Source: Cenarchaeum sp. (GTDB lineage Archaea; Thermoproteota; Nitrososphaeria; Nitrososphaerales; Nitrosopumilaceae). Taken from it: 64,000 nucleotides of DNA. Below the pieces are notes generated by a model. It did not search any database and was not told the origin of the DNA. It saw only the letters and a program-made list of their open reading frames with translations. The stretch covers positions 1,184,001 through 1,248,000 of the forward strand of contig OZ242221.1 in the NCBI GenBank assembly GCA_965206845.1, in the 5' to 3' direction. Position numbers and translations under genes: made by a program. Within the stretch, counting starts at the first letter, position 1, and each line of letters starts with the position of its first letter. Shown here in pieces: positions 1 to 64,000 of the stretch.

Positions 1-2
1 AG

Positions 3-593
3 ATGGGCTTTCTCAAAAAGTTCATGATGGAGAATGCGGGCGCCGCCGCCGTGCGCAGACTGTGTGAGAGGGTACCGGATATCGCCTCAAAGGAGGTGCT
101 GATCCTTGCTGGAATGGGAAACAACGGCGGCGACGGCCTGGTGATGGCAAGGCACCTAGCGGGGCACGGGGCCCGGGTCACGGTGATACTGCTGGGCACC
201 CACGACAGGATAAGGACCGAGGAGAGCAGCTGGAACTGGTCCATACTCAAAAAGATGCCTTCGGTAAGGCTGATGGAGGGATGTGACTCCTACCCAAGAC
301 CGGACGTGATGATCGACGCCGTCTTGGGCACCGGGATTGCAGGCGACATAAGGGAGCCCTACGCGTCGGCCATCCGGCACATCAATGGCACCGAATGCTT
401 TACGATGGCAGTCGATGTGCCATCGGGCCTGAACCCAGAGACCGGCCTGGCGGCGACCCCGTCCGTCCGGGCCGACGTCACCGTCACCTTTCACAAGATG
501 AAGCGGGGAATCCCACAGAGACCTGATCTGACAGGACGCGTGTACGTGGAAAAGATCGGGATACCGCCCGAGGCCGAGGAGGGAGTCCTGTGA
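3..593 (+). CDS. nnrE: NAD(P)H-hydrate epimerase (YjeF N-terminal family), probably 5'-truncated by window
   Basis: Motifs MMENAG, GxGNNGGDGLVMARHL, DAVLGTG, AVDVPSG. Confidence 0.9.
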   Translation: MGFLKKFMMENAGAAAVRRLCERVPDIASKEVLILAGMGNNGGDGLVMARHLAGHGARVTVILLGTHDRIRTEESSWNWSILKKMPSVRLMEGCDSYPRPDVMIDAVLGTGIAGDIREPYASAIRHINGTECFTMAVDVPSGLNPETGLAATPSVRADVTVTFHKMKRGIPQRPDLTGRVYVEKIGIPPEAEEGVL

Positions 594-1201
594 AGGTTCA
601 CCAGATACAGGTGGGCGGCATGCTCAACTTCACATACGTCATTGAGGACGAGAAGACCGGCCAGGCGATCCTGCTGGATCCCTCCTGGGATCTGGACAAG
701 GTAAAGGAGGTCATAACCCGCAACTCCCTGGAGATAAAATACATCATAAACACGCACCACCACTTTGACCACACCATGGGAAACGAGACCATGGCAAGGC
801 ACACGGGCGCAAAGATAGTGCAGCACGAGGAGTCGGAGCTGCACCACGACATGGCGGTAAAAGACGGCGATACCATACAGTTTGGCGACTCGCAGCTTCT
901 TGTGCACCACACGCCGGGCCACTCCCGGGACAGCATCTGCCTGACAGGCGACGGCAAGATCTTCTCCGGCGACACCCTCTTTGTGGGCAACTGCGGACGG
1001 GTGGATCTTCCCGGCGGCAGCGCGCAGGAGCTCTACCACAGCCTCTTTGGCGTGCTGTACGCAATGCCCGACGATCTGGAGCTCTTCCCGGGCCACAACT
1101 ACGGCTCTGTCGAGACCTCGACACTGGGCCGGGAGAAGAGGGTGAACCCCGTGATGCGGCGCATACCGGAGCAAGAGTTCGTATCCATGATGGGGCAGTA
1201 G
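590..1201 (+). CDS. MBL-fold metallo-hydrolase (glyoxalase II-like)
   Basis: THHHFDH, HTPGHS, SGDTLF, PGHNY motifs; GTGA overlap with upstream gene. Confidence 0.88.
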   Translation: MKVHQIQVGGMLNFTYVIEDEKTGQAILLDPSWDLDKVKEVITRNSLEIKYIINTHHHFDHTMGNETMARHTGAKIVQHEESELHHDMAVKDGDTIQFGDSQLLVHHTPGHSRDSICLTGDGKIFSGDTLFVGNCGRVDLPGGSAQELYHSLFGVLYAMPDDLELFPGHNYGSVETSTLGREKRVNPVMRRIPEQEFVSMMGQ

Positions 1202-1203
1202 CC

Positions 1204-2238
1204 TTGGAGGGAATCAGGGCCTACGGCGCAGAAGAGTTTGCCAAAAGCCTGGAGGGGAAGCGGTTTCTGTTCTCCCTTGTCATGTCGTACACCCGTACCT
1301 GCGAGATACCCGGCATCACCGTTGCCGGCGCAAACCCGGACATGCTAAAGTTCACGCCGCCGGCAGACGCAGAGTTCATCCGCTACGGGCGCTGCAGGTG
1401 CATCGACGCCATACCAATGACGCCAGACGGCAAGCCCACGCCGGCGCTCTTCACCCGCGTGGCGCTAAACGCAGCCGACATCCCCTTTGTCGCAATAGAC
1501 GCAGGCGGCGTCATAGAGCCGCAGATGCCCTTCATTCAGACAGGACTCAAACCGGGCGGGGACATCTCCCGGGAGCCGGCAATGTCCAAACCCTCCCTCC
1601 TGAGGGCCATAGAGTACGGCAAGGCGACGGGCCAGATGCTGGCGCCGCTGACTGACTGCCTGGTGATAGGGGAGAGCCTTCCGGGGGGGACCACCACGGC
1701 GCAGGCGGTGATGAGGGGACTGGGAATCGACGCCCGGTCAAGCTCCAGCATGCCCAAAAACCCCGTGTTCCTGAAGGAGAAGGTCGTAGCGGCCGCGCTG
1801 GACAGGCTGCATTCCAGCGACCCGCAAGACATAATATCACAGCTGGCAGACCCCATGATCCCGTTTGTTGCTGGCATGCTCTCATCGGCATCCCGGACCG
1901 CCCGCGTCATGCTTGCCGGGGGAACGCAGATGGCAGCCGTTCTGGCAGTCGCCAGATCCCTGAACCTTGGGATAAGGAGCACCGCCATAGGGACCACCAG
2001 GTACATCACAGACGACAGGACCGCCAACCTCCTGGACATGGCAGACGTGCCCGTGCTGGCAGTGGATCCAGGCGTCTCAGGCTCCCACATAGGCGGGCTC
2101 CGGGCGTTCTCCGAGGGCTTTGCCAAGGAGGGCGCCGGCGCCGGCGGCAGCATGATATCTGCCGTCCTCAAGGCGGGCATCACAACATCACGCCTGCGCA
2201 CCCTCGCAGAGGCCGAGTACGCCCGGATATCTACCTGA
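1204..2238 (+). CDS. cobT: Archaeal nicotinate-nucleotide:dimethylbenzimidazole phosphoribosyltransferase (CobT-like)
   Basis: IPGITVAG, PTPALFT, GESLPGGTTTA, LAGGTQM, KEGAGAGG motifs. Confidence 0.85.
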   Translation: MEGIRAYGAEEFAKSLEGKRFLFSLVMSYTRTCEIPGITVAGANPDMLKFTPPADAEFIRYGRCRCIDAIPMTPDGKPTPALFTRVALNAADIPFVAIDAGGVIEPQMPFIQTGLKPGGDISREPAMSKPSLLRAIEYGKATGQMLAPLTDCLVIGESLPGGTTTAQAVMRGLGIDARSSSSMPKNPVFLKEKVVAAALDRLHSSDPQDIISQLADPMIPFVAGMLSSASRTARVMLAGGTQMAAVLAVARSLNLGIRSTAIGTTRYITDDRTANLLDMADVPVLAVDPGVSGSHIGGLRAFSEGFAKEGAGAGGSMISAVLKAGITTSRLRTLAEAEYARIST

Positions 2239-3991
2239 CGGTGACTGACTTTGCAAGGTTTCTGGGCCGGTCGGGGTTCGTATCCCTCTCCAGGGCGGTA
2301 TAGTACGAGAGCAGCTGAATCGGGACTATCTCCACTATGGGGTATATGGACTCGTGCAGCTTTGGAATCCGGATCCAGTGATCGTACAGATCGCTGGGGC
2401 GGTCCGATACGCCGATTATCCTGGCGCCCCGGGCCTTGATCTCGCTTGTGCTGTTTATCATGTCCTGGTATGTCTCGTCATCTGGATTTATCACGATTAC
2501 ATGCGTGCCGGGGCCCATCAGCGCCAGCGGCCCGTGCTTGAGCTCGCCACCGGGAATGCCCTCGGCATGTATGTAGGAGAGCTCCTTGAGCTTCAGGGCG
2601 GCCTCGGCGGCGATCGGGTGGTGGACGCCCCTTCCCAGCACGTAGATGTCTGATGAGTCCCTAAGCTCCGAGGCAATCTTCCTTATCTTGTGATAGTCTG
2701 CCAGTATGCCGCTTATGGCATGGGATATCTCCCCAAAGTCCACCTTCAGGCACCCGTGGCACAGCCTGTCGACGATCTGGTATATGACCGCCAGCTGCGC
2801 GGTGAAACTCTTGGTGGCCGCCACGCCGATCTCGGGCCCGCAGTTCATGGCCAGCACCTGCGACGACTCCTGCGCCAGGGACGAGAGGAGCATGTTGACG
2901 ATGGAGATGACTCTGGCGCCCGACCTCTTTGCTATGCGCACAGCTTCTAAGACGTCGGCGCTCTCGCCGCTCTGGGATATTGCGATCAGCACCGAGCCCG
3001 GATCGATGGATCCTGGCGTAAACGGCATCTCGCTGGATATTATGGGCTCAAGCCGCACCCCTGCATACTTTGAGAGCAGGTATCTTGCCACCAAGGCGGC
3101 ATTGTAGCTGGTGCCGCTGCCTGTTATGTATGCGGACCCGGCATTCCGGATTAAGGTGGCGGCATGCTCTATGGCGTCTGCGGCCCCCTCGCCGGACCGG
3201 AGCACCGTGTCTGGCTGCTCGGATATCTCCTTTTGCGTAAAGTGGGCAAACTCGCCCCTGTACACGTCGGCAAACTCCTTTGAGACCTTGGTCAGCGGCC
3301 TCCTGACCCGGTTCCCCTCAAAGTCGTAGATGTCCAGACCCGCGTCCCCGATGACTGCCACGTCCCCGCTGTCCATGTATATGGCGTCATCGGTCTTCTC
3401 GATGAATCCCAATACGTCGCTTGACAGAAAGTGCGCGCCGCCCCTGACACCTATGATCAGCGGCACGTGAAGCCTGGCGGCTGCCAGCGTGCCGTCCTCA
3501 AACATGGCCACAAACGCATAGTCGCCACGTATCCTGCGCACGGTCCTGAGCACGGCCTCCAGGATGTCGCCCGCATCGTCATAGTTCTTCTGGAGCAGGT
3601 TTGCCAGCACCTCGGTGTCAGTCTCCGACTCGAATGTAAACCCGCAGGACAGCAGCTCCTCCTTGAGCTCCTTGTGGTTCTCGACTATGCCGTTGTGCAC
3701 CAGGGCCAGGCCGCCGGTGCTGCTAGAGTGGGGGTGCGCGTTGATATCCGTTATGCCACCGTGGGACGCCCATCGGGTGTGGCCTATTCCGATGGTGCCT
3801 TTCATCGAGTCCAGCCCGACGGACTTGTTTACGGCGGACACCCCGCCGACGCCCTTCCTTACCTGAATCCTGCCCCGGCTCCGGGTGGCCACGCCGACGC
3901 TGTCGTACCCGCGATACTCCATGCGCTTCAGTCCGTGCACCAGGATGGGGGCCGCGACGCCGCGCCCGCGATAGCCGATTATCGAACACAT
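2231..3991 (-). CDS. glmS: Glutamine--fructose-6-phosphate transaminase (isomerizing)
   Basis: N-terminal MCSIIG, EYRGYDS, GHTRWASHG, SQSGE, ELKHGP, C-terminal PRNLAKSVTV. Confidence 0.97.
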   Translation of the reverse strand: MCSIIGYRGRGVAAPILVHGLKRMEYRGYDSVGVATRSRGRIQVRKGVGGVSAVNKSVGLDSMKGTIGIGHTRWASHGGITDINAHPHSSSTGGLALVHNGIVENHKELKEELLSCGFTFESETDTEVLANLLQKNYDDAGDILEAVLRTVRRIRGDYAFVAMFEDGTLAAARLHVPLIIGVRGGAHFLSSDVLGFIEKTDDAIYMDSGDVAVIGDAGLDIYDFEGNRVRRPLTKVSKEFADVYRGEFAHFTQKEISEQPDTVLRSGEGAADAIEHAATLIRNAGSAYITGSGTSYNAALVARYLLSKYAGVRLEPIISSEMPFTPGSIDPGSVLIAISQSGESADVLEAVRIAKRSGARVISIVNMLLSSLAQESSQVLAMNCGPEIGVAATKSFTAQLAVIYQIVDRLCHGCLKVDFGEISHAISGILADYHKIRKIASELRDSSDIYVLGRGVHHPIAAEAALKLKELSYIHAEGIPGGELKHGPLALMGPGTHVIVINPDDETYQDMINSTSEIKARGARIIGVSDRPSDLYDHWIRIPKLHESIYPIVEIVPIQLLSYYTALERDTNPDRPRNLAKSVTVR

Positions 3992-4037
3992 ATGTCTACT
4001 TTATCCAGTACTGGCATATTTACAGATACTTGCGCGG

Positions 4038-5714
4038 TTACGGGGAATTATATACATGAGTACGCAGTACCCTGCCTTTTTGTGGCGCTCTTGCAATCCC
4101 TCCCACGCGTGGCTCTTGCGTGTTGTTTGCGGAGCGTCCGGAAGCAATCCCGGCCTGGAATCTTACGCCTTTGGACGACGATCCCCGCCGCCCTGCCGCC
4201 ATGGCTGTCGCCTTGGAGGCAATGTTATGCGCCGCGTTTATGTCGGCGTTGATGTCATTGTCACACTTGTCATTGGTGCAGTGGAACTTTCCCTGCGATA
4301 TGCGGGAGTCCCTGTCTTTGTGGCCGCACATGTGGCATGTGATGCTCGTGCCACTTGGGTCGACCGTGATGACCGCAACGCCCATGTTTTCGCATGTCTG
4401 CTCAATCTGGCTCAGGAACGTCCTCGGGCGCGAGTATGCCATCTCGCGGTTGAGGCCGGTCTTGGCGGAGCTTCCCTTGCCTTTGCCCCTGGCCGTCATG
4501 TTCCTGATGTTCAGGTCCTCGATGACAACCGTGCCGGCGCCGTCGGCTATCCTCTTGGACGCGTGTCGCTCCCAGTTGGTCTGCTTGTTGGCAATCTTCT
4601 CACGCTTCTTGCGGATCCTCCTTTGCAGATCCTTGTAGCTGCGGGACTTGGGGTTCCTGGACCTATTCCTGTTGCTGCCGTTCGTGTTTTTGCCCCCGTC
4701 GTTTGCGCCACCATTGCGAGCCTTGATCCTCCTGCTGCCGCTGCCTCCCCCCTTTCGTGAGAGCTCCGCATACATCTTCGATATGTCGTCGTTCTTCGTC
4801 CTCTTGCTGCCGTCCGGGATGTCGTGGAACTCGGCGTAGCCGGTATCAAGGTCGACGGTGGTGGCGTTGTGAACTATGCCCATGTCGACCCCCCTGATGA
4901 CATCTGACGTTTCGGGCTTTGGCGCCTCCATCCCGACCTGTATGTGAAGCCTGTACGTCCTGTTGTGTTTTTCGGTGAGCCTAGTGGTCTTCTTGGTCGT
5001 CTCCACCAACTGGAAGGATCGCATGTCCAATCCCTCAACGTCATCATGCACCTTCACGGTACCGATGCCGGGAAGCATCACCATGCCGTTGCCCTTGGAC
5101 ACCGGCTTCTCGAACACGGAGAGGGACCGCATTTTTCCCTTCCTCTTGAACAGGTCGCCCCTGTGGCTCCACTTGTTCTTTTTGTTGCTCCATTTGTTGG
5201 ATGGTAAATTTGCCGCCGTGTCAACATCCTCAACTCCCTCCTTTTCCCTGTAGCGCCTGGCCAGGTGTTTCCACAGTGCGTTGTTGCGGCGCTTTTTCCC
5301 GTTGGATTCTATGAACTTCTTTACCGCGTCCAGGCCCTGGCGGAGCCCTACCCTCTGAACCCTGCTGTCGCAGGCCTCCCTGATCCCGGCAGTCCGCGCA
5401 TAGTCATCATGGACCAGCCACGCCTTCGCGTTCCTCCATTTCGTGAGCATCCTGCAGAGGTCATAGAATGTTACGTCAGGGCTTCTGAGCGCCTCCTGGA
5501 CGGCCATGTTGAACGCCCACCTCTGTTGATCCATGTGACGCGATATGAGGACGGAAAGATCACCGGACTGGTCAAAGTCCGCCTTTATGGTGCGGATCAT
5601 CGTGTCTGGCGTAGCCGCCGTGGCGGATTTCGCTTTCGCTTCTGGCTCTGGCGCGGCTGCCGTTGCCACCATATCGATTGATTTCATTACCGCATTCAAT
5701 ATTCCACATCGCAT
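4038..5714 (-). CDS. tnpB: TnpB RNA-guided endonuclease (true start may be a downstream ATG)
   Basis: RuvC-I GVDMG, RuvC-II VIEDL, Zn finger CHMC...CTNDKC, RuvC-III NADINAAHNI; all three catalytic acidic residues present. Confidence 0.93.
   Translation of the reverse strand: MRCGILNAVMKSIDMVATAAAPEPEAKAKSATAATPDTMIRTIKADFDQSGDLSVLISRHMDQQRWAFNMAVQEALRSPDVTFYDLCRMLTKWRNAKAWLVHDDYARTAGIREACDSRVQRVGLRQGLDAVKKFIESNGKKRRNNALWKHLARRYREKEGVEDVDTAANLPSNKWSNKKNKWSHRGDLFKRKGKMRSLSVFEKPVSKGNGMVMLPGIGTVKVHDDVEGLDMRSFQLVETTKKTTRLTEKHNRTYRLHIQVGMEAPKPETSDVIRGVDMGIVHNATTVDLDTGYAEFHDIPDGSKRTKNDDISKMYAELSRKGGGSGSRRIKARNGGANDGGKNTNGSNRNRSRNPKSRSYKDLQRRIRKKREKIANKQTNWERHASKRIADGAGTVVIEDLNIRNMTARGKGKGSSAKTGLNREMAYSRPRTFLSQIEQTCENMGVAVITVDPSGTSITCHMCGHKDRDSRISQGKFHCTNDKCDNDINADINAAHNIASKATAMAAGRRGSSSKGVRFQAGIASGRSANNTQEPRVGGIARAPQKGRVLRTHVYNSP
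4041..4175 (-). ncRNA. Putative omegaRNA (reRNA) scaffold copy 1, overlapping tnpB 3' end
   Basis: Canonical omegaRNA position; hairpins CCGGGA-TTGC-TTCCGG and GGGTAC-TGC-GTACTC; 5' boundary uncertain. Confidence 0.7.
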
Positions 5715-5794
5715 AAAAGCGCCGATGCAACACTGTCATTAGTATGCAGACCATGCAGACTGTCAATACCGTAATGGCCATTTTTGCCACTGGT

Positions 5795-5926
5795 CGGGCG
5801 CGAGACTCCGGCGCGGGATTGCTCCCGCGCGTTCCGTGAATCAAACGCGAGAACCAAGCGTTGGAGGGATTGCAAGAGCGCCACAAAAAGGCAGGGGTAC
5901 TGCGTACTCATGTATATAATTCCCCG
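5795..5926 (+). ncRNA. Putative omegaRNA scaffold copy 2, inverted, upstream of tnpB
   Basis: Homologous to copy 1; outer ~63 bp identical except a 1-nt indel; hairpin GCGCGGGA-TTGC-TCCCGCGC keeps pairing despite substitutions. Confidence 0.62.
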
Positions 5927-5927
5927 G

Positions 5928-6476
5928 TTACGCCTCTACGATTGCCACGTCGGGCGCAGGCGCCTCTTCTGCGGGAGCCTTCTTTAGGATGTCGCCAAAC
6001 GACGAGCCCGGCGTAAGCCCGATCCCGTCCTCCTCCGCCACTGTCACGATATACGACGGAATGTCAATTACCCTGTCCCCGATTGATATGTGCCCGTGCA
6101 CCACGGCCTGCCGTGCCTGGTATGCCGTCTTGAAGCCCATCCTCTTTACGATTATGGTCTGCAGCCTCCTCTGCAGCAGGTCGGTCACCTGCAGGTTCAG
6201 CACGTCATCCAGCGTTGACTCGGCCTGTATGAGGCCTATGCGCGCAAGCGAGCTGAGCAGTATCGGCTCCCGTTCCTGCCTCTCCTCCTGCCTCAGCGCT
6301 AGGAGAGCGCGGGCCTGCTTTCTTAGCCTTGAGAGCTCGGTGTGCGTCTTCCAGAGCTCCCTCTTGGTTCTGAGCCCAAAGTCGCCCAAGGTCTTGAGCT
6401 CCTCCACCTTTAGATCATAATTGAGCGGGCGCTTTGGCTTTCTCCAGTTCTTTCTTGGCAGCTTTGGATCTCCCAT
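5928..6476 (-). CDS. rps4: 30S ribosomal protein S4 (uS4)
   Basis: MGDPK...GLRTKRELW...RRLQT...QARQAVVHGHI. Confidence 0.97.
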   Translation of the reverse strand: MGDPKLPRKNWRKPKRPLNYDLKVEELKTLGDFGLRTKRELWKTHTELSRLRKQARALLALRQEERQEREPILLSSLARIGLIQAESTLDDVLNLQVTDLLQRRLQTIIVKRMGFKTAYQARQAVVHGHISIGDRVIDIPSYIVTVAEEDGIGLTPGSSFGDILKKAPAEEAPAPDVAIVEA

Positions 6477-6485
6477 GGTATCACC

Positions 6486-6968
6486 CTATTTGGATCCCCC
6501 GGACTTTGCCGGTTGAATCTTTCCGCCCTTGGCCACCCCGACGGCTCCGCCTCTCCTTCCGGCGGTGCGGGTGCGCTGGCCTCTTACCTTGAGGCCGTAC
6601 ATGTGGCGGTAGCCCCTCCAGCTGCCGCTGATCCTCTCCCTCTCCACGTCATTGCGTATGGTAAACTCGATATCGGAGTTGAAGATGTGCTTGTTCTCCC
6701 CGGTCTCCGCATCCTTGCGCCTGTTGAGGAACCATGTGGGAATGTCGGCAGCCTTAGGATCCTGCAGGATCTTCTCGATGGACTCCACCTGCGGCTCGGT
6801 CAGGTATCCGATGTGCGAGCTGGGGCGTATGCCGGTCATATCAAGGATCGCTGTGGAAAAGCTGCGGCCCACGCCGCGGATCTGGGTCATGCCCACAAGT
6901 ATTGTCTTGTCTCCGGGGATGTCATTGCCGAGAATCCTCACTATATGTCTGTACTCCTGGTCGGCCAA
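6486..6968 (-). CDS. rps13: 30S ribosomal protein S13 (uS13); start reassigned to TTG at 6968
   Basis: [36 protein letters not shown]. Confidence 0.95.
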
Positions 6969-7186
6969 GTATGCAAAATTCAAGATATCCCTGATAAAAA
7001 CCATTGCTGGGGCAGTCGCGATCGGGCTCCTGCCTGCCGCGCCCCGATATGGGCCCGGATCCCGCACGGCAACCCGGACGGACGTGGCAGCGGGGCCCGG
7101 CTCAGCTGCGTGTGGCCGGTATGGCCAGGCGTGGTGTCGGCCCTCATCTTACCTGCGCGCCTAAACCCGGAGCGGCCGTGAAGGAG

Positions 7187-8143
7187 TCATTTCAGGAACA
7201 TCCGTCCGTCGTTCTTTGTCCAGAGCCACTCGTCCTCTGGGTTGTGGTTCTCGATCTCCTGGAGGATGCCCTTGATTTTGGCGCTGATGTTGTCTATGTG
7301 GTGCAGCGCCACGGCCTCTGCAAACTTGGGCACTACCGGGGAGCCCCATTCCCGCTTGCCGTGGTGGCTCAGTATCATGTGGAGGATCTTCTGGCGCAGA
7401 ATCTCCGGAGTGCCTAACCTCTCCATCCTGTCGGCGACCATCTTGTAGCCTATGCTGATGTGGCCCAGCAGCTCCCCCTCCCTGGTAAAGCCAATGGTGG
7501 CCCCGATCTTGTATTCTACAACCTTCCCGATGTCGTGAAGGATGCACCCGGCAACAAGCAGACCGCGATCCAGTTCCGGATGAACAGCGACCACGCCGTT
7601 GGCCAAGTGCACCATGTCAAGCACATGCTCCAAGAGCCCGCCCGCATAGTTGTGATGGTGTATTATTGCAGCAGGGGCCTGCGCATACCTGTTGAAGAAC
7701 TCTGCATCCTCGACAAAGCTCGCCAGTAGCCTGTTCAGGTCGTGGTTGCCGATCTCCACAATAACCGATACAAGCTCTTTCTTCATCTCTTCAATGTCCC
7801 TAGTGGATGTCTTGAGAAAGTCCTTGGCGTCGTGCCCGCCCGATTTTGAGATTCTTCCAGCCGGGGGATTGATTGAAATCTGCGGCTTGTTCAGATATGA
7901 GCTGACTCTTCCATTGGTGACTTCGATGACATCCCCTTCGTCAAACGAGCGGTACACCTGGTTTACCTCCGTCTCGTTGCTTCCGCCCCAGTACTTGAGT
8001 TCGATCTCGCCCGTCCTGTCAGAGATATTTAGTACAAACGAGTATCCGTTCTTGTATGTTCGTGGAGCCTCCTTCTTTGTTACGCCAAAATGGGAATACA
8101 CACGATCCCCGTCCCTTAGATCGCCAACAAACTGCTTTTTCAT
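7187..8143 (-). CDS. OB-fold + HD-domain 3'-5' exoribonuclease (YhaM/Cbf1 family)
   Basis: N-terminal OB fold (ISDRTGEI), APAAxxHHHxYxGGLLEH, LHDIGK, LLGHI, SHHG..EWGSP. Confidence 0.88.
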   Translation of the reverse strand: MKKQFVGDLRDGDRVYSHFGVTKKEAPRTYKNGYSFVLNISDRTGEIELKYWGGSNETEVNQVYRSFDEGDVIEVTNGRVSSYLNKPQISINPPAGRISKSGGHDAKDFLKTSTRDIEEMKKELVSVIVEIGNHDLNRLLASFVEDAEFFNRYAQAPAAIIHHHNYAGGLLEHVLDMVHLANGVVAVHPELDRGLLVAGCILHDIGKVVEYKIGATIGFTREGELLGHISIGYKMVADRMERLGTPEILRQKILHMILSHHGKREWGSPVVPKFAEAVALHHIDNISAKIKGILQEIENHNPEDEWLWTKNDGRMFLK

Positions 8144-8297
8144 GATGTGGCTTGGCCTCTCTGATTTATTTTATTATCGGTTTGTGTGCGTGGATGCCTG
8201 CCTGCCAAGTCAGGCGCAGAGGTCTGCCAAGGCAAAGCGGAGCTGGCCCCCCCAGCCCATGGAATGCTAATAAATCCCCGTATGCCACACCGAACAG

Positions 8298-9926
8298 TTG
8301 CCCGAAAGTCACAGGAGTATAGTTGAGCAGAGCTACTCGTCTGCGCCCGCATACAAGGAGGTCATGGCGGGGCAGCCGGAGAACTACCGGGTGATCAAGA
8401 CCCTGGGGGACCTGCTGTCGGCAAACTACAAGGTGGTGAACTCTAGGGAACAGATGCGCAACAACCTGGCGTCCCTCCTGGGGTCGGGCCGGCAGGCATT
8501 CCCCGGGATTGTGGGGTACGACGACGACGTGCTGCCAGCCATGTGCCGATCCATCCTGGCAGGCCACGACATGCTCCTGATCGGGCAGATGGGGCAGGCC
8601 AAGACGCGGCTTGTGCAGACGGCAGCCGAGACGCTGCTCTCGCCCATGCCAGTCATTAGGCAGGGCCTCACCAACGACTGTCCCATGGACCTGCCGGCAC
8701 CGGAGCTGATCGCCCTGCTTGACGATACGGCACCCGAGAGGCCGAGCCCGAACTTCTTCATAAGCCCAGAGAGCGCGTCTGTGATCCGCGACAACGGGCT
8801 TGACACCCGCATATCCTGGGCAGACGGCTCCTCCAGGTTCCGGTACGTTCTGGCCACGCCGGACATATCGGTAAAGGACCTGGTGGGCTACATCGACGCC
8901 ATAAAGATCGCCAAGCAGGGAACAGAGATGTACAAGATCGAGTCCTACTCCCCCGGCCAGCTCATGCAGGCAAAGCACGGCGTTATATGCATCGACGAGC
9001 TGCCGGTGCTGGATCCGAGAAAGCAGGTGGCGCTGCTCTCCGTACTGCAGGAGGGCCGTTTCACCACCGGGGCGTATCCGGTAGTCTTTGAGCCCAGGAC
9101 GGTCTTCTTTGCGACCGCCAACCCCGTGGACTATACCCACTCCGGCAAGGTGATCGAGCCGCTCTACGACAGGCTGAAGAGCCACATCCACACGCACTAT
9201 CCGGGCACCGTGGAGGACGAGATGATGATAATCATGCAGGAGGCGCAGATATCGCAGGCGCGCGTCCCGGCCGTTGTGCTGCGCATGCTGGCGCAGGTGG
9301 TCCACAAGATGCGCGCGTCCCAGCAGATAAACCAGGAGCGGGGGGTGAGCGTAAGGCTGGGGATTCACGGCCTGGAGCTCCTGGCAGGCGAGGCCCACAG
9401 GTGCCGTGCGCCGCCACCCGGCGCCCCGCTGGTTCCGCGCCCCGCAGACATGTACTGCCTGGAGCAGGTGGCAAAGTTCGAGCTGACGGATCTTGACGAC
9501 GGCATATCTGCCAGACGCCAGGTCTTCTCTGACCTGCTGGCAGAGTCGATGCGGGACGCCTGCCTTGAGGTTCTCTCGGGAGCGGAGAAGGCCCAGCTCG
9601 AGTCCGTCGGCGCAGAGTTTGCGGACAGGACCTTTCACGTGTCACAGCAGATGCGGTGGAGCGGCGCCGCGTCCTACGAGTCCCAGCTGGCAGACTTTGG
9701 GGCGCTGCGTAGCCTGGTGCACTCGTGCAGGGACGCCTTTGTGTCATACCAGGAGGATACGGCCGCAAGGGCCGCAAGGCACGGCATAGGGGGCGATCCG
9801 CTTGCCTTTCCTCCCGAGTGCCAGTCCGAGCTGCTTTCTGTGCTTGTGGAGATGGTGCTTGAGGGCCTCCGCTGGTCGACGCCCAAGATTCTGGAGAGAA
9901 GGGATGCCGGATACGTCTCGGCCTAG
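8298..9926 (+). CDS. AAA+ ATPase, Mg-chelatase ChlI/MoxR-like
   Basis: Walker A GQMGQAKT, Walker B ICIDELP, ATANP, PLYDR. Confidence 0.85.
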   Translation: MPESHRSIVEQSYSSAPAYKEVMAGQPENYRVIKTLGDLLSANYKVVNSREQMRNNLASLLGSGRQAFPGIVGYDDDVLPAMCRSILAGHDMLLIGQMGQAKTRLVQTAAETLLSPMPVIRQGLTNDCPMDLPAPELIALLDDTAPERPSPNFFISPESASVIRDNGLDTRISWADGSSRFRYVLATPDISVKDLVGYIDAIKIAKQGTEMYKIESYSPGQLMQAKHGVICIDELPVLDPRKQVALLSVLQEGRFTTGAYPVVFEPRTVFFATANPVDYTHSGKVIEPLYDRLKSHIHTHYPGTVEDEMMIIMQEAQISQARVPAVVLRMLAQVVHKMRASQQINQERGVSVRLGIHGLELLAGEAHRCRAPPPGAPLVPRPADMYCLEQVAKFELTDLDDGISARRQVFSDLLAESMRDACLEVLSGAEKAQLESVGAEFADRTFHVSQQMRWSGAASYESQLADFGALRSLVHSCRDAFVSYQEDTAARAARHGIGGDPLAFPPECQSELLSVLVEMVLEGLRWSTPKILERRDAGYVSA

Positions 9927-11244
9927 AGTGAAGAACCTGGTGTACTTTGCCAGTGGTAGAAAGGCGCAGCCAAAGCAGGGCCCTTCCCAGGAGGAGCTCC
10001 GCCACATACTTGAGACCGTGGGGCGGCAGGCCGTCAGGGAGCGGGCACCGGACCTGAAGGAGCTGGAGTCGATACTGCAGGACTCGCTCCGCCGGTTCCA
10101 GGACGGGCAGGAGGCCGAGTCCCGGGAGCTGGATCACGGCGACGGCTCGGCCTCGATCACAAAGATGCTCCAGGACCGCGGCTACCTCCGGAACAAGAAA
10201 AAGTGGCTTACCGACGCGGGGTTCCTCCTCATCGGCTCCAAGATACTCAGGGACGCCCTGAGGGACATGGGCGCAGGGGATCCTGGCCTGCACGAGACCA
10301 GGTTCCGCGGCGACGGCGACACCACCATCGACACCACGAAGAGGTTCGAGCCCGGCGACGACATCGCGCACCTGAACGTGCCCACAACCCTGCTCAACTC
10401 CGTCCTGCGGCTGGAGAGGGGGCGCGGCCGGGTGGACTTTCCGGTGGAGATCCTGCCGGAGGACCTGGAGGAGTCCGAGCGGCTGGATGACGTCAGGACC
10501 GCCATCGTGTACTGCATCGACCTCAGCTCCACCATGCGGTACAACCTGGCCGACGGCATGAGCAGGATCGAGGCCGCCAAGAGGGCGCTCTGGAGCCTGT
10601 ATGCCATGAACAGGAGGTTCTTTCCCAGCGACTCGGTCTCTGTAGTGGGCTTTGCGTCGATGGCATCCGTGGTGAAACCCCAGGACATCCCGTACCTCAA
10701 GACGTATGATGCCGGTGACGGCTTTCTCCACTATACCAACTACCAGGGCGCCCTGCACCTTGCAGGCAGGATACTCCGCAGGACGGCCGCCCGGAACAGG
10801 AGAATCGTCCTGATAACCGACGGGCAGCCGTCGGCGTGCTTTGTGGAGAACGAGCAGCAGAAGAGCGCGATAGTGTCCGAGAAGCCCTACTCGAACTTTT
10901 ACTCTGTTGATGGCGCCCTGCTGGCCAAGGTCAGGCGCGAGAAGGACATAAGGCTGGATGCCCGCCCCGGCAGGCTGGTGTACCTCTGCTACAGGTACAG
11001 GAAGGTGGATGCCCGCATAAGCCACCAAACGCTGCAGGAGGCCAAGAGGTGCCTGGGGGAGGGCATCAGCATCGACTCCATAGTGATCAGCGACGAGACC
11101 GAGCTGCTGGACTACATCCGGGGGTTTGAGGCGGCCCTCCACGGCAGGACGTACCACATCCAGGACTCCGGCATGAGCCGGGTCCTGATCGCAGACTATA
11201 TCTCCAACACCAGAAGAATTTTAAGATCCACGCAGAACCTGTGA
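9904..11244 (+). CDS. VWA-domain protein, partner of upstream AAA+ ATPase
   Basis: MIDAS DLSSTM, TNYQGAL, LITDGQP; start reassigned to ATG 9904. Confidence 0.85.
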   Translation: MPDTSRPRVKNLVYFASGRKAQPKQGPSQEELRHILETVGRQAVRERAPDLKELESILQDSLRRFQDGQEAESRELDHGDGSASITKMLQDRGYLRNKKKWLTDAGFLLIGSKILRDALRDMGAGDPGLHETRFRGDGDTTIDTTKRFEPGDDIAHLNVPTTLLNSVLRLERGRGRVDFPVEILPEDLEESERLDDVRTAIVYCIDLSSTMRYNLADGMSRIEAAKRALWSLYAMNRRFFPSDSVSVVGFASMASVVKPQDIPYLKTYDAGDGFLHYTNYQGALHLAGRILRRTAARNRRIVLITDGQPSACFVENEQQKSAIVSEKPYSNFYSVDGALLAKVRREKDIRLDARPGRLVYLCYRYRKVDARISHQTLQEAKRCLGEGISIDSIVISDETELLDYIRGFEAALHGRTYHIQDSGMSRVLIADYISNTRRILRSTQNL

Positions 11245-11247
11245 CAC

Positions 11248-11553
11248 ATGGAATACGACGCAGAGAAGATCGTGGCGTGCATGTTTGATCCCGTCACCTC
11301 TGAGATAATGGCCATGCTGGAGCACGGCCCCAGAGCGCTGTCGCAGCTGGCAGAGGACTCGGGGGTGTCCTCTGATGCGGTGCTTGAGCAGCTCTCATAC
11401 CTTGTGCAGCACGGCTTTGTCATCAAGACCGTGGAGGGTTCGGCCGTCATGATATCTGCAGATGCAGAGAAGCTCGCATCTGCCATTGAGGGCAGCGGAA
11501 GCTTTGACGGCGCGGTGGACGGCCTTGAGACGATGGACAGCTACCTCAACTGA
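11248..11553 (+). CDS. Small winged-HTH protein
   Basis: FDPVTSEIMAML..LSQLAE..LSYLVQHGFV wHTH pattern. Confidence 0.7.
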   Translation: MEYDAEKIVACMFDPVTSEIMAMLEHGPRALSQLAEDSGVSSDAVLEQLSYLVQHGFVIKTVEGSAVMISADAEKLASAIEGSGSFDGAVDGLETMDSYLN

Positions 11554-12041
11554 CGCTTTCTCTTTATCGCGTATATGGTCATCACGACCATGGCGGCAAG
11601 GCCTGCCAGCAGGATGTAGAACCCGGTGAACCCTATCGAGAACGCCTCCGTGCCGGGCATGTGGCCTAGCAGGGCCACCACCTCGGTCGCCTGGCCCGTG
11701 TTGCTGATGGTCAGAGTGTACGGGCCGGCATCTGTAATCTCAAACCTGGACTCGTAGGAGTCGCGGTCGATGTCCGTCTTCTCTATCTGGGTGCCCAGGG
11801 GATCCGCTATGTTGGCAGAGACCTGTGAGCCCTCAAGGCTCATGACCTGCACGACATACACGGCGGTGCCGGCCACCCCGGGATCCAGCTCCACCGTAAT
11901 CCTCATGGATTGCTCGGGGCCTGCGATCCCGGTCTCGGTGATCAGTCCCTCGGTGACCACCTGCGATCCGTAAAACGACAGGACCAGACCCACAGCCAGG
12001 AGCCCCGTTGCCGTCAACAGCATAACTGGCAGCTTGTTCAC
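11541..12041 (-). CDS. Hypothetical membrane protein with N- and C-terminal TM helices
   Basis: Two hydrophobic helices around a beta-rich domain; start uncertain (12041 or 12023). Confidence 0.65.
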   Translation of the reverse strand: MNKLPVMLLTATGLLAVGLVLSFYGSQVVTEGLITETGIAGPEQSMRITVELDPGVAGTAVYVVQVMSLEGSQVSANIADPLGTQIEKTDIDRDSYESRFEITDAGPYTLTISNTGQATEVVALLGHMPGTEAFSIGFTGFYILLAGLAAMVVMTIYAIKRKRQLR

Positions 12042-12100
12042 GGGTAGGAGATGGCACCACGCCAATATAAAGCGCCAAATGCGGCCAGTCCCGCATGTCC

Positions 12101-13264
12101 CTAGACTAGGATGCTGGTCAGGTACATGACCAGCATGCCAACGGCAATGCCTGCCACCACCGGGGCGCCCGAGAGACTGCTGTCTTTCTCACTTCGCATC
12201 CACTTGAGCATTATCACGATGACTTGGAAGATGGCGCCGGCCCCCACGGACAGGAAGATTACGGTGGCAAAGGGCGAGTACGCAAAGCCCCCCGCCCAGG
12301 CGCCAAAGATCGCCGGGGTTCCGGCGATGGCCGCCATCAGGCCCAGCCGGATTATCGGCGCCTTTGTCCGCGACAGGGGGGCGGCGATGGCAAGCCCCTC
12401 GGTGGTGTTGTGCAGCGCAAAGCCCACTATGAGAAACGCCGAGAAGGCGGCAGAGCCCAGCCCGACGGCGGCCCCTATCGCAAGCCCCTCGCCAAAGTTG
12501 TGCAGCCCGATTCCCACGGCCACCATCAGCGCCATCGCGGCCGGCTGGATGGCTCCCTTCCCGGCCAGGCGGCCGGCGCTGTAGTACAGCCCCATAAAGG
12601 CGAGCACCACGACGGTGGCCACAAGCAGGGCCCCGTTGAAGCTGCCTGCGAGGTTCTGACCTGCCACGTCCAGCGCCTCCTCTATGGAGTCGATTCCCAG
12701 AAAGAGCAGCAGGCCGGCCGTCAGCGCAAGAAAGAACCGGTACTTGTCCCTTGATATCCTCCTGATGAAGGGCAGCCACAGCATTCCGATCACCACGGGA
12801 ATCACCCCCACGTACGTGCCGATGACGGCAAACGTGGCGGCCAGGCCCCACCCGGGCTCCAGAACCGGAGCCGCGGACTGGATCTGCCTCTCAAACCGCG
12901 TTCCGTCGTCTGTGGTGATCCCCACCGTGTAGGGCTCCCCCACGTTCCACGCAAAGGGTACCCTGACCACCGCCGTCTCGTATCGCTCTAGGAAGCGGTC
13001 CGGCTCTATGGCCGCCGGCTGTATCCGGTCGTTGATGTCGGCTACGGCTATGCTCACAGCCATCGGGCCCGTGTTGCGGATCGTGGCCCGGATCTCCGAG
13101 TCCGCAAAGTCGACCCGCTCTATCGTTATCTCCGGAAGCGGCTCGCCCAAGTCAAACAGGTTGGATCCCGGTCCGGAGACGTACGCTATCAGAACCGCCA
13201 CGAGAAGGAGCGGCACCGCTCCGCTGGCTACCAGCTTTGCCCCTGACGCCCCGCCGCCCGGCAA
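12101..13264 (-). CDS. ZIP-family divalent metal transporter with extracellular Ig-like N-domain
   Basis: GLHNFGEGLAIG and ALHNTTEGLAI signatures; multiple TM helices. Confidence 0.92.
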   Translation of the reverse strand: MPGGGASGAKLVASGAVPLLLVAVLIAYVSGPGSNLFDLGEPLPEITIERVDFADSEIRATIRNTGPMAVSIAVADINDRIQPAAIEPDRFLERYETAVVRVPFAWNVGEPYTVGITTDDGTRFERQIQSAAPVLEPGWGLAATFAVIGTYVGVIPVVIGMLWLPFIRRISRDKYRFFLALTAGLLLFLGIDSIEEALDVAGQNLAGSFNGALLVATVVVLAFMGLYYSAGRLAGKGAIQPAAMALMVAVGIGLHNFGEGLAIGAAVGLGSAAFSAFLIVGFALHNTTEGLAIAAPLSRTKAPIIRLGLMAAIAGTPAIFGAWAGGFAYSPFATVIFLSVGAGAIFQVIVIMLKWMRSEKDSSLSGAPVVAGIAVGMLVMYLTSILV

Positions 13265-13265
13265 G

Positions 13266-14294
13266 TCATGCCTCCGGCTCTTTCACCAGGAATGTGCCTG
13301 TCCATCCCTTCTCAGAGAACTCCACCTTGTGCGCGTGGAACAGGTACTTGCCGGGAAACTGGTACTCGAACTCCAGTATTCCCCTCTCGGTCTGCGACAA
13401 CGTGATCATATCCGTGTAGAACGACGGCACGGTGTCTGTTCCCGTGGGGTAGTAGTGGTATAGGTTGCCGTGCAGGTGCAGGTTGTTTATTGAGTCAAAC
13501 TCGACCATGTTCACCACGTACACCCTGATCAGCTCGTCGGCATTGATCTGAATCGGGTGGTGCTGGTAGTAGAACGGAATCGTGTTTGCCGCGTAAAAGT
13601 TGTTCTCCAGGTCAAAGTCCGTGTCCATGGCGTTCAGGACCATCACCATCTCGTCTGCCGGCGGCCGCGGCTCTGCGGGATCCACAATGTACACGCCGTA
13701 CAGTCCGTGGGCAATGTGCTCCTCTAGCGGCATCACATGGCAGTGGTACGGGTGGACCCCGACGGGATCCGCCACAAACTCGTATGTGAACCGCCCGCCT
13801 CCGCCTCCCACGATCTCAAAGACACCGTCCATGACGGCGGTGTGGATTCCGTGAAAGTGCATCGTGTGGGACTTGGAGCCGTTGTTGATGAAGTGTATCC
13901 TTACCAGGTCGCCCTCAGTAGCCCTTATGGTCGGGCCGGGCACCGTCCCGTTGAACGTCCACACATTGAAGAAGACGCCGGGGGAGATCTCCTGCACCAG
14001 GTGATCCTCTGCCACTATGGTAAACTCCCGCAGCGTCGTGCCGTCCTCCATTATGGACGTCTTGCCGTAGTGAAATTCCCTGAGGAACTGGCTGGGATCA
14101 AACTCCACCTCCGATACGGCGTACATCGGATCCAGGACATCGCCGGTGGTTTTTATCACCCCGCCCGAGTGGGTAAAGAACGTCTTCTCTTGGTCCTGCG
14201 CCTCAGATGCCGGGGCCAGAACAAAGAGCAGTGAGCCGGCAGCAGCTGCCGCAAGCACCGTAACCATCATGGTCGATGTCTTGGTGTTCCTCAA
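13266..14294 (-). CDS. Two-domain multicopper oxidase, secreted
   Basis: HTMHFHG, YHCH..EEHIAHGL, LHLHG, FHAH copper motifs; signal peptide. Confidence 0.92.
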   Translation of the reverse strand: MRNTKTSTMMVTVLAAAAAGSLLFVLAPASEAQDQEKTFFTHSGGVIKTTGDVLDPMYAVSEVEFDPSQFLREFHYGKTSIMEDGTTLREFTIVAEDHLVQEISPGVFFNVWTFNGTVPGPTIRATEGDLVRIHFINNGSKSHTMHFHGIHTAVMDGVFEIVGGGGGRFTYEFVADPVGVHPYHCHVMPLEEHIAHGLYGVYIVDPAEPRPPADEMVMVLNAMDTDFDLENNFYAANTIPFYYQHHPIQINADELIRVYVVNMVEFDSINNLHLHGNLYHYYPTGTDTVPSFYTDMITLSQTERGILEFEYQFPGKYLFHAHKVEFSEKGWTGTFLVKEPEA

Positions 14295-14323
14295 GTCATC
14301 TGTATTGTGCCGCCCGTTTATAT

Positions 14324-14347
14324 AAAATTTAGCCTAGTCTAACTTTT
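14324..14347. promoter_or_regulatory. DtxR/MntR-like operator palindrome abutting the TATA box of the MCO-ZIP operon
   Basis: AAAATTTAGCCTAGTCTAACTTTT (TTAG-N6-CTAA); TTTATATAAA at 14317-14326. Confidence 0.65.
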
Positions 14348-14510
14348 TTGCACATGGCTAATTTTTGCCGGGCATAAACGCAGCATCTGGCTGCCTGCCT
14401 ACGCGGTACTGGGGATATGCACCCGAGGGATCCCTTGCGCTCGGCCAGCATGCTGCACCGTGCGGCACAGTATTGTTATCTACCAGAAGGATCAACCAAT
14501 ACCCGTGAGG

Positions 14511-17500
14511 ATGTTAGTCGTGTCGCTTGTGCTGCTGGCGTCCCTTGCCGTGCCGGCGGCGTCGGCCCAGCAGTCAAACGACCACCTGTACGTCTCAGCG
14601 GAGAGCAACACCTTTGGGAACAGCTTTGCCGGCTCCGTGGTAGTCGAGGTGATCGTCCGGGATCCGCTAAAGCAGGACATAAGCCAGCGCGTGGGCGAGC
14701 CCGAGGTAACAGTAGACGAGCGCCGCCTGAAGATGGTCCAGGGGACAAACGGCAACTGGTATGCATACTTTGCCGACGTGGATGCGGCGCTGGCGGCAGA
14801 CGGGATTGCCGGAGGCGCGCCGGGCGAGGGGCTGGACTTTGGCATGTTCTGCGGCCCGGCTACCGACATGACGGTTCTGGGAATGGACATATCGCGTACC
14901 GAGGGCGTGGCGGTTCCCGGCATGGGGCTGGAAGGGCCGTTTGGCGGCGGGGGCGACATACCGCCCTGCACCGAACAATTTGTGCCATCACAAGCAAGCA
15001 ACGTGGTCCGGAACCCCAGATCAATCGTTGACGGCCAGATCGAACCCGATGCGTGGCCTATTGTGCAGCTCTTCTCCCTTGATGACGACGTGGAGGTGTG
15101 GTACGGGAGGTACACCGGGGCGGAGACGGTCAGCCTGCGGTACGGCAGCGTATCTGGCATCTCCATGGTCTTTGACCGCGAGTCGTACCCCGCGGGCGCC
15201 GAGGTGATTCTTGAGGTGAGCGATGCGCAGCTGAACCAGGATCCGACCTCCCGGGACTCGTGGAGCTTTGGTGTGAGCCGGCCCCAGGCCACGTTCTACA
15301 TGGCCTTTGATGAGGACGGCAACAGGGCAGCCGACGGCGGCCTGGGCCTGGTAAACCTGGCCGCCAGCCTGCCGCGCTTGGGATTTGAGGACAACGGCAT
15401 CCTGTCCATGGACGAGAACCCCGTCATCCTCCTGAAGACAAACGACCACCAGCCGGCCACCTCCGTCACCGACGGATCCACCGTCTACCGCGACATAGTC
15501 ACCCTGCTTGAGACGCGCCCAAACTCTGGGGTCTTCTCCAGCTACGGCTCCAAGATGTCTGTGATCGGCACTGCACATGGTGCCCCCCGCAACAACGTGG
15601 CCAACTTTGAGTACAACGACGAGAACACCTCGGTTCTGTCCGGCACGTCGCCCGCCTCACTTGAGGTGGTCTCCACGCTCCGGCCCGGAACCTCGATTCC
15701 GGTGCGCATCACAGATGTGGATCAGAACACGGACTCGCAGAGGCGCGACACCCTGGACGTCTTTAGGAGCTCTGCCATAATCCCGACGATGCGCCTGGAG
15801 AGTCCGGTGACGCTGGCATCGGCCTCAGATGCGCGCCTTTATGCGTCTGCTGACTCCTATTCCCCGTCACTTGACCTGGACCGGAACTCCGACCGGCTCC
15901 TTGTGGACTCGAGGCGGGCTCCAGACGGCTTTGTCTTTGATACTCTCTCGCTACGGCTTGGCGTGTCGGCAGAGGACCTTGCGGACTCGCTCATTGATGT
16001 CCGGGAGCCGCGGTCCCGTGGAACCAACTGGTTCAACTATGACCTGCGGTCCCTTTCCCAGCTGGGTCTTGACCTTTCACAGACTGCCGCACGCCTGTAC
16101 GCCGGACTGGACGACGGCTCGCCGGTGACGATACTGGAGCGGGACGGTTCATCCGGACAGGGGCTTGTGCGGATCCAGGATGGCGCCGTGGTCGCGCTGG
16201 CCTCAAAGTCCGGCGACCTGTACCTTGTGTTTGACTTTGACTCACAGGGTAACGGGGTCCGTGGAGTCATCTCCAACGAGACGGACGTGCAGCCCATAGT
16301 GTCTGACTTTTTCTCCTTTGGCATCAAGGATAGCGAGAGCGTCGGCAGCGCGATCTACCGGTTCGAGCTGGAGGAGACCGAGACCGACTCGGGCGTCTTT
16401 GCAGGTACCGTCGAGTATGCGGTGCCCAACCAGCTCAACGTGGACGATCCGGACCTGATAAGGTCGCTGCGGGTCATAGACGAAGATGTAAGGTTCCTGG
16501 CAACAGGCAGGGTATCGGCAGATGACATCCGAATAACCTACCAGGATGCCCAGGGCTCGGGTACGGTGCAGCAGTCGATCTCCGCCTTTGACGGGCCGCC
16601 CCCGGACGTGACCCACTCCGGCTCGGTAAGCCTTGACGGCGCCCCGTTCCGCTTTGGCCGGGATGTGGTGGTCAGGCTGTACGATCCGGACCTCAACACG
16701 GGACACGACAGCATCGAGGTGTACCGGGTGGTGAACGATCCCGCATCACAGTTTGTGGATACGGTGGGCGACACCCGGGGCGGACTGCTGCTGGACGTCC
16801 TGCTCAAGGGCGTGCGGTACCAGCGCTGCACCGTGGCAGGCGAGGCCCACGGCGGTTTGGGATCTACGAACTTTGCGCTGGTGGAGACCGCGCCCGGCTC
16901 GGGAACCTTTGAGGGCCGCTTCAAGCTGCCTACTTGGATATGCAACGAGGCCGGGACCGGGCTGATGTCCACTGCAGGGGGCAGCGTGGTGGCGTTCTAC
17001 CACGACTACCAGGACGACTCTGGTCATCCAAACGTCTTTACGACCAAGACGGCGAGTGCCGAGCGTGCGGTACCAATGCCGCGGCTGGATGCCCTGGAGC
17101 TTGAGGTGCCGCCTCCATGGCAGTCTGCCACGAACACCATACGCGGCGTGATACCCGACTATCGGCGCGGGGCCGTAGTGGATGTTACAGTAACCGATCC
17201 CGCGGGTCTGGCGCAGACCTGGCATGTGCTGCCATCAGGACAGGGGGCCTATCAGGCGCCTGTTGCCATCGGTCCGGGGGCCAATCTCGGAACATACATG
17301 GTCACTGTGCGCTATCTGGGTGCCGTGATCGGCGAGCTCTTCTTTGATGTGACAGAGGAGAGGATGCCCTCCTGGATGAGGGATCTTGCCGGTCAGTGGG
17401 CGCAAGATCGGGCCTCCGATGACGAGTTTGCCGCGGGAATAGGATACCTGATAGAGAAGGGCGTGCTGCCAGAACTCCCGCAGGACGGCGCGCAGCAGGT

Positions 17501-17612
17501 GCCCCGGTGGGTAAAGCAGGTTGCCAGCTGGTGGGCCCAGGGTGACATTACGGATGACGAGTTTGTCGGGTCGCTGCAGTTCCTTATCGCATCCGGCGTA
17601 GTCCGGGTGTGA
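14511..17612 (+). CDS. Large secreted surface/S-layer-associated protein with thaumarchaeal C-terminal 'PxW..AxWW' tandem anchor
   Basis: Signal peptide; repeated L-ET-x-SGVF motifs; C-terminal PSWMRDLAGQWAQ / PRWVKQVASWWAQ repeats. Confidence 0.75.
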   Translation: MLVVSLVLLASLAVPAASAQQSNDHLYVSAESNTFGNSFAGSVVVEVIVRDPLKQDISQRVGEPEVTVDERRLKMVQGTNGNWYAYFADVDAALAADGIAGGAPGEGLDFGMFCGPATDMTVLGMDISRTEGVAVPGMGLEGPFGGGGDIPPCTEQFVPSQASNVVRNPRSIVDGQIEPDAWPIVQLFSLDDDVEVWYGRYTGAETVSLRYGSVSGISMVFDRESYPAGAEVILEVSDAQLNQDPTSRDSWSFGVSRPQATFYMAFDEDGNRAADGGLGLVNLAASLPRLGFEDNGILSMDENPVILLKTNDHQPATSVTDGSTVYRDIVTLLETRPNSGVFSSYGSKMSVIGTAHGAPRNNVANFEYNDENTSVLSGTSPASLEVVSTLRPGTSIPVRITDVDQNTDSQRRDTLDVFRSSAIIPTMRLESPVTLASASDARLYASADSYSPSLDLDRNSDRLLVDSRRAPDGFVFDTLSLRLGVSAEDLADSLIDVREPRSRGTNWFNYDLRSLSQLGLDLSQTAARLYAGLDDGSPVTILERDGSSGQGLVRIQDGAVVALASKSGDLYLVFDFDSQGNGVRGVISNETDVQPIVSDFFSFGIKDSESVGSAIYRFELEETETDSGVFAGTVEYAVPNQLNVDDPDLIRSLRVIDEDVRFLATGRVSADDIRITYQDAQGSGTVQQSISAFDGPPPDVTHSGSVSLDGAPFRFGRDVVVRLYDPDLNTGHDSIEVYRVVNDPASQFVDTVGDTRGGLLLDVLLKGVRYQRCTVAGEAHGGLGSTNFALVETAPGSGTFEGRFKLPTWICNEAGTGLMSTAGGSVVAFYHDYQDDSGHPNVFTTKTASAERAVPMPRLDALELEVPPPWQSATNTIRGVIPDYRRGAVVDVTVTDPAGLAQTWHVLPSGQGAYQAPVAIGPGANLGTYMVTVRYLGAVIGELFFDVTEERMPSWMRDLAGQWAQDRASDDEFAAGIGYLIEKGVLPELPQDGAQQVPRWVKQVASWWAQGDITDDEFVGSLQFLIASGVVRV

Positions 17613-17705
17613 CGGTTGCGTCCTGAATAACATTTTCAGACAACAAAGTCAGCTTTTCTTCTACCTACCACATTAAATACACTTGCCATGTGAAAAAATC
17701 AGTAA

Positions 17706-18701
17706 ATGAAGAAGATTGGATACCTTGGAGTGACCATATTGTTATTCTCCATACTTACTTATGGCATACCTGGAGCGGCGCATGCGCAGGGGACAGAGTA
17801 CCCGATCTCGATAATTACCGACAGGATCCAGTATGATGACGGTGACATCATGACGATATCCGGAAAGATAAGGGATCTGGGCCCTGCAGGCTTTGTTACA
17901 GATGTCACGATTCAGATCCTCACCCCAGGCGCAAGCGGCAGGCTTGCAATTGAGCAGGTTCCCACAGACCCTGACGGGAATTACTTTGTATCGCTCACTG
18001 TCGGAGGCCCCCTGTGGAAGGAGTCCGGCGAGTACGGAATACTGGTAGCTTATGGCTCGCAAAAGGCAACCGGCGCCTTTAACTTTACAGCAGCCACTAT
18101 AACTACGCCTCCTACACCTGTAGAACCGCCGGTGACAGAACCGGAACAGGTTACAACGCCGGAACCAGTTTCAACGCCCGAACCGACATCAGAACCGGCT
18201 CCAGAGCCCAAACCGGAACCAGCTCCAGAGCCCGAACCAGAACCAGAGCCCGAACCGACTCCTGCACCGGCACCCGAACCAGCGCCTGCTCCGGCACCCG
18301 ATCCAGACGATGGCGGCGGATGCCTAATCGCAACGGCGGCTTATGGCTCCGAGCTTGCGCCACAGGTACAGGCACTCCGGGAGATTCGCGACAGCACACT
18401 GCTCAGTACGGCATCGGGATCTGCATTCATGGCGGGATTCAACCAGGCGTACTACTCGTTCTCACCAACTATAGCAGACTGGGAGAGGGAGAGTCCCGTA
18501 TTCCGTGAGGTAGTAAGGGCACTCATCACACCGATGGTCTCGACGCTGTCCATAATGAGCATGGCTGACGAGGGCTCCGAGTCGCAGGTACTGGGACTTG
18601 GTGTGGCAGTAATCGCGCTCAACCTGGGAATGTATGTGGCAGCACCGACTGTGGGTATATTCATACTCAGGCGGCACTTTAGAAGACAAGTGCCTGCCTA
18701 G
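17706..18701 (+). CDS. CFI-box-CTERM surface protein with Pro/Glu-rich stalk
   Basis: Signal peptide, (EP)n/(AP)n linker, GGCLIATAAYGSELAPQVQ, C-terminal TM. Confidence 0.88.
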   Translation: MKKIGYLGVTILLFSILTYGIPGAAHAQGTEYPISIITDRIQYDDGDIMTISGKIRDLGPAGFVTDVTIQILTPGASGRLAIEQVPTDPDGNYFVSLTVGGPLWKESGEYGILVAYGSQKATGAFNFTAATITTPPTPVEPPVTEPEQVTTPEPVSTPEPTSEPAPEPKPEPAPEPEPEPEPEPTPAPAPEPAPAPAPDPDDGGGCLIATAAYGSELAPQVQALREIRDSTLLSTASGSAFMAGFNQAYYSFSPTIADWERESPVFREVVRALITPMVSTLSIMSMADEGSESQVLGLGVAVIALNLGMYVAAPTVGIFILRRHFRRQVPA

Positions 18702-18932
18702 GACGCAACCTACTCTGGACTATGTAGTTTCTGTGTGACTGGCGTTCTGCGCGGCAGCCTCCGGCGGCATGCCCGTTGCTGACATGCGCCGGCTCTGCGG
18801 ATTGCCTCTAATGCAGGTTCTGCCGCCGTTGTTTCATCTGCGGCACCGCCGGGCCCGAACCGCAGGCCCCTGGCCTGCCTTGGTAGCATCTACGCATAAA
18901 CTCTATTATACCGTGACTGGATATGCTGATCA

Positions 18933-19256
18933 ATGCGTATAGAGTATGAGGAGTTTGATGCCATTGAAGACGTCTTCTTGTACATGTCGTCTGCTGCTCC
19001 GCCCATGAAGAACACCATGCCTGTCAACTCGTACAAGGGGTATGTGCTGGCGCTTATTCCACTGAGTCCTGCAACCGGCGAAACATACCTGATGATATAT
19101 GCCAAGGGTGAGCTTGAGCCGGGAATCTACGAGTTTGACTTTGGCACAAAGTCATACAAGAAGGTAAACACCATTGAGCGCGCCGACAGGGTCTACTTTG
19201 TGTCCCTGACACCTGTAAGAAACACGATCGCCGACGCGGCGCTGGCAACACTATAG
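18933..19256 (+). CDS. Conserved hypothetical protein
   Basis: 107-aa ORF with coding-like composition, convergent with radical SAM gene. Confidence 0.7.
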   Translation: MRIEYEEFDAIEDVFLYMSSAAPPMKNTMPVNSYKGYVLALIPLSPATGETYLMIYAKGELEPGIYEFDFGTKSYKKVNTIERADRVYFVSLTPVRNTIADAALATL

Positions 19257-20837
19257 TTTTTTGGTCTCGATTCTGGGGGCAGATACGGATCTGCTTCTGT
19301 CATACTTTTCGATGATCTCGTCCGGGGTTCTTCCGTTGAAGAGATCCTTGCAGAGCCCCCGCAGGTACCTCATGATGGCCCAGGTTCCTGCCTTGATGAT
19401 TCCGTACATGAACACCTTCATGGCGGGGCCGTAGGTCTTGTTGCGGAGTATGATGGGAATTATGTCATTGATTACCTGGAGGTTGTTCTCCCAGCATCTC
19501 CAGAACAGCGTGAACTGGGCCTCGTTGAGGTTGCCAAAGTGCATCGAGTTTCTCTCTCCAAAGTCCTGGTAGAGCAGTGGCGCCACGAGTCCCCTAAAGT
19601 CCATGGCCTTAAAGTCCTTGGTCATGTTTATGGTGTCCTGGACATCCTCGGGCGTCTCGTCGGGCCAGCCTATAATGATGGTTGCCGCCGGGAACCAGTG
19701 GTTGCGGTTCAGTATCTCTGCGCCTTCCAGAACCACGCTTCCCCACTCCTCTGGCGCAAAGGGCTTCGTCTTGACCCCCAGGTGCTTCTTTACCATCTTT
19801 GGGGCCACGGTCTCGATGCCCAGATTGGTGGCAAGCCACCGGCCGGTCTCGTGCTGCCTGTTGATGGCTGATATGTCGTGCATCAGATCCGGGTCTGCCG
19901 CTACCGCCGAGAAGGTCATGTGGGTGGTGCCCACAAAGTTTGCACCCAGGCCCTTGAGCCCCCGCCAGAGATCCGTGATGGCCTCCCGGTTGGGCCTAAA
20001 GTCCCTGTTGTCACACCCGTAGAGTAGCATCTCGTCGGAGTGGAGCCAGATCGAGTCAAACCCATAGTCCAGGTTTACCTTGGCCTCCCTCTGCAGCCTG
20101 TCCAGAGGAAGATCCTTCTTTGATCTCTTGTTTACATCGCAAAAGTCACAGCCCCTGCCGCAGCCACGCATGGCCTCTATGAGCGAGTTTACGGTCGGTC
20201 CATTGATGACTGGGATGTTCTGTATGTTCTTGACAAAGCAGTGCATCAGCTCCGGCGCGTCGCCCCTCTCCAGATCGTTGAACAGGTCCAAGGCCAGCTC
20301 GTCGGCCTCGCCCACCACTACGGTGTCGATTCCGTGAACGCGCATCCTGTCCGTCTTTGCCAGCTCCCAGGCGCCGTTTCCGCCTACCACCACGCGAAAG
20401 CCGTACTGTTTCTTCAGCTGGATGATCCTTGCACACATCTTCTTGAATTTCATGGCCACGTAGGAGAGCTTCTCTGGCGACATCGTCGTCGTGACCGGTG
20501 CCATGCCCAGGGGATCCATTACATTGATTCCCACCACCTTGGTGTCGGATCCCACGGATTTCTCGATATAGTCTGGGTTTGCCACGAACACCTCGTTCTT
20601 GTCGTACCCTTGGAGGAGGGCGCTCTCGACCCTTCTCAGTCCTACCTGGGCCACCTTGGCCTCGCCGGTTACCGGGTCGGTCTCCACCGGAGGACAGAAA
20701 ACCCTGTCAAAGACCCACTCGGGCAGCACCTCGTAGGGGCCGCAGGCAATAAAACCGTAAAGGAAATTTCCGCGATAGTTTGTCATCAGACTGCGATCCG
20801 CAGTCAGGACTATTCGTTTGCCTGCCAATATAACCAT
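19251..20837 (-). CDS. B12-binding-domain radical SAM protein
   Basis: RGCGRGCDFC CxxxCxxC; VVGGNGAW, VVGEAD. Confidence 0.9.
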   Translation of the reverse strand: MVILAGKRIVLTADRSLMTNYRGNFLYGFIACGPYEVLPEWVFDRVFCPPVETDPVTGEAKVAQVGLRRVESALLQGYDKNEVFVANPDYIEKSVGSDTKVVGINVMDPLGMAPVTTTMSPEKLSYVAMKFKKMCARIIQLKKQYGFRVVVGGNGAWELAKTDRMRVHGIDTVVVGEADELALDLFNDLERGDAPELMHCFVKNIQNIPVINGPTVNSLIEAMRGCGRGCDFCDVNKRSKKDLPLDRLQREAKVNLDYGFDSIWLHSDEMLLYGCDNRDFRPNREAITDLWRGLKGLGANFVGTTHMTFSAVAADPDLMHDISAINRQHETGRWLATNLGIETVAPKMVKKHLGVKTKPFAPEEWGSVVLEGAEILNRNHWFPAATIIIGWPDETPEDVQDTINMTKDFKAMDFRGLVAPLLYQDFGERNSMHFGNLNEAQFTLFWRCWENNLQVINDIIPIILRNKTYGPAMKVFMYGIIKAGTWAIMRYLRGLCKDLFNGRTPDEIIEKYDRSRSVSAPRIETKKL

Positions 20838-20902
20838 CTGACTGGTGCATTCTATATATCATTTCCGAGTCAGATGGCGTTGTCCATTTCCGCAAATGTC
20901 AT

Positions 20903-21367
20903 CCTACCTGATCCACTTGCGCTTCCTCGACTTTGCCGGGGAGTCGACGACTAGGCCGTGGGATTTCATTATCTGGTATACGCGGGAGCGGCTTATATCA
21001 TGTCCTTCCTTCTTGAGTGTCTTGGCCGTCCGCACCACGCCCTCCGGCCTGGGTGGTGGGCATCTAGCACCATCTGGACTTCCTCGTCAGACAGTGCAGG
21101 GCTCTTCGGCCGACCGGCGAGGCGCTGGATATGTGCGGTCTCTGTCTTGAGATGCTCCGCCCACAACCGCCGGACATGCCGCTGCGTCACATCAATCTCC
21201 CCTGCCGCCACCTTGGTGTCCCTGCCCCCCTCCAGCTGCCTGATGAGGCATCGAATGGATATGTCCGACAGCTTTGGCCTTATCGTCCCCTTTGATCTAT
21301 GCAGCTTAAGGTAATCTTCCAGCGTACGCTTGACTGCACCTATACGACATGATTCTTGGACAATAGA
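20903..21367 (-). pseudogene. IS481-family transposase remnant (N-terminal HTH, frameshifted, truncated)
   Basis: Fragments EIDVTQRHVRRLWAE and SRVYQIMKSHGLV..PAKSRKRKWIR match ORF 57514; end TCTATTGTCCAAGAATCATG resembles the left end at 57424. Confidence 0.85.
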
Positions 21368-21420
21368 AAAGTCTGTTTTGCATAAATATGTTTATTAACG
21401 CCACAATTCTAGGGTTATAG

Positions 21421-24258
21421 ATGAAGTACGGAATCACCGGCGTGTTTGCTCTTGCAGTAATTGTGGCCGGTACCATGGGCGTCGGCGCGTACGCGCAGGA
21501 CGGCTCCGATTCCGGACTGTCCGGGGAGATCCGCCTTGGCTTGATCACGCCGCTCTCGGGCGACGTGGCCCAGTACGGGGAGGAGAACCTGGCGGCAACA
21601 AACCTTGCCGTAGATGACTTTAACAAGTACCTTGCCGACAAGGATGCCGGCTGGTCAATTGAACTTACGATAGAGGACTCGCAGACGCTTCCCACAGCAG
21701 CGCTGGAGAAGATCCAGTCGCTGCGCGCCAAGGGCATAAGCATAGTGCTCGGGCCCTGGTCCAGCGCGTCCCTGCAGAACGTAAAGGGGTACGCCGACTC
21801 CAACGAGATGCTGCTGTTCAGCTGCTGCTCCACATCACCGCTCATTGCCATCTCCGGGGACTCCGTCTTTAGGATGTCACCGGACGACTCCAACCAGGGC
21901 ACCGCAATAAGCAAGCTCTTCGATGACGCCGGAATCGAGGTCATGGTGCCGGTATGGCGCGAGGACGCATGGGGAACCGGACTCCAGGACGCCTCACGGC
22001 TGTCATTTGAGTCCCGGGGCGGCATAGTCGACGATGGCTTGGGCTACAACCCGGAGGTCAGCGAGTTCTCAGTCGAGGCCTCAATCCTGGCAGACACCGT
22101 GCAGGGATATGTTAATGATCACGGCGCCGACAAGGTGGGCGTGCTGTACGTCGGGTTCGGCGAGGTGCTTCTGTTCATGCAGGCCGCATCAGACTACGAG
22201 GTGCTCGGCGACGTAAGGTGGTTCGGCAGCGACGCCAACACAAAGGAGTCAAAGCTGGTGGAGGACTCCATCGGACTCGGGTTTGTGACTGACACAATGT
22301 ACACCACCGTGCAGGTGGCATCAGGCAAGAACGATCTCAGCCAGTATGTCGACAACTCCCTGAATGAGAGCATCGGACGGATACCAAGCACCTACGCAAG
22401 CTCCGCATACGACATGATGTGGCTGATGGGACTGACTATAGAGAGGGAGCAGAGCACCGATGTTGCGGTGCTGACCGCGGCGATACCCGAGGTTGCAGAG
22501 GAGTATGTTGGGGCCTTGGGCTCCTCGCGCCTCAATGACGCAGGCGACCTGGCCCAGACAAACTACGACGTCTGGGACATAAGGGACGGCTCATGGACGC
22601 TGGCCGGGACGTACTTTTCGGCATCAGACACCATAGAGTTTGAGGGCGCCATGATGAAGGACGGTCTGACCGGAGAGGTAGAGATAGGCTCGATCCTGCC
22701 GCTCACTGGCAGGCTCTCAAAGCACGGCGAGGAGAACTGGGTGGCCTCTGTCCTTGCCACGGTAGACTTTAACAAGTACCTGGCAGACAAGGGCGCAACC
22801 TGGACGCTCAGCGCCACAGTCGAGGACTCGCAGACGTCGCCCACGGTCGCACTTGAAAAGCTGCAGACGCTGCACGCCAAGAACATAAAGATCGTGCTGG
22901 GACCCGAGACCAGCTCCAACCTTCAGAACATAAAGGGATATGCGGATGCCAACGAGATACTGCTCTTCAGCTGCTGCTCCACGTCGCCGCTTCTTGCCAT
23001 ATCCGGTGATACCATATTCAGGATGGCGCCAGACGACACCAACCAGGGCACCGCGCTGAGCAAGATCTTCACCGAGGCAGGAATAGAGGCCGTGGTGCCG
23101 GTATGGCGCGAGGACGCGTGGGGCGTGGGACTTATAGGATCCATCCGTGACTCATTTGCGTCTAGGGGCGGCACGGTAGCCGACGGACTTGGATACAACC
23201 CAGAGGCCAGCGACTTTTCGGCCGAGACATCGCTCCTGGCGGAGATAGTGCAGGAGTATGTGGACGAGTACGGCCCAGACAAGGTGGCCGTGATGTACAT
23301 CGGGTTCGGCGAGGGCCTGCTGTTCATGCAGTCCGCATCGGGCCAGGAGATACTCCATGACGTGAGGTGGTTCGGCACCGACGGCAACACCCGGGATCCG
23401 ACATTCATCGACGATCCGATAGGGCTTGAATTTGTGACTGACACCAGCTACACCACCGTGCAGGTGGCATCAGGCAAGAACGAGATCAGCAAGCGCGTGG
23501 ACGAGGCGCTGGTGGCGGAGCTTGGAAGGGTGCCAAGCACGTATGCGAGCTCCGCATACGACGCGGTATGGGTTGTAGGCCTTGCGATAGACAGGGAGCA
23601 GAGCACGGACGTTGCGGTGCTGAGCCAGGCGATTCCCGAGATTGCCGCAGAGCACACGGGCGCACTGGGCTCGACACGCCTCAACGACTACGGCGACCTG
23701 GCCCAGACAAACTACGACGTCTGGGACATCAGGGACGGCTCATGGACGCTGGCCGGGACGTACTTTTCGGCATCAGACACCATCGCGCTAGAGGGCGCCA
23801 TGCCGGACATGCCTGACGAAGTAGTGCCGGACATGCCTGACGAAGTAGTGCCGGACATGCCTGACGAAACCACGCCCCCTGGCGGATGCCTGATTGCGAC
23901 CGCCGCATACGGCAGTGAGCTTGCACCGCAGGTCCAGTTACTGCGTGAGATCAGGGACAACACGCTGCTCTCGACTGACTCTGGGACGTCATTCATGACG
24001 GGCTTCAACCAGTTCTACTACTCGTTCTCCCCCGCTGTTGCAGACCTTGAGCGCGAGAACGCCATGTTCAGGGACGCCGTGAGGGTGGCGATAACGCCTG
24101 GACTGTACACGCTGAACATAATGACGCTTGCGGACCAGAACTCTGACGCCTCGGTCATCGCATTTGGCCTACTCGCGATTGCCGCCATGGCAGGCATCTA
24201 CGTGGCAGGACCGGTCCTGACGGTACACGCCATCCGCAAAAGAGCAAGGCGCGCATAA
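21421..24258 (+). CDS. Tandem two-domain branched-chain amino acid-type ABC substrate-binding protein with CFI-box-CTERM anchor
   Basis: Two ~383-aa homologous periplasmic binding domains (PLSG/PLTG, EDSQT, FRMSPDD); GGCLIATAAYGSELAPQVQ. Confidence 0.9.
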   Translation: MKYGITGVFALAVIVAGTMGVGAYAQDGSDSGLSGEIRLGLITPLSGDVAQYGEENLAATNLAVDDFNKYLADKDAGWSIELTIEDSQTLPTAALEKIQSLRAKGISIVLGPWSSASLQNVKGYADSNEMLLFSCCSTSPLIAISGDSVFRMSPDDSNQGTAISKLFDDAGIEVMVPVWREDAWGTGLQDASRLSFESRGGIVDDGLGYNPEVSEFSVEASILADTVQGYVNDHGADKVGVLYVGFGEVLLFMQAASDYEVLGDVRWFGSDANTKESKLVEDSIGLGFVTDTMYTTVQVASGKNDLSQYVDNSLNESIGRIPSTYASSAYDMMWLMGLTIEREQSTDVAVLTAAIPEVAEEYVGALGSSRLNDAGDLAQTNYDVWDIRDGSWTLAGTYFSASDTIEFEGAMMKDGLTGEVEIGSILPLTGRLSKHGEENWVASVLATVDFNKYLADKGATWTLSATVEDSQTSPTVALEKLQTLHAKNIKIVLGPETSSNLQNIKGYADANEILLFSCCSTSPLLAISGDTIFRMAPDDTNQGTALSKIFTEAGIEAVVPVWREDAWGVGLIGSIRDSFASRGGTVADGLGYNPEASDFSAETSLLAEIVQEYVDEYGPDKVAVMYIGFGEGLLFMQSASGQEILHDVRWFGTDGNTRDPTFIDDPIGLEFVTDTSYTTVQVASGKNEISKRVDEALVAELGRVPSTYASSAYDAVWVVGLAIDREQSTDVAVLSQAIPEIAAEHTGALGSTRLNDYGDLAQTNYDVWDIRDGSWTLAGTYFSASDTIALEGAMPDMPDEVVPDMPDEVVPDMPDETTPPGGCLIATAAYGSELAPQVQLLREIRDNTLLSTDSGTSFMTGFNQFYYSFSPAVADLERENAMFRDAVRVAITPGLYTLNIMTLADQNSDASVIAFGLLAIAAMAGIYVAGPVLTVHAIRKRARRA
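23800..23870 (+). repeat. 24-bp coding tandem repeat (MPDEVVPD)
   Basis: GTAGTGCCGGACATGCCTGACGAA, about 3 copies. Confidence 0.85.
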
Positions 24259-24580
24259 CATCCCACAGGCGCCAGCAGCAGCAGATGTCCTCTGATGCGC
24301 AGCTTAGCTATGGATCTGCATGCCTTTGGGCCTGCCGCGTGATGCCGGGCTGAATGCAAAGGTCACCTGCAATGTCTGTTTGTGTGATGCCGCATGTCTC
24401 ACCTGGCGGAACACGAAAGCCTGACCGCATGCACAAGCTCACACTTGCATGGTGCATCGCAACCTTGCCGTTCCGCAAGCAGCGCACAAGGGCCGTGTGT
24501 GGGACGAACTGCCCAATGTTTGGATCCTGCGGACTGAAAGATCTGCGCTTCCCATAACCTATATAGCAAAACCGCTTTGA

Positions 24581-25258
24581 TTGGGAGCTATGCAGCAGTG
24601 GATCTTTGAGATCAGATCCAGGCCATTTGTAGTACTTGCGGCGGCATTTTTGTTGGCGACTCTGCTGGCGGCCACCGCTGCAACCGAGGGGTTTGACCGG
24701 TGGGTCTCTGAGACGTTCCACTCAGTAGCGGGCAACCCGGTGCTGGATATATCCATGTGGGCCATAACCGAGGCGGGAGACATATACTACATGCTCGTCT
24801 TTGGGATAGCCCTCTTGATCATCCGTAGGACGCGCCGGATAGGGATAACGCTGATGATCTGCCTGGTTCTTGGAACTCTGGCAACGGGATACCTCAAGTG
24901 TGGAATAAGCCGTGATTCGCCCGATCTTGAATTTACAGGGGTTGACTTTCCAATTCCCAGCAGCATAGACACCTTCCCACTCTTCTGCCAGGGGGGCTAC
25001 AGCTCCTCGTTCCCCTCTGGGCATGCGGCCCGGGCGGCCGTCTTTGGTGTGATTCTCGGCTATGCGCTGTCTGAAAGGTTTCCGCGCGGGTGCTACCTGC
25101 TGCTGCTCTATCCGCTGCTGATGTCTGTAAGCCGGGTCTACGTCCTGCAGCACTTTCCAATGGACGTCATCGGCGGTACCATACTGGGGGTACTCATCGC
25201 AGGAGCCATCGGGCAGCGATCAAAGCTCTACCGGCTCTTTGCCAGCTCAAAGCTCTAG
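24581..25258 (+). CDS. PAP2-family membrane phosphatase
   Basis: SFPSGHA and SRVYVLQHFPMDV motifs. Confidence 0.88.
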   Translation: MGAMQQWIFEIRSRPFVVLAAAFLLATLLAATAATEGFDRWVSETFHSVAGNPVLDISMWAITEAGDIYYMLVFGIALLIIRRTRRIGITLMICLVLGTLATGYLKCGISRDSPDLEFTGVDFPIPSSIDTFPLFCQGGYSSSFPSGHAARAAVFGVILGYALSERFPRGCYLLLLYPLLMSVSRVYVLQHFPMDVIGGTILGVLIAGAIGQRSKLYRLFASSKL

Positions 25259-25558
25259 GCTCTCAAACACGTTGTTGCTGATCAGCACAATGGCATAGTG
25301 GTCGTCATCGTGGTGGTACGTCCAGTACCTCAGATCCCTGTGTTGGTTATCCTTTCTTAGCATGCTGCTCAGAGTGGTGGTCACCGTATAGCCTATTCTC
25401 TTTGCCACCTTCTTCTCTTTTGGCATCAGCACCCTGAATCCGTCGCTTCTGTTGCGGAACCCAACCCTCGCCATCTCTTCGGCTGCCTCTGCTGCCTGCC
25501 TTTCGTCCCTGATCTCAAACACCTTTGCAACCGGAATCTTTGATGGGTGAACGTCCAT
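25247..25558 (-). CDS. Conserved hypothetical protein
   Basis: 103-aa ORF preceded by AT-rich promoter-like sequence. Confidence 0.7.
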   Translation of the reverse strand: MDVHPSKIPVAKVFEIRDERQAAEAAEEMARVGFRNRSDGFRVLMPKEKKVAKRIGYTVTTTLSSMLRKDNQHRDLRYWTYHHDDDHYAIVLISNNVFESLEL

Positions 25559-25760
25559 CTCGTATAGTCGGGGACGGATTAATTAATAACCTTTACACGT
25601 GCCTGTCCATCGATCCTGCCGCAGTTACCGGCTTCAGAGGTCACCGGTCACCTCTAGGGGCATGAACATGCTCGGCGCGCCTCCTCTGCATCGCAAGATG
25701 GCGGGCCAGCCTGTGCAGATCAGAACTTATATTTTATGTTCTGCCACCTTATAGCTTCGT

Positions 25761-26351
25761 ATGCTGAGAAGGCGCGGGCCCATAATAGGTATAGCCGGGC
25801 TGGTAATTGCGGGAAGCACGTATCTGATACTGCTGTCCCTCTTCCCCTCGCTGGATCACTCGCCACTCGGCGGTGCGGTGCCGCTTCTCTCTGACAGGGC
25901 AACCACAACAGAGACGATCGGCCCCGGCGAATCGGCCACGTTCCAGTACGTCCCCTCGGGCTCGCGCACGCTGTCTGACTCTGTCTCTTCCTTCATGTGG
26001 GGGGCGCACATACCTGACTATGAGCCAGGCGATGGGGCGTCCATCGTTATGAGCGACTCGACAGGAAACGTGCTGGACACGGTAAGACTGCAGGGCTGGG
26101 AAGTGTTCGAACCCCACGTGGCAGAATCCCTCGACACCTACTACTTTGAGGTGACAAACATCGGCGACAGACCGTTCTCGGTGTTCATGACGTTTCTGGA
26201 CAGCTCAGATCTTGAGAGCGACTCGATACAGAAGATAATACACATCGGACTGGCTGGGGTGGTCTTCCTGGTGGGCGTGGTTGTAATCATTGTGGGCGCA
26301 GTAGTTACGCTGGTTGACTGGAAGAGTGAAAAGAGAACCGCCAGCTACTGA
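25761..26351 (+). CDS. Hypothetical membrane protein
   Basis: N- and C-terminal TM helices; same architecture as 11541-12041. Confidence 0.7.
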   Translation: MLRRRGPIIGIAGLVIAGSTYLILLSLFPSLDHSPLGGAVPLLSDRATTTETIGPGESATFQYVPSGSRTLSDSVSSFMWGAHIPDYEPGDGASIVMSDSTGNVLDTVRLQGWEVFEPHVAESLDTYYFEVTNIGDRPFSVFMTFLDSSDLESDSIQKIIHIGLAGVVFLVGVVVIIVGAVVTLVDWKSEKRTASY

Positions 26352-26473
26352 ACCAGACGAGATCGGTGTGGGTGCAGTAGCTGCACCCAGTTGGCTGAAA
26401 AAACGAACCTGAAGCTGCCGGGAACTTGATAAAATTAAGTGACAGGATCAAAAATATAGCCCTGCTCACGGGA

Positions 26474-26779
26474 TTATTGAGGGTTTATCTCGAGCTTGCC
26501 GTATTTGCCTATTGAAAGTCCAACCTCGCCCCTGAAGGGTTTGGTGTAGCCGTTTGTGACTCTTACTGTGTCTCCGTCGCTGACCTTCTCTATCTCGTCG
26601 CCCCATAGGGTAAGTTTGATTTCGCCATCTTCACTGTCTTGCAGCAACATGTCGCATACCTCTGTGGTGCCTCCGGTTCGTAGGTTGACTGTTCTGGGTT
26701 CTTGTTTGTCTTTTATCTTTCCCTCGATGTTGATGTTACTTCTCAGGTTTTTTGCCTGTTCAGCTGTTACCATGCTCAT
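26474..26779 (-). CDS. ssb: Single OB-fold ssDNA-binding protein (crenarchaeal SSB type)
   Basis: IKLTLWG, NGYTKPFRGEVGLSIGKYG. Confidence 0.85.
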   Translation of the reverse strand: MSMVTAEQAKNLRSNINIEGKIKDKQEPRTVNLRTGGTTEVCDMLLQDSEDGEIKLTLWGDEIEKVSDGDTVRVTNGYTKPFRGEVGLSIGKYGKLEINPQ

Positions 26780-26824
26780 AAAGATCTCAACTTCTACTCC
26801 GATTATAAAGTTTTAGATGTGGCG

Positions 26825-28032
26825 GGGGTTGGTGCGTAATTCTCTGAACCGCCTAGACCAGTCCGATACGTTCAATGATCCGCGATCTCCCGCACGCGGC
26901 AATGAGCGAACACAGCAGACGGGAAGGATACTGGCAGTACTATGAACTGGCAAAGGAAGTCGAGGCACCCAGCCTGAAGAGGGAGCTGATCGAGATAATC
27001 CGGGAGAACCCTTGCCCGCGCCGAGAAAACGGCAACAGGGGCCGTCCCCCGGTTCACTCCAAGGAGAAACTGGACTTTGCCTGTCTGCTGATGATGGCAG
27101 GCAACAACACCTATCGCGGAGTCGAATCGGACCTGCGAGGCATGCGGACACCATGGGACAACGAGCCCGTCCCGGACCATACCACACTGGTCAGGCACCT
27201 CCAGACGATACCGGCAGACTGGCTCGATCTGATCGTGGCCGAGACGGCCCGCCGTTGCATCAAAGAGGCGGACGAGGCGACGGGCCCGCTGGGAGCCGAC
27301 AGCAGCGCGGCGGAGACCACTAGGTACGAATACGTCGAGAGGCCAAGCAGGAAGGAGCGCGACTTCGTCGAGACACGCCAAAAGACCTACTGGAAATACC
27401 ACATAACGGCCATCTTGGGCCTGCAGATCGTGCTGGCGGCGTTCACCACGCCCAGCAACATCAACGACACGACCATGCTTCCAGTCATGCTGGCTGAGAT
27501 CAGGCGTCGCGGGTTTGACTTTGCGGGGAACTTCTTTGACGGGGACAAGGGGTACGACTCTGACTACAACTGCGAGCTGCTGTTCTGGATGGGCATGATC
27601 CCCAACATCAAGCAACGGAAGGATGCCGTCAACCGTGGCAAGTCGCACAGGAGGAAGGCAGCCGGCATGTTCAGCGATAGCGAGTACAGAAAGAGGGCCC
27701 TGATAGAGGGCATCTTCGGGGCCGAGGAGACCCGGCGGCACCAGCTGCACTGCCGGTTCGTCCGGGAGGACAACCGGCGCCGGTTCGCCAAGGGAAGGGC
27801 GATCGCTTGGAACATCCGGGTCCTCAACCGGTTCGAGTGCGCCAACCGGCTAAACATGCCGATACCCTCCTACGGTGGCATGGCGCACGTGGAGTGCGCC
27901 TGATGATCCGACCCGTCAGTAGCTGATCACGGCGTGCGGGCAACAAAGCCCGACACACACCAAAGCACCGCCGGTGAAGATGCGGTGGGAGACACACATG
28001 AGCAGGACGGAGCAGAATTACGCACCAACCCC
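26825..28032 (+). mobile_element. IS5-family insertion sequence, apparently intact
   Basis: 19-bp TIR GGGGTTGGTGCGTAATTCT; 9-bp TSD GATGTGGCG at 26816-26824 and 28033-28041. Confidence 0.93.
26875..27903 (+). CDS. IS5-family DDE transposase
   Basis: PDHTTL, GADSS, GDKGYDS, RALIEGIFG. Confidence 0.9.
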   Translation: MIRDLPHAAMSEHSRREGYWQYYELAKEVEAPSLKRELIEIIRENPCPRRENGNRGRPPVHSKEKLDFACLLMMAGNNTYRGVESDLRGMRTPWDNEPVPDHTTLVRHLQTIPADWLDLIVAETARRCIKEADEATGPLGADSSAAETTRYEYVERPSRKERDFVETRQKTYWKYHITAILGLQIVLAAFTTPSNINDTTMLPVMLAEIRRRGFDFAGNFFDGDKGYDSDYNCELLFWMGMIPNIKQRKDAVNRGKSHRRKAAGMFSDSEYRKRALIEGIFGAEETRRHQLHCRFVREDNRRRFAKGRAIAWNIRVLNRFECANRLNMPIPSYGGMAHVECA

Positions 28033-28268
28033 GATGTGGCGTGGATATGGGATCGCGTCTTTTCCCCCATCCGGGCACGAGGACGCACGCCCGGAGAGGC
28101 CTCTGCGCCTGGCCCAAGGCAGCAGGTGATCCCTGTACTGGCGTGGCATGTGGGCTCATCTGCCGTACCAAACCCGGTGGAGAGCCTCCCGGGTATGCGA
28201 TACGGCTTGGCGCTCCCGCATCTGCACGGCGCGGGCGGATCCGGTGACGGCTCGTAGCCGGTACAGTA

Positions 28269-28371
28269 TGGTGCAGAAGGTGGGATTCGAACCCACGAAC
28301 CCCTAAGGGAAAGGATCGCCCATGAACTGATCTTGAGTCCTTCTCGGTTGGCCGGGCTTCGGTACTTCTGC
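28269..28371 (-). tRNA. tRNA-Leu(CAA) with ~15-nt anticodon-loop intron and encoded CCA
   Basis: Acceptor GCAGAAG/CTTCTGC-ACCA, T-loop GGTTCGAATCC, anticodon stem AAGGA/TCCTT around CTCAAGA plus insert, long variable arm. Confidence 0.93.
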
Positions 28372-28517
28372 ATGGTGGGTTCACACGCTCCTTTATTTCT
28401 CAATTGCGGCTCCCCTGGGTGCGGGCGCGCACGCCCCGGCCGGATCGCCGCGCCTGGCCGGCGCGGCAGACACCGGAGCTACTCAAGAATTTTAACTCGG
28501 TGAAAAAGACCCTTGGT

Positions 28518-29717
28518 ATGAACATCCTGACCCTTGACAGCTTTGATCTGCGCGGCAAGACCGTATTTCTCCGGGTGGATATGAACTGCCCAATGGATCC
28601 AACAACCATGAAGATCGCAGGACTTGGAAGGATCGAGGAGGCCTGCGAGACCATAAGGTGCCTTGGTGACGCAAAGGTCGTGGTGGCCTCCCACCAGGGA
28701 AGGGTGGGCAACAGAGACTACACCGGGATGCGCGAGCATGCCTTGGCGCTAGAGGATCTTCTTGGAAAGGAGATAAAGTATGTCGAGGACACCATCGGCC
28801 AAGCGGCGCAGAAGGAGATCAAGAGCCTGCACAACGGAGAGATCCTGCTGCTGGACAACCTCCGACTCTGCGCAGAGGAGAACTACGAGTTCTCCCCAAA
28901 GGCTGCAGCCAAGACCATAATGGTAAGGAGGCTGGCGGGCCTCTTTGATCTGTGCATACTGGACTCGTTTCCGAGCGCCCACAGATCCCATCCCTCAATA
29001 GTGGGATTCCCACAGGTGCTGCCCGCCTGCGCAGGCAGGATCGTCGAGAGGGAGGTCCGCCGTCTGGATGAAATAATTACCGTTGCCAAGGCGCCCCACG
29101 TCATAGTCTTGGGAGGATCCAAGGTGGGCGACAGGCTGGAGTCCATCAAGATGCTGATCAGGACCGGCAGGGCGGATCACGTGCTGCTCACAGGAGTCAT
29201 AGGAAATGTCTTCATGAGGGCACAGGGCAGGATAAAGTCCCCCCTGGGAATCAAACACGAGGACGAGGCAGTGGCCAAGGCGCACGCCCTCATCGGCGAG
29301 TACCCTGATGTCTTCTCTACCCCGGTGGATGTGGCAGTAGACCATGCAGGCAGAAGGGTGGAGATGGATGTCCGCGAGCTGGACCGCGATGACAAGATCC
29401 TGGATCTCGGGCCCAAGACGGTAAGGCACTACAGCAGACTGATTGCCGGCGCCGGCACCGTCTTCATCAGCGGGCCTGCAGGGCTATTCGAGAACGAGCA
29501 GTTCAGCTTTGGAACCAAGTCGCTACTGGAGGGCGTGGCATCATCCATTGCTACCACCATAGTGAGCGGGGGCCATCTCACGTCGGCGCTAAAAAGGTAC
29601 GGCCTGATAGACAAGATAGACCATGTTAGTACCGCCGGGGGCGCGCTTGTGCTCTACCTGACGGGTCAGAGGCTTCCCATGATGGAGGCCCTGGAAGACG
29701 CGGCAAGACGGCACTAG
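28518..29717 (+). CDS. pgk: Phosphoglycerate kinase
   Basis: RVDMNCP, SHQGR, AHRSHPS, LGGSK, HVSTAGGA. Confidence 0.96.
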   Translation: MNILTLDSFDLRGKTVFLRVDMNCPMDPTTMKIAGLGRIEEACETIRCLGDAKVVVASHQGRVGNRDYTGMREHALALEDLLGKEIKYVEDTIGQAAQKEIKSLHNGEILLLDNLRLCAEENYEFSPKAAAKTIMVRRLAGLFDLCILDSFPSAHRSHPSIVGFPQVLPACAGRIVEREVRRLDEIITVAKAPHVIVLGGSKVGDRLESIKMLIRTGRADHVLLTGVIGNVFMRAQGRIKSPLGIKHEDEAVAKAHALIGEYPDVFSTPVDVAVDHAGRRVEMDVRELDRDDKILDLGPKTVRHYSRLIAGAGTVFISGPAGLFENEQFSFGTKSLLEGVASSIATTIVSGGHLTSALKRYGLIDKIDHVSTAGGALVLYLTGQRLPMMEALEDAARRH

Positions 29718-30004
29718 AGTGGCCCGTCGCAGCCAGGACACACCTTCTGCTCGCCTGTTCCTAGGTGTACGTCGCCGCAGCCACCGCAGTGCGCCTTCTC
29801 CATGGTGTCAAAGAGCTTGAACCAGATGGTGGTAAAGTTCTCACCGATGTCCCTGACCAGGCCACGGTCTCGGATCTCCCGAAAGTGTGGCTCTATGTCG
29901 TCTATTGTGATCGCGTCATCGATGTACCCCTCCTCCCTGAGCACCTCCAGTATCTGGTCGTTACTGAACCGGATCTCCATGTCGTTGAACCGCTCGTATA
30001 TCAC
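29714..30004 (-). CDS. Hypothetical protein with C-terminal Zn ribbon
   Basis: CGGC...CPGC; last gene of suf cluster; start uncertain. Confidence 0.65.
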   Translation of the reverse strand: MIYERFNDMEIRFSNDQILEVLREEGYIDDAITIDDIEPHFREIRDRGLVRDIGENFTTIWFKLFDTMEKAHCGGCGDVHLGTGEQKVCPGCDGPL

Positions 30005-30035
30005 GCGGCGGATCTGCAGCTGGACCGGTGTCTTG

Positions 30036-30473
30036 TCAGTAAAGATTTGCCGCCTCTTCCTTTAGTTTGTCGGCATCGCCCTCGGCGATGTGCTTTGCCA
30101 GGTACGTGTATAGCGCGTACTTGAGCGCCTTGAGCGAGAGCAGGGCGCACTTGATGCGGACGGCCTGTAGGTGTTCCAGGCCCAGCTCCGAGAGGATATC
30201 CCCCTTTGCAATGTCCCTTACCTTGTCGATATCCTTTCCCTTTGCAATTTCGGTAAGGACGGACGAGCAGGCCATGCAGATGGCGCACCCCTTGCCGTGA
30301 AACTTGATGTCTGTCAGCCTGTTCCCGTCTATCTTGAGGTCGATGTCGATGCTGTCGCCGCACAGGGGGTTGGCGTCGTGGTGCGTTGCGTCCGGCTTCT
30401 CGATCCTGCCAAAGTTCAGCGGATACCGGGAGTAGTCCACTATCATCTCGTGGTAGATGCCCGCATTGCTCAT
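30036..30473 (-). CDS. sufU: Fe-S scaffold SufU/IscU
   Basis: NPLCGD, GCAIC, RIKCALL. Confidence 0.92.
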   Translation of the reverse strand: MSNAGIYHEMIVDYSRYPLNFGRIEKPDATHHDANPLCGDSIDIDLKIDGNRLTDIKFHGKGCAICMACSSVLTEIAKGKDIDKVRDIAKGDILSELGLEHLQAVRIKCALLSLKALKYALYTYLAKHIAEGDADKLKEEAANLY

Positions 30474-31714
30474 ATCTTAAACACCCTTGCCACGTTCTCA
30501 AGCGATTCTATCATGGCATCCACGTCCTGCCTTGTGTTGTATATGTAAAAGCTGGCCCGGGAGGTGGCGGCAACATCCAGCCGTTCCATGAGAACCTGGG
30601 CGCAGTGGTGGCCTGATCTTATGGCGATGCCGTCGTCGTCTAGCAACTGGGCCACATCGTGGGGGTGTACGTCATGAAAGTTAAACGAGATTACCCCTCC
30701 CCTCTTCTTCATATCTGGAGTGCCGTAGATCTCAACCCCCTTTATGGCAGACATCCTCCCCAGGGCGTACTCTGTCAGCTCCATCTCGTGGCGCCTCATA
30801 TTCTCCATTCCTATTCCAGTCAGGTAGTCGATCGCGGCTCCCAGTCCCACCACATCGGCTATGTTCGGCGTTCCGGCCTCGAACTTGTAGGGAAGATCGT
30901 TCCATGTGGTCTCGTGTTTGTGCACCTCGCGGATCATGTCGCCGCCGCCCTGGAACGGCACCATGGTATCCAGAACGTCCCTTCGGGCCCAGAGCACTCC
31001 GACACCAGTGGGTCCCATCATCTTGTGTCCTGAGAAGGCAAAAAAGTCGCATCCCAGCCGCTGCATGTCCACCGGCATGTGCGGGACTGCCTGCGCGCCG
31101 TCCACCAGCACAAGCGCGCCAGCCTTTTTGCACATGGGTATTATCCTGTCCGCGTCTGAGATGGTTCCCAGTACGTTTGACATCAGGCTGAATGCGACCA
31201 GTCTTACCCTGCCCGTGGCCAGGTGCCTCTCCAGATCCTCAAGTACGAGCTCGCCGTCGTCATCAACCCCGATGTACTCTAGCCTGGCGCCGGTCTCCTG
31301 AGCCAGCAGCTGCCACGGGACTATGTTGCTGTGGTGCTCGTACTCTGTGACTACAATGATGTCATCCTTTTTGATGTGTGGGCGGCCCCAGGAGTAGGCG
31401 ACTAGGTTGATGGCCTCGGTGGTTCCCCGGACAAAGATGATCTCCTCCCGATTCCGTATGTTGAGGAACTCGGCCACCTTGTCCCGTGTCTTCTCGTACT
31501 CGGCGGTGGCCTCCTCTGCCAGCGCGTAGACCGCTCGGTGTATGTTTGCGTTGTACCCCTTGTAGTACTCTGTGATCTTCTCGATTACGCTCAGGGGCTT
31601 TTGGGTGGTGGACGCGTTGTCAAGGTATACCAGCGGCTTGTTATTCCTGACGCGGCGCGCCAGTATGGGAAAGTCATCCCTGATATTCTCAAACTGTGTC
31701 TCGGTTCTCTGCAA
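30470..31714 (-). CDS. sufS: Cysteine desulfurase
   Basis: YLDNASTTQKP, SGHKM, RSGHHCA. Confidence 0.96.
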   Translation of the reverse strand: MQRTETQFENIRDDFPILARRVRNNKPLVYLDNASTTQKPLSVIEKITEYYKGYNANIHRAVYALAEEATAEYEKTRDKVAEFLNIRNREEIIFVRGTTEAINLVAYSWGRPHIKKDDIIVVTEYEHHSNIVPWQLLAQETGARLEYIGVDDDGELVLEDLERHLATGRVRLVAFSLMSNVLGTISDADRIIPMCKKAGALVLVDGAQAVPHMPVDMQRLGCDFFAFSGHKMMGPTGVGVLWARRDVLDTMVPFQGGGDMIREVHKHETTWNDLPYKFEAGTPNIADVVGLGAAIDYLTGIGMENMRRHEMELTEYALGRMSAIKGVEIYGTPDMKKRGGVISFNFHDVHPHDVAQLLDDDGIAIRSGHHCAQVLMERLDVAATSRASFYIYNTRQDVDAMIESLENVARVFKI

Positions 31715-31717
31715 TCG

Positions 31718-32026
31718 CTAAACCTCCACATGGATCCGGCCGTCCGCTATTTTAACATTGAACGTGCGCAACGGCAGCTCTGCCGGTGGGTTCTGCGGGG
31801 CTCCGCTCTCCAGATCAAAGACGGAAAGGTGCAGCGGGCACCGGACGCCCTCTGGCGTGAGAAATCCCGTGGACAGGTCGGCCTCTGCATGGGTGCAGAT
31901 GAGGTCGGTTGCAAATACGCGATCCCCCAACCTGGCAAGAAGTATCCTGTCATCGCCGCTGCCGATGCAGCGCATCTGGCCGTCCGGCAGATCGTCTAGA
32001 CCGCAGGCCGTTATCCACCGCGACAT
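31718..32026 (-). CDS. Rieske [2Fe-2S] ferredoxin
   Basis: CTH...CPLH. Confidence 0.92.
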   Translation of the reverse strand: MSRWITACGLDDLPDGQMRCIGSGDDRILLARLGDRVFATDLICTHAEADLSTGFLTPEGVRCPLHLSVFDLESGAPQNPPAELPLRTFNVKIADGRIHVEV

Positions 32027-32029
32027 GAT

Positions 32030-33424
32030 CTATCGGTACTTGTAGTGCTGTTCAATCTCTGCATTCTCGTTGTATCGCGTCTCTTCCACCTCGACGAATT
32101 TTGTCAGCTCCTTGTCTGTGTTGATTCGGAGCTCCCTTCCCTCCCACTTTGACTCTATGAGGTACGCGATCCATGCCCGGACCTGGTAGGACATCTTGCG
32201 GGACATGGGCTCCAGGAACCCCTCCACAATGGTCCTCTCCGCTTCCTGCTTGCTCAGGCACCTGGTCTGGAGGTAGAAGATCTGCTCCTCGTCTATCTGT
32301 GCAACGGATGCCGAGTGGGTGGCCTTGACATCGTTGGTGAAGATTTCAAGTCCGGGTATCGCCTCGGACTTGGCGCCGGGATCAAGCAGTATGGAACGGC
32401 CCGAGAGGAACGATCTGGATTTTGCGGCATTCTCCATTATTCTGATCATTCCCTTGAAGAGCGACTTTGAGCTGTTCCTCAGGATTGACTTTTCGGTCAC
32501 ACGGCCCTCGGTGTCATGCGCGTTGTGGTTGATGTTTGACTGTATGTCAAATGACTGGCTGCTGCTTCCAAAGACGACCTCCGAGTCGCTGGTGCCGGCC
32601 CCTGGCCCGTTGAGGTGGTAGTCGATTCTGTATCTGGACAGCATTGCCCCAAAGAGGCCCAAGTACCAGTTCACCTTGCCGTCATGCTCGATATCGGTCC
32701 TGCGGGTTGAAAAGTTGACCGAGTCCGCATCCATGACCTGGAGCGTAGTGGCATCAATTTGTGCCCCCGCTGCCACTCTTGCGTTGAGCAGCTCGAGGTA
32801 CGCCTGCTGCTTTTGCGCGTGCGGCGAGTAGATCTCCTGCACTATCGTGGAACGGGACGCCTCGTCGGCAGATATGATGTTTCGGGATATGGTGGATGTG
32901 CCGTCAACGGAGAGCGACGACACCACATGGATTGGCCTCTCAAGTACCATGCCCCGTGGCACGTGAATGAAGAACCCCGAGTTGAAGGCCGCGTTGTTTA
33001 GCGCTGTGAACTTGTCCTCCCTTGGGTTTGACGACTCCAGCGCCTCCCTTACCAGGCTACCGTTGTTCTTGAGCGCGTCTGCTATGGATGAGATTACAAG
33101 CCCCTGGGACTGCAGCTCCTCGGGCACCGAGGCGCTGATGCCGGTGCCCACCTGGACCAGACAGGCCTCGCCTGTCAGCTCCACGAGCCTCTTTTTGAGA
33201 AATTCAGGCACGCTGCCATCAGAGCCTGCTGATATCGAGACTTGCCGGGGATCCATCCTTCCGGCGTCGGTGTACTTTGTGTACAGCGGGGATGTCTCCA
33301 TGGGAAGCTCCTCGTATATCGAGAGTGAGTTTCTCCTGTGCTTCCTCAGCCAGTCCGGTTCGTTATACGCATGCGAGATGTCGTCTACAGCTTTGGGGCC
33401 GATTGTAGACAGTGCAAGAGACAT
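32030..33424 (-). CDS. sufD: Fe-S assembly protein SufD
   Basis: PGLEIFTNDVKATHSAS, FYLQTR; follows sufB. Confidence 0.92.
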   Translation of the reverse strand: MSLALSTIGPKAVDDISHAYNEPDWLRKHRRNSLSIYEELPMETSPLYTKYTDAGRMDPRQVSISAGSDGSVPEFLKKRLVELTGEACLVQVGTGISASVPEELQSQGLVISSIADALKNNGSLVREALESSNPREDKFTALNNAAFNSGFFIHVPRGMVLERPIHVVSSLSVDGTSTISRNIISADEASRSTIVQEIYSPHAQKQQAYLELLNARVAAGAQIDATTLQVMDADSVNFSTRRTDIEHDGKVNWYLGLFGAMLSRYRIDYHLNGPGAGTSDSEVVFGSSSQSFDIQSNINHNAHDTEGRVTEKSILRNSSKSLFKGMIRIMENAAKSRSFLSGRSILLDPGAKSEAIPGLEIFTNDVKATHSASVAQIDEEQIFYLQTRCLSKQEAERTIVEGFLEPMSRKMSYQVRAWIAYLIESKWEGRELRINTDKELTKFVEVEETRYNENAEIEQHYKYR

Positions 33425-33431
33425 GTGGACC

Positions 33432-34832
33432 CTAGCCTACCGAATCGTCCATTTCCAGCTTTATCAGCCGGTTCAGCTCCACTGCGTACTCCATGGGGAG
33501 CTCCTTGGTGAACGGCTCCATGAATCCGTTTACTATGAGGCTGAGCGCCTCCTCCTCGGTGAATCCCCGGGTCATGAGGTAGAATATCTGCTCGTCGCCT
33601 ATCTTGCCCACCGTGGCCTCGTGGGTGATGGTGGCGTCCTCTTGGTTGATCTCCATGTAGGGGTACGTGTCGGTCTTGGAGGTGTCGTCTAGCAGCAACG
33701 CGTCGCATCTTACCGTGGCCTTGACGCCGGTGGCGCCCTTTGCTACGTTGAGCAGGCCCCTGTATGTGGAGCGTCCGTTGAGGCGGCTTACCGACTTTGA
33801 GGTGATCTTTGACTTTGTGTCCGGTGCCAGGTGCACCATCTTTGCTCCGGTGTCCTGGTGCTGGTTCTTCCCCGCAAATGCGATGGACAGCGTCTCGCCG
33901 TAGGCCCGCCGTCCCAGAAGGTAGATTCCCGGGTACTTCATGGTGACCTTGCTTCCGATGTTGCCGTCGATCCACTCCACGCTGGCTCCCTCGTATGCAT
34001 AGGCGCGCTTTGTTACCAGATTGTATACGTCACTGCTCCAGTTCTGGATCGTCGTGTATCGCAGGCGGGCGTTCTTGTGCGCCACAAGCTCCACCACGGC
34101 AGAGTGCAGTGACTCTGAGGAGTAGACCGGTGCGGTGCACCCCTCTATGTAGTGAATCTCCGAGTCCTCGTCGGCAATTATCAGGGTTCTCTCAAACTGG
34201 CCGATGTTCTCGGCGTTGATTCTAAAGTATGCCTGTAGTGGCATGTCGACCTTTACGCCAGGGGGCACGTAGATGAACGAGCCACCGCTCCATACGGCGC
34301 TGTTGAGTGCCGCAAACTTGTTGTCCTCGGGGGGAATTATCTTTCCAAAGTACTTTCTAAATATCTCTGGCTGCTCCTTTAGCGCGGTGTCTGTGTCCAG
34401 GAACAGCACGCCCTGCTTCTGCAGGTCTTCTCGCAGGCTGTGGTACACCACCTCTGACTCGTACTGGGCTCCGACGCCGGCCAAGAACTTCTTCTCCGCC
34501 TCGGGGATTCCCAGCTTGTCAAACGTGTTCTTGACATCATCGGGAACGTCATCCCAGTTCTTCTCTGTCTTCTCGGATGCCTTTGCATAGTAGTATATGT
34601 TCTGAAAATCTATCGAGCTGAGATCGGCTCCCCAGTTGGGCATGGGCTTCTTCATAAAGGTCTCATAGGCGCGCAGCCTAAAGTCAAGCATCCACTGCGG
34701 CTCGTCCTTCATCTTGCTGATGCTCTTTACAACCTCCTTGGAGAGGCCCTTCTTTGAAAGGTGGACGTACAGCTCGGTGGAGTCCTTGAAATCATACTTT
34801 GAGTAATCCATCTCGATATTTTTGGCTGCCAC
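33432..34832 (-). CDS. sufB: Fe-S assembly protein SufB
   Basis: [31 protein letters not shown]. Confidence 0.97.
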
Positions 34833-34896
34833 GATCCTGTATGTGATGTGTTGCTATAAAAAACTACGGAAAATAAGGTATAGCTAAGAGGGCCCT

Positions 34897-35307
34897 TCAG
34901 CCCTGGTTGTCGCGGATCAGATCTGCAATGTACCTCTCCACCTCGATCATCTCCTGTTGGAAGGATCCGTAGACCCATTTCTCCGGGTTCTCGCTGCACC
35001 CAACCCGGTCTGTCTGCAGCTGGAGTTCGTCTGCCCGGGCATTAAAGTCGTCGATCCGCTCTGTGTCGTCAGGGCCCAGGTCTGCCCTGGCCGCCTCGAC
35101 TGAGAGATCCATGACCTGCCGCGCCAGATCCCTGCACTGCTGGATGTACGCCGGATCCGCAGGCTCGCCCCTCTCCTGCGCCAGGATCACATACAGGGAT
35201 ACGGTTACCGCGGCAAATACGGCAACCCCGATCATAACTTGGTGTCTCAGGTTGAGCATGTCTCGGCTCCGTGCGATGCGTATTTTATTCTTGGGCGGTC
35301 CGAGCAT
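34897..35307 (-). CDS. Hypothetical membrane-anchored protein
   Basis: Single N-terminal TM followed by helical domain; start uncertain. Confidence 0.55.
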   Translation of the reverse strand: MLGPPKNKIRIARSRDMLNLRHQVMIGVAVFAAVTVSLYVILAQERGEPADPAYIQQCRDLARQVMDLSVEAARADLGPDDTERIDDFNARADELQLQTDRVGCSENPEKWVYGSFQQEMIEVERYIADLIRDNQG

Positions 35308-35375
35308 GGTACGGGCCTCCTGGCATGGGCGCGGGCTTGGATGCCTGGCCAGGTCTTTGCGCCAGGCCTGGCAGA

Positions 35376-35867
35376 TTACCAGGTTATGTGCTGGATAAAC
35401 TCAAACCCCTCGCTCATGCGGGGCGGCTCCATCTCGCCAAGGAACCCGCCAAGAACCGCGTCATCCAGCCTGCCTTCGCGCCCCGCGTTTCGCACGTATG
35501 CCTGCCGCGTATTCATAAAGAATATCGCCTTGATGCTGGCACCATGCTCCTGAGCCAGGCTGATGTGGACCCTGCGTATCTCCTCTGTCACGTTTGTGTC
35601 GTCGATGACTATGTTTCTGCCTCCCTTGAGCGCGTCGTGCACCATGACGTACTCCATCTGCCTGTTCCTGCTCAACCCCATGGCGTGTGGCGGCTCGCCA
35701 CTCTCACACCGCCTCTGGAGCCCGTGCCTTCTGCTCGCCGGAAACCGCTTGAGCGCATCCAGGGATATGTGAACGTGATCCGGAAATGCGACTTTTGCAA
35801 GCGTCGTCTTTCCGCTGCCCGGAATTCCGATCATCAGTATGACCTCCATTATGCCGGTTTGGCTCAC
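35376..35867 (-). CDS. P-loop kinase (AAA_33/polynucleotide kinase-like)
   Basis: GIPGSGKTT, IVIDDTN, EPP..SEGF. Confidence 0.82.
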   Translation of the reverse strand: MSQTGIMEVILMIGIPGSGKTTLAKVAFPDHVHISLDALKRFPASRRHGLQRRCESGEPPHAMGLSRNRQMEYVMVHDALKGGRNIVIDDTNVTEEIRRVHISLAQEHGASIKAIFFMNTRQAYVRNAGREGRLDDAVLGGFLGEMEPPRMSEGFEFIQHITW

Positions 35868-36083
35868 GGGCTAGAAAATCATTGCTGCATCCTTGTGCGG
35901 TGTCGGCTTCACCTAGCCATGGGCCTGTACGTTGGAATGTGGCCTCCAGCCTGGCTTGGTGCGGCAGGCGGCCTCACGCAGTAGTGGCGCAAGGCAGGGT
36001 TATGGTGCCAACAGGCTCATTGCTGCACGATGAGACCAGAAAAGACATGCGGCAGCATACTGAAACTGATATCCATACGCCGG

Positions 36084-36755
36084 CTAGTGCCGCCTTGGCA
36101 TGAACGGTATCAGGGCCCTTACAAACTCCATGATGTTCTTTGTCTGCAGATAGATGGTTCCCGGACCCACGACCTCGATCACCAGGGCCTCTCCGCCAAA
36201 CAGCGTGGTCTTGAGGTTTCCGTGCTTTGCGACCCGGTAGTCCGCAGTGGCGCTCAGGGCAACCAGCTGGTAGTTGTCAACGATCATCCTCTCCCCGGCC
36301 TCAAGCTCCATCTTGAGAATGCCGCCCCACGCGTTAACGAACATGTCTCCGATTCCCACCGTCCTGAGCATGAAGAGGTTGCTTCCAAAGATGCCCCTGG
36401 TGAACCCCTGCCATTGCGTATCCAGCGTCAGATCTCCTGTGGAGCACACAAACGCCCCTGACTGGATAATGAACTCACGGTCAATGCGGATGGGTTCGAT
36501 GTCGCCAAGCATGTTTCCGGTAAGGCCAAGCGTGCAGTTGTCCTCCTGTGCGGTAAACTCGTTTACGAAGAACGACTCCCCGCCGAAGGCTGCCGCCTTG
36601 AGCGACTTGAGAAAGCCGCCCTTTCTCATTCTGGTCTCGGTCTCGATGTGCCCCCGGATAAAGACCATGGCCGCGGCCTCGGCTGTGACCTTCTCCCCAC
36701 GGTTCATGGTAAACTGGATCAGTCCCATCGGGTTCTTCATAACTTCATACTTCAA
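36084..36755 (-). CDS. AIM24/TIGR00266 family protein
   Basis: GGESFFVNEF, LFGGEALV..VVGPGTIYLQT. Confidence 0.88.
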   Translation of the reverse strand: MKYEVMKNPMGLIQFTMNRGEKVTAEAAAMVFIRGHIETETRMRKGGFLKSLKAAAFGGESFFVNEFTAQEDNCTLGLTGNMLGDIEPIRIDREFIIQSGAFVCSTGDLTLDTQWQGFTRGIFGSNLFMLRTVGIGDMFVNAWGGILKMELEAGERMIVDNYQLVALSATADYRVAKHGNLKTTLFGGEALVIEVVGPGTIYLQTKNIMEFVRALIPFMPRRH

Positions 36756-36880
36756 CTGCGCATTATGGGCAAATGTCTTGCAATTTAGGTATTTCCACGC
36801 CGCGCCCAGCCGTCCCAGGCCGCGGCCAGCCCATGGCCCGGTAGGTGGTTTATAGATGGCCGGCACCAAGTACCGGTACT

Positions 36881-37546
36881 GTGCCTGAACTGAAGACAAT
36901 CGAGTCGCTCAACAGGGAGATTTCAGAATGCAAGAGGTGCCCCCGGCTTGCATCGTACATCCGGGATGTCGCAAGGAACAAGACACGGCGCTTTCGGAAC
37001 CAAGAGTACCACGGACGGCCGCTGCCGGGATTCGGCGACGTCAACGCAAGGCTGCTGATCATCGGTCTGGCGCCTGCCGCACACGGCGGAAACAGGACCG
37101 GGAGGATGTTTACCGGAGACTCGTCGGGCGATTGGCTTGCAAGGGTGATGCACATCCACGGGTTCGCCTCTATTCCAACCAGCCAGGCTAAGGGAGACGG
37201 GCTGGTTCTCAAAAACGCATACGTCACCGCGGCTGTGAGATGCGCGCCCCCGCAGAACAGGCCCACAAGGGAGGAGATGGACTCCTGTCACCCGTATCTG
37301 GAGCGGGAACTGAAGATTCTGGGCAACGTCACCACGATTCTGTGCCTTGGACAGATTGCCTATGGCTCTGCATGCAGGCTGTACGGGGTAAAGCGTGAAA
37401 GGTTTGGTCACAACAGGCTGTTCAGGTATGACGGGGTTCAGATTCTGACATCATACCATCCTTCAAGGCAGAACACCCAGACGGGGCGGCTGGGCTGGAA
37501 GGCGTGGTCTGACGTTTTTGAGAGGGCAAGCATGCTGGTGCGATAG
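36881..37546 (+). CDS. Uracil-DNA glycosylase family 5 (UDGb)
   Basis: CKRCPRL, GLAPAAHGGNRTGRMFTGD, YHPSRQNT. Confidence 0.93.
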   Translation: MPELKTIESLNREISECKRCPRLASYIRDVARNKTRRFRNQEYHGRPLPGFGDVNARLLIIGLAPAAHGGNRTGRMFTGDSSGDWLARVMHIHGFASIPTSQAKGDGLVLKNAYVTAAVRCAPPQNRPTREEMDSCHPYLERELKILGNVTTILCLGQIAYGSACRLYGVKRERFGHNRLFRYDGVQILTSYHPSRQNTQTGRLGWKAWSDVFERASMLVR

Positions 37547-37661
37547 GCAGGAATCGCCGGTCGCGGTCCTGGCCACCTGAACCGTTACGGCATCCATACA
37601 CCGGAACAATCCCGCCTGCCGTTACAGCAGTCTTAATTGCGTTGTCGTTCCTCCGTCTGGT

Positions 37662-40037
37662 GTGGTGAAACTGGCAGCCGTTCTGGCATTGCTCCTGGTG
37701 GTTCCTGCCGCATCGGCACAGGAGTACCCGGAGCTTGGGGTAATGGTGGAGACCGTAGCCGAGAACCTGCGGATCCCGTGGAGCATCGACTGGACTCCCG
37801 ACGGCACGGCCCTGTTTACCGAGAGGGGCGGGGATCTCAGGGCGATCCAGGGCGGGGTCCTTGTGCCCGAGCCGCTGCTGTCAGTCGAGGTCAGCGGCGT
37901 GGAGGGCGGACTGCTGGGAGTCGCAGTTGATCCAGACTTTGGGGACAACCGCTACGTCTACCTGTACTACACCTACAACGAGTTTATCTCGACCGCGAAC
38001 AAGGTGGTCCGCTACCAGTTCGCCGACGGGGTGGTGGCCGAGGACATGGTACTGATAGACGGAATCCCGGGAGGGCCGTTCCACGACGGCGGAAGAATCC
38101 AGTTTGGGCCGGACGGAAAGCTCTACATCACCACGGGGGACGCGGGCAACGCAAACTTGGCGCAGGATCCCAACTCACTGGCGGGAAAGATTCTCAGAGT
38201 CAACCGGGACGGAACGATACCAGAGGACAACCCGTTTGACGGCTCCCCGGTCTGGTCTGTGGGGCACAGAAACCCACAGGGTGTGGACTGGGACATGTCT
38301 GGAAACCTAGTCGCAACAGAGCACGGGCCGTCGGGGCTGAGGGGCGTGGCCCACGACGAGATCAACCTCATAGTCCCGGGCGCAAACTACGGCTGGCCCG
38401 ACATCATAGGGGACGAATCGGCAGAGGGCCTGCAGGTACCGATCCTGCACACCGGGGAGGACACGTGGGCGCCGTCGGGTGCGGAGTTCTATGACGGGGA
38501 CAGGATCCCCAAATGGACGGGCAAATATTTTGTTGCAACGTTGCGGGGCAGCCACCTGCACGTGGTTGATCTTGATCTGCAGAACAACTCGGTAATCTCC
38601 CATGAGCGGCTGTTCCAGGGCGAGTTTGGAAGGCTGCGGGACGTGCAGACGGGACCCGACGGGCTCCTGTACCTTCTGACTAGCAACCGTGACGGCAGGG
38701 GGCATCCGGACCTGAACGACGATCGGATTCTTCGAGTTGTCCCGTTATCCGTGGGGGTGGGCAGCTTTGATGACTGTGTTGCGGCAGGCAATCCGGTGAT
38801 GGAGTCGCACCCGCGACAGTGCAGTACCGCAGACGGGCTGCGCTTTGTTGATGTGCCAGGCGGCTGCGTGGATGTCTCCGAGTCGGATCCGATCAGCGTC
38901 AGCGCGGATGTGGAGGATCTTAATCCTGGGATTTTGGCCATAATAAGGGGATGCGTCCACGAGACTGCGCGTACAGGGATGATCAGCGTCATGGTTCTGG
39001 ATCCTGACGGCCGCATCATCCAGGGATATCCGGTCGTTCTGGATCATGGCGGGTCGTTTGCCGTATCCGTCATCGGACTGGATCATGGCGGGATATACTC
39101 TGCAACAGTTGACTTGGACGGCCAGGATGCGGGGACGACCACGTTTGCGGTTCCGGACAGGCCGTATGCCAGGGACACTCCCATAATTGCATTTGTTGGT
39201 AGGAGCGTGGGTTACAGCGATGCGGCCCCCGACAGAGCGCATGTTGGCGATGCCGGCATAACGATAGATGCCGGTAGCAGATTCTGGAGAGACCATTTTG
39301 AGGTAGGGGACACGGTCAGCGGGGAGGTACACTTTTTTGGCCAGGCGGCGGATCCCGGTAAGGCAAGCACCGGAACGGCAGACATCATGCTGACGATGCC
39401 GTCGGGCAGGACGGTAACCATGGCGGGCCGCATTCCGGTCTCTGGCAGCTACGTGGAGTTCGCAATTCCGGTCGCAGAAGGCCTTGATCCGGGAGCATAT
39501 CTTCTTCACACAACATACACGGCCGACGGCGCCGGACATCCGGCAGAATACCAGGCGGCGTTCCACATAGGACAGAGCCGGCACTTTTTGTATGCCGGCG
39601 AGGGCGGACCGCTGAGCGCAAGCGCGCAGTACGTGGAGTATGCGGTATCGCCGATCAGCTTTGATATCGACTCGAAGAGCGTCAGCTTTGATTTTGAGAG
39701 GCTAGACGACCGGCCTGCGCCGCCGGGGCACCCGTTGCAGGCCGGCATCGGAGTACTGATCGAGAGGCCCCTGATCTCCCCACCGTATGTCATAGCGGTG
39801 GAGTCAGACAGCGGTACGGCATATCGGGAAGATCATAAAATAGGCATCACCGAGGATAACTTCTACAGGTATGAGCTGGTGCCAGACGAGGGCGTGAAGC
39901 GGGGAACCGTGACGATAACCGGGACGTACGTAATTCCGGAGTTTGGGATCGTCGCATCGGCGGTTTTGGTGATCGGACTGGCCTCAATGGCCGTACTCTC
40001 CTCTAGACTCCTGCCGGGAATGCGGATCTGTAGATGA
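37662..40037 (+). CDS. PQQ-dependent sugar dehydrogenase (GSDH beta-propeller) with extra domains and PEFG-CTERM anchor
   Basis: HDGGRIQFGPDGKLY, GHRNPQG, GRLRDV; C-terminal VIPEFG + TM. Confidence 0.9.
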   Translation: MVKLAAVLALLLVVPAASAQEYPELGVMVETVAENLRIPWSIDWTPDGTALFTERGGDLRAIQGGVLVPEPLLSVEVSGVEGGLLGVAVDPDFGDNRYVYLYYTYNEFISTANKVVRYQFADGVVAEDMVLIDGIPGGPFHDGGRIQFGPDGKLYITTGDAGNANLAQDPNSLAGKILRVNRDGTIPEDNPFDGSPVWSVGHRNPQGVDWDMSGNLVATEHGPSGLRGVAHDEINLIVPGANYGWPDIIGDESAEGLQVPILHTGEDTWAPSGAEFYDGDRIPKWTGKYFVATLRGSHLHVVDLDLQNNSVISHERLFQGEFGRLRDVQTGPDGLLYLLTSNRDGRGHPDLNDDRILRVVPLSVGVGSFDDCVAAGNPVMESHPRQCSTADGLRFVDVPGGCVDVSESDPISVSADVEDLNPGILAIIRGCVHETARTGMISVMVLDPDGRIIQGYPVVLDHGGSFAVSVIGLDHGGIYSATVDLDGQDAGTTTFAVPDRPYARDTPIIAFVGRSVGYSDAAPDRAHVGDAGITIDAGSRFWRDHFEVGDTVSGEVHFFGQAADPGKASTGTADIMLTMPSGRTVTMAGRIPVSGSYVEFAIPVAEGLDPGAYLLHTTYTADGAGHPAEYQAAFHIGQSRHFLYAGEGGPLSASAQYVEYAVSPISFDIDSKSVSFDFERLDDRPAPPGHPLQAGIGVLIERPLISPPYVIAVESDSGTAYREDHKIGITEDNFYRYELVPDEGVKRGTVTITGTYVIPEFGIVASAVLVIGLASMAVLSSRLLPGMRICR

Positions 40038-40127
40038 GGGTTAAAGCAGGCCCTCTTTGGCGCTGGCGTGCCAGATTTGGATCACATTTGGATTAACGAT
40101 AATATACCAAGACCACGGCATACATTC

Positions 40128-40778
40128 ATGAATAAACGACTGGCGGCTATTGGGGCCGTCGTGATACTCGGGGCAATTGCCACAGCTGCGCTGTCGCCTT
40201 ACTTTACAGAATCAACTGTGGATGAGGCACTGCCAGAAGGCGTAATTGTTCCGCCAACAATAGAGCCCAAAGACAGTATGACAGAAGACGACGCCATGGT
40301 GGATGACGCTATGAAGGACGACGATGCCATGATGGACGATACTATGAAGGACGACGACGCCATGATGGACGATACTATGAAGGACGACGACGCCATGATG
40401 GACGATACTATGAAGGACGACGACGCCATGATGGATGACATGGTGGAGACTCCTACGAGCTATGCCGGAACATTTGTCGGGGTTGGAGACGGAATCCATC
40501 ATGCGGAAGGCAACGCATATGCACTCCCATTGGAGGACGGCGGTAACGTACTGAGAATGGAGAACTTCCGGACAACCAACGGTCCTGACCTGTTTGTCTA
40601 TCTGGCAACTGACAAGGGGGCGTCGGAGTTTATCAACCTGGGAGTGCTCAAGGCAAGCATGGGAAACCAGAACTACGACATACCAGAAGGCACGGATCTT
40701 GACAAATACGATACTGTGCTGATCTGGTGCAGGGCATTCTCTTTGTACTTTGGAAGTGCAGAGTTGTCCCTCCAGTAA
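40128..40778 (+). CDS. DM13-domain protein with Met/Asp-rich repeat
   Basis: NGPDLFVYL, GNQNYDIP, VLIWC..F...FG.A. Confidence 0.9.
   Translation: MNKRLAAIGAVVILGAIATAALSPYFTESTVDEALPEGVIVPPTIEPKDSMTEDDAMVDDAMKDDDAMMDDTMKDDDAMMDDTMKDDDAMMDDTMKDDDAMMDDMVETPTSYAGTFVGVGDGIHHAEGNAYALPLEDGGNVLRMENFRTTNGPDLFVYLATDKGASEFINLGVLKASMGNQNYDIPEGTDLDKYDTVLIWCRAFSLYFGSAELSLQ
40278..40442 (+). repeat. 33-bp coding tandem repeat x5 (MKDDDAMMDDT)
   Basis: ATGAAGGACGACGACGCCATGATGGACGATACT repeated. Confidence 0.92.
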
Positions 40779-40788
40779 TTTTTTTTTA
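40779..40788 (+). terminator. Archaeal oligo-T terminator
   Basis: Run of about 9 T immediately after the stop codon. Confidence 0.6.
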
Positions 40789-40945
40789 ATCCATTAGATC
40801 GCGGCCCGTGCGGGGGCGCGTTCTACATTCGGCCGCCGGGATGCGCATCCGGAGGCGCCTTCATCGGGTGCGGGGATCTCGTACGGGACCGCATCGTGCC
40901 AAGACGAGTTCCCTTAATGCGTGTATTTGCGTCCAAAGTGTGCGG

Positions 40946-41737
40946 CTATTCTGATACCGCGTCCGTGATCGCATCAAGGGCACCTGGAACCGTGTGCACC
41001 TGTGCCGTGGTGCCCTGAACGCCATGCTCTGCCAGCTCGTCGGCCGTAAATGGGCCGATGGAGACCACCTTCATGCCCTTTAGTCCCTCTAGCAGAGCCT
41101 CCTTGCCGTGATGCCTCTGCATTATCTCAAAGAATCCGCGCACCGAGGACGCGCTGGTGAATATGATTCCGTCCACGGCCGACTGCAGAAACAGCTGCGC
41201 AAAGTCGTCCCAGTCAGGCGTGTCAGCCACCGCGCGCACGTCATACATGTGGAGTTCCTTGACGTCAAGTCCGATCTTCTGTAGCAGATCCCTGAGGAAC
41301 GGTGTGGATGCGCTGCTCCGGGGCACCAGCGCCTTTCTTCCTACGGCTCCCAGCCTTGTGAGCACCTCGCCCACGCCCACAGAGGAGAATGTCCGCGCCG
41401 GCATGTTGTTGGTCTTAATTCCGTGTTTTTGCAGTGCGGCCCGGGTCGCCGGACCTACGGCAACTACCGTGGTGTTTGCTATTGCCAGCTGCAACCGGGG
41501 CTTGTCCTTGGCCGAGTCAAAGAGGAGCCTTACCGCCTTCGAGCTCATAAAGATGCAGTAGTCAGGATCGTACTGCTGCATTTGATCCAGAAACTCGTCT
41601 GCTATGTCGGGACTTCTTGCCACCAGCTGGATTGTGGGCAGAGCAATCGGCCTTGCCCCGCGCTTCTCTGCCATGGCGATAAACTCCTTTGCGTCGTCCT
41701 TCGAGCGGGTTATTGCGATGGTCTTTTTGTGCAGCAT
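40946..41737 (-). CDS. hemD: Uroporphyrinogen-III synthase
   Basis: IAITRS, AVGPAT, FTSASSV, SIGPFTA; operon context. Confidence 0.92.
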   Translation of the reverse strand: MLHKKTIAITRSKDDAKEFIAMAEKRGARPIALPTIQLVARSPDIADEFLDQMQQYDPDYCIFMSSKAVRLLFDSAKDKPRLQLAIANTTVVAVGPATRAALQKHGIKTNNMPARTFSSVGVGEVLTRLGAVGRKALVPRSSASTPFLRDLLQKIGLDVKELHMYDVRAVADTPDWDDFAQLFLQSAVDGIIFTSASSVRGFFEIMQRHHGKEALLEGLKGMKVVSIGPFTADELAEHGVQGTTAQVHTVPGALDAITDAVSE

Positions 41738-41739
41738 GT

Positions 41740-42480
41740 CTACCTCCACCCTATCTCTTTTGACAGATCGACCACCTTTCCTATTATAATGTTGGTTGGC
41801 GGGGTGATGCCACTCTTCCCTACCACATCTGCTATGTCCGTGAGGTCCCCCGTAACCATCCTGTGCAGTGGCGTGGTGCCGTTCTGGATTACGGCCACCG
41901 GGGTCTTGGGATCCATGCCACCCTGAACCAGCTGACGGCAGATCTCCCCGATGCGGGACAGTCCCATCATGACCACTATGGTGTCCACAGATCCTGCCAG
42001 CGCCTCCCACTTTACCGCCTCCTCGCCCTTTGTGGGGTCTTCGTGGCCCGTAACGAATGCCACCGACGAGGCGTACTGCCTGTGGGTCAATGGAATCCCC
42101 GAGTATGCGGCGGATCCGATTCCAGACGTGATCCCGGGTATGATCTCGTATCTGATCTTGTGCGCCTGCAGGTACTCGGCCTCTTCGCCTCCCCTTCCAA
42201 AGATCGTCGGATCCCCGCCCTTGAGGCGCACCACGTCCCTTCCGGCCTCTGCATGGTGCACCATCAGCCTGTTTGTGGCATCCTGGTGGGTGGTGTCATC
42301 GCCCACTGCCCTGCCCACGTAGATCTTCTGTGCACCATCCCTGGCCATTGCGAGTATCTCCTTGTTTACCAGCCTGTCGTAGAGTATGACATCTGCCTTT
42401 TGAACCAGCTCGGCTGCGCGCAGCGTGATCAGTCCGGCATCGCCCGGTCCTGCGCCCGCAATGTACACCGTTCCGGTCAT
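41740..42480 (-). CDS. cobA: Uroporphyrinogen-III C-methyltransferase
   Basis: GAGPGD..LITLR, YDRLV, RLKGGDP.IFGRGGEE. Confidence 0.95.
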   Translation of the reverse strand: MTGTVYIAGAGPGDAGLITLRAAELVQKADVILYDRLVNKEILAMARDGAQKIYVGRAVGDDTTHQDATNRLMVHHAEAGRDVVRLKGGDPTIFGRGGEEAEYLQAHKIRYEIIPGITSGIGSAAYSGIPLTHRQYASSVAFVTGHEDPTKGEEAVKWEALAGSVDTIVVMMGLSRIGEICRQLVQGGMDPKTPVAVIQNGTTPLHRMVTGDLTDIADVVGKSGITPPTNIIIGKVVDLSKEIGWR

Positions 42481-43409
42481 CTGTTCCACATCTCCAAGCT
42501 CTCTCTCCAGCCGGATGCCAGCGCCTCCACACCCTGCCGCCGGAGATCCTGCGCGGTACGGTCCGCCAGATCCCGCGGAGCCCGGCGATCCCCTGCGATC
42601 CTGGCTACGGCAGACTTCTTGCCGTCAGCAGAGAATGCCGCCGCCCTCAGGGTCATTGTGGGGCCATCCACACTGGCATGCGCGCCCAAGGGAAACCGGC
42701 ATCCGGACTCGACGTAGCCTGACAGGGCCCTCTCTGCCTCTGCCTCGAGCCTCGAGTCCGCATCCTCTATTCCCTTTAGCAGTGTGATGAGACCGTGGTC
42801 GTCGGCCCGAGACACCACGGCTAGGGAACCCTGGCCCGGCGACGGCACAAACTCGTCCTCCGGCAATGCGGCAGATATTACGTCCAGGTTCAGCCTGGAG
42901 ATTCCCGCCTGTGCCAGCACTATGCCGTGGTAGTTCGCTCCGTCAATCTTTGCTATCCGCGTCTCAATGTTTCCACGGATGGGCCTTACCCCCACATCGG
43001 GCCTGCTCCTCCTTATCTGGACCGCTCGCCGCAGGCTGCTAGTTCCGATTATGGATCCCCGTGGCAGCGACTGCAGGGACGAGCCGTCTCCGGTGATCAG
43101 GACATCTCTTGCTGACTCCCTTTTTGGGACGCAGGCCAGCGTCAGCCCGTCGGGAAGCTGCGAGGGCACGTCCTTGAGGCTGTGCACCGCAAAGTCCACC
43201 CTGCTCTGCGCCACTGCTGCATCTACCTCCCTCTCAAAGATCCCTTTCTGATCCATGGCAAAGAGGGGGCGCGGATCTCCGTCGCCGGTGGTGCGAATTG
43301 ATTGAATCTGAAACGTTGCCCCGGGGTCTGACTCTGCCAGCCGGTCTGCAACCCACCGGGTCTGCGCCATGGAGAGCCGGCTGCCCCGCGTTCCGATTGT
43401 ATACCTCAA
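42477..43409 (-). CDS. hemC: Hydroxymethylbilane synthase
   Basis: GTRGSRL, VHSLKDVP, GTSSLRR, RGNIETR. Confidence 0.96.
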   Translation of the reverse strand: MRYTIGTRGSRLSMAQTRWVADRLAESDPGATFQIQSIRTTGDGDPRPLFAMDQKGIFEREVDAAVAQSRVDFAVHSLKDVPSQLPDGLTLACVPKRESARDVLITGDGSSLQSLPRGSIIGTSSLRRAVQIRRSRPDVGVRPIRGNIETRIAKIDGANYHGIVLAQAGISRLNLDVISAALPEDEFVPSPGQGSLAVVSRADDHGLITLLKGIEDADSRLEAEAERALSGYVESGCRFPLGAHASVDGPTMTLRAAAFSADGKKSAVARIAGDRRAPRDLADRTAQDLRRQGVEALASGWRESLEMWNR

Positions 43410-44704
43410 TCTCTTATCGCTCCGAGAGCCAGACGGTAGGCGTCAAGGACATGATCCAGATCCTCCCCACTGTGGGCGCTGGACAGAAACACCACCTCAA
43501 ACTGCGAGGGCGCCACAAAGACGCCGTTTTTGAGCAGCTCCGCAAAGAGTCTTCCGAATCTGGCGGCATCGGATCTCTTGGCAGAGTCATAATCTGTGAC
43601 GGGCTCAGCCGTAAAGAAGATCTGCATCATGGACGAAAGGTGGTTTATCTGGGCGTCAATGCCCATGTCTGATGCCAGGTCAGCTACTGCGCGGGACAGG
43701 CCGGCGCACTGCAGCTCCAGATGCGGGTATATCTGATCCTTGATCCGGTTTATCGTCCTAACGGAACTGATGGCGGCACTTACCGCAACGGGGTTTCCGG
43801 CAAACGTGCTTGCCTGGTAGACCCTCCCACCAGGGGTCAGGTTGTCCATGATCTCGCGCCTTCCGCCAACTGCCGCAATGGCAAAACCGCCGCCCAGCGC
43901 CTTTGCAAGGGTTGTGATGTCTGGCTTCACGCCGTAGTGCTGCTGCGCCCCTCCCGGGGAGACGCGAAACCCCGTCACCACCTCGTCAAAGATCAGCGGG
44001 ATATCGTTCTTTTGCGTGATCCTTCTTACCTGCTGCAGAAAGCCATCCTGCGGCAGTATCAGTCCCATGTTTGCCATTACCGGCTCGATTATCACCCCAG
44101 CGACATCCCCGTCCTGTCTGATCGTCTCTTCCAGGCCTGACGGGTCGTTGTACCTTGCCACCAGCGTGTTCTGCGACACCTCCTCCAGGCCTCCTTCGGA
44201 TGTGGAGATCCCGTGGTGGGCCTGGCCGGATCCCGCACTGACCAGAACCGAGTCGTGGGCCCCGTGGTAGCCCCCCTCGAACTTGATTATCTTTCTTCTC
44301 TTTGTGAATCCCCGAGCCAGTCGTATGGCAGTCATAGTGGCCTCAGAGCCCGTATTTACCAGCCTTACCTTGTCCATCGACGGAAAGTTTCCGGTGACGA
44401 GCTCCGCCAGATCTGTCTCCTCGCTGGTGGGCGAACAGTACAGGGTGCCCCGCAGGAGCTGCTCTGACACCGCAGAGATGATCTCCTGCCTCCGGTGCCC
44501 CAGCAGCAGAGCCCCGTAGCCGCAGCAGAGGTCCGTAAGTCGGTTCCCGTCGGCATCCCAGATGTATGCTCCCTGGGATCTTGTAATGAATACTGGGTGC
44601 GGCTCAAAGTACCTGACCGGGCTGTTTACGCCGGAGGGTATGGTCTTGCATGCTCGGTCAAATAGATCCCGGGATCTGGACGGTCTGGGTTGTTCCTGCA
44701 CCAT
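43406..44704 (-). CDS. hemL: Glutamate-1-semialdehyde 2,1-aminomutase
   Basis: GVNSPVR, NTGSEAT, FEGGYHG, FDEVVTGFR, PSQFE. Confidence 0.96.
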   Translation of the reverse strand: MVQEQPRPSRSRDLFDRACKTIPSGVNSPVRYFEPHPVFITRSQGAYIWDADGNRLTDLCCGYGALLLGHRRQEIISAVSEQLLRGTLYCSPTSEETDLAELVTGNFPSMDKVRLVNTGSEATMTAIRLARGFTKRRKIIKFEGGYHGAHDSVLVSAGSGQAHHGISTSEGGLEEVSQNTLVARYNDPSGLEETIRQDGDVAGVIIEPVMANMGLILPQDGFLQQVRRITQKNDIPLIFDEVVTGFRVSPGGAQQHYGVKPDITTLAKALGGGFAIAAVGGRREIMDNLTPGGRVYQASTFAGNPVAVSAAISSVRTINRIKDQIYPHLELQCAGLSRAVADLASDMGIDAQINHLSSMMQIFFTAEPVTDYDSAKRSDAARFGRLFAELLKNGVFVAPSQFEVVFLSSAHSGEDLDHVLDAYRLALGAIRD

Positions 44705-44854
44705 CACATCTGTCCGGCAGTACCCAATTATCAGTGTTGACCATGCGCGCCTAGGTGTGGGGCAGCCTGCCACATCGGATCGGGCGTGCAGGCCGGTCCT
44801 GGCACACAGATACATGTCCGGTCTTGGCCCCGTGTCCACGCACGGCGGATCGTC

Positions 44855-45541
44855 CTACCTACTGGCTCGGCTGATGGCGCGCACCCTCTTGTATATGGCC
44901 GCCGTAACCGCAGCACCCACAAGGGGGGCCGTCAGGTACAGCCATATGTTATCAAAGATGCCCGTGACTATAGCTGGTGACAGCGAGCGGATCGGGTTCA
45001 TCGACGCACCTGATATCGGCGCCAGGAAGAGAACGTCAAGCGCCACGATTCCGCCGACAACGGATGCTACCACGGCCGCATGAGCCATGCGGAGGCTGAC
45101 GATAAGCAGGATTCCACCCATCAGGAAGACGGTTGCTGCCACCTCTGTCCCAAAGACCAGCGGGGCCCCGTACATGTAGTCCGGGGAGTTGAGGCCCAGG
45201 CTGGCGTGTTCCCCTATGGTGTACTTTACAAAAAGACTTCCGGATACGGCCCCGATTGCCTGGGCCGCGAGATACAGCGGGATTCTTTCCTTCCGTATGT
45301 GCCCTGACAGCGCAAAACCGATGGTTACTGCCGGGTTAAAGTGCGCCATCGAGTATCTTCCAAATATGAACACCACGATGAACAGGCCGACAAAGTGCAT
45401 TGCCGCGATAAACGGCAGGCCCAGAACTGATCCCACGCTCCCATCATACACTATGGATCCCGTGGCTGCCACCAGCAGGCCGAATGTTCCCACCACCTCT
45501 GCCGCAAAGATGACTGCGCTACTGCTCTCGCTCACACCCAA
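44855..45541 (-). CDS. MIP-family channel (aquaporin), NPA/NPI
   Basis: AHFNPAVT and GASMNPIRS. Confidence 0.92.
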   Translation of the reverse strand: MGVSESSSAVIFAAEVVGTFGLLVAATGSIVYDGSVGSVLGLPFIAAMHFVGLFIVVFIFGRYSMAHFNPAVTIGFALSGHIRKERIPLYLAAQAIGAVSGSLFVKYTIGEHASLGLNSPDYMYGAPLVFGTEVAATVFLMGGILLIVSLRMAHAAVVASVVGGIVALDVLFLAPISGASMNPIRSLSPAIVTGIFDNIWLYLTAPLVGAAVTAAIYKRVRAISRASR

Positions 45542-45953
45542 GCTCGTCTGCCAGCTCCCTTATCTTTGACTCGATATGATCGCGGATCTCCCTTACCTCT
45601 TCCAGCGCCCTTCCCTTGGGATCTGGAATCTGCCAGTCCCTGATGTTTTTGGCGAACAGTGCGGGGCATGTATCGTGGTCCACGCATCCCATGTTTATCA
45701 CCGTCGAACCGTCGATCATGTCCTGAGTGAGGTGCTTTGGGGTATTGCCCCTGATGTCGATTCCAACCTCGCCCATGGCATCTGCCACCACAGGATTTAC
45801 TGTGCTACGGGGCACCGTTCCGGCGCTTGCGGCGCAAATATGCGGGGCATGCCTGCGGAGGAATGCCTCAGCCATCTGACTCCTCCCTGTATTCTCCACA
45901 CACACAAACAGGATCCGTGCCACCTTGACCACAGATATGACCATTTTTTTCAT
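45519..45953 (-). CDS. arsC: Arsenate reductase, LMW-PTP fold
   Basis: FVCVENTGRSQMAEAF, MGC....CP, W.IPDPKG. Confidence 0.9.
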   Translation of the reverse strand: MKKMVISVVKVARILFVCVENTGRSQMAEAFLRRHAPHICAASAGTVPRSTVNPVVADAMGEVGIDIRGNTPKHLTQDMIDGSTVINMGCVDHDTCPALFAKNIRDWQIPDPKGRALEEVREIRDHIESKIRELADELGCEREQ

Positions 45954-46022
45954 GATTAAAGTCTGTTCTACTGGTTCTATGGTGTGTATGTGTGCCTAGT
46001 CAGACCGCTGCACTTGTTCCTG

Positions 46023-46160
46023 AGACATGATCCGCAATTAAGAATCGAGCCTTCGATGCCCATAATCTTACAGATGTGTGCTCCAAAGCATGCAACTTTC
46101 GTATGATTGTGCCAAAGATCATGCTCTAATGTGCTTGCGTGCTAATTACGAATCACATCT
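46023..46160 (+). mobile_element. MITE copy 1 (138 bp)
   Basis: Ends AGACATGATCCGCAATTA / TAATTACGAATCACATCT; TSD CTG. Confidence 0.9.
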
Positions 46161-46745
46161 CTGCTGCAGTGGCAGGCGTGGTGATTCGCGTCTACTGGGG
46201 CAGGTTTGTGCAGTTGTGTAAGGCCGCCTGCCAACCGATCCGGATCACAGTGTCATGCCGTGTGGGCTTTCGCGGCTGGCCATAATGCCGCCCGAAACTT
46301 TTGGTATGTGGACCAGAGTCATTTGGTTATGCTCGCGAGCCTCAATATTCTGTAGATCGGCTCTTTACGGTTCCACCGGAAGCTCCAATCACACACTGCG
46401 GTTTACATGCTGCCGGATCCTGTATTTTTGCCATATCCTGGCATGGCATGTGATCACGGGCAATCCATCTCCAACTCAAACTTTCAGCAAGCAATTGTGC
46501 ATGACATCTAACACAAAACCCGTATTGTTTTGCCAAAACCTATGACTGTTACCAGGATGTGCGCAGGTAGTTCCGCATGGAGGAATCCCGTGTATGACAT
46601 GTTGCGGTCCGGCCGGTTTTTTTAAAATAAAAAACTCTATAATTTTTACAAATCTGACAATTATGCCCAATCTATTTTATGGATTTATTTCCGGTAATGT
46701 GGTTGTCTGCGAATGTGGCAAACCATTTAATTACTTTGACGATAA

Positions 46746-47117
46746 TTGCTGTTTATGCGAGAAGTTGATTCTGTAAGAAAAGTAAGATCCACAGAGAACA
46801 AAAACATCAGCAAAGCAAAGACGGGTGTCAAAGCAGCCAAGCGATCACTGCGCGCAGCCAAGGAAAAAGTAAAAGCCGCCGAGTCCCGACTGAAGAAGAC
46901 TCAGAGGACTGCCAAAAGGAGCATAGTGCAGGCCAAAAAAGATGCCTTGAAGGATGCAGCGCGGACCAAAAAAGCGGCCAAGGCGGCAAGACGTACAGCA
47001 AAAAAGGCGCCCGACACTACACGAACGACAAGAGCAAAGAAGGCGACCGCCGCCACAAAACCAACAGTGGCAAAGCGTCCAGCACCGCAGAAAACACCAG
47101 AAGATCAAAGTACGTAG
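46746..47117 (+). CDS. Lys/Ala/Arg-rich basic protein (histone H1-like composition)
   Basis: Low-complexity KAAKRS/KKAAKAA/AKKATAA tracts. Confidence 0.6.
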   Translation: MLFMREVDSVRKVRSTENKNISKAKTGVKAAKRSLRAAKEKVKAAESRLKKTQRTAKRSIVQAKKDALKDAARTKKAAKAARRTAKKAPDTTRTTRAKKATAATKPTVAKRPAPQKTPEDQST

Positions 47118-47560
47118 TAGAGAACGCTATCTACTAAACTCCTACGGAAATTTGATCAGGGACAGTGTGCAACGCTGGACTCTGACTTTTTTAATTTTGG
47201 CTTATTTTAAAAACACGGCAATGTGTCTTTGTCTGGTATTCGCGGCGTCCCGACTTTTAGCAGCTCATGATCCAAAAGAGATCTTTTTTGAATGGGGCAG
47301 TCCGGATCGCGCTGGCAGGATACAGATCCGTGATTAGTGGGTGTGATCTGTCGGTGATTAAAAAGCGAAAAATATAAAATCTGACATCGAAGAGATGCTA
47401 AGGATCTGCTGTGATGGAATGGTCGTAACTGAAAAGACGACTGCTGCCAGATGTGAAAAATGCCGTGCGTGTCTGACGGCGGCATTCGGATGAGAGCGCA
47501 AACAGTATGCCGATAGAGCCTGTCGGCCCAGCGAAGACAGGGCAGATACTTGCGAACCTG

Positions 47561-47697
47561 GGACTTGATCCGTAATTAAAGATCGAGCCTTTTTCGTCCA
47601 ACACTTACAGAGATGTGTTTCGAAATAAACAAATTTTGCGTGATTATGCCGAAGATTGCGCTATTTTATGCCCGGGCGCTAATTACGAATCAAGTCT
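47561..47697 (+). mobile_element. MITE copy 2 (137 bp, divergent subfamily)
   Basis: Ends GGACTTGATCCGTAATTA / TAATTACGAATCAAGTCT; TSD CTG; shared internal words CTTACAGA, TGATTATGCC. Confidence 0.85.
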
Positions 47698-47782
47698 CTG
47701 CTTCCGGATTGCCGCATATCTGGCATGGCAGGTTTCGGAGTAGGTGCCCGCGTACAGCAGAGTCTCTGACGGCGCACGGTGT

Positions 47783-48568
47783 CTAGAGCCTGGGCGCTTT
47801 GGCTGCAAAACTGACAAACTTGCGATATGCCAGCTGGCGCCTTCGAGTCTCGGAGGCAATGACCTTGGATAGGGCCTGGCGCTGCTCGGTGCCCTTGAGG
47901 AACTCGATCATGACATCGCAGTCATGTACGGCGCCCAGAAGATCCTGCATGCGTCGAAGTGTCTCTAACGCGCTGCCCGGCGCGTCGCCGGCTATGATCT
48001 CAAGCAGGTACCGCAGCTTCTTGCATCTCACTCTCAACCGGTGCATCTCCTTGACGCGTCCCCTGTCTGCCACCACAACGGGGAGCAGCTCCTCTATGCT
48101 GCCAAAGAGTGGAATGATCAGCCTTCTGAACCTTCTCTCCAGCTTGCCTGCCGGCACCTCCTTTTGCGGGATCACCGGCTCGCGCAGGCGCTCCTGAACG
48201 GCGGCCAGTCTACTGACCTCCTCAAGACAGACGCGCCTCTCCTCTCTCATCTGCTCCAGCAGCTCCCTGACTGCTGCATCCGGCTCGAACCTCTTCAGCC
48301 TCATCATCATGACATCAAGATCGCGAACCCTGTTGCTCATCTTGAAGAGCCTTTTGTAGAGCGTCACAAACCTTTTGGTTCTGCCATTGCGGCGCAACCT
48401 GCCTGGCAGCACCGCGTGGGACGCGCTCAGCCGCCGCACGGCAGTGCGGAGGTCGTGGGTGCTCTTCTCTCCGGGATCTGCCAAGTGCCTCTTCAACCTG
48501 CGTGTGGTGCGCTTGATGCTCCGCTCATGATTCGCCAAAAACGCGTCGGCAGAGATTTTGTACTTCAT
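47783..48568 (-). CDS. CHAD-domain (polyphosphate-binding) protein
   Basis: HDLRTAVRRL, VRDLDV, HRLRVRCKKLRY, QDLLGAVHD. Confidence 0.92.
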   Translation of the reverse strand: MKYKISADAFLANHERSIKRTTRRLKRHLADPGEKSTHDLRTAVRRLSASHAVLPGRLRRNGRTKRFVTLYKRLFKMSNRVRDLDVMMMRLKRFEPDAAVRELLEQMREERRVCLEEVSRLAAVQERLREPVIPQKEVPAGKLERRFRRLIIPLFGSIEELLPVVVADRGRVKEMHRLRVRCKKLRYLLEIIAGDAPGSALETLRRMQDLLGAVHDCDVMIEFLKGTEQRQALSKVIASETRRRQLAYRKFVSFAAKAPRL

Positions 48569-49299
48569 CAGCCATACTTGTCAAGAAACGCGTTGATTCG
48601 CTTCTGGAGCATCTCATCAACCCGCTCTATCTCCAGCTGGCCGTCAATATGACGCAGGCCGTACTTGTCCCTCATTATCTCAAACTCCTTTGCCATCTTC
48701 TTTTGGTACATGATGAACGACTCGAACATGTCGTCTGAGAGCGCCATGTCGGCTCCCGACTCGTAGTGATCCAGGGAGCGGTGCTTTTGAAAGACCCGGT
48801 GCACCAGCTTGTAGGGATCCACATCGATGTAAAATACCATGTCCGGCACCATGGCAAAGCTGTACAGGTCGTGGGACCAGGATCTCGGGATTCCCCGGAC
48901 GGTATTTCTTGCCATCAGGGTGTAGATGTATCTGTCCGATAGGACCACATACCCTGCCTGTAGCGCCGGGATTATCTTGTGCTCCAGCTGGTCTGCAAAG
49001 TCGGCTGCGTAGTACAGCGCTAGGGTTCTCTTTCCGAGGGACGTGTTTCTCTTTGCCTCCAGGATTCCACGGCTTATGAGCTCAGATCTCTTCAGGCCTG
49101 TGTTGAGTACCGCATACCCGTTGGCCTCTAGGTTTGCCGTAATGAGTTCGATCTGTGTGCTCCGGCCCGACGCGTCGGGGCCCTCGATCACAATCAGCCT
49201 CCCCCTGATCTCCAGATCGTGCAGGTACGGTATGCCGTCCTTTACCGAGTCGCCGTACCACCGTATCGGCCGGGCGTGCATCTCATGCGTCTCTTTCAT
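48568..49299 (-). CDS. Thymidylate kinase-like protein with variant P-loop
   Basis: EGPDASGRST (Lys replaced by Arg), SDRY. Confidence 0.85.
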   Translation of the reverse strand: MKETHEMHARPIRWYGDSVKDGIPYLHDLEIRGRLIVIEGPDASGRSTQIELITANLEANGYAVLNTGLKRSELISRGILEAKRNTSLGKRTLALYYAADFADQLEHKIIPALQAGYVVLSDRYIYTLMARNTVRGIPRSWSHDLYSFAMVPDMVFYIDVDPYKLVHRVFQKHRSLDHYESGADMALSDDMFESFIMYQKKMAKEFEIMRDKYGLRHIDGQLEIERVDEMLQKRINAFLDKYG

Positions 49300-50053
49300 G
49301 TTGCACCTCCGCGATCCGCTCTAGAATGCCGCCGGGTATCACCTCTTCCATCTTTGCGCGCATTATGTCCTGCTGCTCCTTGATCCCCATGGTTGCATCA
49401 ATTATGGTGAACCCTTCGCTCTCCACCATGGACTCGTACTGCTCGATAATCCTGCTCTGAAATATTCGGTAGCTCTCATAGGGATCCTTGCTTAGGCCCA
49501 TGTCCATTCCGGCCTCGTAATACTTGAGCTTCGGCCTTCCCGCCAGAACCCTGTCCAGGGCCACATCTATCGGAACGCGAAAGTAAAACGCAATGTCGGG
49601 CTTTAGCGCAAAGCTGTACACCTTCCTTACCCATCGGGGATTGCATCCTCGGGTAACGTCCCTGGCAAAGGCGGTATAGGCATATCTGTCGGCCAGCACA
49701 AAGTAGCCGGCCCTGAGCAACGGCATGATGTTTCTCTCAAACCTGTCGGCAAAGTCGGTTGCGTGCAACAGGCTAAATGTGGTGGGAGTGAGGGTGGCCT
49801 TCTTCTTGCCCCGGGAGGTTATCTCCTTTACCATCTCCGACGAGTTCCATTCCGTGAGAAACACCTCCAGATTGTTGTAGCTGAGCCACTTTTCAAGCAG
49901 GTGGATCTGGGTGGACTTGCCGGAGCCGTCGATTCCCTCGACTACCACCAGCTTGCCTGGTATCTTGCGGCCGCGGTTCTGTCTCAGTGACTGGTACCTC
50001 AACTTCCTCTGTCGCACCCACTTGAGTCCATGATCGGTATTGCCATTTTCCAT
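49283..50053 (-). CDS. Thymidylate kinase-like protein
   Basis: EGIDGSGKST, ADRY. Confidence 0.88.
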   Translation of the reverse strand: MENGNTDHGLKWVRQRKLRYQSLRQNRGRKIPGKLVVVEGIDGSGKSTQIHLLEKWLSYNNLEVFLTEWNSSEMVKEITSRGKKKATLTPTTFSLLHATDFADRFERNIMPLLRAGYFVLADRYAYTAFARDVTRGCNPRWVRKVYSFALKPDIAFYFRVPIDVALDRVLAGRPKLKYYEAGMDMGLSKDPYESYRIFQSRIIEQYESMVESEGFTIIDATMGIKEQQDIMRAKMEEVIPGGILERIAEVQHERDA

Positions 50054-50156
50054 ATTTAGGTTCTTTTGTAGACCCGGCCCGGCGAATGCGGCAGGGCGGG
50101 AGCCTGATCCATACTCAACAGTAATATTTGTCCGGTGTGTACATGCAGTGGGAATT

Positions 50157-51077
50157 ATGATTACCGTACTTGCCGGTGGTACCGGTTCTGTCAAGATTGT
50201 CCGTGGCTTGGCGTCGCAGGAGAGCAACATTAACGTGATCAGCAACGTCGGGGACAACTACTGGCTGTATGGGATGTACGTGTGTCCCGATATAGACACC
50301 ATAATCTACGGCCTGGCAGACATCCTGGATGTCGAGAGGGGATGGGGAATCAAAAAGGACACTGTCAACTTTCTGAGGCAGATGGAGGTGTTTGGCGAGG
50401 ATACGTGGTTTAGGATCGGCGACAGGGATGCGGCAACCCACCTGATTCGAACCAACATGCTCAAGAACGGGAAGAACCTCAGGGAGATTACCAAGTGGAT
50501 GTGTGAAAAGTTCGCCGTAAGCGCCAAGGTAATTCCGGTGACCGATAACAATGTGGAAACCCGAATCACAACCAAGCGGGGGGATCTTCACCTGCAGGAA
50601 CACTGGGTCAAGTACCGCGGCAAGGACAAGGTGGAGGGAATCCAGTACGTTGGCGTGGACAAGGCAAGGCCCAACCCCGAGGTCATCAGTGCAATCCATG
50701 ACGCAGAATTGGTGGTGCTGGCGCCGGCAAACCCGCTGACCAGCATCGGACCCATGCTGCAGATCAAGGGAATAAGAAAGGAGCTCTCCAAGAAGAAGAG
50801 AAAGGTCGTCGCCATAAGCCCGCTGATTGGAAACAAGTCCATCAGCGGACCCGCCGCAAGCTATATGGAGGCGGCAGGCATCGAGGTCAGCCCCTACGGC
50901 CTGGCCCAAATGTACTCTGACGTGTGTGGAAATATTGTAATCGACACCAAGGACAAGATGCTCTCAAAGAAGATTCAGAGCATGGACATTCGGGTATTTG
51001 AGACGAAGATAACCATGAGGAACAAGCAGGCCGAAGACGCCTTGGCATCCTTTATCATAAAACAAGTCCGCTCATAG
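50157..51077 (+). CDS. cofD: 2-phospho-L-lactate transferase (F420 biosynthesis)
   Basis: LAGGTGSVK, CPDIDT, GDRD.ATH..RT, NPLTSIGP. Confidence 0.95.
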   Translation: MITVLAGGTGSVKIVRGLASQESNINVISNVGDNYWLYGMYVCPDIDTIIYGLADILDVERGWGIKKDTVNFLRQMEVFGEDTWFRIGDRDAATHLIRTNMLKNGKNLREITKWMCEKFAVSAKVIPVTDNNVETRITTKRGDLHLQEHWVKYRGKDKVEGIQYVGVDKARPNPEVISAIHDAELVVLAPANPLTSIGPMLQIKGIRKELSKKKRKVVAISPLIGNKSISGPAASYMEAAGIEVSPYGLAQMYSDVCGNIVIDTKDKMLSKKIQSMDIRVFETKITMRNKQAEDALASFIIKQVRS

Positions 51078-51078
51078 C

Positions 51079-51711
51079 TTGAATCTGTCTGCCATTATTC
51101 CGGTCAAGAGCTTTGCCAAGGCCAAGTCGCGCCTGGACATAGACAGGGAGAGGAAGGAGGAGATCTGCAGGCTCATGCTAAGGGAGGTTCTGCGGACGCT
51201 GTCCGCATCGGCCAGAGTCGACGAGACGGTTGTGGTCTCCGGTGACAGGGAGGTGCACCATGTTGCAGCAGAGTTCGGGGCGGTTCGGATTGTCGATGAG
51301 AGCGAGAGCGGCGTAAACAATGCGGTGTCTCTGGCAGACAGGTACCTGCTGAAGAACGGCACTGACGCCTCCATCGTCCTGCCTCAAGATATCCCGTTCA
51401 TCAAAAGCCAGGACATCGACTTTCTGCTGGGCTTTCAGTCTCCACCTAGGTTCTCCCTGATCGTTCCCTCACGAAAGTTTGACGGGACAAACGCGCTGGT
51501 AAGAATGCCAGTTGATCTGATGGATACCCACTACGACGAGGACAGCTACCGCATACACCTGAGCGTCGGAAGGACAAAAACCACCAGCACCTCCTTGGTG
51601 TTTGTCAAGAGAATAATGATGGACATAGACACTGTGGAGGACCTGCAATTTGCAGTGGCCAGGAATGCAAAACCAGCCCTGTGCGAAGAGATCAGGCGCA
51701 TCATGGAGTGA
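51079..51711 (+). CDS. cofC: 2-phospho-L-lactate/PEP guanylyltransferase
   Basis: IPVK....AKSRL, DGTNAL, DIDTVEDL; adjacent to cofD. Confidence 0.93.
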   Translation: MNLSAIIPVKSFAKAKSRLDIDRERKEEICRLMLREVLRTLSASARVDETVVVSGDREVHHVAAEFGAVRIVDESESGVNNAVSLADRYLLKNGTDASIVLPQDIPFIKSQDIDFLLGFQSPPRFSLIVPSRKFDGTNALVRMPVDLMDTHYDEDSYRIHLSVGRTKTTSTSLVFVKRIMMDIDTVEDLQFAVARNAKPALCEEIRRIME

Positions 51712-51908
51712 TGGCGCCTCCGCGCCCTCTTGCGACTCTGGCAACGGATCAGCACGCGATCGTGTCTGCCACCCATCTGGGGGCAAGAAAGCGCATTCCG
51801 AGGGGTTCTCTGTGCCTGATTCGGCGCAGCAGGCGATCCTGTGCGCAGATCGGCTAAGCAATAGTTAAATATGAGTGCATAGTAATAGTTAAATATAAGA
51901 TTAAGAGG

Positions 51909-52829
51909 ATGATGGAACTGACAGTCAATAGATCGACAAAGGATAGATGTCCTAGGTGCGCGCAAGGCGGCATACTATCTGACACTACCACCGGCGAAAA
52001 CTTTTGTGACAAGTGCGGATTTGTGCTGTCAGACAAGGCGGCAGCAAGCGGCCCCGAGTGGCGCTCGTTCTCCAAGGATGACGGAACAGACAGGGCGCGG
52101 GCCGGAACCCCGACGTCTCTGGCGATGCACGACATGGGGCTGGCAACGGTAATCGGGCACACCGACAAGGACGCAACGGGAAAACCGCTCTCTGCAAGCA
52201 TGCGCAGCACCATCGAGCGGCTGCGCACGTGGGATAATCGAACACAGGTTCACGAGCCCATTGATCGGAACTACAGGCAGGCATTCTCGGAGCTTGACAG
52301 GCTAAAGGACAAGCTGGCAGTGGGCGACGCGGTGATCGAGAAGGCGGCGTACATCTACAGAAAGGCACTGGAGAAGGGCCTGGTCCGCGGGAGATCAATC
52401 TCGGCGCTGATCGCATCGGCACTGTACGCGGCATGCCGTGACACCCAGACCCCAAGGACGCTTAAGGATATCGGCATCGCAAGCAACGTCAAGAGAAAGG
52501 ATATCACGCGATGCTACAGGCTGCTTCTGCTGGAGCTTGGCCTGAAGATGCCGGTGGTGGATCCAGTAAACTGCATAGCCAGGATTGCCAGTAAGACCGG
52601 CCTCTCAGAGAAGACAAAGAGGGACGCAACCAAGATCTTAAAGACCGCCGAGGAGAGCAAGATCTCCTCGGGCAAGGATCCCATGGGTCTGGCGGCCGCT
52701 GCCCTGTATGTGGCCTGCGTTGCAAACGGGGAGAACAAGACCCAGCGCGATGTGGCAGAGGCGGCAGGGGTGACCGAGGTTACCATAAGAAACAGGTACA
52801 AGGGCCTCAAGCTATCTCTGGATCTGTAG
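51909..52829 (+). CDS. tfb: Transcription initiation factor IIB
   Basis: Zn ribbon CPRC..CDKCG, GPEWRSF, GVTEVTIRNRYK. Confidence 0.97.
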   Translation: MMELTVNRSTKDRCPRCAQGGILSDTTTGENFCDKCGFVLSDKAAASGPEWRSFSKDDGTDRARAGTPTSLAMHDMGLATVIGHTDKDATGKPLSASMRSTIERLRTWDNRTQVHEPIDRNYRQAFSELDRLKDKLAVGDAVIEKAAYIYRKALEKGLVRGRSISALIASALYAACRDTQTPRTLKDIGIASNVKRKDITRCYRLLLLELGLKMPVVDPVNCIARIASKTGLSEKTKRDATKILKTAEESKISSGKDPMGLAAAALYVACVANGENKTQRDVAEAAGVTEVTIRNRYKGLKLSLDL

Positions 52830-52861
52830 CCGTGCACAAAGGCCGTCGCTAGAGCCAAATC

Positions 52862-53869
52862 TCAAGGTACCGATAGATCCGTTGCCATGCGCCCGCTGCG
52901 GGAGCGATGCCATGTCGTGACGATGACCAGAAGCGAGAACGCCCCGGTTGCCAGGAACAGTATCTCCAGCGAGCCCATCAGGGGGTGGGCAAACGCCTGC
53001 TCCACTGACAGCTCCGCTGCGTGTGCAACAAAGTATGCGTATGTGAAGATAAAGTAGTTGGTGGCCCAGTGAATCAGAATCGCCGGCAGCAGGCCGTACC
53101 TCAGGTACACCCAGCCGATGATCATGCCGCTGGCAGCCGCCTGCGCGAACTTTCCCGTTGTCCAGGGCTCCCCCAGGAGTATGTGGGCGAGGCCAAAGAG
53201 TACGCTTGTGCCCACAACAAGCCATATTGCCCGTTTGTAGTCGTCGGGATGCAGGTTTGTGCCGGGTCTCCACAGCGACCTGAGGAAGTGCACAGCCGAC
53301 ATCCTGTGCGAGTATGCCAGGTATAGCGGAAGCCCAACGAGCAGCACCCGGAACCCCAGCTCCTCCAGAATGGGCGAGCTGGTCACGTTGACAAACTGCA
53401 GCAGGTCGTCTCCTGTCTCCGGTGGCTCGGTGGCGATGCCAAACCCGTCCTGGACAAACGTGATTGCCACGGAGACGACAACTACGATCGAGAACCACTT
53501 GATTACCGAGGCCGCATAGCTGCCGCCTGATGACATCCTTCCTTCCATTACTGCAGGAAGGATGAACTTGATCAGGCTCTTTTTTGGCCCCAGCATCGAT
53601 ACGGCAAGCAGGATAACATATACTGACCACATCACGATGAATAGGTCGCCCAGCTCCAGTCCCGACGGGGAGCCAAATCCCGCCTCTGCTAGGAGCAGAT
53701 CCAGGCCGCGGAATGGAAACTCGGAGCTGAGCCCGTCTCCCACATCCAGGTGAAACACTATGTACGGACCCAGTGGCAGGGAGATCAGCATCAGTATGAA
53801 CACTAGGGAGACTAGCGCCGCGTAGAGGATTCCGACTACGTGAAGTGCCCTGTCGTATCTGGAGTCCAA
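52862..53869 (-). CDS. CPBP (Abi/CAAX) family intramembrane metalloprotease
   Basis: EELGFR, FGLAH, ILIHWATN. Confidence 0.88.
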   Translation of the reverse strand: MDSRYDRALHVVGILYAALVSLVFILMLISLPLGPYIVFHLDVGDGLSSEFPFRGLDLLLAEAGFGSPSGLELGDLFIVMWSVYVILLAVSMLGPKKSLIKFILPAVMEGRMSSGGSYAASVIKWFSIVVVVSVAITFVQDGFGIATEPPETGDDLLQFVNVTSSPILEELGFRVLLVGLPLYLAYSHRMSAVHFLRSLWRPGTNLHPDDYKRAIWLVVGTSVLFGLAHILLGEPWTTGKFAQAAASGMIIGWVYLRYGLLPAILIHWATNYFIFTYAYFVAHAAELSVEQAFAHPLMGSLEILFLATGAFSLLVIVTTWHRSRSGRMATDLSVP

Positions 53870-53870
53870 T

Positions 53871-54206
53871 CTAGTGGAGCTCTATGGACGACTCTGAGAA
53901 GCCCAGATTTATCAGCGTCTCGCTGATGGTGTCCCGGTGATCTCCCTGCAAAAAGATGTAGCCATCCTTGGCGGTTCCGCCGCAGGCATACTTGTTCTTC
54001 AGCTCCTTGGCGACACCTTCAAGGTTGTTGAGTTTGGGATCCAAACCCTCGATCATGGTGCCCTTCTTTCTAAAGCGACGGGTCTCCAAGCGGATTATGA
54101 TCTTTGTACTATCCTTAGCAAGATCCTCGCAGGCGCACAGATCTTCTGGAAGGCCACAGGTGTTACAGATAACTGCCATTCGTTCTGATTCATCTTCATG
54201 GGACAT
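53871..54206 (-). CDS. Translation initiation factor aIF1 (SUI1)
   Basis: CGLPEDLCAC, LKNKYACGGT, LQGDHR; true start may be a downstream ATG. Confidence 0.93.
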   Translation of the reverse strand: MSHEDESERMAVICNTCGLPEDLCACEDLAKDSTKIIIRLETRRFRKKGTMIEGLDPKLNNLEGVAKELKNKYACGGTAKDGYIFLQGDHRDTISETLINLGFSESSIELH

Positions 54207-54380
54207 ACTATTAAGCCTTGTCTGGCGTGCGGCCCTGGTTCGTGGCTGGATTACATCCGGGGTTTTGCGCCTGGTTCGGCGCGACTGGCAGTATCATACC
54301 GTGTGGGAATCACGTGCCTGGGATCGCGCCGCCACGACTGCGCGGGTTGGTTTTTTACGAAGGTGCGCACACGGCAACAC

Positions 54381-54728
54381 ATGGCACACGGGCTAGAGAA
54401 ACGGGCAGCCGAGATGCTCCTGAACGGGGCCACGCTGCTTGCTGAACCGTGTCCCTACTGTAGCGGCGTGAGGGTGATGAAGAGCGGGAGCGCCCTGTGT
54501 ACCAGCTGCGGCGCCGAGCCGGTACGGGAGGCGCGTGCTGAACCACGCCCTATCGACGCGCTGCAGTCAAAGCTGCAGGCACTGACTGGGGAGCTGGCGA
54601 CCGAGGAAGATCACCAAAGGCAGCAGGAGATTCTAAGATCCATCCGATCCCTCATAGATACCATGGAGCGGCTCAAGGGCAAATCCTCGGGCCCCGATCC
54701 ACCAAACCACGGCAGCCACACCGGGTGA
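54381..54728 (+). CDS. Zn-ribbon protein, SSSCA1/UPF0148-like
   Basis: AAEMLLNGATLLAEPCPYC...CTSC. Confidence 0.85.
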   Translation: MAHGLEKRAAEMLLNGATLLAEPCPYCSGVRVMKSGSALCTSCGAEPVREARAEPRPIDALQSKLQALTGELATEEDHQRQQEILRSIRSLIDTMERLKGKSSGPDPPNHGSHTG

Positions 54729-55542
54729 CACACCCAACCCACCACCGCAGGATCTGGGCGCAGGACAGGCGGGGTTTTGTGCACGATCGATTGTGTCCTG
54801 TCTTGTCATGGATCGCATCTCGTGCCGTACCGGCATGCAGTCTGTTCCAGTGCCTGCCCCACGGCACCGCGTCATGTCGGCCCGCTGCCGACCGCAAGCC
54901 AGGCAGCATTCAGTCCGAACCGGATCGCAGCCAACTAGGAAGGCCGTCTTGCCTCGGGTGCCGTAGCCGAACAATTCTTGGGAAGCCGGCGGGCCCATGC
55001 CTTATGGCCTCGCAGGTATGCGGAATCCCTCTGTTCGTGGGGGATCTTCACGCGCTAGTCCACCGCGGCTATCTGGGTATTCTTCTTGCGCGGATCGACT
55101 CCCGCATAGATCATGCCCCACCTTCTGCGATAGATGGCGATTTTGTTTGTAGCCCTCTTCTGCCTTGTCTCCACTGCTTGCCTTCCCGGCGGCCGGCCCC
55201 GGGAGCGGCTGTCCAATGACTGCTATCTTCTGAATGCACTGATCGACGCACGCAAGATTACGGCATGCGGCAGCGCTCTGCCCGTAGGCGCATGCGTTGC
55301 CCCGGATACTTTTCACAACAGGCGTACGGCAGAAGACATGCGCGTATTGTCCGTAGGGGCACGACCTGCAGCCTAGACGACCGGCTGCCGACTTGCGCCG
55401 GATTGTCAAGAGAATCATAATTCTGCATGCCCATCAGTACACGGGCCGAGAATTGCATGCGGTAATGAGAATTTCGGCCGGCTCCCAATAACGTAAGGGC
55501 CTATCCCAAAAGAATTGATAAAAAATAGCTACAAATGCATTG

Positions 55543-55817
55543 CTACTCGTCTACAGGCGTGAGAGCGACAGTCCTGCCTACTATTGCGCCGTCTTCGTCG
55601 GTCTCATCGGTTGACGCAAGGATGGTTGGAAACTCACTCCCATCCTTTCTTCGTACCCATATCTTGGACTTGCTGTGGTATCCGGCTCTCCAATTCTCCA
55701 TGTTTGCATGCAGGTTACCTTTGCTTCTGAACGCTGTGTGCTCATAGAGGCTGATTCCGATGACTTCGTCTTTTCTATAACCCAGATTATCCAGATATGA
55801 CTGGCTACAGTCTATTA
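55543..55817 (-). pseudogene. PAS-domain protein, C-terminal part, interrupted by ISH3 element
   Basis: VIDCSQSYLDNLGYRKDEVIG..., RRKDGSEFP PAS/PAC signature; frame runs into IS TIR at 55818. Confidence 0.78.
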
Positions 55818-55913
55818 CAGTAGTTGGAAATGTACCCAAAATCCACTGCATCGTGGCTAAATTATTTTAGCCAAGGCACACGTTTTCACAAAACGTGAGG
55901 TAAAAAGCAAAGC

Positions 55914-57269
55914 ATGCCACCCGTCATTATGACCTCGCCAAAGGACGACGGGCAAGCACACCAGATATCCGTTACAAGGCCGGTATTTGAATACCTTGGT
56001 AAGCTTTTGCGAACCACAATATCATTCCCGTTATCCACCAGGCACAATGCCATGTATGGATTCGATGATATGTACCGTGTCCTGACAATGATGTGCACGA
56101 ACAAGGCATCCGGCAGCTCCGAGGCAGGAGCGCTGTCTGACCTGCAGGACAGCGGGAAGACACCATCCTCACGGTGGGTGCTGGGCAAGATCCGCGCGAT
56201 CGATGCCAGGGAGATCCGCGAGCGGTGCGATCACGCGATCAAGCGGGAGGTATTGGACATGAAGAAGGCAGGCATGTTCAGGAATCCTGTTGTTGTGGCG
56301 ATAGACGAGCACCTGGTGGGCTGGTACGGCAAGGGTTCGGGCTCGCAATACATAACCCGCTCCAAGTCGAAAAACGGGACGAGCAGGTTTTACAGCTTGT
56401 CCACGGTGCACTGCGTGGCCGGCGGATCCAGGGCCGCGCTTGGGGCCCGGCTCGTCAAGAAAACGGATAATGACGGCGATGTCGTGAGTAAATTGCTCGA
56501 AAAATGCTCGGAATTGAGGATAAGGTCCAGCAGGGTTCTGCTGGATCGCGGATTCTTCTCGGTTGACGTGATCCAGACCCTGAATCACTACGGAAAGGCG
56601 TTCATAATGCCCGCCATCAAGGGACCGGGAATCAGGAAGGCCATAATGGAGCATGTGAAAGAGAAACGCCCGGCCGTTTCAAAGTACACCATGACATCAA
56701 GGGAAGGATACATCGCGACATTCACGCTGGTAATACTGGAAAAGACGCCAGAGCCCGACGAAGTCAAGAAGGAGACGGACCGGTACATTGTATTTGCAAC
56801 CAACGTGCGGGCTAGGAGCAAGCAGGATCTCATCTCCAAGATTCCCGACGAGTACAAAAAAAGATGGGGAATCGAGACCGGATATGCCTGCATGGAAAGG
56901 GCAAGGCCGCGAACCTCCAGCAGGAACGACTCGATCAGGATACTCCTGAGACATGATCCGCAATTAAGAATCGGGTCTTCGATGCCCATAATCTTACAGA
57001 TGTGCGCTCCAAAGCATGCAACTTTCGTATGATTATGCCAAAGATCGTGCTCTAATGTGCCTGCGTGCTAATTACGAATCACATCTCTGATGTACCTTCC
57101 GCTGGTGATTTACAACGCGTGGATCATGGAAAACTACGCGGCTGGCGCATGCGCCGGTGGGGGCAGGCCCGTCATCACACTCAGGCGCCTCATGTCCCGC
57201 TTTATCCTGATCATAGCGGTGTCAGTACTTTCCTCGCGGTATTCTCACTACCTGGAATTTGTCGGGTAG
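55914..57269 (+). pseudogene. ISH3-family DDE transposase disrupted near C-terminus
   Basis: AIDEH, LLDRGFFS, RWGIETGY; removing MITE plus one TSD restores ...SIRILLMYLPLVIYNAW... Confidence 0.88.
56949..57086 (+). mobile_element. MITE copy 3 (138 bp)
   Basis: Near-identical to copy 1; TSD CTG. Confidence 0.92.
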
Positions 57270-57423
57270 TACATTTCCAACTACTGGATCCTTCATACTC
57301 TTCGGAATCGTGTTCAAGATGGGGCCGAGCATGCGCTGTTGAGTCAAGTCGCATTGTCGTTGATCGCGTTTCCTTGACGTCGCTAGGCGAGGCCGCGCTC
57401 AACGGTTCAATACGCCTTGTGGT

Positions 57424-58486
57424 TCTATTGTACAGAAATTATGCCGCGCGCCAAGAGTCCGGTGTACTGTCCAAGAATATTTTACGCTGCACAAGTCCAG
57501 GCACCCCACGCCAATGCGCCTGACCGATAAGGCCATCCGATGCGCCATCAGCCAGCTGGAGAAGGGCAAAGGCACCAAGGCGGTCGCAGAAGAGATCAAC
57601 GTCACCCAGAGGCATGTGCAACGGCTGTGGGCCGAATTCAACAGGACCGGTTCGATCCATGTCCAGCAGCCTGCAGGACTGCCAGCAGATCTCCCACCGT
57701 CCTACGAGGAAATCAATATGGCATTAGACGTTCACGGGCGCAAGCCGAAAGGTGTGCTACGGACAGCCAAGGGGCTTCGGGAGGAGGGACACGATATAAT
57801 CTACTCTCGCGTATACCAGATAATGAAGCCCAACGGCTTAGTCATCGGCTTCCCGGCAAAGTCGAGGAAGCGCAAGCGGGTCAGGTACGAGCGCCTGTAC
57901 TCGAATGCCATGTGGCATACTGACTGGCATGTGATGAAGAACCAGCGCATGAAGGATCTGAACCTGATCACGTATCTTGATGATGCCTCCAGGTGCGTTA
58001 CGGGCGCGGCGTTGTTCAAGGAGGCCACCTCAGAGAACACGGTGGCGGTGCTCCGGCAGGCCGTCGGCAGGTTCGGCGTGCCGGCGACCATCCTGTCTGA
58101 CAACGGCTCGTGCTTCGTCGGCAGGGGCGGCCACAAGAAGCAGACAGGCACCTGGACTCCGACCCTCTGAGAACGAGCTGCTGAACCGCAACATGGGGCT
58201 GATCGATTCAAGACCATATCGCCCGCAGACCAACGGAAAACTGGAGAGGTTCCACAGGAGCATCGAGGAGGAAATATGGCACTACGATGGTCTGGACGAC
58301 TATGTCGAGTACTACACCGACAGGCTACACTTTTCACTGGACACCGACAACTACGAGACGCCGCTGATGGCACTCCGCAACAAGGGGGCGATCGACTAGA
58401 TAAGACAGCAAAATTCCAGATGGATGGAAGCAGATATCGATGACCAACGGCCCAGACAGAGGGCTACATGATTTTCATATACTACA
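57424..58486 (+). mobile_element. IS481-family IS with frameshifted transposase (57514 to ~58400)
   Basis: WHTDWH, YLDDASR, LSDNGS, then PQTNGKLERFHRS in another frame; 15-bp TSD AATACGCCTTGTGGT at 57409-57423 and 58487-58501. Confidence 0.9.
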
Positions 58487-58590
58487 AATACGCCTTGTGG
58501 TCTGAAGACGAAAACATGACGATATGTCCCTGTGGGACATGGCCGACAGCACCGCGCCAATTTATAAATTTGAACTAGTGTCTTCTGTCC

Positions 58591-60042
58591 GTGGGAGCAA
58601 GCAGGCTCGGGGAGGAGCTGACCGGATTAATCTCAGGCAGCGTGCAGTGGAGCAGGGAGGTGGTCGACGGCTATTCGGTCGACTCTAGCTCGTACAGAAT
58701 CAGGCCCAAGGTGGTCGTCTTTCCAAAAGACAGGCAGGACATAATCAGGACGGTAAAATTTGCCGCCAGAAACAGGATTAGCATCACACCACGTGGCGGC
58801 GGAACCGGATTGGTCGGAGGCGGAATTGGGAACGGAATCGTACTAAACCTCATGGGAATAAAAGGGATTGCCATTGGAAGAGACCACGTTACGGTGGGTG
58901 CTGGAACGCTAAAGGGAGAGCTGGACAGGTTTCTGACGAGGCATAAAAAATTTCTCAGTCCGAATCCTTCCGTTGGCCCGTACTGCACACTGGGCGGAAT
59001 GATTGCCACCAATGCAAGCGGCACCTTGGCAATAAAGTATGGATCCATCGTCGATAATATTTTGGAGATCGAGTTCATAGACGGTTGCGGAAACCTGCAA
59101 AAGTTTCCTGGCAGATCGCGCATGTCGTCCAAGATTTTGGACATTGTAGAGGGCATCAACCGAGAAAAATTTCCCAAGGTGATAAAAAACTCGTGTGGAT
59201 ACAGGATGGATGCGGTGTCATCAGTCAACAACGTGCATAAGATTTTGGCTGGATCGGAGGGGACACTCGGCATTATCGTCTCGGCAAGGCTGAAAGTCCA
59301 TGCGATACCGGCAGGCCGCAGCCTGTCGGTCTACGGATACGAGTCGCTCTATGACGCTGCAGACGACTGCAAAAAAATCAACCGGATAAATCCCGCCGCC
59401 TTGGAACTTGTCGATGGTGCGATGATGAGAAACGTTATGAGCTCCATCCCAGAATGGGTAAAGTGCCTGCTCCTAGTAGAGGCTGACAATGGCCTAGAAG
59501 GCGCAGAGACGCTAGAGGGGATCCTAAAGGGAAGGCTAATCAAAAATACTCACGATGCAGAGGAGATCAAAAAATGGTGGAGGTACAGGCACACTTCATT
59601 GTTGCTCACCCTGAGAAACATGTCAAAAGCCCAAAGCGGCCCGCACATATTCGAGGATGCAGCAGTCCCGGTGGAAAATCTGCCAAGATTGATGCTGCTG
59701 ATAAAAGAGATGGAGGATGAGTTTGGCATCCGCGCCATCCTGTATGGGCACATGGGCAGCGGAAACCCTCATATGATAATGATTCCTGGCCAGAAAGACA
59801 AGAAACTGATTAAAAGAATTGCAAAGCGGTACTTTGCCGGCGTGATTGAGATCGGCGGCACAATCACCGCAGAGCACGGCGACGGGCAGGCGCGGACGGA
59901 CTTCGTCAGACAGCAGTACGGGGACGAGATCTTTTCGAGATTTCGACGGCTAAAAAAACTGCTCGATCCTCACGGAATTCTCAATCCGGGGAAGATCATC
60001 TCGGACAAGAGCCAGATTGTTAGAAACATGGTGCTGAGCTGA
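58591..60042 (+). CDS. FAD-binding oxidoreductase (GlcD/D-lactate dehydrogenase family)
   Basis: PRGGGTGLVGG, GSEGTLG, AEHGDG, DPHGILNPGK. Confidence 0.9.
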   Translation: MGASRLGEELTGLISGSVQWSREVVDGYSVDSSSYRIRPKVVVFPKDRQDIIRTVKFAARNRISITPRGGGTGLVGGGIGNGIVLNLMGIKGIAIGRDHVTVGAGTLKGELDRFLTRHKKFLSPNPSVGPYCTLGGMIATNASGTLAIKYGSIVDNILEIEFIDGCGNLQKFPGRSRMSSKILDIVEGINREKFPKVIKNSCGYRMDAVSSVNNVHKILAGSEGTLGIIVSARLKVHAIPAGRSLSVYGYESLYDAADDCKKINRINPAALELVDGAMMRNVMSSIPEWVKCLLLVEADNGLEGAETLEGILKGRLIKNTHDAEEIKKWWRYRHTSLLLTLRNMSKAQSGPHIFEDAAVPVENLPRLMLLIKEMEDEFGIRAILYGHMGSGNPHMIMIPGQKDKKLIKRIAKRYFAGVIEIGGTITAEHGDGQARTDFVRQQYGDEIFSRFRRLKKLLDPHGILNPGKIISDKSQIVRNMVLS

Positions 60043-60262
60043 TCCCGTGACACCGGCACGGAGGGCGCAGTGCAGGCGTAAAGGATCCGGCAGCCTGCTG
60101 CCAAAGTTGCCAGCGTTCCGGCATCAGGTCGCTTTCGGATCAGCCGGCCAGCAGCACGGTTGTGGCAGGCTCTGTTTTCCCTGAACCCCTTTCTGCGCTG
60201 TGCTTCCGTGCACTGAATCCGTGGGTACCTGCCGTATAAGGGCAAAGGCAAAGGATCTGGGC

Positions 60263-61255
60263 CTATACGGCGCACTTGGGCCTCCTGCCGGCCATTGCCA
60301 TCTTGAGGTTGAGGACCGCCAGACGCGCCATGTTCTCCCTAGTCTCCTTGGTGGAGGAACCCATGTGCGGCGTCAGCACCACATTCTCCATCTTTGCCAG
60401 CGGGCTGTCTGCTCCTAGCGGCTCGTCATAAAATACATCTAGCGCCGCGCCGGCGAGATCCCCGTTCTGGAGGGCCAGCACCAGATCCTTCTGGTTGATT
60501 ACCCTGCCTCTGGACGTATTTACGATAAATGCGCCACGTTTCATCTTCGCCAGGAGGCTTCGATTTACCATATCGTGGGTTCGCTTGGTGTGGGGAATGT
60601 GCAGTGATACGATGTCGCTCTCCGAAAAGAGCTGATTCAGGGAGACATGCTCTATCCCGGCCTGCCTCTCCTGCCGCTCCGACAGCCTGCCGTTCCCGTG
60701 GTATACCACCTTCATGCCAAACGCCTGCGCCTTTTCCGCAAAGGACAACCCAATCCTTCCTGGCCCTAGGATGCCCACAGTCTTTGTCTCCAGATCCGTA
60801 CCCAGAAAGTCGCAGGGCCCAAACACCTGATGCCATCCGCCGGATCGTATCAGCCTGTCTCCCTCGCTGACCCTCCGCATCACGTCTAGCATCAGCGCAA
60901 ACGCAAGATCCGCCGTGGCGCGGGTCAAGACATCCGGCGTGTACCCTACCAGTATGCCCCTGCTCTTTGTGCACTGCAAGTCTATGTGCTCATATCCCAC
61001 GCTGTACGTGCTGATCGCCCGGAGGTCTGCCGCTGCCTCGATCACCTCCCTGTCTATGGTATCGTAGGGCATGCAGAGGATGCCCTCCTTGTCTGCGATC
61101 TTCGCGATCAGCTCCCCTTTTGAGATGGGGAACCTTCCGGCATGCGTCTCTAGACGGAATCCGTCCTGCAGATCTTTCATGGCAAAGTCCTGCAATCTTT
61201 TGGTCAGCAGAACCCTCTGGGCTCCTACCACAGTACGGGCTCCTCCTTGAACCAC
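60263..61255 (-). CDS. D-2-hydroxyacid dehydrogenase (glyoxylate reductase-like)
   Basis: GILGPGRIG, NTSRG, LDVFYDEP, TPHMGS. Confidence 0.92.
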   Translation of the reverse strand: MVQGGARTVVGAQRVLLTKRLQDFAMKDLQDGFRLETHAGRFPISKGELIAKIADKEGILCMPYDTIDREVIEAAADLRAISTYSVGYEHIDLQCTKSRGILVGYTPDVLTRATADLAFALMLDVMRRVSEGDRLIRSGGWHQVFGPCDFLGTDLETKTVGILGPGRIGLSFAEKAQAFGMKVVYHGNGRLSERQERQAGIEHVSLNQLFSESDIVSLHIPHTKRTHDMVNRSLLAKMKRGAFIVNTSRGRVINQKDLVLALQNGDLAGAALDVFYDEPLGADSPLAKMENVVLTPHMGSSTKETRENMARLAVLNLKMAMAGRRPKCAV

Positions 61256-61313
61256 ATAAAGATTATGTCCAGTTTCGATCCTTACGCCTGACCCAAACGC
61301 GGACGTTTCAACC

Positions 61314-63316
61314 CAGTTAGCTCAGAAGTGACTAGTATCTAGGGTGGGCATTGGCTGGAGAATATGCGGCAGGCCACGCGCCAGAAGCCAAAATGTGAGC
61401 CGTCCTGTGTGATCATGTGCAATTTGGGTGTGCGGGGGCGCAGCATGCCATCGGTGATCCCCGTATGGCGCAAAAGGACGGGCCGGTGCGGAGTGTGGGA
61501 CCGGCTGCAACGCAGTGGGGAGGCAGGTGCAGCCCCGGGATTGGCGGCGCGCGACCTTCCGGCCCATTACTGCGGCAGGCGGCCCCGTAGGGACTACTGC
61601 GGAAGTGGTGGGGCGGCGCTGACGCCGCGGCATGTGGCACCTGTGCAGCAGGGGCAGTGCGGATCGGGCGGCGGCTTTCCGCCGTCCATGCCCCGGGGAA
61701 GGATCTCCATCAGCATGATCACCTTCATGTCGGTCTGCGTGAATCTGGAGTAGGCGCCGCCCAGCGTGAGCGGGTTGCCTGTCAGCTCGGCGTTTGCGAG
61801 AACCCAAGCGTTGAACAGTACAAGCGAGTAGAGAAAGCAGAGCGTCCTGACGGTGACGCTCCTGCTGCGCGTCCTTAGATGTGATTCGTAATTAGCACGC
61901 AGGCATATTAGAGCACGATCTTTGGCATAATCATACGAAAGTTGCATGCTTTGGAGCACACATCTGTAAGATTATGGGCATCGAAGGCCCGATTCTTAAT
62001 TGCGGATCATGTCTCTTACCCTCTCGTTCTCCACCATCCTGAAGCCCGTCTCTATCATCCACCTCTCGGCGTACCTGTCGACGTCGATCTCTGGCCTGTT
62101 TGTGGCAAACGCGATGTACCGCTCCTCGGGCTCTTCTTCGCAGGATTCCGCCTCTTCTTCGCAGGATTCCGCCTCTTCTTGCTCTTTCTCTTGCGCTCCG
62201 TTATGATCATGGCATATTCTGCGTAATCGTTCTTGGACTTTGTTATGCGGAACCCCGATACCGGCGGGCGCTCCCCTTTGGAGAACTCCGTAATGGCATC
62301 GACCACGTTGGGGGTGTTGACGCAGGGAATGAGGTAGCCCACGCCCAGCTCCTCCAGCGTCCTGATGACGTCAGTAGAGAAGAACTCGCGGTCAAGCATG
62401 ACCGTTCCGATCCCGGCACCCGTCCTCCTGCACGCCGTGATTGCCCTGCGCACGTAGTCGGCCGTGTCCTCAAGGGCAGGCATGTGCAGCAGCGCCAGCG
62501 CCAGCTGCACGCCCGGCCTGACGCACTGCGCCACAACGTACCGCTCGAAGGTGCCCGTCCTGCCCTTGCTCTTTGAGCGCACCAGTTCGGCCCCGTGCTT
62601 GCGATCCCAGCGCCGTATCAGGTGCATGTCAATGGCAATGTCCATCCGTTTTCCGCGAAGCAGGCCAAGCGACTGCAGCCTGTCCAGGTGGGAGGATATC
62701 ATTCCTTCAAGCGACCTTGCCAGATCGCCCGGGTCAATCCCCAGGCAGATGTGGGACATCCACTCGCCGCAGGGGGCCTCGCGGTGGCGCTTGGCGAGCA
62801 TGCATGAGGCCGTCTTCCATCTCCGCACGGCTGCGGTATATCCGAAGATCGAGGCGCCGAGCGCGGCGGCCCCCATCATGATTGCATGAAAGGCGGCAGA
62901 TCCGTACCTTGCGTTGGGCTTTTTGGAGAGCGGGACGATCGGATCGAACGCGGCTTCTGCCTCGCTCGTGGCGGACGAGCGGAGCCGCCGGTCGTTTGCG
63001 ATGGAGCGCCGCATGCCTCTCGGCAGGCGCGGCTTGCCTGTCATTTGGCGCTCCTCCAACCTCCGTTCCCAGCGGGGCGCGGGATCGAGTTAGGCTTAAA
63101 TGTCGATTCTGTGAGTCTAAACCGGTGTGTGAGCCCGTTCATGGTTGTGCATTGACGGGTACTCTCACGCCGTTCATTTAACATGCAATGTTGCCTGTTT
63201 TGCAGGCGTTGGCAAATACTTCACAGCACGAGGGCGGTTGCGCATGCGTCTGTGCCGTCAGCAACGATCCGTAGTACGTCTCCACGCAGTCATGCCAGTC
63301 ACTTCTGAGCTAACTA
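61314..63316 (-). mobile_element. ISH3-family IS with frameshifted, MITE-interrupted transposase (63059 to 61594)
   Basis: TIR AGTTAGCTCAGAAGTGACT at both ends; 5-bp TSD CAACC (61309-61313, 63317-63321); AIDMH, LDREFFS, RWMIETGF. Confidence 0.92.
61877..62014 (-). mobile_element. MITE copy 4 (138 bp)
   Basis: Reverse complement of copies 1 and 3; TSD CTT on + strand. Confidence 0.92.
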
Positions 63317-63366
63317 CAACCGGAACAAAGTTTTTATGTAAATACTTGATCCCTGAAACTTAAGCC

Positions 63367-63534
63367 ATGAGCAGCAAGAAGAGAGGAGCCCCTCTACCAG
63401 CATCAAGTGCGGGCCTTTTAAGATTCTTTGAGGACGAGACCAAGGGTTTCAAGATAGATCCTAAGATAGTCGTATCCATTCCAATTAGTCTGATCGTGGC
63501 ATCGTGGTTGATCGAGATTTTTCTGTCCCCGTGA
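63367..63534 (+). CDS. Preprotein translocase subunit Sec61beta (not in ORF track)
   Basis: MSSKKRGAPLPASSAGLLRFFEDETKGFKIDPKIVV + TM. Confidence 0.9.
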   Translation: MSSKKRGAPLPASSAGLLRFFEDETKGFKIDPKIVVSIPISLIVASWLIEIFLSP

Positions 63535-63541
63535 TGTGACA

Positions 63542-64000
63542 ATGCCCAACTCTGATGATGTCTCAAGGATACACGGCAAGTATTCCGTAACGCTTCTTGC
63601 GCCATCCTCCAAGATTCGCTCCTTCATCTACTCGATGATAGCAGCTACCGCATTCGTGGCTGCTGCCGTCTTTGGGTTTGTGCCAGAGGAGAACCTTGCC
63701 GTCCGCCTTGGCATGGTCATGGTGGTTCTAGCTGCAGCCCAGGCGCTGGACTCGAGACTGATCAGGAACAGGGACTACTCCAAGGCCATCCACCTCTCCC
63801 TCTACTCGAACATGCTCTGGCTAATATCGCTGCTGACTGCGCTGGCGGCTGCTGCCATCCTCTCAAGACCCGAGGCGTCCGTTGTGTACATCGGGATTGG
63901 GATGTTTGTGGTGTCAAGCTTTAGGATCGGACTGCTGACAACTGTCCTGGGGGTGGATGTAAAGCGGGCTTGGGGAATCTGCCTGATTCAGCCCCTGGCG
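63542..64000 (+). CDS. Multi-pass membrane protein (probably DUF2070 family), 3'-truncated by window
   Basis: Open hydrophobic frame from ATG 63542 (MPNSDDVSRIHGKYS...) directly after sec61beta. Confidence 0.65.
   Translation, partial: MPNSDDVSRIHGKYSVTLLAPSSKIRSFIYSMIAATAFVAAAVFGFVPEENLAVRLGMVMVVLAAAQALDSRLIRNRDYSKAIHLSLYSNMLWLISLLTALAAAAILSRPEASVVYIGIGMFVVSSFRIGLLTTVLGVDVKRAWGICLIQPLA

What the first reader, a model, noticed from the sequence alone, without database searches (positions are those of the whole stretch)
4035..5932. TnpB element whose terminal inverted repeats are two omegaRNA-like scaffolds, flanked by a TSD: candidate dual-guide, DDE-mobilised TnpB transposon
Seen: the ~130 bp overlapping the tnpB 3' end (4041 to ~4170) recurs inverted upstream of tnpB (~5797-5926). 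The outer ~63 bp are identical except one indel and the inner part is diverged. A direct repeat flanks the unit (GTTA, or CGGTTACG depending on boundary), and no transposase is encoded. TnpB retains the D-E-D RuvC residues and the Zn finger. Established: the TnpB omegaRNA overlaps the tnpB 3' end/right end with its guide read from flanking DNA; IS200/IS605 (HUH) and IS607 (serine recombinase) elements have neither long TIRs nor TSDs. Inference: this element has two right ends facing outward, can make two guides (one per flank) and is moved in trans by a TIR-recognising transposase. I cannot confirm from here that this architecture is unreported.
Basis: partly seen in the sequence, partly recalled or inferred. 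Interest (0 to 1): 0.92.

Follow-up and report, generated by a model that had tools for sequence, protein, structure and literature searches.

The report
TnpB transposon with IS1595-type ends
This is a real, mobile 1.9-kb element that carries only the RNA-guided nuclease gene tnpB, has the inverted ends and 8-bp target duplication of IS1595-family cut-and-paste transposons, and bears at its left end an inverted partial copy of the guide-RNA scaffold that has not been shown to make a second guide.

Summary
A 1,882-bp unit (window 4043-5924) holds one intact tnpB. It ends in inverted arms of about 128 nt and is flanked by the 8-bp duplication CGGTTACG. A contig from another run joins the flanks exactly, skipping 1,890 bases with 8 shared letters, so the unit inserted as one piece.

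It is one of about 16 diverged tnpB elements in this 1.65-Mb archaeal genome. All share the terminus GGGAATTATATAC. Ten of 15 elements with both ends have perfect 8-bp duplications. The genome has no Y1 or serine transposase. The same terminus lies about 55-65 bp upstream of IS1595-family DDE transposases here and in relatives. The best reading is a non-autonomous TnpB element moved in trans by an IS1595-family transposase.

The right end encodes a structured omegaRNA (9 compensatory pairs). The left arm is an inverted scaffold fragment (helices H3-H6, with H1-H2 missing). It is closer to sister elements' right ends (92%) than to its own (84%). A second guide is unproven, and homologous left arms in other copies have decayed.

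A G precedes the left-side duplication in 15 of 15 elements, which may be a TAM.

DDE-linked TnpBs with inverted ends are already published. IS1595 is not among the partners named in the texts I read. This is a new variant of a known kind.

Novelty: the architecture class is in print. Altae-Tran 2023 (PMC10691335, section 9 read) describes DDE-associated TnpBs with inverted terminal repeats and solo TnpBs moved in trans. I did not find the long scaffold-bearing arm or the IS1595 partner in the texts I read.

The parts
4035..4042 (.). Left copy of the 8-bp target-site duplication CGGTTACG. It contains the stop codon used by the extended tnpB ORF.
   Evidence: The empty-site joint 4034->5925 has 8 letters that fit both sides.
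4043..4055 (-). Right-end terminus. On the + strand it reads GGGAATTATATAC. It is the 13-bp core of the inverted repeat and also the 3' tail of the omegaRNA scaffold.
   Evidence: Present (at most 2 mismatches) at the right ends of 14 tnpB copies and at 8 left ends in the scan. Also found in IS1595 loci.
4043..4221 (-). omegaRNA scaffold region with helices H1-H6. H2-H6 occupy about 4043-4193. It overlaps the last ~58 codons of tnpB.
   Evidence: Alignment A2 of 17 right ends: 41 predicted pairs, 9 with compensatory changes. X1 contigs cover 4033-4195 with 0 differences.
4038..5687 (-). tnpB coding sequence, 549 aa from the likely start MKSIDMV at 5687. The first in-frame ATG is at 5714 (558 aa).
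   Evidence: Homologues start at MK(S/P)I. A conserved TTTTAT box lies ~31 nt upstream.
5688..5796 (-). Upstream module conserved among the copies. It probably contains the tnpB promoter.
   Evidence: Homologous stretch upstream of tnpB in most copies. The promoter role is inferred.
5797..5924 (+). Left arm: an inverted, 5'-truncated omegaRNA scaffold (H3-H6) facing outward. H1 and H2 are absent.
   Evidence: Pairs kept: H3 5/5, H4 6/6, H5a 4/4, H5b 5/5, H6 8/9. Nearest to right ends O and F at 92.2%, own right end 84.4%.
5912..5924 (+). Left-end terminus. On the + strand it reads GTATATAATTCCC.
5925..5932 (.). Right copy of the 8-bp target-site duplication CGGTTACG. It contains the rps4 stop codon (5928-5930, minus strand).
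5928..6476 (-). Context gene with ribosomal protein S4-like sequence. The element sits just after its stop codon. The name is mine, taken from the translation; no family search was run.
   Evidence: ORF.
2231..3991 (-). Context gene that looks like glmS. The element lies ~45 bp upstream of its start. The name is mine, taken from the translation; no family search was run.
   Evidence: ORF.

Best explanation
Window 4043-5924 is a non-autonomous TnpB transposon of a family that uses IS1595-type ends.

Shown:
- It is a discrete 1,882-bp unit with an 8-bp target duplication, and a matching empty site exists.
- It encodes only an intact TnpB.
- Its right end encodes a structured omegaRNA whose last 13 nt are also the transposon terminus.
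- The same terminus, and about 20 nt of adjacent consensus, is the transposase-proximal inverted repeat of IS1595-family DDE transposons in this genome and in related genomes.

Inferred:
- An IS1595-family transposase acting in trans binds the two termini, cuts the element out and pastes it in with 8-bp staggered cuts.
- TnpB with the right-end omegaRNA carries a guide made of the duplication plus the right flank. It cuts unoccupied copies of the site so that recombination copies the element back in (homing).
- The G found just 5' of the left-side duplication would be the TAM, or part of it.

The long left arm is a second right end from a sister element. It serves mainly as the second transposase-binding end. 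It is probably not a working second guide-RNA gene.
For: Unit and mobility:
- One search shows a joint 4034->5925 that skips 1,890 bases with 8 letters common to both sides. It is in a 1,165-nt contig of run X5 (side 235) and weakly in X9 (side 27).
- Of the 15 elements with both ends identified (14 in this genome plus L046), the 8-bp duplication is perfect in 10 (C, E, F, G, H, I, K, M, O, L046), 7/8 in A and B, 6/8 in N, 5/8 in J and about 1/8 in L. No left end was found for D.

No other transposase:
- PF01797 (Y1) has 0 matches and PF00239 (serine recombinase) has 0 matches in a genome that is 99.99% complete. The named control genomes gave matches.

IS1595 link:
- An exact GGGAATTATATAC terminus lies 63 bp outside a decayed IS1595 N-terminus at 1466759-1467163. 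That remnant is 62% identical to the intact copy and has 2 stops.
- The intact 309-aa IS1595 transposase at 27527-28453 has a 5' end matching the element's end at 18 of 23 positions.
- In relatives, 7 of 14 IS1595 loci examined carry GGG(A/G)ATTATA(T/G) 54-65 bp upstream of the transposase start.
- The left ends of B, E, H, K and L match the L053 inverted repeat at 21 of 24 positions, counted by eye.
- L068 holds a decayed IS1595 gene and a tnpB 3' part inside one pair of termini.
- The IS1595 family usually makes 8-bp TSDs, and the related Merlin elements have TIRs starting with GG (PMC8101967, introduction passage).

omegaRNA: 41 predicted pairs, 9 with compensatory changes, in 17 right ends.

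TnpB is intact.

Left arm:
- It is nearest to right ends O and F and lacks H1-H2.
- Left arms of A, C, G, I and N are decayed, yet C, G and I have perfect duplications.

Asymmetry: G at the base 5' of the left-side duplication in 15 of 15 tnpB elements.
Against: - No intact IS1595 copy with the exact terminus at both ends was found in this genome. The intact copy has a diverged 5' end and no recognisable second end.
- No clean two-gene IS1595-tnpB element was found. L068 is decayed and could be a recombinant.
- The tnpB family was not found in 60 relatives or in 400 genomes of the same taxonomic family. Comparative support therefore rests on this genome, on L046 and on distant TnpBs in genus g18.
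- The G could be a target preference of the transposase and not a TAM. The two IS1595 ends in this genome also have G at that place, while 0 of 7 IS1595 ends in relatives do. One orphan left end at 1008018 has A.
- Transposition, RNA-guided cleavage and homing were not tested.
- The left arm of this copy keeps every helix from H3 to H6. Both long-arm elements (J and M) have C just after the right-side duplication, the base a mirror-image TAM would need. That leaves room for a second guide.
Confidence: 0.75

Rival explanations
1. Dual-guide element. The left arm is transcribed outward and makes a second, shorter omegaRNA whose guide is read from the rps4-side flank. TnpB could then recognise the empty site from either side.
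For: - The left arm keeps all pairs of H3-H6, by way of differences from its own right end that preserve pairing.
- In both J and M the arm starts exactly at the first base of H3.
- J and M both have C directly after the right-side duplication, the mirror image of the G seen on the left in all elements. Only 4 of the 14 elements with a matching duplication have C there, so the chance that both J and M do is about 0.07 (my count).
- A MITE-like pair of arms at genome 1178385-1178757 has one arm with H2-H5 intact and no tnpB.
Against: - The arm lacks H1-H2.
- It is 92% like the right ends of O and F, so its intact helices may only reflect a recent origin.
- The left arm of J has unpaired changes (H3 4/5, H4 4/6, H5b 4/5). 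The homologous left arms of A, C, G, I and N have lost H3 and H4 although three of them have perfect duplications. Selection for a second RNA is therefore not general.
- No outward promoter was identified.
Confidence: 0.15
2. TnpB itself, an RNase H-fold (RuvC-like) D-E-D enzyme, is the transposase of these one-gene elements, so they are autonomous.
For: - All 15 elements with both ends carry tnpB as the only gene they share, and most copies are intact.
- Duplications are mostly perfect.
- No intact transposase with exactly these ends is present in the genome.
Against: - The termini are those of IS1595 transposons that encode their own DDE transposase.
- Published experiments found TnpB dispensable for transposition, and it acts as an RNA-guided nuclease (statements in PMC3627910 and PMC13565253, passages read).
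Confidence: 0.05
3. It is an ordinary IS200/IS605 (IS1341-group) or IS607 derivative. The inverted arm would then be an unrelated neighbouring insertion and not part of one unit.
For: The protein belongs to the TnpB families usually found in those elements. The left arm does come from a different subfamily's right end.
Against: - The empty site shows that the arm, tnpB and the right end inserted together with one 8-bp duplication.
- Fourteen other elements have the same termini, and most have 8-bp duplications.
- The genome has no Y1 or serine transposase.
- IS200/IS605 and IS607 make no TIRs or TSDs (PMC13565253 and PMC3627910, passages read).
Confidence: 0.03

Closest known systems
DDE-transposase-associated TnpB branches (Altae-Tran et al. 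2023, PNAS, PMC10691335, section 9 read; listed as ISL2, IS630 and IS1031 partners in the 2026 review PMC13565253, passage read)
   Same: Prokaryotic TnpB inside elements with symmetrical inverted terminal repeats. The tnpB 3' end lies within 250 bp of the transposon end. Solo TnpBs have the same ends as transposase-bearing elements and are taken to be moved in trans.
   Different: The partner inferred here is IS1595 family, which is not named in the texts I read. Supplements were closed, so the clade may still be listed there. In some copies here the inverted repeat extends to ~128 nt and contains most of the guide-RNA scaffold.
Fanzor1/Fanzor2 in eukaryotic cut-and-paste transposons (Bao and Jurka 2013, PMC3627910; Yoon et al. 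2023, PMC10711439; passages read)
   Same: One-gene TnpB-like elements bounded by TIRs and TSDs and moved in trans. The TIR forms part of the guide-RNA scaffold. One Fanzor1 element has perfect 8-bp TSDs (IS4 type).
   Different: Those elements are eukaryotic or viral. Their short fixed TSDs (TA, TTAA) act as part of the TAM or scaffold. Here the TSD is 8 bp of variable sequence and would be the first part of the guide. Merlin, the eukaryotic relative of IS1595, does not occur in the text of Bao and Jurka 2013 (0 occurrences).
IS1595 family insertion sequences (Pfam PF12760 and PF12762)
   Same: Termini starting with GG, 8-bp TSD, and the same ~22-nt inverted-repeat consensus as IS1595 copies in this genome and in relatives.
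   Different: The element has no transposase. tnpB and an omegaRNA occupy the interior. The family is described as having a single transposase gene (PMC8101967, introduction passage).
IS200/IS605 IS1341-group tnpB-only elements and their PATE derivatives (PMC3119063, passages read)
   Same: tnpB as the only gene, many diverged copies per archaeal genome, and a guide RNA at the 3' end.
   Different: Those elements have no TIRs and no TSDs, carry subterminal palindromes and depend on a Y1 TnpA. Here there are TIRs, 8-bp TSDs and no Y1 gene in the genome.

Membership tests
TnpB (OMEGA RNA-guided nuclease) | OrfB_IS605 and Cas12f1-like TNB domains, with the RuvC D-E-D triad and the CxxC...CxxC zinc finger | tested here: met
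   Pfam E 4.4e-09 and 8.3e-16, both above the cut-offs. D277, E399, D491 and C460/C463/C479/C484 are invariant in 18 proteins.
TnpB (OMEGA RNA-guided nuclease) | Structured omegaRNA overlapping the 3' end of the gene and ending at the transposon end | tested here: met
   41 predicted pairs, 9 with compensatory changes, in 17 right ends. There was no Rfam match, so the RNA is a family-specific scaffold.
TnpB (OMEGA RNA-guided nuclease) | RNA-guided, TAM-dependent DNA cleavage | not testable with these tools
   The only hint is the conserved G 5' of the left-side duplication in 15 of 15 elements.
IS200/IS605 (including the IS1341 group) | No TIRs and no TSD; insertion 3' of a fixed 4-5-nt target | tested here: not met
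   13-bp to 130-nt inverted ends and 8-bp duplications of varied sequence.
IS200/IS605 (including the IS1341 group) | Mobilised by a Y1 HUH TnpA | tested here: not met
   PF01797 has 0 matches in the complete genome, while the control genomes gave matches.
IS607 | Serine recombinase TnpA; no TIRs and no TSD | tested here: not met
   PF00239 has 0 matches. TIRs and TSDs are present.
IS1595 family (as a non-autonomous derivative) | 8-bp TSD and inverted repeats starting with GG | tested here: met
   Ten perfect 8-bp TSDs in 15 elements. The terminus is GGGAATT... The family features come from PMC8101967.
IS1595 family (as a non-autonomous derivative) | Ends shared with elements that encode a Zn-ribbon plus DDE_Tnp_IS1595 transposase | tested here: met
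   Own genome: an exact 13-nt terminus beside a decayed copy, and 18 of 23 matches beside the intact copy. Relatives: 7 of 14 loci.
IS1595 family (as a non-autonomous derivative) | Transposition by that transposase | not testable with these tools
   Inference only. No intact copy with exact ends at both sides was found.
Published DDE-associated TnpB branches (Altae-Tran 2023) | Placement of this protein in one of the six DDE branches of their tree | not tested
   Branch membership is in supplementary files, which were closed. The main text does not name IS1595.

The most novel reading that the evidence does not exclude
The element is a two-guide homing transposon. Both outward-facing scaffolds make omegaRNAs, so TnpB can read the empty site from either flank. 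The invariant G beside the left-side duplication, with a mirrored C on the right in the two long-arm copies, would be a one-base TAM. That TAM would tie RNA-guided homing to an otherwise sequence-blind IS1595 cut-and-paste transposase.
Probability: 0.12. Interest if true: 0.8.

Novelty: new variant of a known kind. Interest (0 to 1): 0.55.

Why it matters
A 2026 review that I read in passages says TnpB is rarely coupled to DDE cut-and-paste transposons in prokaryotes. It asks what such transposons gain from a homing nuclease when excision already leaves a break.

This genome gives a compact natural test set:
- about 15 diverged elements with clean ends and intact TnpBs;
- a covarying guide RNA whose 3' tail doubles as the transposase binding site;
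- an empty allele in nature;
- an orientation-specific G next to the duplication, which can be tested directly as a TAM.

It also adds IS1595, the prokaryotic relative of eukaryotic Merlin, to the partners of TnpB. It shows that a right end can replace a left end in these elements. The practical value is modest: a new archaeal TnpB-omegaRNA pair with a possibly very short TAM.

Tried and rejected
- Rfam scan of 3500-6500 at E<=1 gave no match.
- The IS66-family transposase inside the L046 element was first taken for the element's own transposase. I rejected this because it is a separate IS, with its own inverted repeats and an 8-bp duplication, inserted into the left end. The own genome holds only fragments of it plus one distant copy with an in-frame TAG.
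- Searches for the tnpB family outside this genome found little. DNA arm in 60 relatives: 0. Protein in 60 relatives at E<=1e-20: 0. 400 genomes of the same taxonomic family at E<=1e-40: 0. Genome contigs: 1 real locus, L046, plus one weak match. Metagenome contigs: 0. Viral contigs: 0. The rest of the L046 genome held no further copy.
- The protein database holds 147 relatives at E<=1e-10.
- No second end was found for the intact IS1595 copy.
- A clear second inverted repeat was seen in only 1 of the 5 relatives' IS1595 loci examined (L057).
- My recollection that the ISfinder ISNwi1 group ends read 'ggnnatTAT' could not be verified. I do not use it as evidence.
- RNA runs, parts without cover. 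In X1 (labelled RNA only by a guess) no contig covers 5744-5883, most of the tnpB body, or glmS. X5 and X6 do not cover the left arm.
- The X1 contig over the right arm ends at 4033, followed by 11 unlike letters. Its neighbour ends at 4195, close to the start of H2. Contigs cannot show RNA ends, so this is only a hint of an omegaRNA of about 150 nt.
- The MITE-like pair at 1178385-1178757 has no clear 8-bp duplication; only 4 bases are shared.
- The sigma-70 promoter scan was not run because the organism is archaeal.
Full report
OBSERVATION. The repeat is real. The repeat finder reports two inverted pairs, 4070-4169/5797-5896 (100 nt, 81%) and 4041-4081/5886-5926 (41 nt, 90%). These are one repeat split by an indel. 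Self-blastn gives a single 130-nt inverted match at 84.6%, E 1.3e-36. Between the arms lies one ORF, 4038-5714 on the minus strand. It has the Pfam domains OrfB_IS605 and Cas12f1-like_TNB. In an alignment of 18 family proteins D277, E399, D491 and four zinc-finger cysteines are invariant. The likely start is MKSIDMV at 5687, because homologues start there and a conserved TTTTAT box lies ~31 nt upstream. The ORF runs through the whole right arm. In most relatives the stop is the TAA inside the terminus. This copy is shifted in frame near the end and stops in the flanking duplication.

BOUNDARIES AND MOBILITY. All copies in the genome share a terminus that begins at GGGAATT. This fixes the element at 4043-5924 (1,882 bp) and the direct repeat at 8 bp, CGGTTACG (4035-4042 and 5925-5932). 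Laying public runs on 3800-6200 gave a joint from 4034 to 5925 that skips 1,890 bases with 8 letters fitting both sides. It occurs in a 1,165-nt contig of run X5 (235 letters on the shorter side) and weakly in X9 (27 letters). It shows that the arm, tnpB and the right end entered as one unit. Contigs of run X1 cover both junctions of the occupied allele (4033-4141 with 0 differences; 5884-6200 with 2), which argues against a misassembly. The insertion lies between the stop codon of an S4-like gene (the stop is inside the duplication) and the start of a glmS-like gene ~45 bp away (gene names are my reading of the translations).

A FAMILY, NOT A SINGLETON. The 1.65-Mb single-contig genome holds 14 full-length or nearly full-length tnpB paralogues (57-69% identity to this one by tblastn) and 3 fragments. 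Each has the arm at its 3' end. With L046, a contig from a near relative, both ends could be set for 15 elements. The 8-bp duplication is perfect in 10 (C, E, F, G, H, I, K, M = this one, O, L046), 7/8 in A and B, 6/8 in N, 5/8 in J, and absent in L. No left end was found for D. The duplicated sequences differ from site to site.

WHICH TRANSPOSASE. The genome has no Y1 transposase (PF01797, 0 matches) and no serine recombinase (PF00239, 0 matches), while the control genomes gave matches. It has two IS1595-family genes:
- An intact 309-aa copy at 27527-28453. Its 5' end, GGGGCTTATATCGCTGAGTACAC, matches the tnpB-element end at 18 of 23 positions.
- A decayed N-terminal piece at 1466759-1467163. 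It is 62% identical to the intact one and has two stops. It lies 63 bp inside an exact GGGAATTATATAC terminus.

In related genomes (G016, G018, G062), 7 of the 14 IS1595 loci examined carry GGG(A/G)ATTATA(T/G) 54-65 bp upstream of the transposase start. The left ends of elements B, E, H, K and L (GGGAATTATATAGTTAAGTGAAC) match the inverted repeat of L053 at 21 of 24 positions (my count). In genus g18, distant TnpBs (24-39% identity) are bounded by the same termini. L076 has a perfect 8-bp duplication. L068 holds a decayed IS1595 gene and a tnpB 3' part within one pair of termini. A paper passage states that IS1595-family members are usually flanked by 8-bp TSDs, and that the related Merlin elements have TIRs starting with GG (PMC8101967, introduction). 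I therefore read these as IS1595-type non-autonomous elements moved in trans.

There are weak points. No intact IS1595 copy with exact ends on both sides is in this genome. No clean two-gene element was found. The family was not found in 60 relatives or in 400 genomes of the same taxonomic family. An IS66-family gene inside the L046 element turned out to be a separate insertion into its left end.

THE RNA AND THE SECOND ARM. Seventeen right ends fold into a common structure of 41 pairs in six helices (H1-H6) within the last ~180 nt. Nine pairs show compensatory changes. The invariant 13-nt terminus is the single-stranded 3' tail. Adding left ends to this alignment gives the following.
- The left arm of this element (5797-5924) keeps H3 5/5, H4 6/6, H5a 4/4, H5b 5/5 and H6 8/9 pairs. 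It begins exactly at the first base of H3 and lacks H1 and H2.
- The other long arm, in element J, keeps fewer pairs (H3 4/5, H4 4/6, H5a 4/4, H5b 4/5, H6 7/9).
- The shorter right-end-like left arms of A, C, G, I and N keep only H5b and H6.
- The left ends of F and O show no such likeness beyond the terminus. By sequence, the left ends of L046 and of B, E, H, K and L (not in this alignment) are of other types too.

By identity, this left arm is nearest to the right ends of sister elements O and F (92.2%), not to its own right end (84.4%; inner half 71%, outer half 98%). It is therefore a right end of another subfamily that now serves as a left end. Whether it makes RNA is open. Its intact helices may simply reflect a recent origin. 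The decay of homologous arms in elements that still show perfect duplications (C, G, I) argues that a second RNA is not generally needed.

AN UNEXPECTED ASYMMETRY. In tnpB orientation, the base just 5' of the left-side duplication is G in 15 of 15 tnpB elements. The first duplicated base is T or C in 14 of 14. The base after the right-side duplication is not conserved; it is C in 4 of 14. With G at roughly 0.3 of bases (my rough figure, not measured here), 15 of 15 is far beyond chance. In an empty site this G sits exactly where a TAM for the right-end guide (duplication plus right flank) would be.

Against a pure TAM reading, the two IS1595 ends in this genome also have G there, and one orphan left end at 1008018 has A. 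IS1595 ends in relatives have G in 0 of 7. Both long-arm elements, J and M, are among the four with C on the right side, the mirror of the G. The chance of that is about 0.07, which is only a hint.

RNA DATA. Run X1, whose RNA label is a guess, has contigs over 4033-4141 and 4112-4195 with no differences, and a 1,058-nt contig running from the S4-like gene into the outer 41 nt of the left arm. Contigs cannot give ends, strand or level. Parts without cover are reported only under Tried and rejected.

COMPARISON WITH PRINT.
- Altae-Tran et al. 2023 (PMC10691335, section 9 read) report six DDE-associated TnpB branches, all with inverted terminal repeats, and solo TnpBs with the same ends that are taken to move in trans. 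The main text names IS630 only.
- A 2026 review (PMC13565253, passages) lists ISL2, IS630 and IS1031 as partners.
- Bao and Jurka 2013 (PMC3627910, passages) describe Fanzor one-gene elements with TIRs and TSDs, and state that prokaryotic TnpB-only elements lack them.
- Yoon et al. 2023 (PMC10711439, passages) show TIR and TSD forming part of the Fanzor guide-RNA scaffold.
- Searches for IS1595 with TnpB and for TnpB with target site duplication, DDE transposase, omegaRNA and archaea found no report of an IS1595-TnpB element or of a scaffold repeated at both ends. Supplements were closed and may bear on this.

VERDICT. The transposon reading (TIRs, TSD, trans-acting DDE transposase) is supported and sharpened to the IS1595 family. 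The dual-guide idea is unproven, at about 0.12-0.15. This is a new variant of a known kind, of moderate interest. Its most testable new points are the orientation-specific G and the use of a guide-RNA scaffold as a transposon end on both sides.

Noticed in passing
window 46018-46162, 56944-57088, 61877-62014 (96.6-97.8% to the L046 copy) and 47562-47699 (72%); more than 40 matches genome-wide: A ~140-bp MITE-like repeat with inverted ends, starting GAGATGTGATTCGTAATTA. It is scattered through the genome and is also inserted inside other mobile elements, for example beside the decayed IS1595 at 1466148-1466291 and inside the L046 element.
   Followed up: partly
L046:738-2726; own genome 500712-501569, 445727-446115, 499311-499513: An IS66-family insertion sequence (PF03050) with its own inverted repeats and the duplication TTCGGTAG is inserted into the left end of the tnpB element in L046. 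The window's genome holds only fragments of it. One fragment abuts a terminus-like GGGGAATTGCATGCC.
   Followed up: partly
L046 (contig CBDCSY010000001.1): The contig is titled a Dehalococcoidia MAG, yet its mobile-element sequences are 92-98% identical in DNA to copies in this archaeal genome. It is probably a mis-binned contig from a close relative.
   Followed up: partly
genome G000:C1:1178385-1178757 (outside the window): A 373-bp MITE-like pair of inverted omegaRNA arms with no tnpB. One arm keeps helices H2-H5 intact and the other is decayed. There is no clear 8-bp duplication.
   Followed up: partly
window 5884-5932: The stop codon of the S4-like gene lies inside the duplication. Read in that gene's direction, the left arm's terminal hairpin is followed by a run of five T. 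An X1 contig coming from the S4-like gene stops right there, so the element may supply that gene's terminator. Contigs cannot prove an RNA end.
   Followed up: no
L053 and L054 (G062, G018): Directly downstream of the IS1595 transposases in relatives, the DNA reads like a DNA methyltransferase (SPPY and FxGxGTT-type motifs, by eye). It may be a passenger gene. No family search was run.
   Followed up: no
genome G000:C1:1114385-1115500: A distant IS66-family transposase homologue (28% identity) with a 480-aa open frame interrupted by a single in-frame TAG.
   Followed up: no
genome G000:C1:1008018-1008412: Beside a sequence that reads like the 3' end of a tRNA gene (my reading; no tRNA scan was run), an orphan left end is interrupted by a second left end, followed by the tnpB upstream module and the 140-bp MITE. 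No tnpB is present. It is a graveyard of nested insertions.
   Followed up: no
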